Assembly (NCBI GenBank): GCA_965219455.1
Contig: OZ244744.1
Span: 1,344,001-1,408,000, forward strand
Reading direction: 5' to 3'
Length of the DNA stretch: 64,000 bases
Source: Candidatus Latescibacterota bacterium
Lineage (GTDB): Bacteria > Latescibacterota > UBA2968 > GCA-2709665
This document shows positions 1-64,000 of this stretch, in pieces. The notes under the pieces were generated by a model. That model was not told where the DNA came from, ran no database searches, and saw only the letters and a list, made by a program, of their open reading frames with translations. How positions within the stretch are numbered: the first letter of the stretch is position 1; each line of letters starts with the position of its first letter. The position numbers and the translations under genes are program-made.

Positions 1-1113
1 CTCCGGTTCAACGTGCCCGATGGTCTGGTATTCGAACCCGCCGTCTTTCAGCCGCATCGACTCGATGGCGCCTTCATGGCCGGGCATCCCGTACCGGATC
101 AGGCCCCCCTCGAACGCGGGTCCGGCCGGACAGGAAGCGGTCAGCAATCGGTCGGGGCTTCCCACCACCACCTCGGTATTGGTCCCCACGTCAACAAGCA
201 TCACCAGGCCATCCGCAGACGTCAGGTCCATCGCCACGAGGTCGGCCGCGGTATCCGCCCCCACGTGGCTGGCAATCAGCGGCATCCCGTATACCTTCGC
301 CCGCGGATTGGCGCGCAGCCCCAGGCGCCGGGAACCCTGCAGCAGCGACGTCGTTTCCCGTTCACCCTCGAGATAGGCATGTTCCACGCCGGATTTGTAC
401 GGTCTCTGGCCGATGCTCTGCACATCCAGCTTGAAGAAGATGTCCCGCATCGTGGAGTTTGCCGCCACAACCACCTCGTAAATCTCCTGGCGTACAAACC
501 CGAAGCGTTTTCCCAGTTCAAGGATTTCGTGGTTGATCGCGTTGACAACCGTCTTCTGCAGTTCGCCCTGAAACTCCCCGTCGTAGGAGATGCGGTTCAT
601 CACGTCGCTGCCGCCGAAGCGCTGGGGATTCTCGAAGGAACTCACGTGGACGCTCTTCCCGGTGGCCAGGTCCACAAGATCCATTACCACTGTTGTCGTG
701 CCCAGATCGATCGCGATGCCGAACAGGTGGCCACGATACCTGTCAACGGCCACACCGTCGTAATAAACAACGTCCCCCCGGCGCGTGACCAGGGGGTCCG
801 GATCGAGGGGTTTTTCCAGGGTACTGGAGAGAATCTTGGGCTTGCGTCTCAGCGGCGAGAATTCGATATCGGCCCCGGCGTCTTCGACCACCGCCTGGCA
901 GGCGAGGCGGTAATCCTCCCGCAAGAACGACTCCACGTCGTTTCGGGGTCGCAACGCGTCCATCCCGCACCTGATTTCAACCACACACTCGTGGCAGTGT
1001 CCGGTGCGCCCGCACGACGTGGGCACCTGAACCGCCAGTTCATCCGCATAGTCAAAAACCGTCTTCCCGGCTGCCAGCGCCCTCCTGTTCCCGTCGTGAG
1101 TTATGGTACCCAT
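1..1113 (-). CDS. ASKHA-domain reductive activator of corrinoid proteins (RACo/DUF4445) with N-terminal 2Fe-2S domain; 3' end runs off the window
   Basis: Read manually (not in the ORF track): ATG at 1113, MGTITHDG...SCGRTGHCHEC (2Fe-2S motif)...GIAIDLGTTTVV...ENPQRFGGSDVMNRISY (RACo signature); co-oriented with the corrinoid protein gene. Confidence 0.88.
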   Translation of the reverse strand, partial: MGTITHDGNRRALAAGKTVFDYADELAVQVPTSCGRTGHCHECVVEIRCGMDALRPRNDVESFLREDYRLACQAVVEDAGADIEFSPLRRKPKILSSTLEKPLDPDPLVTRRGDVVYYDGVAVDRYRGHLFGIAIDLGTTTVVMDLVDLATGKSVHVSSFENPQRFGGSDVMNRISYDGEFQGELQKTVVNAINHEILELGKRFGFVRQEIYEVVVAANSTMRDIFFKLDVQSIGQRPYKSGVEHAYLEGERETTSLLQGSRRLGLRANPRAKVYGMPLIASHVGADTAADLVAMDLTSADGLVMLVDVGTNTEVVVGSPDRLLTASCPAGPAFEGGLIRYGMPGHEGAIESMRLKDGGFEYQTIGHVEPE

Positions 1114-1121
1114 GCGGCGTC

Positions 1122-1397
1122 CTAGTCCTTGCTCCCGACGAACGCACCCTGTTTCGCCTCCGTCTCCCACGCGCCGCGATAGTCCAGCTTGTCGTCTCCG
1201 CCGCACATCAGCAGCGTTCCGCCCGGACGGGGCTTCCGCTGATTTCTGCAGCCGAACCTGGCCGTACACTCGTCGAAACGGTTCTTGTACGGGCAACGCA
1301 CGGTGGACAGTTCATCGGCATGGGCGATCATGCCGGCGAACAGCTCCGTGATCCTATCCAGCCGTTTCTGATAGTCGTCTCTGTCGATCTTTCGCAT
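1122..1397 (-). CDS. Small Cys-rich hypothetical protein (91 aa)
   Basis: MRKIDRDDY...RCPYKNRFDECTARFGCRNQ...MCGG; fills the gap between the corrinoid protein and RACo genes with 8-nt spacings. Confidence 0.75.
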   Translation of the reverse strand: MRKIDRDDYQKRLDRITELFAGMIAHADELSTVRCPYKNRFDECTARFGCRNQRKPRPGGTLLMCGGDDKLDYRGAWETEAKQGAFVGSKD

Positions 1398-1405
1398 GGT
1401 CGGGC

Positions 1406-2176
1406 TCACGCGTTCAGGTTGGTCTCTTCCTTCATCTCGTCCAGCAGTTGTTTGGCCAGGTCCACGCACGCCATCGCATCCTTGCCGTACCCGTCGGCGC
1501 CCATATCGTCGGCGAATTCCTGGGTGACTGGCGCCCCCCCCACCATAATTTTCACGTCTTCCCGCAAGTCGGCATCGATGAATGCCTCAATCGTTTTGCC
1601 CATATTGGGCATGGTTGTCGTCAGCAGCGCCGACATCCCCAGCAGCGGCGCGCCGTGTTCCTCCACGGCATCCATGAATTCGTCTTCCGACGTGTCCACT
1701 CCCAGATCGTGGACGACAAACCCGGTGCCGCGAAGCATCATAATGCAGAGGTTCTTTCCGATATCGTGCAGATCGCCCTTTACCGTGCCCATAATTACCG
1801 TTCCGACCGGCTCGATGCCCGACGCGGAGAGAATGGGTTCGATATACGCCATGCCGGCCTTCATCGCCCGGGCGCAGGCCAGCACTTCCGGAACGAAGAT
1901 GAAATTTTCGCGAAACTTGATCCCCACAATGCCCATTCCCGCGATCAACCCGTCGTCCATCACCTCCAGCGCCTCGGTGCCTGCATCCAGGGCGACCCTG
2001 GTCAATGCGTCCACCTCGTGATGGGCGCCGTCGATCAAGGCCGCGGCAATCGCCTGCATTTTCGGACTGACTCCGGCAAACGTGTCGATCGTCCGCTCCC
2101 GCTCGTCTTCCCGCTCCAGAAACTCCTCGATCTCGTCGCGGATGAATTCGTTTTCGATATCGTTGATTTCCGCCAT
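1406..2176 (-). CDS. Corrinoid (B12-binding) protein of a methyltransferase system, MtaC/MtbC-like
   Basis: GDLHDIGKN cobalamin-binding motif, SALLTTTM, MVGGAPVT and FVPEVL cap domain. Confidence 0.93.
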   Translation of the reverse strand: MAEINDIENEFIRDEIEEFLEREDERERTIDTFAGVSPKMQAIAAALIDGAHHEVDALTRVALDAGTEALEVMDDGLIAGMGIVGIKFRENFIFVPEVLACARAMKAGMAYIEPILSASGIEPVGTVIMGTVKGDLHDIGKNLCIMMLRGTGFVVHDLGVDTSEDEFMDAVEEHGAPLLGMSALLTTTMPNMGKTIEAFIDADLREDVKIMVGGAPVTQEFADDMGADGYGKDAMACVDLAKQLLDEMKEETNLNA

Positions 2177-2263
2177 CGTGTTCCTGTCCCTTTCGACCCG
2201 CCATCGCCGCTCGCGAAAATGAGCGATACTGGATTCCCTTGATACCTGCTCCGTTCCGATCAG

Positions 2264-3310
2264 TTAGTTCGCCGCCTGTTCCCGGTGCCAGTCCCGGACC
2301 GCCCCGGGAATTTCCTTAAGGTTCTCTATTGACGTCTGCAGCGGTATCGCGCACTCAGGTCCGACGAGGTGTACACCGGCGTCCAGGTTACTGAAGACCT
2401 CCTGGCGGACCGCTTCGGGCCCTTTTGAAAACAGCGTTTCGGGATTGTTGATGTTGCCCACCAGCGAGATCCGCTCCTTCACCGCCGCCATGGACTCTCC
2501 CGGCTCGTTTTTCGAGTCGTAATGGAACGCGGACATCCCCGTCTGCGCGATATACTCCATCCGATCCACCGTCCGCCCGCAGATGTGCAGAATCAGCGGA
2601 ATCGGAATCCGCTCCACGAATTCGATGTGCAGATCCCGAAGATACCGCTTGTAATACTCCCCGCTCACCAGGTCGCCCGTCGCGTGATCGGGCAGCGTGA
2701 GCGCATCCGCGCCCGCCTCGATCTGCGCCACCCCGAAATCCACCGTGACTTCCTTCATCCTGTCCAGGCATGCCTTCGTCTTGTCCGGGTCGTCCAGCGA
2801 CATCAGCAGAAAGGGTTCCACGCCGAAACAGTGATATCCCAGCGACCAGGGGCCCATCGTCTTCCCGATGATGGCCACGTCATCCCCGAATTCCTTTTTC
2901 AGAATCCGGATCGCATCCAGCACGCACTTCGTATCCTGGTGCGTGAGCAGGTCGGCCGGAATCCGGATGTCGTCCACGTCCTCCCAGATGGGCTCGCGCA
3001 TCTTCACCGTGGGCCAGTTGTCTTTCTGCTCCCACTGAACCTTGCAGCCAAGCGCCGCCGACTCCTGGATAATTGTAAACACGGGCATGATCGTATCGAA
3101 CCCCAACTCGGTATGCCCCGTCGCGGCAAGCCGCGCCATCAGTTCCGGGTTCCTGTTCGCGTCCGGGAAAGGCGCGTCCACGAGATCCATCAGTTCCACC
3201 GTTGCCACGGATGTCGGATTGCAAACCGGCGTCCGGTCCACCGGCTCTCTCTTCAACGCCGCCAGAACACGCTCGCGGCTGGTCATCGGACCCGCGGTTT
3301 GAGTCCCCAT
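2264..3310 (-). CDS. MtaA/CmuA-family methylcobamide methyltransferase (URO-D fold)
   Basis: MTSRERVLAAL N-terminus, ILHICG zinc motif, GNINNP, GPECAIP; adjacent to the corrinoid protein. Confidence 0.88.
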   Translation of the reverse strand: MGTQTAGPMTSRERVLAALKREPVDRTPVCNPTSVATVELMDLVDAPFPDANRNPELMARLAATGHTELGFDTIMPVFTIIQESAALGCKVQWEQKDNWPTVKMREPIWEDVDDIRIPADLLTHQDTKCVLDAIRILKKEFGDDVAIIGKTMGPWSLGYHCFGVEPFLLMSLDDPDKTKACLDRMKEVTVDFGVAQIEAGADALTLPDHATGDLVSGEYYKRYLRDLHIEFVERIPIPLILHICGRTVDRMEYIAQTGMSAFHYDSKNEPGESMAAVKERISLVGNINNPETLFSKGPEAVRQEVFSNLDAGVHLVGPECAIPLQTSIENLKEIPGAVRDWHREQAAN

Positions 3311-3357
3311 TTTTCTGGCCTCCTGTCCAAAACCTTGTTTGTGCTGCACGGCGGCGC

Positions 3358-3987
3358 TTACCTTTGCTGGCTGGGTGCGGCCAGAACGCCGCGGGACCCC
3401 GCCGTGTCCTGCTCACGAACCGCCGCCCGGACGTTCGGGGCGCGAACGAGAAGCAGTCCCACCGCCGCGTCGTGGTCGTATCCGCACGAAAACGCGACCG
3501 TGTCCAGACTCCGGGATTGCATTTCTCCAAGCTTGACCAGCCCGCCGGCAACCACCGGGATCCTTCGTGCTCCGTCTTTACCCTCACCTTCGGCGCCGAC
3601 GCGGTACGCACCCTCCCCCAGGCCGGACACCGTCATATTCAAACCCGACTTCCTGTCGAGGATCGTCAACGGGCGAGCGACAACCTCGGTTCCGGACGCC
3701 AGCTTGCACGCTTCCAGAAAAATACGCCGGCAGGCCGGTTCGTGCGCCTCTCCGCACGGAAGGCGCAGCAGCCCGTCGGGTGCTCGCTCCATGCCGCCGA
3801 GCACCGTCATCGCGTCCGCGACAAACGCGATTCGCTCGTCTGACCCGGTTCTTCCGCTATACGTGTACACGCGATACACGGGACCCCCGTCCCGCTCCTG
3901 CCGGTACAGCCCGATCGTGATTTCATGAAAATGCGGATCCATCGGCACCAGTTCGATGCGCGTTCCGATATCGAGTGTTCGGCCCAT
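3358..3987 (-). CDS. Hypothetical protein with two internal repeats ending in CGxxH
   Basis: GGAGG upstream; first gene of the methyltransferase operon; start may be 4005 or 3987. Confidence 0.75.
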   Translation of the reverse strand: MGRTLDIGTRIELVPMDPHFHEITIGLYRQERDGGPVYRVYTYSGRTGSDERIAFVADAMTVLGGMERAPDGLLRLPCGEAHEPACRRIFLEACKLASGTEVVARPLTILDRKSGLNMTVSGLGEGAYRVGAEGEGKDGARRIPVVAGGLVKLGEMQSRSLDTVAFSCGYDHDAAVGLLLVRAPNVRAAVREQDTAGSRGVLAAPSQQR

Positions 3988-4055
3988 CGCGCCATCCTCC
4001 GGCAAGTTTTCTCTTGACAGCAGGGAACCCGGTCTGTTCTTTTGCTATTGTGATG

Positions 4056-4070
4056 ATGGTCAGACCAATT
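4056..4070. promoter_or_regulatory. FadR-subfamily GntR operator-like palindrome
   Basis: ATGGTCAGACCAATT (TGGTC-A-GACCA) resembles PdhR/LldR-type boxes; lies between the divergent operon and the GntR gene. Confidence 0.6.
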
Positions 4071-4203
4071 CTGGACTATAAGATTAACCCAAAAGCGGAT
4101 CTTTGTAAAGCGAAAACTTGCCGTCGTGACAGATTGTTGGCCCCGTACAACCGGGATCGTATTTTAATAGTTATAAAATAAAGATTTACAAAGGGATGAT
4201 CAC

Positions 4204-4971
4204 GTGAATCGCCAACGGAAGGCCCCGGCCGTCGAGCAGATGACGCCCGTCAGGCGCACCTCCCTGAGCGACGAAATTGTCGCTCAGATCATCGACCTGA
4301 TCTCCCGGGACGTGCTGAAACCGGGCGATCGGCTGCCGCCGGAAAGAAGCCTGTGCAAACAATTCCACGTCGGCCGGACCTCCCTGAGGGAAGCGCTGCG
4401 CTCCCTCTCCGTAATGGGTATCCTGGAAGGCCGCGTCGGCGAGGGCACGTTCGTTAGCGACAACACCGGCCGATACCTGGAAAATTCCCTCCGATGGGGT
4501 CTGCTGCTGGACCCGAAGGAAGTCAAGGATCTCGTGGAGACCCGGCTCATGCTGGAAACCCGGAACGCATTTCTGGCCGCGAGGCGCGCAACTGAAGATG
4601 ACTTCCTGGAACTCGAACGGACAATCCTTGGAATCGAAGCATCTCTCGACCGGCCCGCGGAATTCCTGGAATTCGACGTTCAATTCCACATGGCCGTTGC
4701 CCGGGCCACACAGAATTCGATCCTCTGCAACCTTCTTGTGATGATCCGCAACTACCTTCAGCAGTGGATCGGAGCCAGCCTGGAGGAACCCGCAACCCAC
4801 ACGGTGGAAGCGCGCGCCCGGATGTCGCTGGATGAACACGGGGAAATCCTGCGCGCCCTCCGGGATGGCGATGCCGAAGCCGCGCAGCAGGCCATGGAAG
4901 ACCACATTCTGTCCAGCAGCGTGGACCTGCGGGCGCGGATCAAGGAAGATTCCGAAAACCGATCGGAGTGA
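4204..4971 (+). CDS. FadR/GntR-family transcriptional regulator
   Basis: LKPGDRLPPERSLCKQFHVGRTSLREAL wHTH; FCD domain FDVQFHMAVARATQN. Confidence 0.93.
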   Translation: MNRQRKAPAVEQMTPVRRTSLSDEIVAQIIDLISRDVLKPGDRLPPERSLCKQFHVGRTSLREALRSLSVMGILEGRVGEGTFVSDNTGRYLENSLRWGLLLDPKEVKDLVETRLMLETRNAFLAARRATEDDFLELERTILGIEASLDRPAEFLEFDVQFHMAVARATQNSILCNLLVMIRNYLQQWIGASLEEPATHTVEARARMSLDEHGEILRALRDGDAEAAQQAMEDHILSSSVDLRARIKEDSENRSE

Positions 4972-5022
4972 AACTCTACCCGTTCAGTACATACCCAGTG
5001 TCCCGTCCCGGAAATAGATTGC

Positions 5023-5886
5023 CTAAATTCGGGACAGAACACGAGCCACCGTTTTTGAAAACCCGTCATCCTCCAGCGACTCGGCCATCCGCACCCCCGC
5101 AGCTGCGGCGGAATCCCTCGTCAGGCTATCCGCGTTTCCCATCAGCACGCCAATGCCCGCCGCCCCCAACATCGGAAGATCGTTGTCCCCGTCCCCGACC
5201 GCCAGCGCCTGCGAAGGGGAAACGTCGCACGCCTCGCAAAGCTTCCGCAGTGCCACCGCTTTGTTCACCTCCGGATGCATAATTTCGATCCGGTCATTCC
5301 CCGTACGAGCCAGATAGAACCGTCGCCCGAACGCCGCCTGCATTCCCGCGAACACCTCTTCCCTCCGCGACGGCCCAGGCAGTACGATCATCTTCGGCGG
5401 CGGACCAAGTTCCCGCCGCTGCATCCTGTCGAACAGATGCTCGTCAAGCAGGATATCCACGCCCGTCATACGAACCAGATTTCGAACCCACTCTGTCTCC
5501 TCGTCGGTCAGATAGGATTCGTTCAGGCCGTGACTGTCCGTCTCGCACCGGCAGTAGATGAAATTCAACCGCCAATCGGCGATTAAACGCAACAGATCGG
5601 GAAGACCATCCCGCGGCAATCGCTGTTCGTGCAACAACGGCCGCTCGTTGTCCGGCCCGTTTCCCAGTACCATCGCTCCATTGTAGCTCCCCACCATCAG
5701 CGCCGCCCTCAGATCGGGCGAAAACGGCGCCAGGCTTTTCCCCACGTTTCGTCCGCTGATAGAAGCCAGGGGAATTTCTGCTTTTATCAGACGCCGAAGC
5801 GCGTCGACCGAAGCTCCTGAAATCCGGCCCCTGTCGTCGAGCAGCGTGCCATCCAGATCAAACGCCACCAGCCGCACGTCACCCAT
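5023..5886 (-). CDS. Cof-type HAD-IIB hydrolase
   Basis: FDLDGTLL, SGR, VNKA, GDGDNDLPML motifs. Confidence 0.9.
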   Translation of the reverse strand: MGDVRLVAFDLDGTLLDDRGRISGASVDALRRLIKAEIPLASISGRNVGKSLAPFSPDLRAALMVGSYNGAMVLGNGPDNERPLLHEQRLPRDGLPDLLRLIADWRLNFIYCRCETDSHGLNESYLTDEETEWVRNLVRMTGVDILLDEHLFDRMQRRELGPPPKMIVLPGPSRREEVFAGMQAAFGRRFYLARTGNDRIEIMHPEVNKAVALRKLCEACDVSPSQALAVGDGDNDLPMLGAAGIGVLMGNADSLTRDSAAAAGVRMAESLEDDGFSKTVARVLSRI

Positions 5887-5921
5887 TTTGCCTCTCTCTC
5901 GGCGACACCCCGAGACTCGAT

Positions 5922-6938
5922 TCAGAATTCCGTCACCACCTTCGCGGGCTTACCGGTTTTGATCGATTCCGCCACCGCGAAACACGCAGCCATCGTCCGC
6001 GCGCCGTCCCTTACGTCGATCGTTGGCGCCTCACCCGTATCCAGGCAGTGCAGGAAATGCGACAGTTCCTCGCCGCAGGCGTGCACTTCGCCCAGCACCG
6101 GGAACGGGATATCCGCGAATGCCTCGATTTCTCCGAATTCCTTCAGATAGAGCCGGTTCTCCTCCACCGTACCCTCCGTTCCGTACAGATTGAACGTCAT
6201 GGAATACGGACGGGGTGCTCCCACGGAAACCAGGCACTTTCCAACCGCGCCGTTCCTGAACTTCAACGACGCAATCACCGTGTCGTGCCAATCCACGTCG
6301 TGCAGGACCTTCGTGACGCCGTAGGCCGATACCTCCTCCAGTTCCCCCACAATCCAGCGCATCAGGTCCAGCGGATGGCACGCCCCGCCGATCACCGCGA
6401 ATTGCCCTTCGCCACGGTGCCGCCACCACTGGTGTCCCGGACCCCGCAGGAACGGCCCCAGCGAATGCACGTAATCCGACTCGCAGAAACAGGCCTCTCC
6501 AAGCTTGCCGGAAACGTACAGATCCTTCACCGCCCGGTGCAACTGTCTGAAACGCGCCCCATGCCCCACCATCAACTGCCGGCCGGACCGTTCGACCGCG
6601 GCAACCATCCGACGGCAATCCCGCAACGTGGTCGCCATGGGCTTTTCGCAGAACACGTGCTTGCCGGCCTCCAACGCCGCCACGGCCTCATCGGCATGCA
6701 GCCGGTTCGGCGTGCAAAGATAGACCACGTCGACCGCTTCGTCCGAAACAATCTCGCCGTAGTCCGTCGTCACCCTTTCGGCCCCGTATTCCGCCTTCAT
6801 CTCCTGCAATCGACCCGCGCTGCGCTCCGATCCACAGATCGCACGCAACCTGGCCTGCGGATGCCCCGCAATCGCCTTGATATGCTCCAGGCCGATATAC
6901 CCTGTACCCACGACCGCGATTTGGTATTCCAATGCCAC
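5922..6938 (-). CDS. Gfo/Idh/MocA-family oxidoreductase
   Basis: VVGTGYIG Rossmann motif, HVFCEKPMA. Confidence 0.9.
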   Translation of the reverse strand: MALEYQIAVVGTGYIGLEHIKAIAGHPQARLRAICGSERSAGRLQEMKAEYGAERVTTDYGEIVSDEAVDVVYLCTPNRLHADEAVAALEAGKHVFCEKPMATTLRDCRRMVAAVERSGRQLMVGHGARFRQLHRAVKDLYVSGKLGEACFCESDYVHSLGPFLRGPGHQWWRHRGEGQFAVIGGACHPLDLMRWIVGELEEVSAYGVTKVLHDVDWHDTVIASLKFRNGAVGKCLVSVGAPRPYSMTFNLYGTEGTVEENRLYLKEFGEIEAFADIPFPVLGEVHACGEELSHFLHCLDTGEAPTIDVRDGARTMAACFAVAESIKTGKPAKVVTEF

Positions 6939-7022
6939 GACTCCGTTCCTTTCGGATTATTGCAAGGACTTAAGGTCAACGATCAACGGCTGGCGGAACG
7001 CCTAACCGCCGGGGCCGTGCGA

Positions 7023-8066
7023 TCAATCCACCAGGGGCAGATGCACCACGCCGCCCCGTTCCACGGATCTGAACACCGCCTCGGTAAACGCCATATACTT
7101 CAAGCCCGCGTTAAAGGTTGTGTCCCCCGGAGGTCCGCCCTGAATCGCACTCACAAAATCCTGCTCCACGGTCCACTCGCGGGCTTCGGCATCCGGAATG
7201 GGAATCTCCGACAGCCCGTCGTCTCCTGCCCTCCCGCCCAGAATGGTATCGCTGTCCAGCTTGTAGATCAACGTCCCATTGCTGCCGTAAATCTCCACCT
7301 GGGGATCCGCGCCAAACCGCGCCACCGAGGAAAACAGAAACACGGCCTGCGCGCCGTTCTCCATCTGACCCATTATATGCACGGCATCGGGGCGCTCCAC
7401 GGGCCCCATTCCCTGGCCGGCGGCAAGCGGCCGGGCCCTGATAAACGTCTCCGCCTGCGCCGATACCGTCTTCATCTGGCCGGCCCAGCGTTGCACGATT
7501 TCCACCAGGATGCCCATGTTCAGCGCGTTCAGGCCGGAATACCGGTCGACCTGACGCCAGTGCAGCGGTTGATCCGGATCGCAGTTGTCGCCGCTGAACG
7601 ACCGGGTATAGATGTGGTAGACGTCGCCCAGGTATCCCTCGCGGATCAGCCGCTGGATGAACCAGTCACCCTTCATCGCCATGGGCGACGGACAGATCTG
7701 CGCGACCAGGCCCGTCTCCTTCGCCCTGGCGTACATGGCCTTTGCCTCGCGCAGATTCATTGCCATCCGCGCCTGTACGAATGCATGCTTTCCCGCGTCC
7801 AGGGACGCCAGCACGTATTCGCAGTGCCGGTACGGCCAGGTACCGATCATCACCGCATCCACGTCTTCGCTGGCGATCAACGCGTAGGGATCCGTCATCA
7901 GTCTCGGCGAAAGGTCGAACTCACGGGCGATTGCTCCCGCGCTCGCCTCGCTCCGGTTGCAGATGGCAACCACTTCCGCATTCCCGATCTTCGCCAACCC
8001 CGGAAAATGCCGGCTGCGGAAAATGCCGCCGGCGCCGATTATCCCGATACGTACCTTTTCGGACAT
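7023..8066 (-). CDS. Gfo/Idh/MocA-family oxidoreductase
   Basis: IGIIGAGGI, VDAVMIGTWPYRH, GKHAFVQARMA variant of the EKP motif. Confidence 0.87.
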   Translation of the reverse strand: MSEKVRIGIIGAGGIFRSRHFPGLAKIGNAEVVAICNRSEASAGAIAREFDLSPRLMTDPYALIASEDVDAVMIGTWPYRHCEYVLASLDAGKHAFVQARMAMNLREAKAMYARAKETGLVAQICPSPMAMKGDWFIQRLIREGYLGDVYHIYTRSFSGDNCDPDQPLHWRQVDRYSGLNALNMGILVEIVQRWAGQMKTVSAQAETFIRARPLAAGQGMGPVERPDAVHIMGQMENGAQAVFLFSSVARFGADPQVEIYGSNGTLIYKLDSDTILGGRAGDDGLSEIPIPDAEAREWTVEQDFVSAIQGGPPGDTTFNAGLKYMAFTEAVFRSVERGGVVHLPLVD

Positions 8067-8136
8067 ATTTCCTCCTCGTATATTTCAGGCCGGACGTCGG
8101 CCCGTTTTCCACGTTCAAACCGATCCGTGCCGGCGT

Positions 8137-9411
8137 CTACGTTTTATACAACGCCTCCAGCAGGCCGCCGGCCGCATCCACGATCCGCTCGCCCGAACCC
8201 GGCGTGAACAGGGCCGCTTCGGGTTCGTAGCCGCCCTCATTAAAAGCCTGTTCGTCGGGCAGATATCCCACGCTGTCGTTAGCCAGTTCCAGCACCATCG
8301 TGTGCCCGAACGGAGACCGTTTCTTGATATCCAGCCCGAGTCTCACCAGCAGTTCTCCCGGAACGCCCACCAGGGCCAGGTCTCCGATCCGTAACGCCTG
8401 CACCCACGTTCGCGCTTCCTCAGGCGCTTCCGCCATCCGTCGTAGAATCCGCCGGGCGAATGCCCGCTCCGCCATGGTTCCTCGCCCCTTCTCATCGATT
8501 TCCTGAGCCCGGGCGACGTCCGCCGGCGAAGGGCCGGCCTTCCGCTGCAGCGACACTTCGACCATCTCGGCGCCCAAAGTCAGATCGCCGGCGAATTCCA
8601 TCTCGTTCCATGCCCAGAAGGCCTGGGCCGCCACCAGCGCGGCGACGCGTTCCGTATGCTGGTATCGGTCGTTGGCGCCTCTGCTTCCACCCATGACGTC
8701 GTGATTGTTGATGTCGCCCGAAGCGCCGTTCGAAAGCGCCGCCGTAAACCGATGACCTCGCATCCGCTGGATGAGACGCGTAAAGTACCCGAAATAGTCC
8801 GCCGAAATCGCCCGCTCGTGGTCTCCCCCACCCACGTAGTGCAACGCGTAGTTGCACAACAATCCCAGGGGAACGCCATCCGGTTTCCGGAGGCAGAGCA
8901 CCCCCACCTCAGGATCCACGGGGCCGGCGGGCCGTACCACGTCCGGATTGCCCAGGCCGGGGTTGGTCCGCACCGTGCCGTCGGCCATATGGAAACGCCG
9001 GTTGAATACCGGCCGCCCCTCTTCCGCGCGCCCCCAGCCCGCCGCCACCGGTTCGCGCCCGCGCCAGGCCAGACGCACGGAATCCGCAATACGATCCACG
9101 AGGAATTCCGTGTAGGCGTCCTCTCCCGTCTGCGCGCCCGTGTGCGTGTGCGTGCAGCAGATCAGCACCCGTTCGGGCGCCAGCGGGGTGGTTTCAGCAA
9201 TCCGCGCTTTCGCCGCGTCCAGGTATGCCCGCGCCACGCCGACCAGGTCGCATACGACAATCGCGATACCCGAGCCGTCGCGTTCCAGCACGAAACTGTG
9301 TACGTTCAGTGGATCGTGAACCGCCTCCACCCTGCGTTCGTGAAACAGACCCGGAATCATCGTTCCCAGCGGCGGCGTGATGTCCAGGCTGATTGCGCCT
9401 CCGTTCAACAT
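8137..9411 (-). CDS. Neutral/alkaline ceramidase-like hydrolase
   Basis: DITPPLG, HDPL, CTHTHTG, NYALHY, SADYFG, PGE, ELANDSVGYLP...GGYE; start taken at ATG 9411. Confidence 0.8.
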   Translation of the reverse strand: MLNGGAISLDITPPLGTMIPGLFHERRVEAVHDPLNVHSFVLERDGSGIAIVVCDLVGVARAYLDAAKARIAETTPLAPERVLICCTHTHTGAQTGEDAYTEFLVDRIADSVRLAWRGREPVAAGWGRAEEGRPVFNRRFHMADGTVRTNPGLGNPDVVRPAGPVDPEVGVLCLRKPDGVPLGLLCNYALHYVGGGDHERAISADYFGYFTRLIQRMRGHRFTAALSNGASGDINNHDVMGGSRGANDRYQHTERVAALVAAQAFWAWNEMEFAGDLTLGAEMVEVSLQRKAGPSPADVARAQEIDEKGRGTMAERAFARRILRRMAEAPEEARTWVQALRIGDLALVGVPGELLVRLGLDIKKRSPFGHTMVLELANDSVGYLPDEQAFNEGGYEPEAALFTPGSGERIVDAAGGLLEALYKT

Positions 9412-9422
9412 GGTGTCTCCTC

Positions 9423-11708
9423 TCAACTCATCAATCGCCGCAGCCAGGCCTTCCCCCGGCCCTCGCGCTTTCTTACCAGCATTACCGAAGTCTTGGCGAA
9501 ACGCCCCACCCGGTCCGGCACCTCGCCGAACAGAAGCTGCTGGAACAGGCCTGTATTCGCCGCGCCCATCACCACCAGATCGAAGTCCGCTCCCGCCCTG
9601 ACAATGCCCGCCGGTACGGACCGGGAACGGATCGCCCGGCATTCCACCTCGCCCAGGTTCGCATCCCGCAGCGTGTGTTGCATCCACCTCATGGCCTCCC
9701 GTTCCCGCTCCTCGTCCGCATCTGCGGGTATCACGTAGCAGGCCGTCACCCGTGAGCCGTAAGCCGCGACAATAGGCTCCAGCAATTCAACGGCGAACCG
9801 CGTATGGGGCCCGCCGGCGGTCGGCAGGAGTATTCGATCGAAGCTGGTCTGCTCCTGTAACTTGGCAACCACCACGTCGGCGGTGGCGCGGTTCACAACC
9901 CTGTCGAGCACTTCGCCGAAAATCCGTTCCCGCGTGGTGGTAAAACCCTTCCATCCTATCACCAGCAGGTCCACGTGCTCGTCCGATACCGCCGAAAGAA
10001 TGCCTTCGTCCAGACGGTGCGCCACCCGGATGTCCGACACCACGCGCAGGTTCTGCTTCTTCGCATAGGCCTGCGCCGCCCGCAACAACGGCATCCGGTG
10101 GTTGATGTACTTCATGCCTTCCTGGATGGGCAACTGGATCGGCACCTCCACGGTGGTACTCACGATCAGATCGCCATCTTTGGCCTTTACAACGGGAATG
10201 GAAATATCCAGCAACGACGCGATCGTATTCGGATTGGCCACGGGCACCAGCACCCGGAAGGGCGCACGAGCGGTCTCCAGGGGCAGCGCATCCAGAACGT
10301 GAGGCTCGGTCTCCCCCGATTCCTTTTGGAAATAGATGGAATACGCGAAAAATCCCACCGCGATCCACCCCAGCGCAACGTACCACGCCATCGGATCGAA
10401 CCGGAACTGATAGATCGCCAGGAACATATTGGAAGCCGCGCCAATCAGCGGCACCCACGGAAAGAGCGGCACCCGGTACTTGCGCTCAATTTCCGGCGCC
10501 CGCCGCCGAAGCACAACCAGTGACAGGTTAACGAGCGTGAACGTGAGCAGAAACATCAGGCTTGCCGCCGACCCGACCACGTGGATGGGCAAGAGCAGCG
10601 AGATGCCCATCATAATCAAACCGGTGACCAGAATCGCTATATGCGGGGTCCGCCTGTCGGAATGTATCCTGGCCATGCCCGGCGGCAGCCACCGGTCTCT
10701 GCCCATGGAAAAGGCCACGCGACTGGAGGCCAGCACCGTCGCGTTCAGCGCGGACATAGTGGACAGTAACCCGCCGAAGACGATGGTTGCCACGCCAAAC
10801 GCCGGCATGAAACTGTCTGCGGCTTTCACAATCGCCGTTTCCTGGTATCGTCCCAGAAACTCCCACGACGTGGTGGACTCCGGTTGAACCGCGCCCAGGG
10901 AAACAAAGACGATCAGCAGATAGACAACCATGGTCACGCCCAGGGAAATGAACGTGGCCTTCGGAATATTCGTTTCGGGCTGTTTGATTTCCTCGGCAAC
11001 GGTCGCGATGAGATCGTACCCTTCAAACGCGATGAACGTCAGCCCCATGGCCACCAGCACACCGCCCAACCCCTTCGGGAAAAATGGGGAGAAATTACGT
11101 GCCGCCTGTTCTGGGGCCGCATAGATATACATGAGCCCGTACCAGACAAAAACCAGAAGCACGAGAATCTTGGAGATGGTGATCACGTTCTCCGCCTTGC
11201 CCGTCACCTCCGTGCCGCGTACGTTCAACCAGACAAAGACGCCGCCGACGATCAACGTCACCAGCGCAACCGACGGCTGGACACCGACCGTCGCCTGAAT
11301 CGTATGGCTGACGTCCGGCAGGTACTTGTGGAAAAACTCCCAGAAATATCCCGCAAACCCCAACGCGTAGAGACTGCACGCCACCGTGTAGGCGAACCAG
11401 AGCATCCATCCGGACAGAAACCCCACGGGACCGGGAAACGCCTTCTTAACGAACGAATAGCCCCCGCCTGCCTCGGGAATCGCCGATGAGAGTTCAGCAT
11501 AGCAGAACGCCGTCATCAGGGTCACCAGGCCGTTGAGCGCGAATGCCAGAATCGACGCCGGGCCCGCCTCGCCAGCCGCGATGCCCGTCAGCACGAAGAT
11601 CCCCGCGCCGATCATCGCTCCGATTCCGATCATCGACGCGTCGAAACAACCCAGACTCCGGGCGAAGGTGACCCGGTTGGATTCCGGCGGACGGGAAGAA
11701 ACAGCCAC
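9423..11708 (-). CDS. APC-family amino acid permease with C-terminal tandem universal stress protein domains
   Basis: GAMIGAGIF, FIAFEGYD, about 12 TM segments, then RVLVPVANP and RILLPTAGGPH USP domains. Confidence 0.9.
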   Translation of the reverse strand: MAVSSRPPESNRVTFARSLGCFDASMIGIGAMIGAGIFVLTGIAAGEAGPASILAFALNGLVTLMTAFCYAELSSAIPEAGGGYSFVKKAFPGPVGFLSGWMLWFAYTVACSLYALGFAGYFWEFFHKYLPDVSHTIQATVGVQPSVALVTLIVGGVFVWLNVRGTEVTGKAENVITISKILVLLVFVWYGLMYIYAAPEQAARNFSPFFPKGLGGVLVAMGLTFIAFEGYDLIATVAEEIKQPETNIPKATFISLGVTMVVYLLIVFVSLGAVQPESTTSWEFLGRYQETAIVKAADSFMPAFGVATIVFGGLLSTMSALNATVLASSRVAFSMGRDRWLPPGMARIHSDRRTPHIAILVTGLIMMGISLLLPIHVVGSAASLMFLLTFTLVNLSLVVLRRRAPEIERKYRVPLFPWVPLIGAASNMFLAIYQFRFDPMAWYVALGWIAVGFFAYSIYFQKESGETEPHVLDALPLETARAPFRVLVPVANPNTIASLLDISIPVVKAKDGDLIVSTTVEVPIQLPIQEGMKYINHRMPLLRAAQAYAKKQNLRVVSDIRVAHRLDEGILSAVSDEHVDLLVIGWKGFTTTRERIFGEVLDRVVNRATADVVVAKLQEQTSFDRILLPTAGGPHTRFAVELLEPIVAAYGSRVTACYVIPADADEEREREAMRWMQHTLRDANLGEVECRAIRSRSVPAGIVRAGADFDLVVMGAANTGLFQQLLFGEVPDRVGRFAKTSVMLVRKREGRGKAWLRRLMS

Positions 11709-11783
11709 TCAGACCTCGGATTGGAGACCAAAAAGATCAGGGGCGCGAAAATCGCACCCCTGCTTGTATCCACCCGCGAGATT

Positions 11784-12791
11784 TCACGTCGCGGGATTGG
11801 AGATATTGTCGTACCCGGTCAGATGATAGTCGTACTCCAGATAATCCAGGAGGCGACAGAGGCTGCGAAAGGCCACGCCGAACCCGTCCACCCCGCTGAC
11901 GCCGCCGAACTGGCCACCCCCCTTCACGTGCGGCTCCAGATCCACGAATACGCCCGGCACACCCAGTGGGGAAAGGCGATCCCGGATTTCCGGCACCAGG
12001 GTCCGGAAGTCGCGCAACACCTGCTCGTGCCCCGAATCGCCCCGGTCCACGGGGATGAACCGGGTCAACCCCCGCTCTCCGGCGGCGGCCAGCATGGCCT
12101 GGTTCGACGGGTTGTTGAAACCCTTGATGTGTATCCAGCCCACGCCGGGCTTCATCTTGACATAATGCTCGTATGCGCTGTCCGGGCTGTGACCCTTGGA
12201 CTCCATATTCCCCACGTCCGGAATAATGCAGACGTACGGACTATCGACTTTTTCGTACAACGCGATCAACGTGTCGCCATCGCCGCCAACCAGGTCGGCC
12301 TCCACCTCCATACCGTAAACCAGGCCTGCCGACGCGCACTTCTCCACAATCTGCCCGAGTTGCTCCGCCGCCCTGTCCAGGTATGCCCACGGATCCTCTC
12401 CGTTCGGATGGTAATAGCTGAACCCCCTGAGCAGTTTGGTGTCGAACGCGTGGGCAAGGTCGATCGCCCGCTGCACGTCGTGTTTCAGATAGGACTCAAA
12501 CGGGACGTACCGATTCTGTGTCCCGTCGTCCTTGTCCACGAGCTTGACCTTGCCCAGCGGAGAACCCACGCTGGACACGTTGATCCCGAACGCGCCGTGA
12601 AGATCCTGAAGCCGTTGCACTTCCTCGTCTGACAGTTCCATGACGTTCTTCACGCCATTGCCAAGATCGATGAACCGGATCGTGTAATACGACAGCCCGA
12701 GGGCGGACATCATCGTCAGTTGCTCTTCGGCCCGCTTGCTCACCGGACCTTCATCCGCAAAACCGGAAAGAATGACTTCAGGTTTAGCCAT
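11784..12791 (-). CDS. Sugar phosphate isomerase/epimerase (xylose isomerase-like TIM barrel)
   Basis: LSGFADE, VGSPLGK, DVGN, HIK, LEPH motifs. Confidence 0.82.
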   Translation of the reverse strand: MAKPEVILSGFADEGPVSKRAEEQLTMMSALGLSYYTIRFIDLGNGVKNVMELSDEEVQRLQDLHGAFGINVSSVGSPLGKVKLVDKDDGTQNRYVPFESYLKHDVQRAIDLAHAFDTKLLRGFSYYHPNGEDPWAYLDRAAEQLGQIVEKCASAGLVYGMEVEADLVGGDGDTLIALYEKVDSPYVCIIPDVGNMESKGHSPDSAYEHYVKMKPGVGWIHIKGFNNPSNQAMLAAAGERGLTRFIPVDRGDSGHEQVLRDFRTLVPEIRDRLSPLGVPGVFVDLEPHVKGGGQFGGVSGVDGFGVAFRSLCRLLDYLEYDYHLTGYDNISNPAT

Positions 12792-12958
12792 AGCAGGACA
12801 CCTCTAATGATAAGAATAGATCGACAGCCTGTCTCGTGGGGGGACAACTCCGTATCTGCGCTGTCCGAAGGCACGACGGAAACGATATGAGCGCATCCGG
12901 CCGGCGCCCTCTGAATCTCCGTTTCCGTTTTCCACGATCCTCGTCCCGAGACGTTGCT

Positions 12959-13675
12959 CTACACAATCAACTCCGGCGTGAGATGAGCCACGAGACTCAG
13001 ATAGCGGACCTGCACCCACCCCTTGCCATTGAAATCCAGACGGCTGATTGCCGTATTTGGGTTTTCGAAATAAATGCTGTCCGGCATTCCGGCGAACACG
13101 GCATGGAGCAGGTCGTTGGCGAATCCGCCGTGACACACCAGCGCAATCCGCTCCTCATTGCCCGCAAAACGTTCGTGCAGTACGGATGCCACCCTCCTTG
13201 CCCGCGCGCGCCACTCCGCTTTGATCTCCGCAGGCCGGTTCCACCAGCCCTGATCCGTGATGGTATCGGGCACCGCGAAATCAGGGAACCGCGCCGCGAT
13301 CTCGCTCCGTGTCAGGCCCGGGTAACCCACCTCTCCCCGACCGTCGCCTTCATCCAGAAAGATCCCGCCCTCCTCGTGAATATCGATCCAGATTTCGGGC
13401 CGGATTCCCATCGCCCTTCCAACGGGCGCCGCTGTCTGTATCGCGCGCAGCATCGGGCTCGTAAATATCCGGTCAAATTCAAAGCCGGCGCAATTCTGCT
13501 GCATTCCCGCGGTGTGGATCCTATCTACCCCATCGCCGGCCGGGGTCAGGTAACGGGCCAGCCGGTCGGCCTGCGCCTCGCCGATATCGGTCAGGGGAGG
13601 GTCGCACACCCGCTGACCTCCTTCTTCCAGCGCGTTGTTCGCCGACTGCCCGTGCCGGATAATATAGAGTTCCAT
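12959..13675 (-). CDS. Histidine phosphatase family protein
   Basis: MELYIIRHGQS, SPMLRAIQTA, VCHGG. Confidence 0.88.
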   Translation of the reverse strand: MELYIIRHGQSANNALEEGGQRVCDPPLTDIGEAQADRLARYLTPAGDGVDRIHTAGMQQNCAGFEFDRIFTSPMLRAIQTAAPVGRAMGIRPEIWIDIHEEGGIFLDEGDGRGEVGYPGLTRSEIAARFPDFAVPDTITDQGWWNRPAEIKAEWRARARRVASVLHERFAGNEERIALVCHGGFANDLLHAVFAGMPDSIYFENPNTAISRLDFNGKGWVQVRYLSLVAHLTPELIV

Positions 13676-13692
13676 CCATTCCCTTTCGGACG

Positions 13693-13717
13693 AAAAAAAG
13701 CCCGGCAGCGACGCCGG
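13693..13717 (-). terminator. Possible intrinsic terminator
   Basis: Minus strand CCGGC-gtcgct-GCCGG followed by gcT7. Confidence 0.4.
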
Positions 13718-13790
13718 AGTTGGCATTCCTATACGGAAGAACGGATCGGAAAATACCACATTCCCCAAACACGATCAAGCCATTTCTGGA

Positions 13791-14186
13791 TTACGATGAA
13801 ACCGGATCGAACGTCGCCACGTTTCGCAGCCCGGCTACGCTTTCCCGTGCTTCGAATTCCACCGTCAACGTCACGTGTCGGACCGCACCGGGCTCCATAT
13901 TCCCGTCAAACTGTTTCGACGCCTGCCCCACAGTCGCATTCTGGTCGTCGGTCAGCCTCCAGATCAGGATAAAGGGTACGTCGATCGGAACCTCGCCCAC
14001 GTGGACCACGTCCGCGTCGATGCGCACCGCGACGATCAGGGGCGGGTTGGCCTGATTCAGAACCGGCTGCGCCGAGAGATTCGTTATGGACAGCATGTTC
14101 GACAGATCTTCGGCGTCCAGTACGTTTGAATTCCTGCCACAGCCCAAAACACCAACGAGAACAGCGCAAACGATCCTCATCCGCAT
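13791..14186 (-). CDS. Hypothetical lipoprotein
   Basis: Signal peptide with lipobox VLGC; directly downstream of uppP. Confidence 0.7.
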   Translation of the reverse strand: MRMRIVCAVLVGVLGCGRNSNVLDAEDLSNMLSITNLSAQPVLNQANPPLIVAVRIDADVVHVGEVPIDVPFILIWRLTDDQNATVGQASKQFDGNMEPGAVRHVTLTVEFEARESVAGLRNVATFDPVSS

Positions 14187-14196
14187 AACGAAATCC

Positions 14197-14982
14197 TCAG
14201 GGACGCAACCAGAGCGTCGTTAACGCCACCAGGCCAAGCGCCCAGCAGTAATAGGAGAAGCGATCCAGCCGGCCGCCCTGCAGCAGGGTGAACAGCCAAC
14301 GGATCGCCACCACACCGGAAACGAGAGCCGCAGCCAGACCGACAAGCAGGGTCCCGACGACGTTCCAGTCCGGAGGATCGGCAATCAGGTCCCCCGCCTT
14401 CAACGCCGTGGCGCCCAGGATCACGGGAATCGACAGCAGGAACGAAAAGGACGCCGCCTCCCTGCCATCGATGCCCCGCCACAGTCCCGCGCTGATTGTG
14501 AGACCCGAGCGCGAAATCCCGGGCAGGATCGCAAACCCCTGCGCGAGCCCGATCAACAAGGCGTCGCCAACACCTATTTCCGGCTTCGTGCCTGAGACAA
14601 ATCGGGTGCTCCACAACACCACGCCCGTTGCAACCAGGCAACCGGCCGCCGCCGTGGGGCTGCGGAACGCCAGTTCCAGGTAATCTTCGAACAATATCCC
14701 CACCGTACCGGCCGGAACCGTGCCGACCAGCAACAGCAGCACCATTCGCCACGACGCCGCTTCCCGCCGGATACATCCGGTTACCAGCCGCTGAATCCGT
14801 TCCCGGAGTACCGTGAGCACGGCCAGCAAGGTACCGAAGTGGACGATAACCTCGAACACCAGGTCGCCCGACTGTACGCCAAGCAAGGCCTGGCCAAGCA
14901 CGAGGTGCCCCGAACTACTCACCGGCAGGAACTCGGACAATCCCTGCACCAATCCCAGAAGGACTGCCTCATGGACCGTCAC
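14197..14982 (-). CDS. uppP: Undecaprenyl-diphosphate phosphatase (BacA)
   Basis: QGLSEFLPVSSSGHL and PGISRSG signature motifs. Confidence 0.93.
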   Translation of the reverse strand: MTVHEAVLLGLVQGLSEFLPVSSSGHLVLGQALLGVQSGDLVFEVIVHFGTLLAVLTVLRERIQRLVTGCIRREAASWRMVLLLLVGTVPAGTVGILFEDYLELAFRSPTAAAGCLVATGVVLWSTRFVSGTKPEIGVGDALLIGLAQGFAILPGISRSGLTISAGLWRGIDGREAASFSFLLSIPVILGATALKAGDLIADPPDWNVVGTLLVGLAAALVSGVVAIRWLFTLLQGGRLDRFSYYCWALGLVALTTLWLRP

Positions 14983-15071
14983 CTCGATCTATCTCCAATC
15001 GTGACAATGGACGAGGATTCGCTGAATAAGTCATAATAAAAATAACCCTTAATCTTTCTCTCTGCAAATGA

Positions 15072-15095
15072 AAACGTCCCTCGTCGGGGACGTTT
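15072..15095 (-). terminator. Intrinsic terminator downstream of the ATPase-PIN pair
   Basis: AAACGTCCC/GGGACGTTT hairpin, followed by TTTT on the minus strand. Confidence 0.5.
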
Positions 15096-15263
15096 GATAT
15101 TTCGAAAATTGCCGTGGGTCTCAGCGCTTGGAAAAGTAAATCAATGATCCGACGATAAACTCGCCACGTAGTTTGTTGCTCCGCCATTCCCGTAGTCGCC
15201 GGGCGCCGTTCCATGACTACTGCGCTTGACAATCGCGTTCCCTAATCTCAATCCAGTTGTCCT

Positions 15264-15728
15264 TTATGGGCAGGTATCTTTTGTCAACATACGTTTGTGT
15301 TCTTTTCGTGTGTACACTTTACCGCCGACTAAATTCTTTTCTCTAAAGTCGTCAAATAACTTCCTGTCCCCTATTGCACCACTCCGACGTCCTCCGTGGC
15401 GTGGACCTTCGGAGTATGAAACCAATACTTCTACTTTGGCAACAAGAGCCAAGGCAATAATGTGTTCGTCGTCCGATTTTATTTTTCCTTTAAGTTCATT
15501 TTCCTTTTCCTGGACTCCTTCGGTTACTAGCCTGAGTTGATTAGCCCGGCTGCGCTCCCTAACCCAGAGTTCCATTCCGGCTTTTTTCCATTCAGTACTG
15601 AACTTCTCCGTATTGGAATAAACGATTTTACCGTTTTTTTTTGCCAGCCACTTCCGAACTGGCTCCAAGTTTTCGTCGCGTGGGTCCCTGAGTTTACTCA
15701 GAGTATTTGTATCTACGATGACACACAT
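15264..15728 (-). CDS. PIN-domain-like protein
   Basis: VIVDTN, SDDEHIIALA and GDRKL acidic PIN motifs; 3 nt downstream of the ATPase stop; AT-rich. Confidence 0.7.
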   Translation of the reverse strand: MCVIVDTNTLSKLRDPRDENLEPVRKWLAKKNGKIVYSNTEKFSTEWKKAGMELWVRERSRANQLRLVTEGVQEKENELKGKIKSDDEHIIALALVAKVEVLVSYSEGPRHGGRRSGAIGDRKLFDDFREKNLVGGKVYTRKEHKRMLTKDTCP

Positions 15729-15731
15729 CGC

Positions 15732-17066
15732 TTAATCCTCAAATCCCATAAGCCGGTCGGACTCATGCAGAAAAAACTCCCTATAATGCGGCGGAACGCC
15801 ATCCATATTGCCCAATTTGTCAAAACGGATATTATGTACCATGACGATATTCGCTCTTGGTTCAAAATAGATCAGTGAAACATCTTTGTGATCTATGTTG
15901 CCCTTCCTTATCTCAATGCGTGCACGATCGATCATATAGTCACTGTGCGTTTCAACAAGAAACGATCCGTTTTCTTGACCAGCCGACTTTACAAGAAGAG
16001 AAGAAAGCTCTGCTTGCGCTCTCGGATGCAAGTGGACTTCCGGCTGTTGCAACAAAAAAAACGGCATCGACTCTGGAACAAATCGAGATGTACTCGGAAA
16101 CTCGCTATGCAAGATATGCACCAGAACAGGCAGAATCTGACTGACGCCGTAGCCTACATCAACGATATTGGCGGTAGGTCCCCTGACCTTGAATTTCAAC
16201 TGAAATGGGGCACCTAAAGATCTGCCAAGGTTTCTTATTTGGATATCCTTAAATAGACCTGATCGCCTGCCAAACTTGACCAATTGCATTGTCAACTTTT
16301 CCCATTCCGCCTTTTGCGTGGCTTGCGTTCGCATCAATAGCATTGGTACGTCACTGCCCTCAGGATCTTTAAACTCCCTCGTCGGATCATAAGTCCGCTT
16401 AGGTCGAGAGCGAATCGCGGACGTACTAAAAACTGATGGAGAATAATTATATTCCCAACCCCAGTCGAATAAGTCCTTCTTCTTGCGTGACTTCAGATAT
16501 GTTGCCAGAGCGATTTCATTATCATCAGTCAGCTCTTCTGAATCATCCATACGTTCTCGGGTGAGGAAATGAAAATTTAAACCAATTCTGTGTTGTTCGA
16601 GGAAAAATGGATCGCAATCAATCACGTACTCGTTCTGTTCTTTATCAACTTTGATTACGTTAAAGCCCCCCAAGGCTTCAGAATTCGATCGGTAGATAAT
16701 CTTGCCATCAGAGAATTTCTGAGTGACCGTACCTACAGTGGGTTCAATTCCCTCCTTTTTTTGCACAAATTCCACTGTGGTCTCATAGATGTCACCTTCG
16801 AGTTTGAAAGCAAAACCAAGTTTGAATACTTTTGCTTTTTTTCTGCTATTTCTAACTATTTCCTTAAACGTCCCCATAGAATAAGGATATGAATTAAAAT
16901 CGACGCCTTCACTTCGAAAATAGTCTGCAAGTACATGAAAACAAGCTAGAGCGGTGGTCTTTCCGGTACTATTTTCCCCGACCAAAAACGTCAGTGGTCG
17001 AATCTCAAGCTTCTGTGATTCCGCGAAACAGCGTACCTCTTCCATCGTGAACTGGGTAATTTGCAT
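15732..17066 (-). CDS. ABC-type/AAA_21 ATPase with DUF3696-like C-terminus
   Basis: Walker A GENSTGKT, VGYGVSQILP signature, LLQQPEVHLHP, VETHS H-loop; AT-rich. Confidence 0.85.
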   Translation of the reverse strand: MQITQFTMEEVRCFAESQKLEIRPLTFLVGENSTGKTTALACFHVLADYFRSEGVDFNSYPYSMGTFKEIVRNSRKKAKVFKLGFAFKLEGDIYETTVEFVQKKEGIEPTVGTVTQKFSDGKIIYRSNSEALGGFNVIKVDKEQNEYVIDCDPFFLEQHRIGLNFHFLTRERMDDSEELTDDNEIALATYLKSRKKKDLFDWGWEYNYSPSVFSTSAIRSRPKRTYDPTREFKDPEGSDVPMLLMRTQATQKAEWEKLTMQLVKFGRRSGLFKDIQIRNLGRSLGAPFQLKFKVRGPTANIVDVGYGVSQILPVLVHILHSEFPSTSRFVPESMPFFLLQQPEVHLHPRAQAELSSLLVKSAGQENGSFLVETHSDYMIDRARIEIRKGNIDHKDVSLIYFEPRANIVMVHNIRFDKLGNMDGVPPHYREFFLHESDRLMGFED

Positions 17067-17544
17067 TGTTAGATCTCCACCGGTCTTTGTCTAATTCGCC
17101 GTCTATTTTACCCCAATTTTACTAACTGCGTTCTTGATAAGGCGACCCATCAAAGTAACACATTTATTGAAAGAGAGTCAAGACGAAGCCGGTCGTAAGC
17201 GCCTGTAAGCGCTCGCTATTAACTGTCAACACCGTAAGCAACGTGCCGGAGTTGCGATGACCTCGAAAAACAGATCACACGGCCGCACACCCAGTATGGC
17301 CTGGCCTGATTAGGGCGATCAGTGACAATCGCCACAAACTCGGAGCATCCGCGTACAAATCCCCGAAGGGCAACCGGCAAGGGCGTAACACAAGCCTCTC
17401 CCCGATCACCATAGCCGCAAATGTCTCCGAATCCGAAAGCATTCTCTGTGCCTGGTGAATCTGCCTTCGAGGAACGCGATCCGTGCATTTTATGATTGCA
17501 TGCGTTAAAACGATAAACTTTCTATGAATAATTCAATAAAAGGG

Positions 17545-17953
17545 TTGAAAAGGTGGAGCAGACATTCTTGTCTGCTCACATACATCAAATGATCCCGTTG
17601 TACGCAGCGAAAAGCAGTAATAGCGCTTCGGCCGCTACATCGCCGAAAGCCCTGCAAAAGCCGGACTGTGCGACCGCGAGTATTGGCTCAATGAAGGCGG
17701 CGCAATCCTTTCTTGTGTCTGCATTCCGACAGAAGGACCTCCCCCCCGGCCCCCTCTCCTGCGAGGAGAGGGGGAGTCGAACGAAGCGTTGCTTAAACAC
17801 GAGATGGGCAGACAGGAATGTCTGCCCCACCTTCACACACGCTTCCTCAACGGCTCGAGGTTGTCGAGGCGCCCCTGTATCGGCTTTCCCTTCGCGCCGA
17901 CCCTTCGACCCTTCGACAAGCTCAGGGACCGCAGGCTCAGGGAGCGGCTCAGG
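17545..17953. repeat. Composite REP cluster with three palindrome families
   Basis: GCAGACA..TGTCTGC hairpins (17545-17577, 17806-17853), CCCCCTCTCC..GGAGAGGGGG (17735-17776) and CCCTTCGACAAGCTCAGG (17901-17953); each recurs elsewhere in the window. Confidence 0.75.
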
Positions 17954-18123
17954 GTGCTCGCGCCCATCTGCCTGCCGTGCCGGGCACGGCGCAGGCAGGG
18001 CTGAGCATAGCGAAGCCGCGCTACGGGCGACCACCGTTTCCCGTCGCCTCACCGAACGGAAACACCCTGTTATCCGTATACGTGTCGTCACATAAAGGCT
18101 TTGTCATTGGCGATGCAACTACT

Positions 18124-19044
18124 TTATTTCCGCTCACCGCACCAATGTCCGGATATATAACGGGCGACGCCGTCGGCTTCATTGGTGTCGATGATCCCGG
18201 TGGCGCGTTCCTTGAGGGCGGGAATGGCATTGGCCACGGCCAGGGCCTCATCTGCCAACTTGAACATTCCCAGGTCGTTTACTTCGTCGCCAAAGACGAC
18301 CAGACGGCGGTCTTCCAGGTCTTTCATGCGCTTGAGGAATAGTATGCCGTGTTCTTTGGTGGCACGGGCATCCTGGATAGTCAGCCAGTGCCAGCCGGGC
18401 GAAGACTGATTTTCGTAACATTGGGTCTGGATCCGCCCGGCGTGCCGATGTTTCATCTCGTCAGCCAATTTCTCCAGTTCCGGTTCCGGTCCAATTACGG
18501 TGAGACAGACCACCTGGTCGTCCAGGCCGCGCTCCAGGTCGGGTAGATAGCACATGCGCGGGTCCTGCTTGAGCCGCCTGTTCCGCACGTACCAGGCCAT
18601 GCCGTCATTGGTGATATCGCGGTAGTAGCAACGGTCCGCCGTGCCGTCGTAAGTCGAGATGAAGGGCACGTAGCCGGCGTCGGTTATTTGTTGCCACAAC
18701 CCGGGCAAAATATCGCCGTGCAGTTCTTGGATCAGATAGTGCCGGCCGCTGGCCGGATCGGAGACGAAAGCGCCGTTGAATTCAACCACCGGCAGACGGA
18801 GAAGCAGACCGGCCAGCAAGTGGCGCATGGAGGCGATGCTGCGAGCGCTGGCCACGGTAAAGAGCAGACCCTGATCCAACATAGAGTTAAGGGTATCCTT
18901 GCTGTACTGGGACAGCGACGTATCGCTGCCCAGTAGCGTGCCGTCCAGATCGGAAACGTAGAGGGTAGAATCGCCGGGATTCAAGATATCTCCTGCCGCG
19001 GCTTCACATAGCTCGGTCGCAGCTGAATTGGTCATGGTCAACAC
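18124..19044 (-). CDS. Cof-type HAD hydrolase
   Basis: SDLDGTLL, ASAR, ATKEHG, FGDEVNDLGMF; start uncertain. Confidence 0.87.
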   Translation of the reverse strand: MLTMTNSAATELCEAAAGDILNPGDSTLYVSDLDGTLLGSDTSLSQYSKDTLNSMLDQGLLFTVASARSIASMRHLLAGLLLRLPVVEFNGAFVSDPASGRHYLIQELHGDILPGLWQQITDAGYVPFISTYDGTADRCYYRDITNDGMAWYVRNRRLKQDPRMCYLPDLERGLDDQVVCLTVIGPEPELEKLADEMKHRHAGRIQTQCYENQSSPGWHWLTIQDARATKEHGILFLKRMKDLEDRRLVVFGDEVNDLGMFKLADEALAVANAIPALKERATGIIDTNEADGVARYISGHWCGERK

Positions 19045-19297
19045 GAGGTTTCGTTGTTATCGGGCATGCAGAGCGGCGTTCAACCTCTATGATCGAGGCG
19101 ACATCCAACATCGAAGAGGTCCGCAATGCTGGCGCCCATGCCAGTCAGATAGGCGCGAGCCCGATCAACCGTCCAATCACTCAGCCCAACACGAAACACC
19201 ATGAATGTTCAATTGCGCATTTCGCGTGGAAGTCTTACTGTGAGACTTCAATTGCACTCATTAATTCAACGTCGTAATCGAACCGGAGTCTATTGCA

Positions 19298-19789
19298 ATG
19301 ATTAAACCACTTATTCGCAAGTGGTTTTTTCCCCTCGCGAGAGCCTACTGGAGGATTTTTCGCCCAAAGACGTTCGGTGTAAAGGGCGTTGTTCCACATC
19401 CGGATGACGATCGGCAAGTCCTGTTGATCCGAAACACTTACGGAAACACGATGCTCTGGAATCTTCCCGGAGGGGGCTACTGCCCGAAACGGGAAGCGCC
19501 GGACCGCGCAATTGATCGGGAGATCAGGGAGGAGTTGTCTCTCACACCGCACGGCACGGAACAATTGGGGGAGTACCGTACTGATGCGGAGCGTAAGCGC
19601 GACACAGTGAACCTATTTCTTTGTCGGATAACTTCAGATCACGTGAAAGTCAATTCCGAAATCGCCGAAGCCAGATGGGTTTCGCTGGACAATCTCGACC
19701 GGATTCGAAACATCGCCCGCGTGGCCCTCCGCGGTATTGAACTCTACAAACGATCTCTCAATCAACAAGGACGAGACGGCTTAAGATAG
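19298..19789 (+). CDS. NUDIX hydrolase
   Basis: WNLPGGG...EAPDRAIDREIREELSL Nudix box. Confidence 0.87.
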   Translation: MIKPLIRKWFFPLARAYWRIFRPKTFGVKGVVPHPDDDRQVLLIRNTYGNTMLWNLPGGGYCPKREAPDRAIDREIREELSLTPHGTEQLGEYRTDAERKRDTVNLFLCRITSDHVKVNSEIAEARWVSLDNLDRIRNIARVALRGIELYKRSLNQQGRDGLR

Positions 19790-19930
19790 GCCTTTCGATC
19801 CGGGGAGGCGATTCTTCCGCCAGAATTGCGTCACGAGAGTGAATCAGCGTGAGCGAATCAGGCGGCGGAATTGGGAATTCCGAGATAGTTGATCGAATAT
19901 TCGTTTCGTTCTATTCAGATTGGAGGAATA

Positions 19931-20476
19931 GTGAGACAGTTGCTATTGATCAGGCATTGTCAATCGTCGGGGCAGGAAGCGGAGGCTGAGCTGACGGAAA
20001 CCGGGCGAGCGCAGGCGGAAAGACTCGCCGGTTTCCTGTCTGACTGCCCGATTGACATGATTGCCTCCAGTACCTATGCCCGGGCGCGGCTGAGCATTGC
20101 GCCATTCGCCGCCAGGAACGGTTTGCCCATCCACCTGGATCAGCGGCTGATCGAGCGCAGGCTGTCAACTCACGCGATGGACAACTGGCGGGAGGTCATC
20201 CGCGATTCCTTTGACGACAGGTCGTTGCGCGCACCCGGTGGCGAGTCGGGGCGCGAAGCGTTTGACCGTGGATGGACAGCCATAACCGACCTGTTTAACG
20301 GGGACTACCGTTTCCCGGTAGCAGTGACTCACGGGAACCTGCTGAGTATTATATTGAACTCGATAGACGGCAATTTCGGTTACGACGGATGGGCCTCTCT
20401 GTCGAATCCGGATGTTTTCCATCTGAGAGAAGCCGGCCGGGGACGCTTGGAATTCGAGAGACTCTGGTCGGAATAG
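19931..20476 (+). CDS. Histidine phosphatase family protein
   Basis: GGAGG then GTG at 19931; LIRHCQS, APGGES, VTHGN. Confidence 0.85.
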   Translation: MRQLLLIRHCQSSGQEAEAELTETGRAQAERLAGFLSDCPIDMIASSTYARARLSIAPFAARNGLPIHLDQRLIERRLSTHAMDNWREVIRDSFDDRSLRAPGGESGREAFDRGWTAITDLFNGDYRFPVAVTHGNLLSIILNSIDGNFGYDGWASLSNPDVFHLREAGRGRLEFERLWSE

Positions 20477-20606
20477 GCTCGGCAGTTGCGATTCTGCGGT
20501 TCACGGATTCCTGAGAATTGGTAAATGAATTTTTGCACATCAGAAGAATTCGACCGAATGCGAGACTGCCAGGGGCGATTTACGAGGCTTCTGCGCCAAA
20601 AGTGCA

Positions 20607-20640
20607 TTGACATTTCGAAAATCTCCTGTATATATTACAG
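20607..20640 (+). promoter_or_regulatory. Sigma70-type promoter with overlapping palindrome upstream of hicBA
   Basis: TTGACA-N18-TATATT; CTGTA-tatat-TACAG inverted repeat over the -10. Confidence 0.55.
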
Positions 20641-20830
20641 ACGCATTTGGTCTGCCTGCGGAGTTCAATTTACGGTATTGCACCTCGCGAAATCCTCTTG
20701 AGGTTCCGTAGTCATTTCCTTGCACTTGCGCACATTGTCGATTCCAATTTGCGTGACGACAAGGCGCGAAATGCACAAGCTAAAACGCCACGGGGAAAAG
20801 AGTAGACTCACAGGCAAAGGATGGTGAATA

Positions 20831-21160
20831 ATGCAGGCCCGTTACAAGATACGCGTCCGAGTTATTGTAGAGCCGGATGAAGATCAATACTATGTCAGTG
20901 CGCCCGCCCTGCCGGGTCTACACATTGACGGGCCAACGAGGCAAACAGCCCTTCGGCGAACAAGAGACGGAATCAGGGCCTATTTGGATTCACTAAGAAA
21001 ACACGGAGAACCATTGCCTGTCGGTCCGGATTTAATTATTGAGAAGGTTGAAGACATGGATATGGGCTTCAGAAGTATCGGAGAGCCTTCCAACTCCAGG
21101 CCCAACGAATGGACAGGGTTGACATGGCCCGCTATGGCAGGCACGCGTGGAGTCAGATAA
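20831..21160 (+). CDS. hicB: HicB-family antitoxin
   Basis: VIVEPDEDQYYVSAPALPGLHIDGPT...YLDSLRKHGEPLP. Confidence 0.82.
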   Translation: MQARYKIRVRVIVEPDEDQYYVSAPALPGLHIDGPTRQTALRRTRDGIRAYLDSLRKHGEPLPVGPDLIIEKVEDMDMGFRSIGEPSNSRPNEWTGLTWPAMAGTRGVR

Positions 21161-21378
21161 AGGGAATTTCGGTAGAGAAGCTCATGCGTGCGCTAAGGGC
21201 GGATGGATGGGCAGAGGAAAAAAGGAGAAGTGGTACCAGGCCATTTTATAAGGATGGTGCGCGGATCGTAATCCACTATCATCCAGGAAAGACATTTGGC
21301 CCAAAAATTCTTAAGGGTATTCTCAACAGCATTGGGTGGTCGGAAGAAGACCTGAAGCGACTCAAGCTCATAAAATGA
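21124..21378 (+). CDS. hicA: HicA-family toxin
   Basis: LMRALRADGW...RIVIHYHPGKTFGPKILKGIL dsRBD-like HicA pattern; overlaps the hicB 3' end. Confidence 0.78.
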   Translation: MARYGRHAWSQIKGISVEKLMRALRADGWAEEKRRSGTRPFYKDGARIVIHYHPGKTFGPKILKGILNSIGWSEEDLKRLKLIK

Positions 21379-21807
21379 CTGTCGAATGACGACGACCGAA
21401 TTGTCGATCCCATGGTCCCTTTGTGGACAATGGGATTTTTTTACTTCAATTTCGCCAGCGATATCGCCGTCGTCGGAGACATATGGTCATCTTATTCTCT
21501 ACGCTGCCGGATTCTCGATCGCTATCACTCCGTTCAGATTCCAATACCGTCGACTTTACTTGGAAGAATAGTCGGATTACTGCACCGAGGAGCAAAAGAG
21601 TTTTGACCCCGATATTTCCGAAAAATAGAAGCCGAGGCTGTGTGCCCCGGCCCGTGGGTTCTGGATAGGGATTGACTTCAGTTCTCATATCCATTCTTGA
21701 GAAAAGGCGGAGCTTCCTTAAATCCCTGCTCTCCCTTCTTCTTCTCTTCCGCGATCCACGCGGCGATTTTTTCGTCCCGTTCCCTCATCCCTTCCTTTCG
21801 TCCTTTT

Positions 21808-22353
21808 TCAAACCTGCATCCGGTTTTTAACATACTGTTTTACTTGATCATATACTTGATCCTCGTCGCCGCTGGCGTCGACGAAATGAACCCCGGGACG
21901 ATTGAGGTCTTGAAGGTATTTCCAGATATCGCTGACCTTCTGCTCATCCCTGAAGTATTCCGGAGCGGCGTACGCCTCCGGCATCGCACGGTGCCGTGCC
22001 CCAAGTCGCTCCATACACTCTGCATACGAACAACGGAGAATAACGGGCAGGAAAAGCGTCTGTTGATGCCATTCCAATATTCCATCCAGTTTCCGCCATT
22101 GGAACTCCCATCCCAGTGACATATCCAGCACCACCGAAACCCTGGACTCAATGAACTTCTCGCAAAGGCGGAAGAGTACGTCGTACGCAACCCGGTACGT
22201 GTCAATTTGGCCGGCTTTGATTCCAGGCGACCTCTCGATCGCGCGACCGATGATATCGGAACTCAGGCAGGGCAGATTGAACTCAAGCGAAAGTCTCCCG
22301 CATATGGTCGTCTTCCCGGCGCCCGGGAATCCACCGATCGCAATCAGGGCCAT
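21808..22353 (-). CDS. AAA_33-like P-loop kinase
   Basis: IGGFPGAGKTT Walker A, SVVLD. Confidence 0.8.
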   Translation of the reverse strand: MALIAIGGFPGAGKTTICGRLSLEFNLPCLSSDIIGRAIERSPGIKAGQIDTYRVAYDVLFRLCEKFIESRVSVVLDMSLGWEFQWRKLDGILEWHQQTLFLPVILRCSYAECMERLGARHRAMPEAYAAPEYFRDEQKVSDIWKYLQDLNRPGVHFVDASGDEDQVYDQVKQYVKNRMQV

Positions 22354-22428
22354 CCGATTCCCTCTATCCGGGTCAATACGCGCTGAAATCGATCCGGGAA
22401 CTGGTAGGCGTTTCGTTCTATTCAGCGG

Positions 22429-23559
22429 CTATGCCAACTCCACTTTGAACAGGAAACTCGCCCGTGAGTGGTTATCCGATTCGGCCACGATGAATGTTCT
22501 GGCGTCCACCATACACATATGGTGCGCCAGCCAGCACCGCGTCCCGTCCTGCGTATCCCGGATCGGCCCCAGGTCGTTGAACAAGCCCGACCCGCGGTCG
22601 TACGTGAAGAAGTGCGTATCGTAGTCGCCCCCGCTGACGCCGTAGATCAGTCCGTTGGGACCCTCGATCAAACCCTTCATGCGCGGCGCGACGTATGGTT
22701 TTCCCAGATACGTCGCCCTCACCCCCGGACCCCGGTGGTCCAACTGCACCAGCGCCCCGGCGGTCGTGCCGATGTACAGCGTCCCATCTTCCGTCAGCAG
22801 CGCGGTATCCATCTGGTTGGAACCCGGTTTTCCAGGCCCGACGTCGGGAAGGTCCACGTTCGTGAAATCGATCTCGTCCCGGTCGGGGTCGTATCTCAAT
22901 AGTGGATATCGTCCTGCCCACTGCATCAATTCGTACGTGTGCCAGGCGCCTCCGTCCGCATCCAGCGCCAGATGCTCGGTGGAAACGTCACCCAGCATGG
23001 TCAACTCCCGCGCGGCGCCGCTTCCGATATCGTATCGGAACATCTTTCTTCCGGGAAACGTATCCCCGTAGATGATGCCGCGCCGGCGGTCCATCACGAA
23101 TCCCTGGACGTAGTCGTGCTCGATCGGGATGCACAGAAACTCGTACTCCCTGGTGCCGGGATCGTAACGAAAGATGGGGCCACCCGTGGCCTTGGGCCAG
23201 ATATCGGCGTCGCCCAGCGTGGCGACACCGGCGTAAACGCGCCCCTCTTCGTCCACCTCCAGGCCCTGGTGGATCTTGCTGCCGTACCGGTCCCGTTCAC
23301 CGGGATAATTCAGGGACTCCCACGTATGCGTCGCGGGATCGAAGGTATAAAAGATATCCCTGTCGAGCGCGGTCAGCCCCACGTAGACCAGGCCATCGGT
23401 CGGATTGAAGCACACGCAGGTCGGAGAAATCCACTTCTTGCCGAAGACTTCGTCCTCAATCCAGTCCTCGCTTGCCTTCCATTTCGTGAAATGCGTCCAC
23501 TTCTCCATACTGATTTCGCATTCCCGGAGCCGATGGGTGGAAATTCGTTCAATCTTCAT
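22429..23559 (-). CDS. Hypothetical beta-propeller protein
   Basis: Repeated DG.(V/I)Y.G and F.YDP blades; start taken at ATG 23559. Confidence 0.72.
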   Translation of the reverse strand: MKIERISTHRLRECEISMEKWTHFTKWKASEDWIEDEVFGKKWISPTCVCFNPTDGLVYVGLTALDRDIFYTFDPATHTWESLNYPGERDRYGSKIHQGLEVDEEGRVYAGVATLGDADIWPKATGGPIFRYDPGTREYEFLCIPIEHDYVQGFVMDRRRGIIYGDTFPGRKMFRYDIGSGAARELTMLGDVSTEHLALDADGGAWHTYELMQWAGRYPLLRYDPDRDEIDFTNVDLPDVGPGKPGSNQMDTALLTEDGTLYIGTTAGALVQLDHRGPGVRATYLGKPYVAPRMKGLIEGPNGLIYGVSGGDYDTHFFTYDRGSGLFNDLGPIRDTQDGTRCWLAHHMCMVDARTFIVAESDNHSRASFLFKVELA

Positions 23560-23621
23560 TGTAATACCCTCAATTCTGGACGTCAGTTTGCCGTTGCCGC
23601 TTTCACCTCGGTGCGGCGTTT

Positions 23622-24428
23622 TCAGTCTGTGTCTGCGCCGCTGGACGGAAGGACGGCGATCAGCCGGCACGGCGACGCGCAAGCCCCGCGGATCTTCATC
23701 GGCAGGGCGATCAATTGGATGCGGGGTGCGGTAATCTCCGCCACGTTCAACAGCGAACCGATCACCAGCACGCCGGACCTCATGAGCATGGGCCAGAAAC
23801 TCGGTTCTTCCTCGCCATCATGCCAACTGGCCATGTCCGACGCCAGAATCGAAGGCCTTCGATTCACCGCCCATTCAATCGCGTCGTAGCTGAAATGCGG
23901 CGTTAGATCGCAGCGAATGTCGTTGCTGCCAAACCGATTGTAACCCGTGGAGACCAGGATCGCATCCCCCGGATGGATCGTTTCTCCAAGACTCGCCAGT
24001 GCGCGATCCAGGTCGGCGGCGGTCACCTTTTCATCTTTCCCCCTGGGAAGTTGCATCACCACCGCGGATACAAACAGCCGTTCCAGGCCGATATCGGCAA
24101 CCGACTCCATTTCGGGATAGAGATGCGCCCCCGTCTCCAGGTAGTTGCCGGCCTGAACGCACATCCGGACTTCCTGGGTGTAACTGCGGTACTCGCGGCC
24201 CCGGCACAGGGCCTCCATTTCTTCGTCCAGTTCCCGCATCCGGAACGACGGCAGCGTTCCCGTCATGTCCACGGGCATCCCGTTGAAGTAATCGCACGTC
24301 AGATCGACCAGCCGTCCATATCCCAGGTCTGATTCAATTCGATTCCGGCGTTTCCGCCGGCATCCGATTCCGGGGTTCTGTCCGCGTTCATTTCTGCCCT
24401 CCGTTTCGTGATCCGGTCGCTGGAGCAA
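23622..24428 (-). CDS. Cyclase/kynurenine formamidase-fold protein with degenerate metal motif; start uncertain
   Basis: LVDLT..GMP, PGDAILVSTG, LIALPMKIRGACASPCRLIAV. Confidence 0.72.
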   Translation of the reverse strand: MLQRPDHETEGRNERGQNPGIGCRRKRRNRIESDLGYGRLVDLTCDYFNGMPVDMTGTLPSFRMRELDEEMEALCRGREYRSYTQEVRMCVQAGNYLETGAHLYPEMESVADIGLERLFVSAVVMQLPRGKDEKVTAADLDRALASLGETIHPGDAILVSTGYNRFGSNDIRCDLTPHFSYDAIEWAVNRRPSILASDMASWHDGEEEPSFWPMLMRSGVLVIGSLLNVAEITAPRIQLIALPMKIRGACASPCRLIAVLPSSGADTD

Positions 24429-24467
24429 GCGCCCGGTGGTGGAGATTCATTTTCACGAGTGTCGGCC

Positions 24468-26432
24468 TTACGCGTAGGGAAAGAACATATTCGAGACCGT
24501 CCCCGTAAAGTAGTCCACGGCAATCCACAGCCCCGTGCAAACGGCCTCCCCGAGGATAATCCCCATAAAGAAAGGCCGGGTCGACCGGTAGAGCCTCGCG
24601 CCTCCGAACCTCAACACCAGGCTCTTGACGCCCCAGGCCAGAAGAACATTGATAAAGAAGTAATCCGTATACGCAATGGTGCTGACGGGAAGCGCGACGG
24701 GATGCAGCGGCCACCACACAAACCGGGCTCGCATCGCCGCCAGAAGCGCCGCAATGGCGCCCCCCATCCCCAGGTACAGAAACCCCCGGGTGAAGATCGG
24801 ACTCGGCTCGAGCATGCGGCGGCCCACAAAGGCATCGAACGGGAGGCGCGCATAGTCCAGAAAGTGCCGGTCCAGGTTGAGCCCGCCATGGGCGTAGCCG
24901 AGTTTGAGCGTCATCGTGCTCGCAGTGATCAGGCCCACCGCCAGGGCCAGACCCATTGCCCAGACCAGGCCGCGCTTACGTGGGATCCTGCGGGCAAGCC
25001 AGAGCGCGCCCACCGCACGGGGCATCAGCGTGCTCGTCCGCGTCATCGTCCATGCGTAGCCGAACCCCAGCGTCACGAGGCCGGCCGGGCTGAAAGCAGA
25101 AGACCCGACCATACAGACGGCAAACTCGGCGGGATTGATGGGCGAGTACGCGGTCACAAATCCGGTCTCGCTCACGATTCGCGCCATCACAAGGAACACC
25201 ACGAAACAGGAGGCGAACAACACCAGAATCACCGGTGGAGACATCCCGGCCTGATACAGCCAGCACCCAAGATACAGCGTTCCGCCTCCAATTCCGATCA
25301 CCGCGGTCCGGTAGGACATAACCTCGTTCGAATCGTCCGCCCCCGATGGCCTGCCCAGTACTTTTGCCGCGACATGGCGCAGGTGTTCACGCCCCACCCA
25401 CAGGCTGTACGCTGCCAGGATCACCATGTACCCCATGCCCATCAGGGCCAGGGACGCGTGTCCCTGAGAACTGAACCGCCCCACCACGCCCGATACATTG
25501 TAGCGTTCCGCTCCCAGGACTGCCAGTATACCACGGACAATCTTGGAAATGACGTTGAACACCCAGATGCTCAGGCTCACGTCCGTATTCACGAAATAGG
25601 AGTAACCCAGAATAGCGAAGTGGAGCCTGAGACGTAAGGGCGTCGTACCGTTGAAGATCCAGATATCGTGAACCAGGCCGATCCGGGGGACGGTGTGGAA
25701 GTAGTGGTGCAGTGCGTTGATCGACCCGATCACGAACGGAATCGCGAACCCCGCCCACATCAACCGGCTCCTGAACAGCCGTCCCAACCTGCCATTTCCG
25801 GTCTCACTCAACTCCAGGGGTACCTGCATGATCGGAAAGGCGAACCGTTCGTGGTCCTCCCACTGTTTCCGCACAATGACTGCCAGGCAGATCAACACCC
25901 CCAGGAGCACCAGCAGGAACACGCCCCAGCTGACAAGAGGAACGAACCACGCCTCCCAGGGCGGCGATACCCCGTCGGGCAGCCCCTCGTAGAGACCCCG
26001 CACGACCTCGGCGTCCCCCGGGGCCGTCCAGGGGACGATATTGGGCAACACGGCCTCCAGGTCGCGCCGCTCGGGAGTCGCGTAGTAGGTGACGCCGGTC
26101 AGGTAGGAGATCAGATGTTTGACCATTTGCGAAACGGGCAACAAAAACAGGAACATCACGTAAATGGCCAGCAGTTCGCCCCGGTTCAGGGCGAATCGTT
26201 TCCTCAGCGCGGCGAGCAGTGGATTGGCGAACAGGACAAGAAGGAACAGGAGTACGAGCGCGCCGCGGTCGATGAAATACGCGTTCAGCCACCGTCCCTG
26301 GATCACCATTCGGTTGTACGGCAGCACCAGTCCCAGAAATCCGCAAAGGGCGAGGCCGATCAGAAAGGCTCGCGGGGTCAGGCCGTCCCGCACATCCTCG
26401 TCGGGCGCATGGAGACTGCGTTCGCGGTTCAT
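24468..26432 (-). CDS. DUF6785/DUF6784-like polytopic membrane protein (putative transporter)
   Basis: LTPRAFLIG, RKQWEDHERFAFPI, RFVWWPLHPV, LRFGGARLY...PFFMGIILGE. Confidence 0.78.
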   Translation of the reverse strand: MNRERSLHAPDEDVRDGLTPRAFLIGLALCGFLGLVLPYNRMVIQGRWLNAYFIDRGALVLLFLLVLFANPLLAALRKRFALNRGELLAIYVMFLFLLPVSQMVKHLISYLTGVTYYATPERRDLEAVLPNIVPWTAPGDAEVVRGLYEGLPDGVSPPWEAWFVPLVSWGVFLLVLLGVLICLAVIVRKQWEDHERFAFPIMQVPLELSETGNGRLGRLFRSRLMWAGFAIPFVIGSINALHHYFHTVPRIGLVHDIWIFNGTTPLRLRLHFAILGYSYFVNTDVSLSIWVFNVISKIVRGILAVLGAERYNVSGVVGRFSSQGHASLALMGMGYMVILAAYSLWVGREHLRHVAAKVLGRPSGADDSNEVMSYRTAVIGIGGGTLYLGCWLYQAGMSPPVILVLFASCFVVFLVMARIVSETGFVTAYSPINPAEFAVCMVGSSAFSPAGLVTLGFGYAWTMTRTSTLMPRAVGALWLARRIPRKRGLVWAMGLALAVGLITASTMTLKLGYAHGGLNLDRHFLDYARLPFDAFVGRRMLEPSPIFTRGFLYLGMGGAIAALLAAMRARFVWWPLHPVALPVSTIAYTDYFFINVLLAWGVKSLVLRFGGARLYRSTRPFFMGIILGEAVCTGLWIAVDYFTGTVSNMFFPYA

Positions 26433-26464
26433 CCCTGGTCCGGTCCCTTCACTACGTTAACGCA

Positions 26465-28558
26465 TCACACCCATTCCACAACCACCGGGACGACGCCGTC
26501 GGCGTGGGTGATCCGTAGACGATATCGGATGGATTCCGAATCGACCGAGGCGTCCGCCATGCAGGATTCGTCCGTCAGACCGTTGAAGATTCGCAAAGGC
26601 CGTTTCCCCTCGGGTATCCGGAATCGAATCGACACGGTTGCCTCCGCTCCGACGTAAGACGCGACAATCGCGATGGCGTAACGAGCTCCGATCTGGGGGA
26701 AAAACTGAAACGTATTGATCCCCCGCCGGTCCCAGGCCCGAAGGCGCTGATACGCCGTTACCGGCGGAAAATCCTCCACCTCGATCCCCGCCGGCCTGCA
26801 CGCCAGAAATCTGATCACATTCCCGACCAGCCGACGCGTATGGTTTGGAAGCTTGACCAGGGGTTCATATCCGGGCTCGCGATGATGGAGCACGGGATCG
26901 CCCGCCAGGTAGACAAACCTGCCCTCGCCCACGCGGCTGGACACCAGGCCCGGCGCGCCCGTGTCGCGCCCCTGGGCGTCCACGAGCGTCGCCCAGACCT
27001 CCCCTTCGACGTGACCGACTTCATACGGATTCTCCACCACCACCGGAGCCTCGATATTTTCTCGCAACGGGCAGGCGTCCGTGAACGAGAGGCGATACTG
27101 GCCCTCCAGCCTGTCCCCGGAAAGCGCCACCCCCCAGCGAGACGACAACCCCTCCGCGACGGTCCGTCCTTCCCCGTCGAGACGGCCCAGATCCGCGATT
27201 GCCAGGATCGATCCCCCGTCCTCGATATATGACGTGAGCCGGCTTCTCTGTGACGCGGAGAGACAGCAGACGTGGGGCATCACCAGCGGCGCGTTCCGAG
27301 TCAGATCCGTTTCATCCAGACGGCTGTCCCAGACAAACGCATACGGCAGCCCCTCGTCCCGCAGCATCTGCGCGAACGGATGAATCGCCATTGCGTCGTA
27401 GTCCACGTCGTGATACTGCCAGACCTCGCTCTGGATGGAGTGGAACAGGCTGCAGGCGAATTCCGGCTCCGTCTCCTTGAGATAGGGGTCCAGCCGGAGC
27501 GTCTCCATATACCCCTCGTACTGCGCCGGCGAAGCCCTCAACGTCTCGTAACACCACGGACTCACGTACTCCGCGCCCACGGCATAGGGCAGGATACCGA
27601 TCCACTGGCCGTCCTTACGCGTCATCTCCAGCGACGTGCCGGGGCAGAATGCCTGTACCGCGAGTCGCAACGGCTTTCCCTGAAGCGCCCCGATGAAGAT
27701 CGAGGCCATGTCCAGGACGATCGTAAACCGGGGCGCGAAATGATGCGTGCCGCGCGTGGAGCCGTGGTAAATTCCCGTATTCATCGAATCCAGGACCCGG
27801 CTCATCGCACCCAGATCCACGGCGGATGCCCACGGCCGGATCCCCATCAACTCGGTACACGCCGTGGCCATTCCCACACCCAATTCCGGGCGCACGGCCC
27901 GCACCGCCTCCCGGAAATCCGCGTGCACCGCCGTCCATTGCTCGAAGCGCCATTTGATCCAGTTCCGCCACAGCGTGTCCTTCCAATCGATCCGGATCGG
28001 CGGCTCCTCGCCAAAGTGTTCCGCAAAGCGCCCGCAGCAGGATTTGCAGTAGCAGGCCATCTCGCCGTACGCGCCCAGAAAGCCCTCATCGTTTAGGTAG
28101 ACGAACCGGAGCGCCGGAATCCCCGCCAGCAGTCGGAGTTCGTCCTTGTACTGCCTCTTATTGGCTTCGTTGAAGGGACAGAGCCAGTTCACGTTCCTGA
28201 TGCGTCCTTCAACCGAGGTCAACGGCGGGGGCGCCTGCCCCGGACGGGTCTCCCCGTTCCGGTCCGCGGTTCCGTCGTCCCGAAGAACCATCCGCCGCTC
28301 CGGGTGGGCCAGCACGACCTGCTCGTGATACTTCATGTACCCCGTGTTCACCAGCACGCCCATCCCCTCTTTTTCGGCCAGCCTCCCGACTTCCATCGCC
28401 GTCGATAGACGGAGTCCCCCGATATCGACGCCGGATTCCACCTTATTCACGAAAAAGTAAAGGTCGGTGAAGCCCAGTCTTCTGGCTTCCGGCACGATCT
28501 CCTCCGGTTCCCAATCCCCGGGGATATGCAAATGGGCCAGCCGTCGTATGTCACGCAT
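26465..28558 (-). CDS. Glycoside hydrolase-like protein (GH42-like TIM barrel plus trimerization domain)
   Basis: WLCPFN, LNDEG, CYCKSCC..F zinc motif, class-I GATase-like middle domain (LVMPHV, YIEDGGSIL, GEGRFVYL). Confidence 0.68.
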   Translation of the reverse strand: MRDIRRLAHLHIPGDWEPEEIVPEARRLGFTDLYFFVNKVESGVDIGGLRLSTAMEVGRLAEKEGMGVLVNTGYMKYHEQVVLAHPERRMVLRDDGTADRNGETRPGQAPPPLTSVEGRIRNVNWLCPFNEANKRQYKDELRLLAGIPALRFVYLNDEGFLGAYGEMACYCKSCCGRFAEHFGEEPPIRIDWKDTLWRNWIKWRFEQWTAVHADFREAVRAVRPELGVGMATACTELMGIRPWASAVDLGAMSRVLDSMNTGIYHGSTRGTHHFAPRFTIVLDMASIFIGALQGKPLRLAVQAFCPGTSLEMTRKDGQWIGILPYAVGAEYVSPWCYETLRASPAQYEGYMETLRLDPYLKETEPEFACSLFHSIQSEVWQYHDVDYDAMAIHPFAQMLRDEGLPYAFVWDSRLDETDLTRNAPLVMPHVCCLSASQRSRLTSYIEDGGSILAIADLGRLDGEGRTVAEGLSSRWGVALSGDRLEGQYRLSFTDACPLRENIEAPVVVENPYEVGHVEGEVWATLVDAQGRDTGAPGLVSSRVGEGRFVYLAGDPVLHHREPGYEPLVKLPNHTRRLVGNVIRFLACRPAGIEVEDFPPVTAYQRLRAWDRRGINTFQFFPQIGARYAIAIVASYVGAEATVSIRFRIPEGKRPLRIFNGLTDESCMADASVDSESIRYRLRITHADGVVPVVVEWV

Positions 28559-28655
28559 CCTGGAACACTCCTTTCGAAGCCGTCAATCCGCCGGACGCGC
28601 CCCCCCGGGACCCGGCCTCGGAAACGCACACGCGGGGCGGATAATTAGCCCGCGT

Positions 28656-29759
28656 TCAGCCGGCGTACGCAACCTCGGTGTACCTGTCTTTCTCCAACGG
28701 ATACGGGTGCACGCGCATCCTCCGGTCCCTGGAAGTCAAAAAGATCGCGTGCGAGGTAAGCCAGTTCGCAATATTGGCCCCAGGCATCTGCAGGATCCGC
28801 CCCGGATCGTGTACGTCGAACGAAAAATCGACAAGCTCCTCGAGCGTCCGCATCCGTTTGAACTTCTCCCGGTAGTATTTCAGGTATTGTACACGATTCT
28901 GGGAGTTGTAAAAATAGGGGCTTACCCAATAATCGCGTTGATTCTCGCGGGCGGGGCGCTGCAGATCCGGGTGCTGCCAGTGGTTCACCTCCAGCACCAT
29001 GCCGTCGCGAGGTTCACGAAAGGCGATATTTTCCGATTCCAGTTCGAAACCCAGGATATTCCCCCGGGCGTCGACAGCGGTACCGGTAAGCCCTTTCAAG
29101 CCTGAAATCCGGTACTGGGTGAGAAAGCGCCTGACGTCCTCGCAGTCCTTGCAATGCTGGGGCACAAGCCCCGTTATCTGAAAGAGGTTGACGTGTTCCG
29201 GATTGTCGGGCCAGTGGAATTTCGGCGCCCCCGACGCCCAGCCCGTCAGCAGGCCCGCGTCGTTGACGGAAGTGTGAACCACACAGAAATGATGCCCGCC
29301 CTGGCCGACGTATCCGTGCGGTTTGCAATCGGGAAACGCGGCCACGAAGCGATCTTTCAGGAAATAGTCTTTTCCGGTGGAATCGGAAGGATCGTACGTC
29401 CTCAACAGGGCGGGCCCGTCCTCCTGAAGCAGGATTCCGAATGCGGAACACGCTTCTTCGTCGCGGCCCGTGTTGACCATGTGCAGATAGTAGGTGTGAT
29501 CGAAATTCTCGATGCCGGCCGCCGCGCCATAGGCCTCCATCCGTTCCATGAAATCCGGAAACTCACGCCGCATAAATGCCATGTTCTTTCGAAAATACGG
29601 GTGATCGAAATCGTGAGGCCACGTCAGCCATTCGTCGAGCCGCATGCGCACAAAGTCCGGGTCGAGCGAACCGTGCGCCCGGCCTGCCTCGGCCGGGCTT
29701 CCCCGGAACACATGGAATTTCACCTCTCCTTCGCGGAGCAATACCACGGGATCGCCCAT
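28656..29759 (-). CDS. C45-family (Ntn-hydrolase) acyltransferase/peptidase
   Basis: GSPAEAGRAHG, ACSAF nucleophile, SVNDAGL, VNHW; start taken at ATG 29759. Confidence 0.72.
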   Translation of the reverse strand: MGDPVVLLREGEVKFHVFRGSPAEAGRAHGSLDPDFVRMRLDEWLTWPHDFDHPYFRKNMAFMRREFPDFMERMEAYGAAAGIENFDHTYYLHMVNTGRDEEACSAFGILLQEDGPALLRTYDPSDSTGKDYFLKDRFVAAFPDCKPHGYVGQGGHHFCVVHTSVNDAGLLTGWASGAPKFHWPDNPEHVNLFQITGLVPQHCKDCEDVRRFLTQYRISGLKGLTGTAVDARGNILGFELESENIAFREPRDGMVLEVNHWQHPDLQRPARENQRDYWVSPYFYNSQNRVQYLKYYREKFKRMRTLEELVDFSFDVHDPGRILQMPGANIANWLTSHAIFLTSRDRRMRVHPYPLEKDRYTEVAYAG

Positions 29760-30242
29760 TGCGAATCTCCTCCCGATTCCCGGCCACGGGACATTGTGGC
29801 AAAGCAGGACCACGCGCCGGTCGGAAGCGGACAGTTCAAAGAAAAGGCAGCCCGCAAAGGCTGCCGTCCGTACGGCGTAAATCCGATGAAAATCCATAAA
29901 GAACATCGAACGCGTACGGGCACCGTATCGATTCGACAGCGGCGCCCCACCGCCATTACATAGCCCGCGAGAAGCCTGAATCAACCAAACCCACCGAATT
30001 CCAAAGAATCGGCAACCGGAATTCCATTACGGCGCGTCCCATTCCGTTTTCACGTTTCGCAGAACCGGGACGTCAATATTGCGCGGCGGAAGGCAAATGT
30101 CAAGCCCAATTCCACGCTCGCGGTCTTCGAAACGTGCCACAAACTGTCAGTTTGTGGCACACAGGAAAAATGTGAATTTCGTGCCGAAAGACAAATCGAC
30201 CAGTGAATTATTATCTCCACCCCCGCACAATGGCTTGTCGAC

Positions 30243-30301
30243 CCGTTGAGGAAGCGTGTGTGAAGGTGGAGCAGACAGGAATGTCTGCTCCACCTTTTCA
30301 A
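30243..30301. repeat. REP-type element (collapsed copy of the 17545-17853 element)
   Basis: CCGTTGAGGAAGCGTGTGTGAAGGTGGAGCAGACAGGAATGTCTGCTCCACCTTTTCAA matches both ends of 17545-17853 in reverse complement. Confidence 0.75.
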
Positions 30302-30449
30302 GCTTTTGCTACCGCTTGATCGCCCGGATCAATACGATTCATTATAGCACTTGACATTTCTTCTGACAATTGACTTTGTCTACTGGATCGAACACTAAGC
30401 CGGGCCGCAGGCGCACTGGACGTCAATCTTGTTAGTCTGGAGGTGTAAG

Positions 30450-30683
30450 ATGGACGTATATTCCTACTCGGAAGCCAGACAGAATTTCTCGCGCGTGCTT
30501 GACAAAGCCGAGTCAACGGGAAAGGTCCTTATACGCAGAAAAGACGGCAGGACTTATGCCCTGGTGCCGGAACGCCCCACCGCCTCGCCTCTGGATGTGC
30601 CCTCTATCGAGGCGGACATCTCTACGCGTGAAGTCGTCACACTCATAAGACACCAGAGACGCAGAATGAGAGGGCGGCGTTAA
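30450..30683 (+). CDS. Phd/YefM-family antitoxin (orphan)
   Basis: GGAGG RBS; MDVYSYSEARQNFSRVLDKA...VLIRRKDG. Confidence 0.82.
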   Translation: MDVYSYSEARQNFSRVLDKAESTGKVLIRRKDGRTYALVPERPTASPLDVPSIEADISTREVVTLIRHQRRRMRGRR

Positions 30684-30981
30684 TGGACCGAATGACATAC
30701 GGTTCGGCCCGATCGTGAATGGCTTCGGCTGTGCTTGCCACTACACGTTTCCTCGGGACTGATTTCCGGCGGTAGTTGGGCGGCTGCAACCGCGAACAAC
30801 CCCAGCAAAGCTTGAACGCATCCTATTAATCCGCGCATGGTCTCTCTACGTTCCCCGAACTTCGCGATTGATGCGGGAATATGCTCGTGCCGCACATTGT
30901 ACTTCGAGCATTCTCAGGATACCATTGACTTTCAGGTGTGATCCCGTATTTTTTTTACGCGGAGCCACACCCTCTCTCCCA

Positions 30982-31254
30982 GGGCATCGGGTGCTTGTGC
31001 AATACAAAGTGATCCGGCTGAGTGAACTGGAAGGTCAACGGATTCTCGATGCGGGCCACGCCGGACTGATCGCCTTTACGCCGTTGATGAAGCCGCCGGA
31101 AGGGATGGCTTCCCAGGCATGGTTGCGCCGCTGTATGCACGCGGCTCATGCGCGGCCAATGGCTCAGGCGGAGGTGGCCGACTACCTGGCAGGCATGTCG
31201 TTGCTCAGCGGGCTGGTGTACGCGCCGGAAACCATTTCTGACGTCATTTCGGCG
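30982..31254 (+). pseudogene. Internal fragment of an Rpn/YhgA-like putative transposase
   Basis: VQYKVIRLSELEGQRIL...GLIAFTPLMKPP...WLRRC...LSGLVY; lacks the N-terminal nuclease region and C-terminus. Confidence 0.5.
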
Positions 31255-31456
31255 GAACTGAAACTCCAGAATACGAATCGAACAGAAATACGCTGTAGCG
31301 CACGCACACTCTCGTTCCTTCCTGATACGTCGTTGCCTGGCCATGGGAGGAGGTGCGATCAACGACGGTGCTGTACGTTCCAATTCTCCATCAAGCCTAC
31401 ATTATTGAGGGCGAGAATCATGAAAAGTTACGGCGCTCGATTCCGGATGACTGTAT

Positions 31457-31485
31457 TTGACATCACAACACAGGTTCCATATATT
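31457..31485 (+). promoter_or_regulatory. Consensus sigma70 promoter of sRNA candidate 1
   Basis: TTGACA (31457-31462), 17-nt spacer, TATATT (31480-31485). Confidence 0.7.
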
Positions 31486-31491
31486 CCCGTA

Positions 31492-31611
31492 TAGTGAGGG
31501 CCGCATTCCGTCTCACGGCGCAAAAGCGCTACGGGACAAGAAGGGATGTGCGCCTTCCTGGATAACCGTCGGTTTTCGACTCTGGCAGGTCAGGGAACCG
31601 GCGGTTTTTTT
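31492..31611 (+). ncRNA. Candidate structured small RNA, copy 1 (family unknown)
   Basis: Own promoter; hairpins GTGAGG/TCTCAC and GGCGCA/TGCGCC; terminator AACCGTCGGTT..AACCGGCGGTT + T run; about 87% identical to 32706-32822 by hand alignment. Confidence 0.62.
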
Positions 31612-31802
31612 ATCCGGCCGGGCTGAGCCTTTAGCGACCAATAACCAGGCGCACTCGTCCGGCGTTTGAAATTCGCAACGGCGGAGGGGAAGATAATTCT
31701 GCTCGCGGTACGGTTCGGGCACTCGAAGATGCGGCCTGGAAGAACAAAGCGATCGATTGGAACGGGTCCTTCGGCCGCTGGCCGTACAGCAATCTGTGCC
31801 TG

Positions 31803-31848
31803 AAAACAGAAAACAGGACAATGCACTCACCTGGTGTGTTGTCCTGTT
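31803..31848 (-). terminator. Intrinsic terminator after the receiver-AraC gene
   Basis: AACAGGACAA/TTGTCCTGTT stem followed by a T-rich tract on the minus strand. Confidence 0.55.
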
Positions 31849-31908
31849 CCAATACAAAAACGACCTGATATGCCGTACCTTGACTACTGAATCCGGATCC
31901 GGCAGGTA

Positions 31909-32631
31909 TCAACTCATTTTCTCTCCACGTATACCTATCCGATCCTTCCGAAATTGTCCGGGCGTTAATCCCTCCTGTCTGCGGAAGGCTTCGGAGAATC
32001 GACTCTGGTTCTTGAAGCCGCATTGCGCCGCAATGACGTGCATGCGATCGCCAGTGAATCTGAGCATGTACTTCGCCCTTTCGATCCGGTGATACCGGAG
32101 ACGATTTCGAAAGGAGGTACCCAGACGATCACCAAATTGCAGGGAAACGTAGGCAGGCGAGAAATTGAAATGCCTGCACAGATCCGTTCGACGCAGGGAG
32201 GAGTCGGAGAAATGGTCTTTCAGATACGCGTCCATCCGGTTCACGATCTCGCGCCGAAACGGAATGCGCCGCTCGAGCAGTTCGTGGATCGCGTACATCA
32301 GATCGTCCTTCGTCACCGGTTTGACCAGGAAATCTCGAGCACCGGCCTTCATCGCTCGGACGGCTTTCGTGAGGCAGTCGGTCTCCGACAAAAAGACGAC
32401 GTCGGTGTTTATGGACTCCTGCTGAACGGCTCGCAGAATTTCCAGACCGTTGAGATCCTGCAGAGCGGTGTTCAGGATGGCGATATCGAAGGGTCCGTTA
32501 CGGAGGGACCTTAGCGCGTCTTGACCGTTCAGCGTTGTCCGGACGTACCACGTTTCCGACTCCTGCCGGATGATGTTCTGGAGGCGCACACGAACCCGGC
32601 GGTCGTTGTCCGCGACGAGGAATGCGATCAT
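31909..32631 (-). CDS. Response regulator with atypical receiver and AraC-type HTH
   Basis: FLVADND...DIAILN...AMKAGARDFLVKP receiver; IAAQCGFKNQSRFSEAFRRQEGLTPGQFR AraC signature; start 32631 or 32679. Confidence 0.85.
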   Translation of the reverse strand: MIAFLVADNDRRVRVRLQNIIRQESETWYVRTTLNGQDALRSLRNGPFDIAILNTALQDLNGLEILRAVQQESINTDVVFLSETDCLTKAVRAMKAGARDFLVKPVTKDDLMYAIHELLERRIPFRREIVNRMDAYLKDHFSDSSLRRTDLCRHFNFSPAYVSLQFGDRLGTSFRNRLRYHRIERAKYMLRFTGDRMHVIAAQCGFKNQSRFSEAFRRQEGLTPGQFRKDRIGIRGEKMS

Positions 32632-32672
32632 CCGGTCCGGGTCACGAGACGTTCGATCCTGTATCGCTGCAA

Positions 32673-32701
32673 TTGACATTGAAACAGGCGTTCCATATAT
32701 T
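32673..32701 (+). promoter_or_regulatory. Consensus sigma70 promoter of sRNA candidate 2
   Basis: TTGACA (32673-32678), 17-nt spacer, TATATT (32696-32701). Confidence 0.7.
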
Positions 32702-32705
32702 TATC

Positions 32706-32822
32706 GTGAGGGCCGCATCCTGTCTCACGGCACAAAAGCGCCGAGGGACAAACGGGGTGTGCGCCTTTCTGGATGACCGTCGGTTTTCGACTCTGGCCGG
32801 TCAGGGGACCGACGGTCTTTTC
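32706..32822 (+). ncRNA. Candidate structured small RNA, copy 2 (family unknown)
   Basis: Paralog of 31492-31611; terminator GACCGTCGGT..ACCGACGGTC + TTTT with a compensatory change. Confidence 0.62.
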
Positions 32823-33246
32823 TATCTAATCGTGCTCGTCCGTGAATTACAAAGCCCATTAACGCGGCTTACGTTGCTCGTACTCCATAATGGAATTTAT
32901 CCGACATACAACCGATCCACAGTTGCACCCGCGATAGGTCGTTTGGCGTCGGTTTTAGTCGCCAGCAATTACCCGCCAGTGCCACGGTTCGCTGCCGGTC
33001 GATTACACTGGAGAAATGCTCTTCCAAGTGACTGAAGTTACGGGCCTCTTCAAGTAGGCCCTGGATTCCTGAAGCATCCTGGCCTATATTTACCATAAGA
33101 AGATAATAAATTATTTATGACAAACACGTGACAATAAGCCCATATTTTATGATATTATTGTGATATTGCCCAATGCGGCATGATTGATCGGTTCCGGTCG
33201 GCCCGATGTCTCCTGGCCGTCCGTCTTAGCCGATGGAGGAGAGAAC

Positions 33247-35664
33247 GTGGCGCAAAAAGACGAGCGCGATCGGCAGATATCGGTCCTCCGCGACCGCCTG
33301 CTCAGGCTGAGCGAGGCCAGCCTTCGCATCAACGAAAGCCTGGACTTCGAAACGGTTCTGCAAGGGGTACTGGACAGCGCCAGAGCGTTGACTGACTCAC
33401 GGTACGGCGTCATTACGGTCTTCGAGGCAACAGGAGAAATACAGCACTTCCTTGCCTCGGGGATAACTCTCCATCAGGCGCAGCAATTGTGGCAAATCCC
33501 TGGAGCGATGCAGTTCTTCGGGTTGCTCCGGGAGATTCGAGAGCCGTTGAGGTTGCGCGACTTTCACAGCCACACCCGGTCATTGGGTCTTCCCGAATTC
33601 CGCCCTCCTATGCCCGTCAGCGAAGCGTTGTCCTTTCTGGCATCGCCAGTCCGGCACAGAGGCAAATCTGTGGGCAACATCTACCTTGGCGAGAAGAGTC
33701 GAGGGCGCGAGTACACCGAGGATGACGAATCCACCCTCACGATGTTTGCAGCCCAGGCGGCGCTGGTCATCGGCAACGCGCGGAGCTATCGGGAAGAGCA
33801 ACGCGTCAGGACAAACCTCGAAACACTCATCAACACGTCACCGGTGGGCGTGGTGGTCTTCGACACGATTACTGGAAAGCTGGCGTCATTCAATCGTGAG
33901 GCCGCGAGGATCCTGGAGGGCGTGCGAATCCACGGTCGACACCCTGAAAGACTGCTGGAAGTCATGACGATCCGTCGAGCCGACGGGCGGGAGTTCTCCC
34001 TGCAGGAACTTTCCGTAGACCAGGCTATGAAGCCAGGCGAGACGGTGCGCGCCGAGCAGGTTGAGTTTCGAGTCCCCGATGGAAGGAAAGTAACCGCGCT
34101 GATGAACGCCACGCCCATCCGAACGGATGATGATTGTGTGGAGTCCTTTGTCGTGACCCTACAGGACTTGGCGCCACTGGAGGAACTGGAACGGCTTCGT
34201 GCCGAGTTCCTGGCTATGGTCAGCCACGAACTCCGTGTCCCGCTGACGTCGATCAAGGGCTCGACCACCACCTTGCTCGACGACTCGACTGTCCTCGACC
34301 CCGCCGAAGCGCGACAGTTTTACCGGATCATCGACCACCAAGCCGACCTCATGCGGGACCTGATCAGCGACCTGCTGGACGTCGCGCAGATCGAGACCGG
34401 CTCGCTCTCGGTCGCTCCCAGGCCGACTGACCTGACCGACATCGTCGACCAGGCCAGAAACACGTTCCTGAGCGGCGGGGGCAGGAATAGATTTGAAATC
34501 GACTTCCCGTCGGATCTTCCGTGGGTCATGGCGGACCGGCGCCGCATCGTGCAGGTGTTGAACAATCTCATTGCCAACGCCGCACGATACTCAGAAGCGT
34601 CCTCTGCCATACGGCTAACAGCAGTCCGGGAAGACATTCACGTGGCGATTTCCGTTGCCGATGAAGGCGCGGGGGTTGCCGCGGATCTCCTGCCACACCT
34701 CTTCGGGAAGTTTTCGGGGATCGACACCGTTAACGGCAAGCGCAGGGCTTCTGATACCGGTCTGGGCCTCGCCATCTGCAAGGGAATCGTGGAAGCGCAC
34801 GGAGGACGGGTGTGGGCCGAAAGCGACGGACCCGGCCTGGGCACTACATTAACCTTCACCGTCCCCGTGGCTGAGGAGACCCCTGGCGGCTCGGTCCCGG
34901 AAACCGTCAGTAAGACCGAGCATTCTCGTGATCCTCACCGACCAGGCGACAAGATCCTCGTTGTCGATGACGACCCACAAACGCTGAAGTACGTTCGTGA
35001 CACCCTTACGAGTGCAGGCTACACGCCCATCGTGACCGCGGATCCCGAACAGGTCGCACGTTACATCGCGTCGGACAGACCCCAGTTGGTCCTTCTGGAT
35101 CTGTTGTTGCCCGGCGCTGACGGAATTGAACTGATGGAAGGGATCCTCGAGGTTACCGAAGTGCCGGTGATCTTCCTGTCCGCATACGGTCGCGACGAAA
35201 CTATCGCTCGGGCATTTGAATCGGGCGCAACGGATTATGTGGTCAAACCCTTTTCCCCGACGGAACTCGTCGCTAGAATTAAATCCGCACTAAGAAGGAG
35301 GGAGACCGGCCAGGATCGGGCTGAGCCCGAACGGCCCTACGTGCTTGGGGACCTGACGGTCAACTACGAGGAGCAGCGCGTGACTGTGGCGGGATGCCGC
35401 GTGCAATTGACCGCCGGCGAGTATCACTTACTGTACGAACTCTCGATAAGACCAGGTCGGGTACTGACGTACGAACGACTCTTACGGCGAATCTGGGGCC
35501 TACGGAACGTCAACGATTTTCGTCGAATCCGCACACTCGTCAAGAGGCTGCGACGCAAGCTGGGCGACGACGCCAACGACCCACGTTACATTGTCACGGA
35601 GCACGGTGTCGGATATCGTATGGGCAAGCCTGAAGAGATCCGGGAAGCGTCGTCTCAACCGTAA
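33247..35664 (+). CDS. Hybrid sensor kinase/response regulator: GAF-PAS-HisKA-HATPase-REC-OmpR wHTH
   Basis: GGAGG + GTG; VSHELRVPL, NLIANA, DEGAG, GLGLAI; ILVVDDD, LLDL, VVKPF; LTAGEY...LRRKLGDD..PRYIVTEHGVGYR. Confidence 0.92.
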   Translation: MAQKDERDRQISVLRDRLLRLSEASLRINESLDFETVLQGVLDSARALTDSRYGVITVFEATGEIQHFLASGITLHQAQQLWQIPGAMQFFGLLREIREPLRLRDFHSHTRSLGLPEFRPPMPVSEALSFLASPVRHRGKSVGNIYLGEKSRGREYTEDDESTLTMFAAQAALVIGNARSYREEQRVRTNLETLINTSPVGVVVFDTITGKLASFNREAARILEGVRIHGRHPERLLEVMTIRRADGREFSLQELSVDQAMKPGETVRAEQVEFRVPDGRKVTALMNATPIRTDDDCVESFVVTLQDLAPLEELERLRAEFLAMVSHELRVPLTSIKGSTTTLLDDSTVLDPAEARQFYRIIDHQADLMRDLISDLLDVAQIETGSLSVAPRPTDLTDIVDQARNTFLSGGGRNRFEIDFPSDLPWVMADRRRIVQVLNNLIANAARYSEASSAIRLTAVREDIHVAISVADEGAGVAADLLPHLFGKFSGIDTVNGKRRASDTGLGLAICKGIVEAHGGRVWAESDGPGLGTTLTFTVPVAEETPGGSVPETVSKTEHSRDPHRPGDKILVVDDDPQTLKYVRDTLTSAGYTPIVTADPEQVARYIASDRPQLVLLDLLLPGADGIELMEGILEVTEVPVIFLSAYGRDETIARAFESGATDYVVKPFSPTELVARIKSALRRRETGQDRAEPERPYVLGDLTVNYEEQRVTVAGCRVQLTAGEYHLLYELSIRPGRVLTYERLLRRIWGLRNVNDFRRIRTLVKRLRRKLGDDANDPRYIVTEHGVGYRMGKPEEIREASSQP

Positions 35665-35716
35665 ACAGCGATTGCGCTCGACTTCGCGCCCGGACCCCGC
35701 ATTGGCGCCAACACAC

Positions 35717-35863
35717 AGGGCACCCACAAGGGGTGCCCCTACGCCTGGTTTATCAAAGACCGCGGTTCCGTTGGGGATTGCCGCGAACTCGTCCAATTCC
35801 ACGGTCGAGAACCGGTCAGGAATTTCGCTACCGTGTTAATGGCGGTTCGCGAACCGCCCCTAC
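35717..35863. repeat. Two GTAG-type REP palindromes
   Basis: AGGGCACCCACAAGGGGTGCCCCTAC and GGCGGTTCGCGAACCGCCCCTAC; related copy at 59583-59607. Confidence 0.65.
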
Positions 35864-35899
35864 AACGGGTTTGTGAATGACCAGGACCAGAAATGGAAT

Positions 35900-35932
35900 A
35901 AAAATACCCCGGCAATGCCGGGGTATTTTTTT
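35900..35932. terminator. Bidirectional intrinsic terminator
   Basis: AAAAATACCCCGGCA-A-TGCCGGGGTATTTTTTT between convergent genes. Confidence 0.8.
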
Positions 35933-35975
35933 CTCGAGTATTGAACAGACGAGGCGAAAGCCAATCAGACTCCCA

Positions 35976-36929
35976 TCAGAACGATCCGCTCAGGCTGAAG
36001 CGAAGCGGTGGATCGAAATCGTTTCCCTCGCTGTACGCGAAATCGACTCGGACGACCTTGCCCTCGATGGGCTTGACCTTCAACCCCAGTCCCAGACTGT
36101 AAACCTCCGTATCGTATCCGGGTTTGACTCCGGCGCGCAATGCGAACGCGTTCTGGAGCCAGAGTTCGCCGCCGATACGATACCGCGGCTCGGAGTAGTC
36201 CGTCGCGTAGTGACTCTCTCCGGTAAACGTGAGATAGGTGGCGTCGCTGCCTTTTTCGCCGAAGACTTCCACCGCGAACCCAAAGTCGAATGCGACCGGC
36301 ATCTGATAGTTGATTTCACGGGACTTAATGTCTTTGCCGAGGTTCTTGAACGCCATCCCGAGCCGAAGGCTTCTGAAACCGGTGTTGAACGTCGTGCCGA
36401 AATTGACGTCCACACCGGTCAACCTGTCCACGTCGATGGTTTCCTGGGTCCACCTCACCTGAAATCCGAACGAGAGCTTATCGGTCAACTTCGTCGCGTA
36501 GGAAGCCCCGATGCTGAAATCTCCGATCTCCAGCATTCTGCCGGTCCCGATCGGCTGATAAATGGTCGTCTCCTCCACGTCCGGAACCGAAAACGCCATC
36601 ACGGACAAACCGACCACACCGCGGGCCGTATTGTAGGCGAGCGCACCCGAATAGAATCGGGTATCGACGAGCCAGCGGGTGTACGAAAGGGTATATTCCA
36701 TCTCTTCGACGTTGGTGAGTCCGGCCGGGTTCACAAAGATGGTGCTGATGTCGTCCGCGATAGCCGTAAACGCCCCGCCCATGCCCGCAACACGCGCCCC
36801 ATGATCCACCTTGTGTACGGAGAATACGGCCTGGCCGAGCCGCTTCTGCGTGTCGCCGTAAGCAACCTCGGGAAACAGCATCGCGTATGCCGTGCACGCC
36901 ACGATTCCAATCGACAAGATCCGTTTCAT
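35976..36929 (-). CDS. PorV/PorQ-family outer-membrane beta-barrel protein
   Basis: Signal peptide, GARVAGMGGAFTAIADD...FVNPAGL, C-terminal Phe. Confidence 0.85.
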   Translation of the reverse strand: MKRILSIGIVACTAYAMLFPEVAYGDTQKRLGQAVFSVHKVDHGARVAGMGGAFTAIADDISTIFVNPAGLTNVEEMEYTLSYTRWLVDTRFYSGALAYNTARGVVGLSVMAFSVPDVEETTIYQPIGTGRMLEIGDFSIGASYATKLTDKLSFGFQVRWTQETIDVDRLTGVDVNFGTTFNTGFRSLRLGMAFKNLGKDIKSREINYQMPVAFDFGFAVEVFGEKGSDATYLTFTGESHYATDYSEPRYRIGGELWLQNAFALRAGVKPGYDTEVYSLGLGLKVKPIEGKVVRVDFAYSEGNDFDPPLRFSLSGSF

Positions 36930-37010
36930 AGGTTTGTTCCTTCTCCGATTCGGTTGAGCGGTTCGACGAAAAGGCGTATCGGGAATCCTTGACCCGGTAA
37001 TTCGGCCGTC

Positions 37011-39317
37011 TCACTTGCTGATAACGAATATTCCCCGTTGAATTTTTCCCGTTGTTCCATCCACCAGCGATTCGACCACGTAAAAGTACACGCCGGCGGA
37101 AGCCGAACCGACGTTGTCGATGGTTGTCTGGCTCCAGGTGGTCTCGCCCCGCCCCTGGTCGTCGTGATTCACCTCTGCGATCAGATCTCCGGCGACCGTG
37201 TATATCCTGATCTGGCACTTCCGCGGGATGTTCAAAAACCGAATCTGGCCTTTGTTCTCGTAGGCGTGGGCGCCGTCATCCCGGTAGGGATTGGGGGTCA
37301 CGATCACCTTACGATCCAGTTGGTCGGACTGCGCCGTGGACGGGACATAGGGGGTCGAAACCTTGACGCCGTTCACCCACTGCTCGGGTGAACTGTTCCC
37401 GCTTTCCAGAGAGGGTATGGCGATTCCGGTGCCGTTCCAGTCGCTGTGCGCCTCGCTGTACGTGCGGACACTGTAGTCGTACAGGAATCCCGCAACCGAT
37501 TTCGTATCGACAAAGTCGTACTTGCCGCCGCTGTAAAACGGATCCGCCTTTAACGGGATTTCCTGTATCAACTCCCAGGCGTCGCGCTTGAAGAGCGAGC
37601 GGTATACCCGGTAGCCCCTTACGTCCCTGGCCTCCTCACCCAAGTAGTCGGGGTTGACCGCGTCGTCGGCCGTGGCATCCCAGACGAGAGTAATGAAGCC
37701 TTCCGTTGTCACGCTCACGTCCACGTTCACGTCGGGGGGCGCGTCGGGAAGGTCGTAGTTCCACTGAAAGGCTTCCTTGGCTTTATCGACGTGCTTGACC
37801 AGGTTGTTGAAAGCCTTGTCCGTACGCATCTCATCCTGATTGCCCAGCTTGGCCCAGCCCCAGATATTCTCTTCAACGGGCGCGGCCGCAGCCAGAACGA
37901 AGACGAATTTGGCCTTGTCGCCGGGCGCGAGGTCGTATGGACCGTAAGCGATCGACCCATGCCAGGCCCCGACCACCGGTGGATTATCTTTGATATCGGA
38001 TTCGGCGCCCGCCAGCATTTCATAGATTTCCTGGTAGGAATGATTGCCATGATCCGGCTCGTCGAAGTCGCCCCGGTTCCGGTATTCCCACCATCTCACC
38101 GTATGGGGCTGATCGTCCATTCTGGGGGCGACGTAGCTGTTGTCGCCATTCGTGTCGTAGGAAAAGGTGCCCGGATCGTTCGAGGTTGACGGCAGGTACG
38201 CGATGGGCGCGAATCCGGTGTACTGAAATGCCGTCAACTCCCCCGGTACCCGCACCTGCGATGGCCGCCCGCGATAGCCGGGGTTTGCCGTGGAAGGGTT
38301 GTATGGCTTGCCCAGGTCGTCGCCCGGCATGAGCGGGTTGTCCCCGTCGAAGGCGTACCACATTTTCATGCCCATTCCCAGGGCCGGGCCGTCGTAGTTG
38401 GCCGCCTCGGTGAACTTGAACCAGTCGTCGTTGTCGGTCGGTTTGGTGTTTCGGTACCACGCATCGTAGTTCATCCACCCGTGCCCTGCCTGGGAGATGA
38501 AAAAGCGCACCGAAAAGGCGAAAAAGGTGTCGTTCAGCTGCAGTCCGGCGCCGCCGTTCACGTCGGCCGCGCCGTCCCCGTCGGAATCCCCGGTGTTCTC
38601 GAACTCGTATTCCATAATTTGAAAGTCGTCGTAGTCGGGATAACTCCAGGTATAGACCTTTTTGGTTACCGTGATCCCCCGCTTCGTGGTATAGCGCATA
38701 ATGAGAACGCTCTCGGGGAACCTATCCTTATCGGCATCCATATACTGGCCGTACCGGTAGTTGTGAATCTCGGTGACGTACCTGCTTTCTACCGGGGGCT
38801 GCCCCGGCCACCAGTTGGCCATCGCGGGCCCTACGGGAGAATAGTTCGGGTACCCGATAGTCGCCTCCGGCCCCATGGACGCATCGTAGGACATCATCCT
38901 GATGTCGTCCGTAATGGCGCGAGGCTTCGACACCGACACGTAGTATTCGCCCTCGGGATCGTCCGGCGCGCGCGTTGCTATGTACGTGCTGAAACCGGGC
39001 ATCGTGGCCGTCGATTCGAAAAGGGCGGCATAGGCCGGATGAAGCGAACCCCAGCTCCGCTCTCCCCAGTAGTCCTGAAATTCCGTGGAGTACTGTCGGG
39101 TCCATACGCCGGGATATTGCATGCCCATCTGGCGGTAATAGCTCAACCAGGCGTCCGGATCTTCGGAAACGCCCTGAGTCCCATAGTTCCAGAACATGTC
39201 CCACACCTTCGCGCGCGTCTGGAACCTGTGGTTCTCCTGTGCCGCCGCGGGGTCCGGCACGCACAGAAGCAACGCAAGAAGCACTGTCATCGCCTCGATC
39301 TTCGGAATCTTGCTCAT
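37011..39317 (-). CDS. Large secreted protein with T9SS-type C-terminal sorting domain
   Basis: Signal peptide; FN3-like GYRVYRS; C-terminal VTPNPY...IRFLNIP...IRIYTVAGDLI...AGVYFYVV. Confidence 0.78.
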   Translation of the reverse strand: MSKIPKIEAMTVLLALLLCVPDPAAAQENHRFQTRAKVWDMFWNYGTQGVSEDPDAWLSYYRQMGMQYPGVWTRQYSTEFQDYWGERSWGSLHPAYAALFESTATMPGFSTYIATRAPDDPEGEYYVSVSKPRAITDDIRMMSYDASMGPEATIGYPNYSPVGPAMANWWPGQPPVESRYVTEIHNYRYGQYMDADKDRFPESVLIMRYTTKRGITVTKKVYTWSYPDYDDFQIMEYEFENTGDSDGDGAADVNGGAGLQLNDTFFAFSVRFFISQAGHGWMNYDAWYRNTKPTDNDDWFKFTEAANYDGPALGMGMKMWYAFDGDNPLMPGDDLGKPYNPSTANPGYRGRPSQVRVPGELTAFQYTGFAPIAYLPSTSNDPGTFSYDTNGDNSYVAPRMDDQPHTVRWWEYRNRGDFDEPDHGNHSYQEIYEMLAGAESDIKDNPPVVGAWHGSIAYGPYDLAPGDKAKFVFVLAAAAPVEENIWGWAKLGNQDEMRTDKAFNNLVKHVDKAKEAFQWNYDLPDAPPDVNVDVSVTTEGFITLVWDATADDAVNPDYLGEEARDVRGYRVYRSLFKRDAWELIQEIPLKADPFYSGGKYDFVDTKSVAGFLYDYSVRTYSEAHSDWNGTGIAIPSLESGNSSPEQWVNGVKVSTPYVPSTAQSDQLDRKVIVTPNPYRDDGAHAYENKGQIRFLNIPRKCQIRIYTVAGDLIAEVNHDDQGRGETTWSQTTIDNVGSASAGVYFYVVESLVDGTTGKIQRGIFVISK

Positions 39318-39422
39318 CTCCCAGGTCTCCTTCGTGTCAGCATGAGTTGTTCCCGCATCCGGTTTGCCCGGGCTGTTTGAATATGGAACTCTTCAAGGGC
39401 ATTGTCTTTACGGCCGTTGTCG

Positions 39423-42400
39423 TTAGAACCGCATTCGAATACCCACGTGCGTTATCCGGGGTTCGCCGATATACCGGCTGCGATCCTGAAAATCGCCGTA
39501 ATTGAGATAGTTCGCATCGTTCGGCCGGGGCGCCTGCAGCCCCCACCACATATAGTCGGTTCCCGAGGCAAAAGCGTCCTGCTGGTTGAACAGATTGAAG
39601 ACCTCCAGGAACACGTCGGCATTGGCCCGACCGAATTCGAAGCGTTTCTGCAAGTTCAGATCCATAACCGTGCGCAATGGACCTCGCGCTACCTGGCGCG
39701 TACCGTCGAGGACCAGATACGTAAACTGCGATCCGGTATAGATCCGGTAGATCAGGTTGGCGTTGATGCCCCCCAGAAGCGTGCTTCCGGCAACATTCGG
39801 CCCCATGCCGAAATCCTGCGGCGTGGACAGGAACATCTGGAGGCTGCCCTGGCTCCTGCGTCCCACCTCCGTGCCCGGATTCGCCCTGTGCCCGTGCACG
39901 ATCCACAGACCGCGAGCCCCCTCCCGGGCCGCATCCGAAAGCCAGTTCTCCTCCCAGGTTGGCACAATGGCGTCCCGGTTCGTTGAGAAGTCGTAGACAT
40001 ATCCTCCGGCGACGCGCCGGTCCGCCTGGGCGGTTTTTATGGCCTCGTTGGCGCCGTGACCGATGATCCGGATCTGTTCATCGGTAAGGGTTACGGGACG
40101 CTCCGAGCCACCCGCGGCCTCCCACGCGAAGAAATAATTGCCGCTGGCAATGTAATTCGAGTCCGGTATCACGGTGGCGCCGTTGCTGACGGTGCCGCCC
40201 CCTCCGAGGCTGTAGTCGCTCCAGGCCAGGTTGAGGGCCGCGCGGAACGAGAAGTAGTGGCTGAAACCCTTCCTCAAGCTGAATTCCAGGCCCCGCGTGT
40301 CTTCAAGGCGGATATTGGACAGGCTGCTGGTGAGCCGCTGGCGGAGGCGGACGCCCGCCCCACGCAACTCCGGGTACAGGAACACGTCCCAACCCCCGGT
40401 TTCCTGGAACGAAGCGCTCTTATAGAACGTCGCCAGCGCGAGTGTATAGTCGGAAATGAAGTTCCAGTCGGCGCCCAGTTCGAAGCTGATCGTCCGCGCC
40501 GTATTGTCCCACATCGGCCGCGCGATGGACGTGGTTGCGGGCCGGTAGTGGCTGGTGTATTCGCTGAAGCCGATGCCCGGTATCCCGTCTCCGGAGCCGA
40601 ACCACTGGTCGTGGAACATCTGATAAAAACTCGGCAACTGATAGAAATGGCCGTAGAAAAAATGGAGGCTCGACCTGTATGTGATCGGGTGCGAGATACC
40701 CAACCGCGGACTCCAGTTCACGATGGGCTTCATGGGGTACCTGGGCGCCGTAAGATATCGCGACATGGTCGTATATTGGAAAGCCCGGAGTGCCCCCATC
40801 ACGGGAACATTGGCGCCCCAGAAGCGGTCGTAGCGGATGCCGGCGTTGACAATGAAGCCCTCGAACTCCATCTTGTCCTGGACGTAGGCTGCGAACTGCC
40901 TGGGCTCTGTCGGCGTTCCGGGTTCCGGGTCGCCGATATACAGGATCTGTTTCCGCGCGTCGCCGGGCGTGTTGCCTTCACGGATAAAATGGTTGCTATA
41001 GCCCGTGAAGTCGATCCCGATCTTGTAGAAGTGCGTTTTCGTGAGTTGGCTTGACAGGTCGGACTTCAGACCGCTCCTGGTCTGTTGACCCAGGGTATAC
41101 GCGCGAACGTCCCCCCGGTCGGTGTAGAACCAGCCGTCCGAATCGCTTCCGATGTCCGCCGTCGTGTTCGAAACGCCGCTGGTATCCTGTGTGCTCTGAT
41201 ACCGCGAGAGCCTCAGTTCGTAGAAGGTCCGTGGACTGACCGTGTGCGTTACCACGCCGTAGACAACGCTTTCGGTGTTGGTCATTTCCCCCGCAGGTGA
41301 CCCTACAGGTAGAAAAATGTCGCGGCCCGGGCCCCTGAGGACGTTGCTGACGGACCGGGTTGTCCCGCCCAGCCCGCCGTTGTTGAAAACCTTCCACCGG
41401 TCGTAAATCCAGCCGATCTGCATCTTGACACTGTCGTGCGCCCGGATGGTCAACTTCGCCGTGTTCCGGGTATTGAACGGACGCACGGTCCACGCCCCCG
41501 GAAATGCCGCCGCATCCCGGCGGTGCCGCGAACTGATGAAAAAGGACGTTTCCGGGAGAAGCGGGCCGCCGAGATAGGCGTCAAAGTAGTGACCCCGCTG
41601 ATCGGTATAGTTGGTCCTCTGGTGCACAAGCGCGCCGGTCTCCGGATCCACCTCGGATGTCCACGCGGGATCGTTCCACCGCATGTGCCCACGGTGTTCC
41701 GGCGCGTCGTATACGTTGGCGCCCCAGTGTTTCTTGCCGCCGGGCGTCAGCCGATACTCGGCCTCGCCGAGGTACGTCGACCCTCCGTCCCGTGTCACCA
41801 TCTGCACCACCCCCGCCTGCGCGTTTCCGTACTCGGCGTTCATCCCCCCCGTGATCACGGAGACCTCCTGCAGTGCCTTCACGTTGGCGCCCCACCACTG
41901 GCTGCCCCGTGAAGTGGGTCCCCCGCGCCCGTCCTGGTTCTGCAGCCGCACGCCGTCCACGTAGATCAGGTTGTCTTCCACCTGACCGCCGCGAATCACG
42001 CCGCTGCCGTCCACCGCCACGCCCGCCTCCAGCGCGACAAACTCGGAGGCGTCTCTGAGAATTGGCGTCCGCGCGATATCCTGGGCGGTCACCACGTACC
42101 GGCTCTCCGTCTTGTCCGGCTCCACGGGAGGCGCTTCAGCGACGACAACCATCTCCTCCAACTCCAACTCCTGTTCACGAAGCCGGAAATTCAGCGTCAC
42201 GGTGAAATCAGACCGGACCTGGATCTGTTCCTGTGTCACCGAATGGTAGCCAACCATCGAAGCCGTCATCTTGTACATTGCCGGATCGGCGGAGACTATA
42301 ATGTAGAACCCCTCGGCATCCGTGGAAGCGCCCAGCCGCGTCCCTTCGAGGACCACGCTGGCGCCGGGCAGCGGCTCCCCATTATCGTCGGTCACGTTTC

Positions 42401-42500
42401 CAACAATTTTGCCGGTCGTACCCGCCAACGCCGCGCCAGCGAACGCGAGAATCGCAAACACCGTGAGCGCAAAGAAAAAACCGGTCGTCAATCTGTTCAT
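39423..42500 (-). CDS. TonB-dependent receptor with carboxypeptidase-regulatory-like N-terminal domain
   Basis: GKIVGNVTD..GEPLPGASV, ITGGMNAEYGNAQAGVV plug, NAGIRYD, SPRLGISHPI, terminal Phe; start ATG 42500. Confidence 0.9.
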   Translation of the reverse strand: MNRLTTGFFFALTVFAILAFAGAALAGTTGKIVGNVTDDNGEPLPGASVVLEGTRLGASTDAEGFYIIVSADPAMYKMTASMVGYHSVTQEQIQVRSDFTVTLNFRLREQELELEEMVVVAEAPPVEPDKTESRYVVTAQDIARTPILRDASEFVALEAGVAVDGSGVIRGGQVEDNLIYVDGVRLQNQDGRGGPTSRGSQWWGANVKALQEVSVITGGMNAEYGNAQAGVVQMVTRDGGSTYLGEAEYRLTPGGKKHWGANVYDAPEHRGHMRWNDPAWTSEVDPETGALVHQRTNYTDQRGHYFDAYLGGPLLPETSFFISSRHRRDAAAFPGAWTVRPFNTRNTAKLTIRAHDSVKMQIGWIYDRWKVFNNGGLGGTTRSVSNVLRGPGRDIFLPVGSPAGEMTNTESVVYGVVTHTVSPRTFYELRLSRYQSTQDTSGVSNTTADIGSDSDGWFYTDRGDVRAYTLGQQTRSGLKSDLSSQLTKTHFYKIGIDFTGYSNHFIREGNTPGDARKQILYIGDPEPGTPTEPRQFAAYVQDKMEFEGFIVNAGIRYDRFWGANVPVMGALRAFQYTTMSRYLTAPRYPMKPIVNWSPRLGISHPITYRSSLHFFYGHFYQLPSFYQMFHDQWFGSGDGIPGIGFSEYTSHYRPATTSIARPMWDNTARTISFELGADWNFISDYTLALATFYKSASFQETGGWDVFLYPELRGAGVRLRQRLTSSLSNIRLEDTRGLEFSLRKGFSHYFSFRAALNLAWSDYSLGGGGTVSNGATVIPDSNYIASGNYFFAWEAAGGSERPVTLTDEQIRIIGHGANEAIKTAQADRRVAGGYVYDFSTNRDAIVPTWEENWLSDAAREGARGLWIVHGHRANPGTEVGRRSQGSLQMFLSTPQDFGMGPNVAGSTLLGGINANLIYRIYTGSQFTYLVLDGTRQVARGPLRTVMDLNLQKRFEFGRANADVFLEVFNLFNQQDAFASGTDYMWWGLQAPRPNDANYLNYGDFQDRSRYIGEPRITHVGIRMRF

Positions 42501-42745
42501 ACCCGTATCCCCCATCTGCAATAATTCAGCGCCAAAGCAAAATCCGAGCGGTATTCTCACTGAAAACTCGAGGACTCCATTTCTACACCGATCGCGAAAC
42601 AATGCATTCTGTTCAACATGCAACGCCCACCCTGAGGAATTCTACTATCTTAAAATAACACATTTGAAATACGTTACGATCTTGCGGTTTGTCAAGGACT
42701 ATCTCATTGTTTCTTTTCGTGCACCGTCCCTCCGGCAGACCGACG

Positions 42746-42798
42746 CTGAGCCGCTCCCTGAGCCTTGCGGTCCCTGAGCTTGTCGAAGGGTCGAAGGG
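42746..42798. repeat. REP-type element (CCCTTCGACAAGCTCAGG family)
   Basis: Near-identical reverse complement of 17901-17953. Confidence 0.75.
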
Positions 42799-42832
42799 CT
42801 TTGGTAGGGTGTCGAACCTGCGTTGCACACCT

Positions 42833-44266
42833 CTAATCTTCCCCCGCGTTCATAAGTGCGACCGCGCCATCCACCAACGCTTCGCCCCCACCCGATCCCA
42901 CGGGAGTGAACGCGGTCTCGTACCCTCCCAGGTCGAAGGCCTCCCGGTCGACGATGTAGCTGATGGCGCCAAACTCGTTCGCAAGCGCCGCAATCACCAG
43001 TTGGCGGGAACCGGACTGCTCCCGGATTGCCGTACCAAGAGACGTAAACGGTTCTCCAGGAAGCCCCAGAAAGACCCCTTCACCCACCCCCAGCGCCTGT
43101 ACTTCCGTGAGGTGATGGGATTCCGGCGCCGCACGCTGCCAATCGGCCAGGAGGACGTCTTCCACGTGGCGGTACCCCTCCTTCAGAGGCAGCGCCACCT
43201 CCCGCCGGCGGGCCCAAACGTCCGGCGCGGCATCCCAGTGCGCTACCCCATCAATTGCCGCTATTGCCCCGTGCGCCAGCCGCCCGCCCAGACGCGCCAG
43301 CTCCCGTTCGAATCCCCGCTCCCGTCTTGCAAGGCTTTCCCCGGGATCCTCGCCCGGTCGGGTCTTCCAGACGTCATCGATATCGATATTCCAGATTGTG
43401 GTGACGTCACCCTCGGGTCCGGCGGTATAGAGTACGACCGGCGGTTCGCCGCCATCGCGCACCCACGCTTCCGCCACGCGCTCGGCCGCCGCGCCAGCGA
43501 TTTCCGCGGAAATCCCCGATCCACAGAAAATCCACGGATGGGTGCCGTAGTTGATCACCGCCGCCAGCGGCGCTTCGGTCCCCTGCTCCCTCACCGTGAA
43601 CACCCGCACGAGCGGATCGACCAACGTGCGCGAAACCACGCGGACGCCGTAAGCCGGCTCCCGTCTCGGATCTCCCCAGTTCCCGTCCGACATCAGCACG
43701 CGCCTTGAACTGGCCACGCCCTCAACCGGGGCCTCTCCGAACCCCACCGCGGCAGGTCTCCGCGCATCATAGGCCTCTTCCACGGCCGCGACCGCCTGCG
43801 CGACAAACCACGCCTTCCATTCCATGTCCGTCTCGCCAACCCAACTGGCCGAGGACGAGACCGCCGTGACCTTACCCATGGCGGCGGGCGCCGAGCCATC
43901 TCCCCTTACGGTGAGGCGGACCATATCCTCCGGGCTGTACGTCGTGGCCACGGGGCAGAACGCCGGCCCCGAATGCGTGTGCGTCGCACAGACCATGACC
44001 GTCTCGGGACTCAGCCCCGTCACCTCCGCGGCGCCCTGGCGGATCTGCCCGGTCGCGACCGCGTCCACGCCCGTCAGATCGACGGCAACCAGGGCCCACG
44101 CCCGTTTACCGTTGGACAGCACCAGCGCCCTGGCGTAGAGATCGTCGTGCACGTAACGCGACTTGATATCGCCTGAGGCCCGGGGGTTCCACCCCGACAT
44201 CGACACGCCCACCGGTGGTGTGATCACCCGCGTCGCTGCGCCGGCGCGTAAGATTTGTTGACCCAT
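42833..44266 (-). CDS. Neutral/alkaline ceramidase-like hydrolase
   Basis: VITPPVG, HDDLYARAL, CATHTHSGP, NYGTHP, LPGEPF, GGYE; paralog of 8137-9411. Confidence 0.8.
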   Translation of the reverse strand: MGQQILRAGAATRVITPPVGVSMSGWNPRASGDIKSRYVHDDLYARALVLSNGKRAWALVAVDLTGVDAVATGQIRQGAAEVTGLSPETVMVCATHTHSGPAFCPVATTYSPEDMVRLTVRGDGSAPAAMGKVTAVSSSASWVGETDMEWKAWFVAQAVAAVEEAYDARRPAAVGFGEAPVEGVASSRRVLMSDGNWGDPRREPAYGVRVVSRTLVDPLVRVFTVREQGTEAPLAAVINYGTHPWIFCGSGISAEIAGAAAERVAEAWVRDGGEPPVVLYTAGPEGDVTTIWNIDIDDVWKTRPGEDPGESLARRERGFERELARLGGRLAHGAIAAIDGVAHWDAAPDVWARRREVALPLKEGYRHVEDVLLADWQRAAPESHHLTEVQALGVGEGVFLGLPGEPFTSLGTAIREQSGSRQLVIAALANEFGAISYIVDREAFDLGGYETAFTPVGSGGGEALVDGAVALMNAGED

Positions 44267-44773
44267 ACCTGAAATTCCCGTTGGATTGAAAGGAAGCTGT
44301 AAGCCTTCAACTTTCAGCTATCGGCAATGAGTGTCCTGTCCCAAAATATCTAACCACTCTCCCGCCTGCCTCGCATGCTTCAGCAGGCAGGCCGATTCAT
44401 CCCGTCTGGCAGCGTCGCATTCCTTGCCTGCGTTTCGCCACCCCGTAACGTCCCCAATTCCCTTGCCCTTTTTCTTGCTTCGCCCAAGAAAAAGGGCGAA
44501 AAAGAAGGGCGCCGCTCGGCGCGGGGCCGGTTTTTCCGCGAATCTCCTTAGTGGAGAAAACGTAAGACACTGCCCTGAGACCGGCTTAGCATACACAAAA
44601 CGACACTGCTGGACGGAAAAACGCGGAAAAACCCCCCTCTCCGCCACCGGATGGCCGGGAGGTATACCGCGACGGCGTTTTGAACGTGTTCTCGGTCTAG
44701 CCGCCAGTCCAGATCCAAATCTATACGTGTTCACGTACCGTAATGATACTAGGAGTCTGCGCCGCAGAAAACT

Positions 44774-44829
44774 CACTATACTATATATAGTTAAAGAAGA
44801 TATCTGAGGACACTATATATAGTATAGTG
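44774..44829. promoter_or_regulatory. Tandem NrdR-box-like palindromes forming an 18-bp perfect inverted repeat
   Basis: ATACTATATATAGTTA (44778) and ACACTATATATAGTAT (44810), 32 bp apart; match acaCwAtATaTwGtgt. Confidence 0.55.
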
Positions 44830-44881
44830 CGGTGCTCAAATCAGTTCTGGAGCGCAGGCTCCTAGACGGATTAACGCTTGT

Positions 44882-44922
44882 CTCCCCCTTTCCTTTAGGA
44901 GAGGGGGCCGGGGGGAGAGGTC
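44882..44922. repeat. REP-type palindrome
   Basis: Exact reverse complement of 59527-59567; related to 17735-17776. Confidence 0.75.
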
Positions 44923-45045
44923 ACGGCGCTGATGTCAACTGATTGGGTTTTTGGTTCAAGCTGACGGCTGAGTTCTGATAGCTGTTTTTCTGCTTCTGAT
45001 CGGCCGAATTCAGGCAACCTATTTCTGGGAAAGAACACCAGCACA

Positions 45046-46224
45046 TCACCCGCCCTTCGGAGCGTCGCCCGACTGTACGAAGAGCTTCCGCTCGAGCCCG
45101 CAGAGGCATTCCGGACCCTTTTCGTGCATCGCAAACGTATCTTCGCACTTGAAGTGTCCAATGCCGGGATATTTCACCTTGTACTCCAGCGTGAACGCAT
45201 GGCCGGGAAGGATTTCGCCTTCCGGTTCGGGAGAAATTAACGGATAGCTGTACAGAATCCAGCCGATTCCGTGCGAATGAAAGCCCACGTTGAGGCCTGT
45301 CGGATCCCCCAGCGAATCAAAAAGGACCTCTTTCGACAAGCTGTCCACCTCGGCGCAGGAGATTCCGGGTTTCAAATGGTCGAAAACGACCTGCGTTGTT
45401 CTTGTGCAGGCCAGACTGCACCGCTCCACTTCCGGCGGCACCGAAGCGCCGAAATAAAAATTCCTCCCGATATCCGAGATGAGTCCCTTGTAGACAGTTG
45501 ACACGTCGATATGAATGAGTGTCTCCGGCTTCAGGGGAGGACCCTTCAACTCGCGGCCGGTAAAGTGGAAATCCTTGAAGTGGACCGAAAAAAAATGTCC
45601 GAAACGCTCCGCATAGAGTCCCGCGGTGGATCTTACATAGACGTCCATCAGTTCCTCGGGGGTCACATCGGCAGAGAGACGGTCGAATACGCGCATCATC
45701 CCCTTTTCCGTGATCCGGCAGGCCGCCCTGAGCCTGTCCAATTCTTCGTTGGACTTGAACTCCTGGAGTTTGAAGAGTATCTCCCGGCTCTCCGTCCAGC
45801 GGATATCGGGAGCGAGTGCATCAAGCGCCGCGACCAGGTCGTGGGAAAGCGTGCCCCGTTCGATACCCACCTGGCCCGACTGAACGCCCTTTTCGCGGAG
45901 AACCCGGATGATATGCTCGGCCTGCCGCTCGTACGACGCCGCGCCCATTGTGGGACGAACATCCGGAATCCAGATATTCCGGGCCTTGAAATCCGGGAAA
46001 TCCATCTGAGCCGACGCCGTGGAAAAAGCCTGATCCGGGCGGCCGCGAACGTATCCGGCGATCGGCACGACATATTGTCCCGGCATATCGGAAAAATGGA
46101 CCCTTTCATACCAGGGCAACGTCGTAAAATAGAGGAAGGAGGCGGGACGGCAGAACAGCATCGCCTCCATGTCGGCCGATTCCAGAAGCCGATCGAGTCG
46201 CGCAACAGAAAAGAACGGTTGCAT
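45046..46224 (-). CDS. M24-family (Xaa-Pro) peptidase
   Basis: KSNEEL, HIDV...SDIGR, HGIG, TLE, CEDT metal ligands. Confidence 0.85.
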   Translation of the reverse strand: MQPFFSVARLDRLLESADMEAMLFCRPASFLYFTTLPWYERVHFSDMPGQYVVPIAGYVRGRPDQAFSTASAQMDFPDFKARNIWIPDVRPTMGAASYERQAEHIIRVLREKGVQSGQVGIERGTLSHDLVAALDALAPDIRWTESREILFKLQEFKSNEELDRLRAACRITEKGMMRVFDRLSADVTPEELMDVYVRSTAGLYAERFGHFFSVHFKDFHFTGRELKGPPLKPETLIHIDVSTVYKGLISDIGRNFYFGASVPPEVERCSLACTRTTQVVFDHLKPGISCAEVDSLSKEVLFDSLGDPTGLNVGFHSHGIGWILYSYPLISPEPEGEILPGHAFTLEYKVKYPGIGHFKCEDTFAMHEKGPECLCGLERKLFVQSGDAPKGG

Positions 46225-46289
46225 TCCGGACTCCAGTCAATATAGCCTCTCATCCCCACGGCCGTACATCCCACACCCTACCTTCTTCA

Positions 46290-48467
46290 TTACTTGTACC
46301 CCGTTCTTTCAAAACAAAAGACCCGCCCGTCATACGTACCCACAACCAGCCCGCCCTCCACCACACATGGAGGCGCCGTAATCGGCGAGTCGAAGGAAGC
46401 GCTGCCCAGGCATCGGCCCGAAGCGGGATCCAGGGCATAGAGAATCCCGTCGCACCCGCCGACCAGAAGAAGATCCTCGAACATCACCGGAGCGGCCAGG
46501 ATGGACCGCACGCCCCGGCGATAGGGCACCATATCCAGCAAGTCGTCTCCTGTCCGGAACCGCCAGTGCAACGCACCGTCATCAAGATCAAAGCATAGAG
46601 CCTCGCCCTCCGGGGTGGTCGCATAGATCCGCTCGTCGTGAACCAGAAGTCCCGTGGGATATCTGGACGGCAGGATCGGCCGGTTCCAGACAACACTGCC
46701 CGATTCCGCCCGCACCGCAACGAGCGGCGATGCCTCGCCGGAGAAGTGGTGAAGGTCGGAGGCGCCGCCGCCGCTGACCAGCAGGTCTCCCGACAGGACC
46801 GGGGCTGCATAGGGGTAATCCACCCCGATCGGCTGTTCCCAGACGACGTCCCCCGTCTCGCGGTCCAGCGCCACAAGACCCATCCGCTGCACGAGCAGAA
46901 CAAGCAGGTCGCCGGAAACCTGAGGGCCGGCGTAACAGGCCCAATTGTCACTGCCTTCGTTAACCGTATGCCAACGCCGGCGCCCCGACGTCAGATCGAA
47001 GGCAGCGTAACCGGACTTGGCGCCTGCGTACACCGTTCCATCCGCAATAACCGGAGACGTGTATATCCAGCGCTCCGGATACCCGGGCAGGTCCGCCTCC
47101 CACAACGGGCCGCCGGACGCCGCGTCGAGCAAATGCACGCGGCCGGTCACCGACACAGCGGCGCATACGTTGCCGGCTACAGCGACGCTGTTCTTGACCG
47201 CCGCATCCGTAGGCGCATGCCAGAGCATGTCCCCGCTCGTTGCGCCGACGCAGCAGATTCCGGTTCGTCCAGGCCAGCCCTCGTCGCGCAGGCTCAGGAA
47301 CACGCGCTCTCCGGACGACGCGGGCGCCGCCCGGTGGAGCCCGCCCGGAATCCGTCCCTCCCAGCGCAGATGCAGTGCAACGCCGTCGAATCCGATTTTC
47401 TGTGGCGTCCGCTCCTGAGACGCTCGCGAGGCGTCCGCGGACTGCAGCACGCCCGCTTCCATGGACGAACCATTCTCTTCGAACCGTACCAGGCGGTAGC
47501 CCCTGGGGGAGGTGTCGATCCCCCCGAAACAGATCGGCGGGGTGGCGGCTACGACCATATCACCGTACGAAAATACCTTGCTGGAGTGCCAGTGCCCGTG
47601 AAGGAGGATTTGAACGTTGTACCGACTCAACGCGCAAAGAAACGAATCCGCCGGCGGGGTATGCACGACAACCACAATTTCGCGGTCCCCGGGCTGCAGC
47701 GCCAGGTCCGCCCAGAACCACCCTTCCTTGCGTTCGAGGTCCAACGTCGAGAAGAACGACTGCTCGTTGGGGTAGAACACAAAGTGCCGCCCGCCCCAAT
47801 CAAGGCTGTAATATGCGGGCCCCAGCACCTCCTCGAAGTGCAGCGTAGCGGGCTTGCCGGCGTTTTTCTTTTCGATTGCCTTAAGCTTCGGGTTATTCGG
47901 CGTCGCCTTCAGTCCTACGAACGCATCAACGGAAATACCGCCGGTGCGCTCTTCGTTCCCGTCGTGCCCGCCGAACAACGGGAAAACCGGCGTTGAAATC
48001 GTCTCGACCGCATTGCGAAAGGCGGTCAACTGGTCGAGAGTACCCCAGTCGGTAAGGTCCCCGCTGGCAATAATCAGATCGGGTCCGGCCTCCCGCTCGA
48101 GTTGCTGCAGGGCTTCCGTAAGCACGGCTCCCGAGGTGAGCGTATCCCCTTCGGTAACAACGTGGGTATCGGTAATCTGCACGAGCGTAAAACGCCGACG
48201 GTCTGTCTCGGGAGACGGCGAAAGCCGGAAATCCACCCCGTCGCGAGGCTTCGACCAGTTCCGCGTGGACCGGTAGTACCCATCCGGCGCAGAAAACCCG
48301 TCCGGAAGCGTGATAAACACGAACCGGTGCGACCCGGGTTCCACCTGGAGTTCGTACTGACCCTGCTCGTCTGTCTGTACAATCCGCTCTCCGTTCGAGA
48401 CGGAAACCCCGGCCAGGCCGCGGCCGGACGGATTTTCAATCACTCGCCCTCGAACCTGAATCTCCAT
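46290..48467 (-). CDS. Calcineurin-like metallophosphoesterase with C-terminal PQQ-like beta-propeller
   Basis: GVSVSNG N-domain, ITDTH, SGDLTD, GGHD, HGHWH, then W-containing PQQ repeats. Confidence 0.85.
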   Translation of the reverse strand: MEIQVRGRVIENPSGRGLAGVSVSNGERIVQTDEQGQYELQVEPGSHRFVFITLPDGFSAPDGYYRSTRNWSKPRDGVDFRLSPSPETDRRRFTLVQITDTHVVTEGDTLTSGAVLTEALQQLEREAGPDLIIASGDLTDWGTLDQLTAFRNAVETISTPVFPLFGGHDGNEERTGGISVDAFVGLKATPNNPKLKAIEKKNAGKPATLHFEEVLGPAYYSLDWGGRHFVFYPNEQSFFSTLDLERKEGWFWADLALQPGDREIVVVVHTPPADSFLCALSRYNVQILLHGHWHSSKVFSYGDMVVAATPPICFGGIDTSPRGYRLVRFEENGSSMEAGVLQSADASRASQERTPQKIGFDGVALHLRWEGRIPGGLHRAAPASSGERVFLSLRDEGWPGRTGICCVGATSGDMLWHAPTDAAVKNSVAVAGNVCAAVSVTGRVHLLDAASGGPLWEADLPGYPERWIYTSPVIADGTVYAGAKSGYAAFDLTSGRRRWHTVNEGSDNWACYAGPQVSGDLLVLLVQRMGLVALDRETGDVVWEQPIGVDYPYAAPVLSGDLLVSGGGASDLHHFSGEASPLVAVRAESGSVVWNRPILPSRYPTGLLVHDERIYATTPEGEALCFDLDDGALHWRFRTGDDLLDMVPYRRGVRSILAAPVMFEDLLLVGGCDGILYALDPASGRCLGSASFDSPITAPPCVVEGGLVVGTYDGRVFCFERTGYK

Positions 48468-48469
48468 TT

Positions 48470-48658
48470 TTAATCTCCAATAAGCAGGAAACGGCGGCTT
48501 TCCCCACGTCTGTTTACGCGTCGACCGGCTGCCAGATCTCGTGGAGTTGCGCCGCCGTGGCAATCCCCAGGTCGATCCCGCTGCCCTGCCCACTCCTGCA
48601 GCAACGGCACCGTGACTTCCCAGACCCTGACCTGCGCAATGACCGGTGAAGACGCCAC
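48470..48658 (-). pseudogene. Possible N-terminal remnant of an enolase-superfamily (MR/MLE) gene
   Basis: Purine-rich RBS + GTG; IAQVRVWEVTVPL resembles an MR/MLE N-terminus, then loses resemblance. Confidence 0.35.
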
Positions 48659-48672
48659 GGCCCTTTCCCTTC

Positions 48673-49485
48673 CTATGTGTCGGTCTCCTGTCGAGCCCGG
48701 AATGAATCCCGCTCCCCGAACACCTCGACGTAGTTCTGACCCGACATCTGCCCGCCGTCGGCCACGATCCCCTGGCCGGTGATAAATGCGGCCCCGTCCG
48801 AAGCCAGAAAGTAGATGATATTGGCGATATCCTCGGGTTTTCCGATGCGGTTGAGCGGTATCAGCTTCAGGTAATTCCGCACGAAAACCCGGTCCTCAAG
48901 CAGGTCCCCGTGAATCGGCGTATCGATAAACCCCGGCAGCACCGCATTCACGCGGATGCCGTCACCGCCCAGTTCCACGGCCAGCGTGCGCGTGAGAGCC
49001 AGCAGTGCTGCTTTTGAGGCATCGTACGTCGCCGCGCGCGGGCTGCTGGACAGGGCATTGCGCGAAGCCACGTTGACGATGGCCGCCCCCTCCACCCGTT
49101 TCATCCCAGGTACAAACCCGCGGATCAACGCGGATGCGCCGACGAGATTCGTATTCAGGGACGTTTCCCACATCTCATCCGTTGTCTCCGTAATATCCGC
49201 GTACAGGCACACGCCAGCGCTGTTGACCAGCACACGCGGAGGCCCGAGATCCACAACGATTCGCCTGGCGAGCGGGGTGAGGGTGCCCACGTCAGAGAGA
49301 TCACAGCGGAAGGGGTGCACGTGCGGGCCGACCCGCGAACCCTTAAGCGCGTCGAGTCCCTCAATTGACCGGTCCAGTGCCGCCGCGCGGAACCCCTCGT
49401 CCACAAAGCGCTCGACGGTGGCCTTGCCGATGCCGCTGGCGGCGCCCGTCACCACGGCGAGCGCGGCGGATGAACCTCCGGACAT
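48673..49485 (-). CDS. SDR-family oxidoreductase
   Basis: VTGAASGIG, VNSAG, YDASK, VNAVLPGFIDT. Confidence 0.93.
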   Translation of the reverse strand: MSGGSSAALAVVTGAASGIGKATVERFVDEGFRAAALDRSIEGLDALKGSRVGPHVHPFRCDLSDVGTLTPLARRIVVDLGPPRVLVNSAGVCLYADITETTDEMWETSLNTNLVGASALIRGFVPGMKRVEGAAIVNVASRNALSSSPRAATYDASKAALLALTRTLAVELGGDGIRVNAVLPGFIDTPIHGDLLEDRVFVRNYLKLIPLNRIGKPEDIANIIYFLASDGAAFITGQGIVADGGQMSGQNYVEVFGERDSFRARQETDT

Positions 49486-49495
49486 GCAGGATTTC

Positions 49496-49627
49496 CTATC
49501 TTGTAATCCGCTCGAAATAATTGCACGGTATGACGTTCATCGGGCCGAGCCTGCGTTCCACCTCGTCCAAAAACAGGTTGATCCCGAGGTTGTCCACCGC
49601 GGCGTGCGGAATGCGTACGGCGCCCAT
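49496..49627 (-). pseudogene. C-terminal remnant of a NIF3/NGG1-interacting-factor-like protein
   Basis: Manual translation MGAVRIPHAAVDNLGINLFLDEVERRLGPMNVIPCNYFERITR*. Confidence 0.45.
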
Positions 49628-49649
49628 GCCTGTCTTACGAATCGGGGTA

Positions 49650-50723
49650 TCAACTCAGCGCATACCGCCTGAACCGGTTCAGAGACGGCGGCCCTTCGTT
49701 CAGCCACATTTCGCGATCCCGGCACACCAGAATCACACCGAAATTCGTGGTCATTCTGTTTTCATTATTCTGCGGACGCTGGCACAGGCCGCCCGGATTG
49801 TGTTCATCCATCAGGACCTCCCGCATTTCCTGCAGGCTGAGCGCTTGCCCGCCGTCTCCAAATCGCCCGTAAAGGTGGGCGATCCGGTTCAAAGAGTTCT
49901 GAAAATACCGCGTTCGGATGAACTCCGGATCCCATCTCCACGCCACGGCCTGCATCTCCTCGCTGAAATAGTGGTTTGTCGAGAATACAACGCCATGCTC
50001 CGGCTCCCGTACACCGTTCATGGCGCAGGCGTTCTCCGTGGCGGCGGCGTTTCCCTCCGCGTCGGCCAGCACGATGTTGATGCCCTTGCCCGTCAGAGAG
50101 GTCTGCCTGAGGAAGTCGACACCCTCCTTCACGTTCGCGCACCGCCGCAACAGGAGGCGGGGTACGATGTGCTGGGGCACTCCGATCCCGTCCTGCCCCT
50201 TCATCGTAGGATGACCCGAATTCGTCCCGATGCACAGCCCTTTCTCGTTCACCCCGCACTCGGTCCACACGGTTCCGATCTGGTTCACGCACAATACGTC
50301 GTATCCCTCCTCCGAACGTATCGTCAGAATCGTCAATCCCCCCAGGCGATCCGAACCCGGGCGAAAGCTCCCGTCGTCGGTCTTCCCGAGGATGGGTCCC
50401 ACGTCGCTGGCCGCAAAGGCCACGCTGCTGCAGGCGAGGTCGTCTGCGAGCGCGGGTCCGACGGCGTTGTAGGTATTCTTGAAGAACGCGTCATCATCCG
50501 GAATGTCGGCACCCCGCGCGATGCCGCGGATCTCTTCCAGAATCTCCGGGAATTCCGCCTTCAGATGCCCGCGCATCGCCTCCATCAGGGTGATCTGGCG
50601 GTCTCGAACTTCCCTATTCTCAGACAATCGGGCAAGCGTGCTCCTTATCTGCGTCCTGAACCGGCACCCGATCTGTTCTCCACGCTGGAATGGCGCGCCC
50701 TTCACTTTAAATTCAGGAATCAT
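49650..50723 (-). CDS. C45-family (Ntn-hydrolase) acyltransferase/peptidase
   Basis: GAPFQRGEQIG, EEIRGIARGA, ACSS nucleophile, GVNEKGL, STNHY. Confidence 0.83.
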   Translation of the reverse strand: MIPEFKVKGAPFQRGEQIGCRFRTQIRSTLARLSENREVRDRQITLMEAMRGHLKAEFPEILEEIRGIARGADIPDDDAFFKNTYNAVGPALADDLACSSVAFAASDVGPILGKTDDGSFRPGSDRLGGLTILTIRSEEGYDVLCVNQIGTVWTECGVNEKGLCIGTNSGHPTMKGQDGIGVPQHIVPRLLLRRCANVKEGVDFLRQTSLTGKGINIVLADAEGNAAATENACAMNGVREPEHGVVFSTNHYFSEEMQAVAWRWDPEFIRTRYFQNSLNRIAHLYGRFGDGGQALSLQEMREVLMDEHNPGGLCQRPQNNENRMTTNFGVILVCRDREMWLNEGPPSLNRFRRYALS

Positions 50724-52389
50724 CTTGTGTTCCCGTGTCTGCTGCTTCCGGATATGACGGCCACCTGTCCGGCAGATCCGTCGCCTCTCGAATTTCATGC
50801 GCACCCTCAAAGAGCCGCTTGAAGCGCCTGACCGTATTCCGCCGGCCCTCGGCATCGCGAATCTCTACGAAAAGCGGGCCCCGGGTGATCTGGTGCGTGG
50901 ACCACGCCCAGAGAAAACCGGCGAAGGAGATCCGACTGCCGAACAGATCCGAAATTTCGTGATGGTTGGAAAGCCTGCCCGTCGCCGGATCCGTGTCCAC
51001 CTGGTGGATATGATAACCCAGAATGCGCCGCCCCAGGCGGGCATACCAGTCGCCCAGGGGTTGCAGATTGTCCAGATCACCGCCGTTGTTGCGCGCGTGG
51101 CCCACGTCCAGCAGTGCGCCCACCCTCGCTCCAGGCACATCCGCCATGTCATTTGCCACGGCGTCGATCCATCTCAGGTATTCGTCGATCCGCGTGGCGA
51201 ATTCCCGGTCCGGTGAATCCGCCGGCGTATTGGCGGGATTGTGGATATTCTCAATTGCGATCCCCACCCCCGCGCGCGCCGCTTCCATAAAAAGATTCGC
51301 GAAAGTTTCCACAAAATCCAGGAAACAACCGCCCGGCTCCCGTCGATCCGCCCGACCGCGCTCCATCGCGCGTGCGCTCGCCCTGGGAACGTGGACGGTC
51401 AGGCTGTCCACACCCGATTCCATCGCGCAATCCAGGTGCGCCCGGACCGCATCGACTCCCGCGACGCGTCCGGTTCTCGAACGCCACGTCAGGTCGGGCA
51501 AGTGATAGGACAGATAGAGAGGACCTCGATCCCGAAGTTCGCCAAGCGCCACCGAAAGCGCGTGGCGTGAAAAATCGAGATCCGCGGGTCGGATCTCCAG
51601 GCAGGAGAGGCCGGAACCCAGGGTCTCCCGGGCGGCCGCCACGGGGTCGCCCTGTATCGACCAGCCCACCGGCAGCATTCCGTCCGGGAGGTCCGCGGGC
51701 AGCAACCTCATCGCGGGCGACCAGGGGATGAATGTCTCCGTCCAGGCTCCCTTTTGCAAACTCTCAAAAAGGCTGATCCCCGGCAAATCTCCAATCGCTT
51801 TATCCGGATCGAGTCCGCGGACCACAACCTCCACAAAGCCGTTTTCGCGCCGGGTCCGGTGAAAGTGGCTGTGTCCCGCGGCCAGCAGTTCGACGCCGTT
51901 CTCCGAAAGCCAGCGCGTCAGCCACGCACGGTCTGCGGCGGCCATCCTGTCCAGCGGATAGTGGGTAATGACCAGTCGCCGTGCCGCGCAGGTGGACCGG
52001 ACGCTCCGGTTCAGCCACAAGCGCTCATCACCCGGAAGCGTTCCGGTCGAGGTATCGGGCAGAAGGACCAGCAGGTCGTCGAACACCGTCGCCCGCCGTT
52101 CGGGCGCCGCCATGGCTTTGAGCACCGACATCGCATGCCGACCTCGCCGTTCCGCGTTTCCCGGGGTGAAGAGTACCGGGACCTCGACCCGGTCCAGCGC
52201 TTCCAGGCATTGCGAGGCCGAACCGGCCGTGGAAAAGGTCGTGATATCTCCCGCCACTGCCAGGAAATCCGGTCGCTCCAGATTCACGCGGTCTACGGCC
52301 CACTGGAGCGCCTGATGGGCCGCCGTATCCGGGTTGTCCGAAAGGTGGAGGTCCGCCAGCAGGACAAAGCGATGGGCGCTTTCCAACAT
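50713..52389 (-). CDS. Metallophosphoesterase fused to a xylose isomerase-like TIM barrel
   Basis: ADLH, AGDI, PGNAE, AGHSH; then IAIENIH, LDVGHA, YHIHQ, FVEIR. Confidence 0.78.
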   Translation of the reverse strand: MLESAHRFVLLADLHLSDNPDTAAHQALQWAVDRVNLERPDFLAVAGDITTFSTAGSASQCLEALDRVEVPVLFTPGNAERRGRHAMSVLKAMAAPERRATVFDDLLVLLPDTSTGTLPGDERLWLNRSVRSTCAARRLVITHYPLDRMAAADRAWLTRWLSENGVELLAAGHSHFHRTRRENGFVEVVVRGLDPDKAIGDLPGISLFESLQKGAWTETFIPWSPAMRLLPADLPDGMLPVGWSIQGDPVAAARETLGSGLSCLEIRPADLDFSRHALSVALGELRDRGPLYLSYHLPDLTWRSRTGRVAGVDAVRAHLDCAMESGVDSLTVHVPRASARAMERGRADRREPGGCFLDFVETFANLFMEAARAGVGIAIENIHNPANTPADSPDREFATRIDEYLRWIDAVANDMADVPGARVGALLDVGHARNNGGDLDNLQPLGDWYARLGRRILGYHIHQVDTDPATGRLSNHHEISDLFGSRISFAGFLWAWSTHQITRGPLFVEIRDAEGRRNTVRRFKRLFEGAHEIREATDLPDRWPSYPEAADTGTQDDS

Positions 52390-52433
52390 ATCTGGTTTAT
52401 TTTCTCTCCGGGTTTGTGGAAAGAACCTGAAAA

Positions 52434-53171
52434 TCAGTTTGCATAGGGGTGGCGGCCCGGATTTCCCCGCGCCAGGTAGAGGCGGAGCCCGTCCCAGTCG
52501 AACCCGGACGGAGAACGGAACGTGCGGTCGATCGCGGCGTGGGTGGAAATGTACTTCAACGTTATCCCGCAACGCCGCCTGGACGACCTGTTGGGATTGG
52601 ATCCATGAAGGATCCAGGGATCGTGAACCGAATACTCACCCGCCCGCAGTTGCACGTCTTTGGCGTCCGTAAGGTCGAGGTTATCCAGTGACATCGGCAG
52701 CGTGGTGCCGGAGTTTAGATCTACCTTGTGGAGGAGAACGGCCTCCTCCCGGTGGCTGCCGGGTATCACCCGCATACAGCCGTTCTCAACGTCCGAGTCG
52801 TCCACCGCCAGCCAGAGGGTGAACGTATCCATCGGCTCGATCGGAAAAAACGCGGCATCCTGATGCCAGTCTACGGCCAGACCGTCGTCGGGGCGTTTGC
52901 TGATCACATAGGAAGTGAAAAGCGCGACATCCCGCCCCACGATCTGCACCGCCACGTCGATGAGGCTGTCGCTCAGGAACAGATCCCGAAGGTAGCGATT
53001 GTCGTAATGAAGCGAGGGCATATTCTCCGGCCGCCGGTCCTGAGCAAGGTTCCCGATAATGGAATCCAATTCAGCGCGCAACCGGACGAGCGCGTTGTCG
53101 TCGAGAATCCGGCCGCCCACGGCATAGCCGTCGGCACGATACCGTTTGAGTTGGGCGGCGGTGAGGGGCAT
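52434..53171 (-). CDS. Phytanoyl-CoA dioxygenase (PhyH) family protein
   Basis: WHQD, WLAVDD..ENGCMRVIPGSH, LHGSNPNRS..RR. Confidence 0.9.
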   Translation of the reverse strand: MPLTAAQLKRYRADGYAVGGRILDDNALVRLRAELDSIIGNLAQDRRPENMPSLHYDNRYLRDLFLSDSLIDVAVQIVGRDVALFTSYVISKRPDDGLAVDWHQDAAFFPIEPMDTFTLWLAVDDSDVENGCMRVIPGSHREEAVLLHKVDLNSGTTLPMSLDNLDLTDAKDVQLRAGEYSVHDPWILHGSNPNRSSRRRCGITLKYISTHAAIDRTFRSPSGFDWDGLRLYLARGNPGRHPYAN

Positions 53172-53335
53172 CGCGAGTTCCTTTCTGAAAATCCGGATAA
53201 CGTTTTGAATGTCAGTTTGCCAACGAAACTGTGTCCGTCCGGACAGAGTTGAGCGTGGAACGCGTATACCGGCCTGTCGCCGCGAAACCGGAACTCCACC
53301 TTCATCGATCTGTTCACGCCCGGCGTTTCGCGTGC

Positions 53336-55468
53336 TTACGCGTCCGGCGGCAGCGAACCCTGCAGATGCCTTTGAATCAGTTTTTCGTAAATGCCGACGA
53401 AATCCGATCGCCCGTTGTGCAGGTTGTAAAAATAACACATCGGGTTGGGATTGATTTCAATAACCTGGAATCCCGACGGCGACCGAATCGCATCGATGGC
53501 GTAGAACCCCAGTTCGACCACGCCCGCCACGTCCGCCGCCACCCGCGAAAGCGCATCGATCAGTTCCGGTGCATCCACCCGCTTCGCAAACCCCGTCGCC
53601 CCATGCAGCGGATTCAGATCCCCGCCCGGGGATGCGCCTATTTTCTCGTATGCCAGCAACAAGTCGCCCCCGGCGGCAACGATCCGATACTCGGGCCCGC
53701 TGACGTGGGCCTGAACCAGGACTATATTGTCCAGAAAACCGCTGTTTTCAAACAATGCCCGCAAGCGATTCTTCAGGGCGCACCGGTCTCGCTCCAGAAA
53801 CACCCCCTGAGCCAGCGACCCCAGGTTGCGCTTAACAACCACGGGATAGGAGAACCGGTCTTCCGCCTCCTGCAGAATCGCATCGATGGACGGATGGGTC
53901 CGATATCGCGCGAACCGTTCGTCTGCAAACGGGTTGAACGCCACCAGCGTTTCGGGAACCGGAATCCCGGCACGCGAAAACAACTCGTATTGATATGCCT
54001 TGTCTTCCGCCAGGCGGGCGGCAACGTAGTCGTTGAAGGGATGCTTGTTACGCAGAAAATAGATCGGCCCGGCGCCTGGCGGCCGTATGCACACCAGATT
54101 TCCGTCTTCCGAAACCGCTTCAAACGGAAGGCCGAGGTTCTTGCAGGCCGGCGCCAGGCATGCCAGACTCTCCCGGTGAAGATCTTCCCCGAAACCGTCC
54201 CGTTCACAGGGCAGCCCCAGCGCTTCCCGCGCCCGGCCCACCAGATGCAGCGATCCCATGATACAGACGGGATCCTCATCCCGCAACCCCGCGTACTCCA
54301 GCGCTTCTGCAACGTTCGTCGCGCAGCGGGCGGTAAGCCCTTCCGGCAAGCTCTCCCGCAACACGTTCACGGGCAGGGCCTTCGGGTGGTCGGACCGCGT
54401 CAGAATCACCCGCTTCGACAGCGGCTGGATCGCCCCGAGTATCCCCCGGGGATTGTGCCCCGCGTTCACCCCAACCACAAAGGTCCACCGGTCCGAAATC
54501 CGGCGCAGATCGGCGGCAAGGGCCGCGGCTCCGGCCGGGTTGTGCGCACCATCCAGCACGACCCGGGGCGACCGGCGCGCCACCTCGAACCTGCCCGGCA
54601 GCCGGAGCCCGTTCACCGCCTCGCGGATACGCGCCTGTGTGAGCTCCTCCCCCATAAGGTAGCGCCCGACGGCAACCGCCAACCGGGCGTTTTTCCAGAA
54701 CACGGACCCCCGATCCGTCGGGTCCGGATGCCCGAATTCCCGCTGCTCATCGCGCGATCCCTCCTCCGTTTCGCCGCCGACAACCCGAAGATCCACTCCC
54801 CGTTCACGGCACTCGCGCCGCAACAACGCGAGCACCTCGGGTTTCTGTGTGCCCGGGGTGTATAGCGGCCTCCCGGACCGGGCGATTTCGAGCTTATCCA
54901 GCGCAATCGCCTCCACCGTATCGCCCAGCACTTCGGTGTGATCCAGATCGACCGGCGTCAGGACGGCCACATGGCTATCCCAGGCATTGGTCGCGTCGTA
55001 GCGGCCGCCCAGACCCACCTCGAACACGCCGATTTCGACCCCTGCCCTGGCGAACATGGACGCTGCCAGCGCCGTTAACGCCTCGAACCTGGTGAAAGAA
55101 CCGTACCCCTCCCGTTCGAATCCGCGGGTTCGATCGTAAAGGTCGGCGATGGCTCCCGCCCAGCCGTCCTTTTCCAGAATCCGACCGTCGATCAGGATGC
55201 GTTCGCGGATGGTGTGCAGATGGGGCGACGTGTAGATACCCGCCCGTCGGCCCGAAGCCTGGATGAGGGCGGCCAGGACGTTGGCCGCCGTCCCCTTACC
55301 ATTCGTGCCGCCGACAATGACCGACACAAAGTCCTTCTGTGGATCTCCCATCCGGCGCAACAGGGCCCGCATCCGCGGCAGGTAGTCGTCCGGCGTACCC
55401 GCCGCCGTCCCGTCCCTCTCCCAATCCTGCAGCGTATTCAGATAGCGTTTAGCGCGAAAGTAGTCCAT
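53336..55468 (-). CDS. folC: Folylpolyglutamate/dihydrofolate synthase (FolC) fused to a C-terminal ATP-grasp domain
   Basis: GTNGKGT, YTSPHL, EVGLGGRYDATN, DLDH, DGAHNP; then DKAYQY..AGIPVPET, PVVVK..GS..QGV, EYRI, AID, IEINPNP; start 55468 or 55528. Confidence 0.82.
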   Translation of the reverse strand: MDYFRAKRYLNTLQDWERDGTAAGTPDDYLPRMRALLRRMGDPQKDFVSVIVGGTNGKGTAANVLAALIQASGRRAGIYTSPHLHTIRERILIDGRILEKDGWAGAIADLYDRTRGFEREGYGSFTRFEALTALAASMFARAGVEIGVFEVGLGGRYDATNAWDSHVAVLTPVDLDHTEVLGDTVEAIALDKLEIARSGRPLYTPGTQKPEVLALLRRECRERGVDLRVVGGETEEGSRDEQREFGHPDPTDRGSVFWKNARLAVAVGRYLMGEELTQARIREAVNGLRLPGRFEVARRSPRVVLDGAHNPAGAAALAADLRRISDRWTFVVGVNAGHNPRGILGAIQPLSKRVILTRSDHPKALPVNVLRESLPEGLTARCATNVAEALEYAGLRDEDPVCIMGSLHLVGRAREALGLPCERDGFGEDLHRESLACLAPACKNLGLPFEAVSEDGNLVCIRPPGAGPIYFLRNKHPFNDYVAARLAEDKAYQYELFSRAGIPVPETLVAFNPFADERFARYRTHPSIDAILQEAEDRFSYPVVVKRNLGSLAQGVFLERDRCALKNRLRALFENSGFLDNIVLVQAHVSGPEYRIVAAGGDLLLAYEKIGASPGGDLNPLHGATGFAKRVDAPELIDALSRVAADVAGVVELGFYAIDAIRSPSGFQVIEINPNPMCYFYNLHNGRSDFVGIYEKLIQRHLQGSLPPDA

Positions 55469-55697
55469 CCAGACCGCTTCCCCGTCGGTAACGTGGGGTC
55501 CAATTCCTGTACCATTCCGCAGGGACAACCCTCGTGGTTGCCCGGCCTTCCGTGGCTACGGCTCTCCCGTTCGGTAACATAAAAAACTCACCTTGAAACA
55601 AAAGGTGAGTTTTTCCGGGATGGATTCCGCTGCCGACATTTCCCCGAACTCATGCCGGGGGATCCGCCAGCGGACATCTGACGACCTTCTGCAGACC

Positions 55698-55889
55698 TTA
55701 TGCGGCTTTGTTCACGCGGCCGAGCTTTATGCACTTGGTACAGACCTTCATCCTTCTGGGCGTCCCGTCCACCTGCGCGCGCACCCGCCTCAGATTCGGG
55801 TTGAATCGCCGTTTCTTCCGGTTGTTGGCGTGGCTGACGTGATTGCCGACCATCGGCCCTTTCCCGCAAATTTCACATCTGGCTGCCAT
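55698..55889 (-). CDS. rpmB: 50S ribosomal protein L28
   Basis: [33 protein letters not shown]...VCTKCIK. Confidence 0.96.
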
Positions 55890-56023
55890 TTCCAATACCT
55901 CCTGGAACCCTTGATTGATTCTCTCGTGTCTACTTGAAGTTGAAACCGCCCCGCTCTCACGTCCGGGTACGCCATCTGAAAAAACGCGCGACACCACGGT
56001 GACGCATTGATTCGTTCAGGACA

Positions 56024-56051
56024 AATATACCCGTCAACCGACACTTGTCAA
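56024..56051 (-). promoter_or_regulatory. Sigma70 promoter of rpmB
   Basis: Minus strand TTGACA-N16-TATATT. Confidence 0.6.
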
Positions 56052-56181
56052 GAAAGAACCCGATTTTGGACCTCCTTGAGCCGAACGGAGCCCCTGTTGT
56101 CCGTCGCGCCTGCCCGCAGGTGCGGGGACCCGTTCCGCGGAGACCGCCGGGTTCCCCGCGGGTGGATATTTGGGCGGCCTG

Positions 56182-57408
56182 TTACCGAAGGCGTCGATCC
56201 GAGGTGTGAAAACGCACAAACCACAGCTCCAGGTTGGGATGGGCGCCGCTGCTGAACACCGCGCACGGCTCGCCAGGCAGCAGGCTCCCGCTGGCCGGTG
56301 TGATGCCGTGAAGGAAAAAGGGTTTCCGCAGTCCGTACTCATCAAAGCTACCCAGGGCGACCGCGGACCATCTCCGGCCTCCATCTTCGCCGCGGTAGAG
56401 CCGGAGGGCCTTTCCCGAGGTACTCGACATCCACAACTGACCGATCTCGCCAGGGCTTTCGAAGACCGCGGCGATTCCCGCGCTGCCTACGGTTACCGCC
56501 TCCCACCGCCGCGTATCGGAATCTCGCCGGTAAAGGAGCAGTTGGTTCTTCCCGCCTTCGGGCTGGTGCGTGGCCGTGACAAACAGAGCACCATTATACG
56601 ATCGCCAGATCGCCTGGGCAAAGGCCAGGTTCCCGGTCCACGGGGACACGTCCGCAACAACCTCGGCGACGGCAGACGCGGGATCTGTGTAAGGTATAAA
56701 AAGGTAGTTGATCCGGTTGTAATACGGGCTGCGGTCTGCGTTGTTGCTCACCACGAGATGGAAGCCCTCGCCATCGGGCACGATCAGCGGGTACAGCCAC
56801 GTCGTCCAAGGTTCCTCTGACCGCTGCGCCCGGGCCAGGAGAAACGGCCCCGACCATTTACGCGTGTCCAGGTCGACCCACGCCACGTTGAATGAATAGT
56901 GCCCCGGCTCCCCGATGTACCCGAGGATGAGCCGGTCCCCGTCCATGGCCGCCCCGATATAGCCGGCGCGATCCAATCCGTCGGGCAGCGCAATCTCGGC
57001 GAATCCGCGCGGGGCGCCTCGCTTGCGCTGATACAGAACGCGCGGCCCGGCGCCGAGCCGCGCGTGAACGAGCACCAGCCGCTGCCTGGTGTCCAGCAAG
57101 AGCATCCCGGGCTGGTGGTGGATTCCCTCCCAGCGGCGAAACGTCTCCCAGCCGTCCCTTCCGCTACGGTAGACGACGCCCCTCGCGGCATCCGGGTGCG
57201 GCCCCCACCGGCCCACCGTGTAAAAGTGGCCGCCGTCGAACACCAGCTTCGGCGCGTTGTAACCCCAGTAAGGGCTGACCGACGCCTCTCCGGTATCGAT
57301 TCGGGACAGCTCGAAATCGATCATGTTCTCCTCCGCCGTCAGTGGCAGAACACCCGTCAGGAGGACAAAACAGCCTAGAAAAGCGTTTTGGATAATCCCG
57401 TTTTTCAT
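56182..57408 (-). CDS. Secreted hypothetical protein, BNR/sialidase-like propeller
   Basis: Signal peptide; EDGGRRW Asp-box-like motif; start taken at ATG 57408. Confidence 0.68.
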   Translation of the reverse strand: MKNGIIQNAFLGCFVLLTGVLPLTAEENMIDFELSRIDTGEASVSPYWGYNAPKLVFDGGHFYTVGRWGPHPDAARGVVYRSGRDGWETFRRWEGIHHQPGMLLLDTRQRLVLVHARLGAGPRVLYQRKRGAPRGFAEIALPDGLDRAGYIGAAMDGDRLILGYIGEPGHYSFNVAWVDLDTRKWSGPFLLARAQRSEEPWTTWLYPLIVPDGEGFHLVVSNNADRSPYYNRINYLFIPYTDPASAVAEVVADVSPWTGNLAFAQAIWRSYNGALFVTATHQPEGGKNQLLLYRRDSDTRRWEAVTVGSAGIAAVFESPGEIGQLWMSSTSGKALRLYRGEDGGRRWSAVALGSFDEYGLRKPFFLHGITPASGSLLPGEPCAVFSSGAHPNLELWFVRFHTSDRRLR

Positions 57409-57542
57409 ACGCCTTCCATGGTTTTCCAACGATCTTCCACTTGACAAAACACCGCGTATCACCGATTTTTCGGAAAGCCCTGCGGCTATTCGGACGGAAG
57501 CGATGAAATTCATCGGTCATCCGCCGCGCCGGGGAGATCCCT

Positions 57543-58886
57543 ATGCCGACAGTAAACCTCATAACGCTCGGATGTCCGAAGAATACCGTCGACTCGGAAC
57601 GCATGCACCGGCTTCTGGAATGCAACGACTATGCCGTTGCCGACGAACCCGATGAAGCCGATATCATCGTTGTGAATACCTGTGGCTTTATCGAACCGGC
57701 CAAAGAGGAGTCCATCGCCACGGCCCTCGAAGCCGCGGACTACAAGGAAACCGGCAACTGCAAGGGTCTGATTCTTACCGGGTGTCTGGCCGAACGCTAT
57801 CGACTCGAACTCGAAGCGGAAATTCCCGAGGCCGACCTTGTCGTCGGTCTGGCCGGCGAAAACGAGATCGTCGCCCATTGCGACCGTCTTCTGGGCATCT
57901 CACGCCCCAGAATCTACAGAGAAGAGGGCGCCCGGCACCTGCTCACACCCAATCACTGGGCCTATCTGCGCATCTCGGACGGCTGCGACCGGACCTGCGC
58001 CTTCTGCGCCATTCCAGGCATCCGGGGCGTCAACCGCAGCGAATCCATCGAGGTCCTGGTCGCCGAAGCCTGGCGCATGGCCGCCGGCGGCGTGAAAGAA
58101 ATCGCGCTTATCGCCCAGGATACCATGCGGTACGGCGCCGACCTCTACGGCAGCCCGCGCCTGATTGACCTCTTGCGCGAACTCGTCCGCATCGACGGCC
58201 TCCAATGGATCCGCCTGCTCTACACCTACCCCACCGGCTGGCGCGACAACCTGATCGACCTCCTGGCACGGGAGGAAAAACTCTGCGCATACGTGGATAT
58301 GCCCATCCAGCATGCCTCCAATGCCATGCTCAAAGCGATGAACAGGGGCGCTACGGTGGAGAGCACGCGCGCCCTCATCCGAAAACTCCGTGACCGGGTG
58401 CCCGACCTGGCCCTCCGATCCTCCGTTATCGCCGGTTTTCCCGGCGAGAAAGAGGAACACGTACAGGAACTTCTGGAGTTTATCGAGGAAATCCGCTTCA
58501 ACCGACTGGTCGGCTTCCTCTACTCGCACGAGGAAGGCACCAGCGCGGGCCTGCTGGAAGACGGCGTGGCGGAAGACGAAAAGCGTGATCGGCTGGACCG
58601 CATCCTCAGCCTCCAGGCCGTCATCTCCTCCGAAATCACCGCCGAATGCGTAGGCCGGACCTACCGCGCGCTGGTCGACCGCCCGGCGGACGATCCGGCC
58701 TACGACTATATCGGCCGTACCCGCATGGACGCTCCAGAGATCGACGGCGAGGTCTTCATTTCCGGAGAAGCTCGGATCGGCGAATTCACGGACGTGGAGA
58801 TAACCGATGCCCTCGATCACGATCTCATCGGACGCTCGACGACCGCACCGCAACTGCTGGATATCGCTGCGCCGAGGCGTTTATGA
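57543..58886 (+). CDS. rimO: Ribosomal protein S12 methylthiotransferase
   Basis: LGCPKNTVDSE, NTCGFIEPAKEESI, CDRTCAFC radical SAM motif, DAPEIDG TRAM domain. Confidence 0.95.
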   Translation: MPTVNLITLGCPKNTVDSERMHRLLECNDYAVADEPDEADIIVVNTCGFIEPAKEESIATALEAADYKETGNCKGLILTGCLAERYRLELEAEIPEADLVVGLAGENEIVAHCDRLLGISRPRIYREEGARHLLTPNHWAYLRISDGCDRTCAFCAIPGIRGVNRSESIEVLVAEAWRMAAGGVKEIALIAQDTMRYGADLYGSPRLIDLLRELVRIDGLQWIRLLYTYPTGWRDNLIDLLAREEKLCAYVDMPIQHASNAMLKAMNRGATVESTRALIRKLRDRVPDLALRSSVIAGFPGEKEEHVQELLEFIEEIRFNRLVGFLYSHEEGTSAGLLEDGVAEDEKRDRLDRILSLQAVISSEITAECVGRTYRALVDRPADDPAYDYIGRTRMDAPEIDGEVFISGEARIGEFTDVEITDALDHDLIGRSTTAPQLLDIAAPRRL

Positions 58887-59356
58887 CGGTCATCGCCGCC
58901 ATGTCGGACAACCGGGTGATCGGCAAAGACAATGCCATGCCATGGCATGTTTCCGAGGAACTCGTACAGTTCAAGAGAATCACCACCGGCGGGGTTCTTA
59001 TCATGGGGCGCAAAACCTTTGAATCCATCGGCTGCAGGCCCCTGCCGAAACGCCCCCACGTCCTAGTCAGCCGTTCATTTCCGGAAACCGAGGGCGTCGA
59101 CGTCTGCCGCACCTTCGAGGAAGCGCTCGAAAGAGCCAGGTCCTACGGGAAACCCGTTTTCAGCGCGGGCGGCGCCGAGATTTACCGGCAGTCCATTCCC
59201 CTCGCGAATCGGATGTATCTCTCCCGCATCAAGGGCGACTACGACGGCGACACCTTCTTCCCCGAGTTCGATGAGGGCGACTGGAGAATCGCCAGAAAAG
59301 AAGACCACACGGAATTCACCCTGTTTATGTATGAAAGAAGACGGAAGAATCGTTAA
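58883..59356 (+). CDS. folA: Dihydrofolate reductase
   Basis: ATGA overlap with rimO; AAMSDNRVIG, MPW, MGRKTFESI, GGAEIY, GDTFFP. Confidence 0.93.
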   Translation: MTVIAAMSDNRVIGKDNAMPWHVSEELVQFKRITTGGVLIMGRKTFESIGCRPLPKRPHVLVSRSFPETEGVDVCRTFEEALERARSYGKPVFSAGGAEIYRQSIPLANRMYLSRIKGDYDGDTFFPEFDEGDWRIARKEDHTEFTLFMYERRRKNR

Positions 59357-59397
59357 ATCGGCGAGCAGACGGAAAAGCACCGCTGCAGTCAGCGCCG

Positions 59398-59607
59398 GGA
59401 CCTCTCCCCCCGGCCCCCTCGGACAGAGCTATCAGCCGTAAGCTGTCAGCAAAAAACGAAAAGCAAAAGGCAGATTGCCAATACGGTCTGGCGATGCCAA
59501 TCCACAACCGCAGCAGTCAGCGCGGGGACCTCTCCCCCCGGCCCCCTCTCCTAAAGGAAAGGGGGAGGAACACCGGCAAGGCGGGCGACCACAAGGGTCG
59601 CCCCTAC
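59398..59607. repeat. REP cluster between folA and thyA
   Basis: Partial and full GACCTCTCCCCCCGGCCCCCTCTCC copies plus GGGCGACCACAAGGGTCGCCCCTAC. Confidence 0.7.
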
Positions 59608-59805
59608 GAATTCAAACGCCGGTTATGTCAAGATTCGGCTCACACGGAGACACTAAGACACAAAGAAAAAACAGTCAGCATTCAGGAAAGGCCGGTACAC
59701 ACGCAAATCCAAACAGCGGGCATTTCGACAAGCTCAATGAACGCACCTCCGCAAGCCCGAGGCCGCAGACGGAACCATATTCCGTATTTTCCGGCAGGAA
59801 ATATA

Positions 59806-60642
59806 ATGAAACAATATCTCGATCAGCTTCGACATATCCTGGACCACGGCGTCAGTAAGGAGGACAGGACCGGTGTCGGCACGATTTCCTGTTTCGGCCT
59901 CCAGGCGCGGTATAATATGAACGATGGATTCCCCGCGGTCACCACGAAAAAGCTCGTGTGGAAATCCATGGTCTCAGAGCTTCTCTGGTTCATCTCAGGA
60001 TCTGACAACATCAATGACCTCAAGAAGATCTATCCCCACAACAAACTCTGGGACGGCAACTACGAAGATTACCTCAACAGGCTCGGCCTGCGCGAGAATG
60101 GCGGCTCCATGGGACGCATCTACGGCGTCCAGTGGCGGCATTGGCGCGGTGCGGAGCGGACCGTGGACCAGCTGCGGGAAGCGATCGACCTGATCCGCCG
60201 CAGCCCCGACTCCAGGCGCATCATTGTGAACGCCTGGAATGCCGCCGAAGTCGCGCCGGAAGACGTCGCCCTTCCCCCCTGCCATTCTTTCTTTCAGTTT
60301 TACGTTGCCCATGGCAGGCTCTCCCTTCTGATGTACCAGCGGTCCTGCGACATGTTTCTCGGGGTCCCGCTCAACGTCGCCTCCTATTCGCTCATGTTGC
60401 ACATGGTCGCGAGGATCACCCGTCTCGAACCCGGTGAATTCGTCCACACGCTCGCCGACGCCCACATCTATCTGAACCACCTGGACGCGGTTCAGGAGCA
60501 ACTTTCCCGCGATCCGTTTCCACTCCCGAGCCTGCGTATTACGGACCGTGGTCAAAAGACAATCGACGATTTCATCTACGACGACTTCCAGTTAATCAAC
60601 TACCGCTGCCATGCCGCTGTCAAGGCGAAAATGGCCGTGTAG
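59806..60642 (+). CDS. thyA: Thymidylate synthase
   Basis: MKQYLD, DRTGVGT, YGVQWR, SRRIIV, ALPPCH, YQRSCD, HIYLNH. Confidence 0.96.
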   Translation: MKQYLDQLRHILDHGVSKEDRTGVGTISCFGLQARYNMNDGFPAVTTKKLVWKSMVSELLWFISGSDNINDLKKIYPHNKLWDGNYEDYLNRLGLRENGGSMGRIYGVQWRHWRGAERTVDQLREAIDLIRRSPDSRRIIVNAWNAAEVAPEDVALPPCHSFFQFYVAHGRLSLLMYQRSCDMFLGVPLNVASYSLMLHMVARITRLEPGEFVHTLADAHIYLNHLDAVQEQLSRDPFPLPSLRITDRGQKTIDDFIYDDFQLINYRCHAAVKAKMAV

Positions 60643-60705
60643 GCCGGAAAACAGTACTGGTTCGCACGCCACAACCCCAATTTCCCATCACCGAGGAACA
60701 TTGCC

Positions 60706-63700
60706 ATGTCCGATTTCGCCATACCCTGGCACCCCAGGGTCATTCTCCCCGGACGCAGCTTCCGTCTGCCCGTTCAGGCGCCCGGCGACAACGTCACGCT
60801 CTCAGCCGACCCTTTCGAGGTCATTTCAACCAGGTGGTCCGAACGGGACACCGCGATCTACCACTATCTGCGATCTCCCCGACAGGCCGGAGACTACACC
60901 CTCCGCGCGGCTCACGGCGGTAAGGAGACGGAAGCAACTATCCAGGTCCGTACCCTGGACGACCTGCGCCGGCCGCACACCTACAACGGCGCCGCGTGGC
61001 CTCGCCGCTGGCCTTTGGAGAAGAATTATCTGTCCGCAAAGACCCGGCAGACGCTGCAGGACGAGCCCCTATCGGACCGGATTGCCGAAGAAACCATCGC
61101 CTGGTGGTCGTCGCAATCGGATGAAATCGCCTGGGCGCAGCTTCCCCGTGCGGAACTGCCCAAAGCCCATTTTGCCAACTGCCACCAGGGCTGCCCCAAC
61201 TGCGGTACGGCGATTTTCAAACACAGTGGTTTTTATCCCTGGACACGCAACCACCATCCTTGTGATTTCAAGTCCGAGTGCCCCAACTGCGCTTCGGTCT
61301 ATCCCAGCAACGACCTGGCGAACGAAGACTACTTTTCAGGCGAATATCCGGACGACGGGTACGGCTATTTCGACGCCGACGATCACATCTTCCTCTTTGC
61401 CGCCACCTATCACCGGGATCAATCCCGCAGCTTCCATTCGGGAATCGGCGCTCTGACGAACGCCCTGCGCGCCGGGGGTTTCGACGAAGCGCTCGCGCGC
61501 CGGCTCGGGTTGCTGCTGCTGAGATACGCCGAGGAAGAGCTCTATCTGGCCTCCGTTCCCCAGTTCCGGTACGGCCCGTCGAAAGGCGTGGAAGAACCCT
61601 GGGATTGGGGCCAGCCCGACTGGGCGGACGAGTCCGATCCGGTTCAGGCGCTGCGCGCCAAGGGTAGCGTCCGCTACAGCATCGACACCCCGTATCTCAT
61701 CGCGAGCCTGGCGCTGGCATACGACACGGTGTGGCCGCTGATGCGGGAGGACCGGGAGCTCGTCAGACGCGCCCGATCGATGGGCCTTTCCGTTGAGACT
61801 CCCGAAGATGCCTGTCAACTGACGGAGGAGATGCTGGCGGCCCTGCTCCAGGTCACGCTGGATCGCGGCGCGAGCAGCAACCTTCCGAGAGAAAGCCAGG
61901 GGGCGCTGTTTATCCTGCGCTGTCTGGACCGCCCCGACGCGGGGGACGTGATGGATTGGATCTACGATGAAGGGCCGGACACGCTGCGTGTCTTCACCAC
62001 CAACGACTTCTTCCCGGACGGCACCCCCCAGGAGGCCACGGGTGGCTACAACTCGATCCACAGCGACGGGCTGTTCGACCTGGAACATCACCTCCGAAAC
62101 CTTCGTGCCCTGCAACCCGACGCCTACCCTGAATCCGACTACCCCTCCCTCTTCGACGACCGTCGCGCCGCGCACGTACCCCGCGCGCTGCACGAGATCA
62201 CGATGGTTGGAAAATCTTACTTCCAGTTCGGCGATGGATCGGCCCCCGGCTCGGCCGGCTTCAAGGGAGAGGGCACGATCCGGCTGGAACGCGATCTCTT
62301 TCATCCGCCGATGGATCCCGATTTTCTGGAGCGAGCGGTGGCCTTTACCGATGACCCGCGGGTGAAGGAGATCCGGTCGGCCGTTCAGAACAAACGGCAC
62401 GTGGCCCTCGGACCCACGGTCCACGACGGCGTCGGCATCGCGATTCTCCGCACACCCGAGGCCCCCGAGCGGGCCGCCGCCGGCATCGTCTACGGCGATA
62501 CGGTCCACCACCGCCATCGAGACCTTCTGGACGTCCAGTTTTTTGCGTTCGGCCGCCCTTTTCTTACGGATCTGGGCTACCCCCAGTCGTGGGCGAGCAT
62601 GTCCCCCTGGGAATCCCACTGGGCAACCCACAACACCGTCTGGTCGGACCTGCCCCCGGGCGAACCCGTCAGCGCCGGCCGCGGGCGCCTGGTTCGCAGC
62701 CTCTTTGTGGACGGTATCCAGGTACTGGACGTCGAGGCGCACCGATGGTCGCACGACGCAGGACAAGGATGGCTCAAGCTCGGTGTCACGTTCCGCCGCC
62801 TCATCGCCCTGGTCGAGACCGACGGCGACGGCGTCGCCCTCATCGACCTCTCCCGGATCACGGGAGGCACGGAACACTGGCGCACCTGTCGCGGGCTCGA
62901 AGGCGTCTTCCAGTCGGACGACGCGGGCACACAACCCTCGTCCGGAACCGTCGCCGGCCCCCAAATCCAACGCGCACAGACCGGCGGCCTGCCGCACCCG
63001 GACCATACCGCTCTCGCGTACATGGACGACGTGAGGACCGGCCAGGCGCCGCCGGCCTTCAGCGGGGCCTGGCAATCGCAGGCCGAGCGCACCGTCCACC
63101 TGGATCTCCATCAGGTAAACGTTTCCCCGGAAACCCGTCTGTTCACGGCCCGCGCGGCGCAGTCGATGGGTACCCCCGAAACGTCCAACTACCTGTATCA
63201 GCCCGTCATCTGGCGGCGGACGCCGCAAGACGATACCACATGCGTCGATCTGGTATTCGAACCCCGGATCGGCGAACCGACCCTTGCCGAAGCGGTCGCC
63301 GTTCCCGCGCAGTCTCCCACCGCCGCCGGCGTGCGGCTCACCACCGCGCAGGGCAAGGAAATCGCCCTTTACTGGGCGCCCGATGCCGGTCCCGAGGACG
63401 CCACTCGCTTTGAAAACGGCGTCACGTTGAACGGCGGCCTGGCGACCGTGGTCGACGGTCGGATTTCAACCGTGGGCGCATCCGCATTCCAGGACTCCGC
63501 GACGTCACTCACAACCGGTCAAGCGCAACAGACCGGCCGCATTGTCGCCCTCGACAGGGACGCGTGTACGGTAGACGTGGAAGGTCTGGAGAGCATCGCT
63601 GCGGGCGACCGCGTCACCGTCAACCCCGACGGCAGGGCGCACAGCTATCGCGTTGAAGCCACTGAAGACGCGGCCGTACGGGTCAATCGACTCACGCTCG

Positions 63701-64000
63701 ACGTCACCTCGCTCCTGGGGCGCGCAAAGGTGGTCGCCGCCGAAAACGGCAGGATCGACTTCGGTTTTCACGTCCTTGCCAAGTCCGGCAACCTCAACGG
63801 TACGCGCATTCAGACCGGCGCGAACGACGACTGGGCCGTGATCGCCAACGCGAGCAATGAGGGTTCCTGGCCGCCCGGCCGCGTCCGCACCACCGTCCGC
63901 ATCGACCCCAATAGAGGCGACGGCGACCGGCTCCGGAATCTCGCCCCCGGCGCCTGGGTTCAAATCGTGGACTACGTGGTCGGCGATACGGTTCTCTTTG
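60706..64000 (+). CDS. Large heparinase II/III-like protein; 3' end runs off the window
   Basis: GAGG + ATG 60706, apparently open to the window end (not in the ORF track); CPNC pair, YPSND, DDGYGY, HHRHRDLLDVQFFAFG...DLGYP..W...HNTV motif. Confidence 0.72.
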   Translation, partial: MSDFAIPWHPRVILPGRSFRLPVQAPGDNVTLSADPFEVISTRWSERDTAIYHYLRSPRQAGDYTLRAAHGGKETEATIQVRTLDDLRRPHTYNGAAWPRRWPLEKNYLSAKTRQTLQDEPLSDRIAEETIAWWSSQSDEIAWAQLPRAELPKAHFANCHQGCPNCGTAIFKHSGFYPWTRNHHPCDFKSECPNCASVYPSNDLANEDYFSGEYPDDGYGYFDADDHIFLFAATYHRDQSRSFHSGIGALTNALRAGGFDEALARRLGLLLLRYAEEELYLASVPQFRYGPSKGVEEPWDWGQPDWADESDPVQALRAKGSVRYSIDTPYLIASLALAYDTVWPLMREDRELVRRARSMGLSVETPEDACQLTEEMLAALLQVTLDRGASSNLPRESQGALFILRCLDRPDAGDVMDWIYDEGPDTLRVFTTNDFFPDGTPQEATGGYNSIHSDGLFDLEHHLRNLRALQPDAYPESDYPSLFDDRRAAHVPRALHEITMVGKSYFQFGDGSAPGSAGFKGEGTIRLERDLFHPPMDPDFLERAVAFTDDPRVKEIRSAVQNKRHVALGPTVHDGVGIAILRTPEAPERAAAGIVYGDTVHHRHRDLLDVQFFAFGRPFLTDLGYPQSWASMSPWESHWATHNTVWSDLPPGEPVSAGRGRLVRSLFVDGIQVLDVEAHRWSHDAGQGWLKLGVTFRRLIALVETDGDGVALIDLSRITGGTEHWRTCRGLEGVFQSDDAGTQPSSGTVAGPQIQRAQTGGLPHPDHTALAYMDDVRTGQAPPAFSGAWQSQAERTVHLDLHQVNVSPETRLFTARAAQSMGTPETSNYLYQPVIWRRTPQDDTTCVDLVFEPRIGEPTLAEAVAVPAQSPTAAGVRLTTAQGKEIALYWAPDAGPEDATRFENGVTLNGGLATVVDGRISTVGASAFQDSATSLTTGQAQQTGRIVALDRDACTVDVEGLESIAAGDRVTVNPDGRAHSYRVEATEDAAVRVNRLTLDVTSLLGRAKVVAAENGRIDFGFHVLAKSGNLNGTRIQTGANDDWAVIANASNEGSWPPGRVRTTVRIDPNRGDGDRLRNLAPGAWVQIVDYVVGDTVLF

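Follow-up and report, generated by a model that had tools for sequence, protein, structure and literature searches.

The window, by which we mean the whole 64-kb stretch of DNA that was analysed, carries two similar elements of about 120 nt on either side of a response regulator gene that reads on the opposite strand, and the second element is followed by a gene for a hybrid sensor kinase. The features of the locus are:

31457-31485, + strand: promoter of copy 1, TTGACA-N17-TATATT (exact match; promoter scan 11/12)
31491-31613, + strand: candidate sRNA copy 1, about 123 nt (minimum free energy -65.3 kcal/mol, z -7.4; 139.8 bits against model R1)
31496-31557, + strand: predicted 5' rod hairpin of copy 1
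31558-31563, + strand: linker of copy 1
31564-31606, + strand: conserved 3' stem-loop of copy 1
31605-31611, + strand: T-run of copy 1
31909-32631, - strand: response regulator, receiver domain plus AraC-type HTH (Pfam Response_reg 2.4e-21, HTH_18 1.1e-20)
32632-32672, no strand assigned: shared divergent control region, between the regulator start codon and the -35 box of copy 2
32673-32701, + strand: promoter of copy 2, TTGACA-N17-TATATT (exact match; promoter scan 11/12)
32703-32824, + strand: candidate sRNA copy 2, about 122 nt (minimum free energy -62.5 kcal/mol, z -5.35; 134 bits against R1)
32708-32768, + strand: predicted 5' rod hairpin of copy 2
32775-32817, + strand: 3' stem-loop of copy 2, with an interrupted T-run, TCTTTTCT, as its tail
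33184-35664, + strand: hybrid sensor kinase, GAF-PAS-HisKA-HATPase-receiver-OmpR-type DNA-binding domain (Pfam, NCBIfam), 360 nt downstream of copy 2

The regulator reading frame is listed to 32679 but probably begins with the ATG at 32631, which gives a protein of 240 aa; alignments with orthologues start at residue 2 of this form.

The first-pass annotation had described an element of about 120 nt present twice, with roughly 87% identity, and this duplication was recovered as three co-linear repeat blocks (31434-31485/32650-32701, 73%; 31490-31539/32702-32751, 86%; 31543-31610/32754-32821, 90%), with 85% identity across the whole RNA. The promoter reported ahead of each copy also holds: the exact TTGACA-N17-TATATT pattern occurs at just these two sites in the window, against none expected from 100 shuffles, and at 36 sites genome-wide against none for the reversed control, seven of the 36 lying at sRNA copies. 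Ahead of homologues from other genera and one metagenome contig, the promoter is kept as TATATT or TATACT. The rpmB promoter (gene at 55698-55997, - strand), which had been likened to these, has identical hexamers but a spacer of 16 rather than 17 (TTGACA-N16-TATATT, 56024-56051). As had been proposed, both copies end in a long stem and a T-run according to the folds and the terminator scan: in copy 1 a long GC-rich stem precedes seven T, and in copy 2 an inner stem at 32798-32811 is followed by T's in an interrupted run. T-runs are likewise weak and interrupted in several of the genome's other copies. No gene follows copy 1 on its own strand, the next gene being the oppositely oriented response regulator. 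The promoter match, the folds and the pairing statistics given below support the earlier view of stand-alone structured sRNA genes, and the two elements look like separately promoted and terminated sRNA genes. No discrete transcript was recovered from two sponge metatranscriptome runs, which cover small shares of the window and gave assembled contigs only (31332-31554, beginning upstream of the promoter, and 31624-31803), at a depth of 2.5-3.2 and with ends unlike those predicted; strand and transcript ends are unreadable from such contigs.

The RNA falls into three parts, namely a 5' rod hairpin, a short variable linker and a 3' stem-loop that hardly varies and in which certain G-U pairs are fixed. 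In the rod, a purine-rich, Shine-Dalgarno-like arm (GAGGG/GGAGG) is paired with a CU-rich arm (CCUUC/CCUCU), while the 3' stem-loop follows the consensus CCGUCGGUUUUCGACU - loop - GGUC(A/C)GGGAACCGRCGG, after which a U tract ends the transcript. The RNA measures about 120 nt in the window's genome (80-125 nt family-wide) and about 80-105 nt in other genera. Differences between the two copies in the 3' stem do preserve pairing, as first noticed: the closing pair changes from A-U in copy 1 to G-C in copy 2, and G-U/A-U exchanges occur at two positions (columns 79/112, U-G to U-A; columns 84/107, U-A to U-G). The short 5' hairpin GTGAGG/TCTCAC proposed at the same time does not survive. On the 12 copies of this genome 78.6% of its cells are paired, a value matched by 183 of 500 shuffles, and it competes with a long hairpin, which both copies adopt in their minimum-energy folds.

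Among 41 family members (39 distinct), 92.7% of cells are paired and 19 of 28 pairs have changed on both sides; none of 500 shuffles reaches any of five measures, and slid controls are 33-52% paired, these statistics using an alignment fitted to the covariance model. A model-free check on 22 members (MAFFT with RNAalifold) recovered a 17-pair 3' helix. Folded singly, the 5' domains form an end-to-end hairpin in 18 of 19 cases, with z <= -2 in 16 of the 19 and very different sequences. Two positions are fixed as U-G in 34/39 and 35/39 members, and the structure is therefore on the + strand. Across the family, covariation supports both helices; within the genome's own 12 copies alone it is weak (2/38 pairs changed on both sides). 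Identity among eight of the genome's copies peaks at 0.66-0.89 from -40 to +120, with flanks at 0.2-0.5. No conserved single-stranded seed was detected, and the linker and loops differ between genera.

Searches of the window against Rfam gave no match at the gathering score, in keeping with the earlier failure to recognise a known RNA; at E<=10 over 31300-33000 the sole match was a chance miRNA match elsewhere. The element had been described as a pair of paralogues, but 12 full copies were counted in the genome, along with fragments, and the RNA is conserved across two families of one order. Homologues were found in 12 of 22 genomes of the same family and in 17 of 53 of the same order. In a sample of the phylum, 14 of 151 genomes were positive, all in families f1 and f2, with none among 102 genomes elsewhere. 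The distribution is patchy even at close range: no copy was found in eight of the 14 other genomes of the genus, including the one-contig genomes G008 and G009, nor in 27 of the 31 genomes of family f2. A pattern scan of metagenomes added one locus (L103). The elements belong to an undescribed sRNA family confined to a single order of Latescibacterota, an uncultured phylum, and we consider it likely that this is a real, selected RNA gene family.

Genomes of other genera carry one shorter copy, which lies in antisense orientation with a MerR-like gene on one side and a sigma-70-family gene on the other. The order sigma <- -> sRNA -> <- merR <- purH is found at L060, L076, L061/L083, L062/L082, L063, L084, L086, L087 and L088, and again in G038 (L114), where the copy was missed by model R2. 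In one further genome (G026), the spacer between merR and the sigma gene measures about 75 nt and contains no RNA gene. The ancestral gene is a single-copy gene on the opposite strand between co-directional MerR-like and sigma-70-family genes.

In the window's genome, copies cluster at 1.34-1.42 Mb, 4.76-4.78 Mb and 5.327-5.330 Mb, and the repeated unit spans several hundred nt. The control region 32632-32672, together with the first ~25 nt of the regulator coding sequence, is repeated upstream of many other copies in alignments. Translated regulator remnants such as NAAIRNRARRDANRIIEFLVA also occur upstream of copies, and tblastn located remnants beside the copies at 1671347 and 5327568. The left edge of the units has no sharp end and fades gradually into regulator pseudogene remnants, and the region between the terminator and an AT-rich block is too heterogeneous for confident alignment. 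In the window's genus the gene has the receiver-AraC regulator as its neighbour instead; segmental duplication of this regulator-sRNA locus has raised the number of full copies to 12 in the window's genome, and the regulator copies have decayed. The 12-copy repeat also accounts for short-read contig breaks at exactly these sites. Flanking genes differ from copy to copy. The name Rpn nuclease is not justified for a 305-aa neighbour, which had no Pfam match and scored 22 bits with TIGR01784, where the cut-off is 52. A CRISPR-like repeat reading of the 3' stem-loop was likewise set aside, BLAST with the element having placed the stem-loop at sRNA loci and fragments and nowhere else.

The receiver-AraC protein may control the sRNA, as first suggested. 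The divergent arrangement of regulator and sRNA recurs in four other species of the genus. As a co-occurring partner of the sRNA, the response regulator proved neither necessary nor sufficient: two sRNA-bearing genomes (G002 and G014) are without a close regulator homologue (<=32% identity), and two genomes with 46-47% regulator homologues are without the sRNA. Further, the homologues beside the sigma gene have the same near-consensus promoter and no such regulator. A search of 25 related loci, each reaching about 1.5 kb downstream (3 kb in L038) and four of them orthologous regulator-sRNA loci, turned up no relative of the hybrid kinase, and we therefore treat the kinase as context and not as a demonstrated part of the system.

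Neither csrA nor hfq was found in the genome. The CsrA profile (PF02599) had no match in this complete, one-contig genome and did match in the control genomes, and genes for Hfq, ProQ and RRM proteins (RRM_1) were not found in it. There was also no match to 6S RNA (RF00013) in the complete genome, though SRP RNA was detected. Exact 13-nt complements of all 12 copies, sought as potential trans targets, are scattered over the genome at about the chance number, the longest runs being ~16 nt.

Multicopy sibling sRNAs with their own promoters and intrinsic terminators are represented by Qrr1-5 in Vibrio and LhrC1-5 in Listeria; in both, a single-stranded seed is conserved, and Qrr depends on Hfq. 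The Latescibacterota family is similar in having several paralogous genes of ~100-120 nt per genome, each with a promoter and terminator, some clustered and lying between unrelated genes. It differs in that the terminator stem-loop is conserved and a seed is not, and in that searches for Hfq, ProQ, CsrA and RRM genes came up empty.

Taken as a whole, an undescribed regulatory sRNA family with this anatomy, history and the mode of action outlined here is the explanation that we favour, at rather better than even chances. Transcription would start from the near-consensus housekeeping promoter, the RNA would fold into rod, linker and 3' stem-loop, and the U tract would terminate it. The product may be a regulatory RNA that acts without Hfq, ProQ, CsrA or RRM proteins, its invariant 3' stem-loop serving as the putative recognition module, which would either make a kissing contact or bind a protein. 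It may act on opposite-strand transcripts that run through its own gene, whether these are leaders of the sigma gene, of the regulator or of transcripts from the convergent promoter beside many copies, and by similarity it could also act on the leaders of its paralogous units.

The convergent promoter has the form TTGNAN-N16/17-TATATT, and its -10 box lies 67-71 nt beyond the sRNA end in eight of the genome's 12 copies (70 nt in six of the eight), against a background of 0.1% of random 140-nt windows. By a strict pattern it is present in just two of 16 related long-type loci, and within the window copy 1 lacks it and copy 2 has a degenerate form; the antisense reading consequently rests on a subset of copies. 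Plasmid RNAI and CopA and the type I antitoxins Sok and Sib are cis-encoded antisense stem-loop RNAs, and Sib/Ibs and Ldr/Rdl loci are repeated in genomes. The resemblance to RNAI, CopA, Sok and Sib lies in a structured RNA opposite the leader of a neighbouring gene, in a convergent promoter at a fixed distance in those eight copies and in the repetition of the unit. Unlike Sok and Sib, the Latescibacterota family has no conserved small open reading frame on the opposite strand, where frames of at least 18 codons differ in frame and sequence among 11 copies, and the opposite-strand transcript is only putative. Unlike all four, the homologues in other genera face just the convergent merR gene, with no convergent promoter of their own. 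We therefore advance the antisense mechanism specifically as a tentative proposal, with appreciably less than an even chance of being right.

A different role, as a protein-binding decoy or scaffold, would have the 3' stem-loop, with its fixed G-U pairs and a bulge, bind a lineage-specific protein possibly tied to the adjacent sigma factor, the 5' rod being a variable body. It draws on the double-stranded nature of the most conserved part, on the ancestral site adjoining a sigma-70-family gene, and on a genome in which SRP RNA was detected and 6S RNA, Hfq, ProQ, CsrA and RRM_1 were not. The comparison with 6S RNA, a single long rod of ~180 nt with a central bubble, is instructive. Both are non-coding and have a housekeeping promoter, and the family adjoins a sigma-70-family gene in its ancestral locus; unlike 6S, it has two separate hairpins in 80-125 nt in place of the long bubbled rod, is multicopy, is missing from many close relatives and gives no RF00013 match. 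Such absences would be odd for a core RNA polymerase regulator, the regulator homologues do not track the RNA, and the candidate partner protein is only hypothetical. We regard this role as unlikely.

More speculative, and improbable to about that degree or somewhat beyond it, is a portable sense/antisense switch. It would combine a structured RNA gene under a strong promoter with a convergent promoter at a fixed ~70 nt beyond its end, the latter bearing a palindromic operator and, upstream, direct repeats of ~19 nt in tandem. Copied around the genome as a unit of several hundred nt, it would put the genes behind it under common RNA-based control, and a lineage-specific RNA-binding protein would recognise the invariant 3' stem-loop, in bacteria without a found Hfq, ProQ, CsrA or RRM gene.

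The copy number raises the question of a dispersed selfish or neutral MITE-like repeat, or a portable promoter-terminator cassette, in which the RNA itself is functionless. The 12 full copies and fragments with their differing flanking genes would suit such a repeat, as would the patchy presence among congeners and neighbours that include a Predicted AAA-ATPase gene (PF09820) and reading frames with sub-threshold Rpn nuclease likeness. Against it, the three units compared share no terminal inverted repeats, the left edge decays gradually into regulator remnants, and copies cluster locally as in segmental duplications. In addition, conservation peaks exactly on the promoter and RNA, and other genera have syntenic orthologues that are single-copy and show compensatory changes. 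We consider a functionless repeat distinctly improbable.

Coding or leader functions have very little probability. A small peptide (frame M..NRRFST..G.GTGGF through the 3' stem-loop) can be read as an open frame of ~19-26 codons in copy 1 and L060, but the putative start column has A, G, T or C before TG among the genome's 12 copies. Both loop and stem contain indels of a single base (column 87 in one copy, 94 in three, 106 in one) and the helix register shifts in family f2, so that the frame would break while pairing is kept. A leader or attenuator of a downstream gene could find its target in several copies, which have a co-directional reading frame 90-800 nt downstream; these genes are mutually unrelated, and the next gene is convergent in the ancestral locus.

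Finally, the proposal in the first-pass annotation that the RNA titrates CsrA/RsmA under control of the AraC-type regulator and hybrid kinase is close to refuted: the RNA shares with CsrB, RsmY and RsmZ its size of ~120 nt, an intrinsic terminator, adjacent two-component genes and a few GGA triplets (the 3-4 per copy counted earlier are indeed there, four in copy 1 and three in copy 2), but no CsrA gene was found in the complete genome, the GGA count ranges from 1 to 6 among the 41 members with shifting positions and most motifs inside helices of the minimum-energy folds, no Rfam CsrB/Rsm match appears even at E<=10, and no kinase relative was found in the 25 related loci.

A full-text literature search returned no publication on RNA regulators in Latescibacterota among the texts that it reached. 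The sRNA family described here is a first well-delimited candidate regulatory RNA for the phylum; its covariance model is usable, and its ancestral locus, beside a sigma factor gene, is clear. What it conserves is the terminator stem-loop and not a seed, in genomes without a found Hfq, ProQ, CsrA or RRM gene, a combination that suggests a form of recognition, RNA-protein or RNA-RNA, still to be worked out in these bacteria.

The two repeated elements described in the first-pass annotation are present in the window, on either side of an AraC-type regulator and upstream of a kinase that starts 360 nt after copy 2:

31491-31613 (+), sRNA copy 1
31909-32631 (-), receiver-AraC protein (regulator)
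32703-32824 (+), sRNA copy 2
33184-35664 (+), hybrid sensor kinase

They align in three co-linear blocks (31434-31610 versus 32650-32821; 73%, 86% and 90% identity), with 85% identity over the RNA itself. Each is preceded by an exact TTGACA-N17-TATATT (31457-31485 and 32673-32701), and these are the only two such sites in the 64-kb window, where 0 are expected (100 shuffles). Genome-wide, 36 exact sites were found versus 0 in the reversed control, sRNA copies accounting for seven of them; the motif evidently serves this organism as its strong housekeeping promoter. The rpmB promoter (gene 55698-55997, -) does use the same hexamers, as proposed, with a spacer of 16 nt rather than 17. An ORF at 30868-31494 (+) ends inside the copy 1 promoter.

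The computed fold of each copy has a long 5' hairpin, a 3' stem-loop and a U tract (copy 1, -65.3 kcal/mol, z -7.4; copy 2, -62.5 kcal/mol, z -5.4). The 3' stem differences between them preserve pairing, as had been noticed, while the short GTGAGG/TCTCAC hairpin suggested for the 5' end was no better than shuffles (183/500). A model-fitted alignment of 41 members (39 distinct; 12 genomes) has 92.7% of its cells paired and both sides changed in 19 of 28 pairs; none of the measures is reached by any of 500 shuffles, and pairing is 33-52% in slid controls. Clear compensatory changes are G-C to A-U in locus L076 and GAC/GUC to AGC/GCU in locus L070. Fixed U-G pairs at two positions (34/39 and 35/39 members) assign the structure to the + strand. 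Within the 12 copies of the source genome alone, covariation is weak (both sides changed in 2/38 pairs). Because MAFFT with RNAalifold on 22 members recovered the 17-pair 3' helix only, 19 of the 5' domains were folded singly, one further domain that contained N being left out. An end-to-end hairpin formed in 18/19, with z <= -2 in 16/19, despite widely differing sequences.

The first-pass count of two copies proved too low: BLAST and covariance-model searches of the 5.84-Mb one-contig source genome (G000) recovered 12 full copies plus fragments. In genome coordinates the window corresponds to G000:C1:1344001-1408000. Full copies are listed by BLAST match start on contig C1; RNA-start coordinates (e.g. 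1375491, 5327602) denote the same loci.

Full copies: 1338891, 1375457, 1376673, 1415323, 3054875, 4759825, 4769089, 4784199, 5087686, 5327568, 5330264, 5655977
Fragments: 1671346, 1059196, 3571564

Pairwise identity among the copies is 62-99%, and they are locally clustered, like segmental duplications. The divergent regulator-sRNA arrangement also occurs in genomes G013, G011, G006 and G012; regulators of these recurring loci share 45-66% identity, with 78 nt from regulator start to RNA 5' end. The kinase does not recur at the loci of those four genomes. It carries GAF, PAS, HisKA, HATPase, receiver and OmpR-type DNA-binding domains in a single polypeptide that joins a kinase to an entire response regulator. 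Decayed remnants of the regulator 5' end lie upstream of many other G000 copies, indicating that the copies arose via duplication of the regulator-sRNA locus. Across eight representative copies, identity is 0.66-0.89 over -40 to +120 and 0.2-0.5 outside; by this sequence measure, what is kept is the promoter plus the RNA. Terminal inverted repeats common to three compared units were not found.

Beyond the sRNA end, 8/12 copies carry an opposite-strand TTGNAN-N16/17-TATATT, its -10 box 67-71 nt away (at 70 nt in six of the eight), against a background of 0.1% of 5000 random windows. The strict pattern occurs in only 2/16 related loci. This convergent promoter-like motif belongs to an AT-rich block that also contains a palindrome over the spacer (a 16-nt perfect-type palindrome in locus L007) and, further on, two tandem ~19-nt direct repeats (TTTACGTATTTATCTAC / TTTTCCGTATTTATATAC). 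The block is missing at copy 1 and degenerate at copy 2.

AT-rich block, 60-190 nt past the 3' end: 1415330, 3054870, 4759825, 4769089, 4784199, 5327602, 5655975, 5330258
Degenerate block, copy 2: window ~32885-32960
Block without full sRNA: 1669458, 5591079, 5556363, 1268602

Other recurring sequences were observed. The motif LLSGLVYAPETIS is common to the window ORF at 30868-31494 (+) and to ~300-aa ORFs after three other copies (G000:C1:5328216-5329133, 5654625-5655506, 5330467-5331489); these ORFs had no Pfam match, and scored sub-threshold against an Rpn nuclease/transposase-like family (22 bits; cut-off 52). A separate dispersed repeat lies near several sRNA copies (C1 near 3055165-3055707, 5330467-5331489 and 1413700-1414100), one frame reading LKKSI.AA.G.CGRITALHSLPESPDSTRS...RPRLQSDFINGLL. 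Window 59379-59548 holds two 42-nt direct repeats of 95% identity, 128 nt apart (ACCGC.GCAGTCAGCGC.GGGACCTCTCCCCCCGGCCCCCTC).

Covariance model R1 matches 12/22 genomes of the family. A second model, R2, matches 17/53 genomes of the order (without G000, 12/21 in family f1 and 4/31 in family f2) and 14/151 in the phylum sample, where matches outside f1 and f2 number 0/102. Within the genus, the RNA was found in 6/14 other genomes; R2 did not find it in the one-contig congeners G008 and G009. Outside the genus, the RNA is shorter (~80-105 nt), has the same promoter and occupies one conserved place, divergent from a 280-290-aa sigma-70-family gene (RpoS/RpoD-like, though below curated cut-offs) and convergent with a MerR-family gene that is followed by purH. 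Since these three protein genes are all on the same strand, the RNA gene occupies the merR-sigma spacer in antisense orientation. G038 shows this gene order too, with a copy that the model missed; in G026, merR and the sigma gene are ~75 nt apart with nothing in between. In G000, purH and the sigma gene are retained, but merR and the RNA are both missing from this position. At least seven paralogues of the sigma-70-family gene occur in G000.

We favour the view that the predicted sRNA would act as an antisense or recognition-module regulator, because what the RNA conserves is not a seed but a helix whose G-U pairs are fixed, and because its gene is repeatedly opposite a leader (sigma, regulator or convergent-promoter leader). 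That it is instead a protein-binding RNA ranks second, and a repeat without function is placed third by a wide margin. CsrA, Hfq, ProQ and RRM_1 genes were not found in the complete G000 genome, control genomes being positive each time. A peptide was considered, since a frame runs through the 3' stem-loop, yet its start column reads NTG, N being any base, one-base indels fall at columns 87, 94 and 106 of the own-copy alignment, and in f2 the helix register shifts with pairing kept. A leader function was likewise rejected, as the downstream genes are unrelated to one another (a long ORF of unknown family, a Predicted AAA-ATPase (PF09820), unknown-family ORFs, a WD40-like ORF and the kinase). 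No conserved small ORF was found on the opposite strand of the copies.

As for known RNAs, the SRP RNA of G000 lies at 5042226-5042326, and a search with RF00013 found no 6S RNA there. The elements themselves have no Rfam match at the gathering score and none at E<=10, and literature searches turned up nothing relevant on RNA regulators in Latescibacterota. The candidate sRNA genes form a new family. Short-read DNA contigs from public runs break exactly at its repeated 3' stem-loop (31570-31611 and 32777-32821), a repeat that limits short-read assembly of this lineage.
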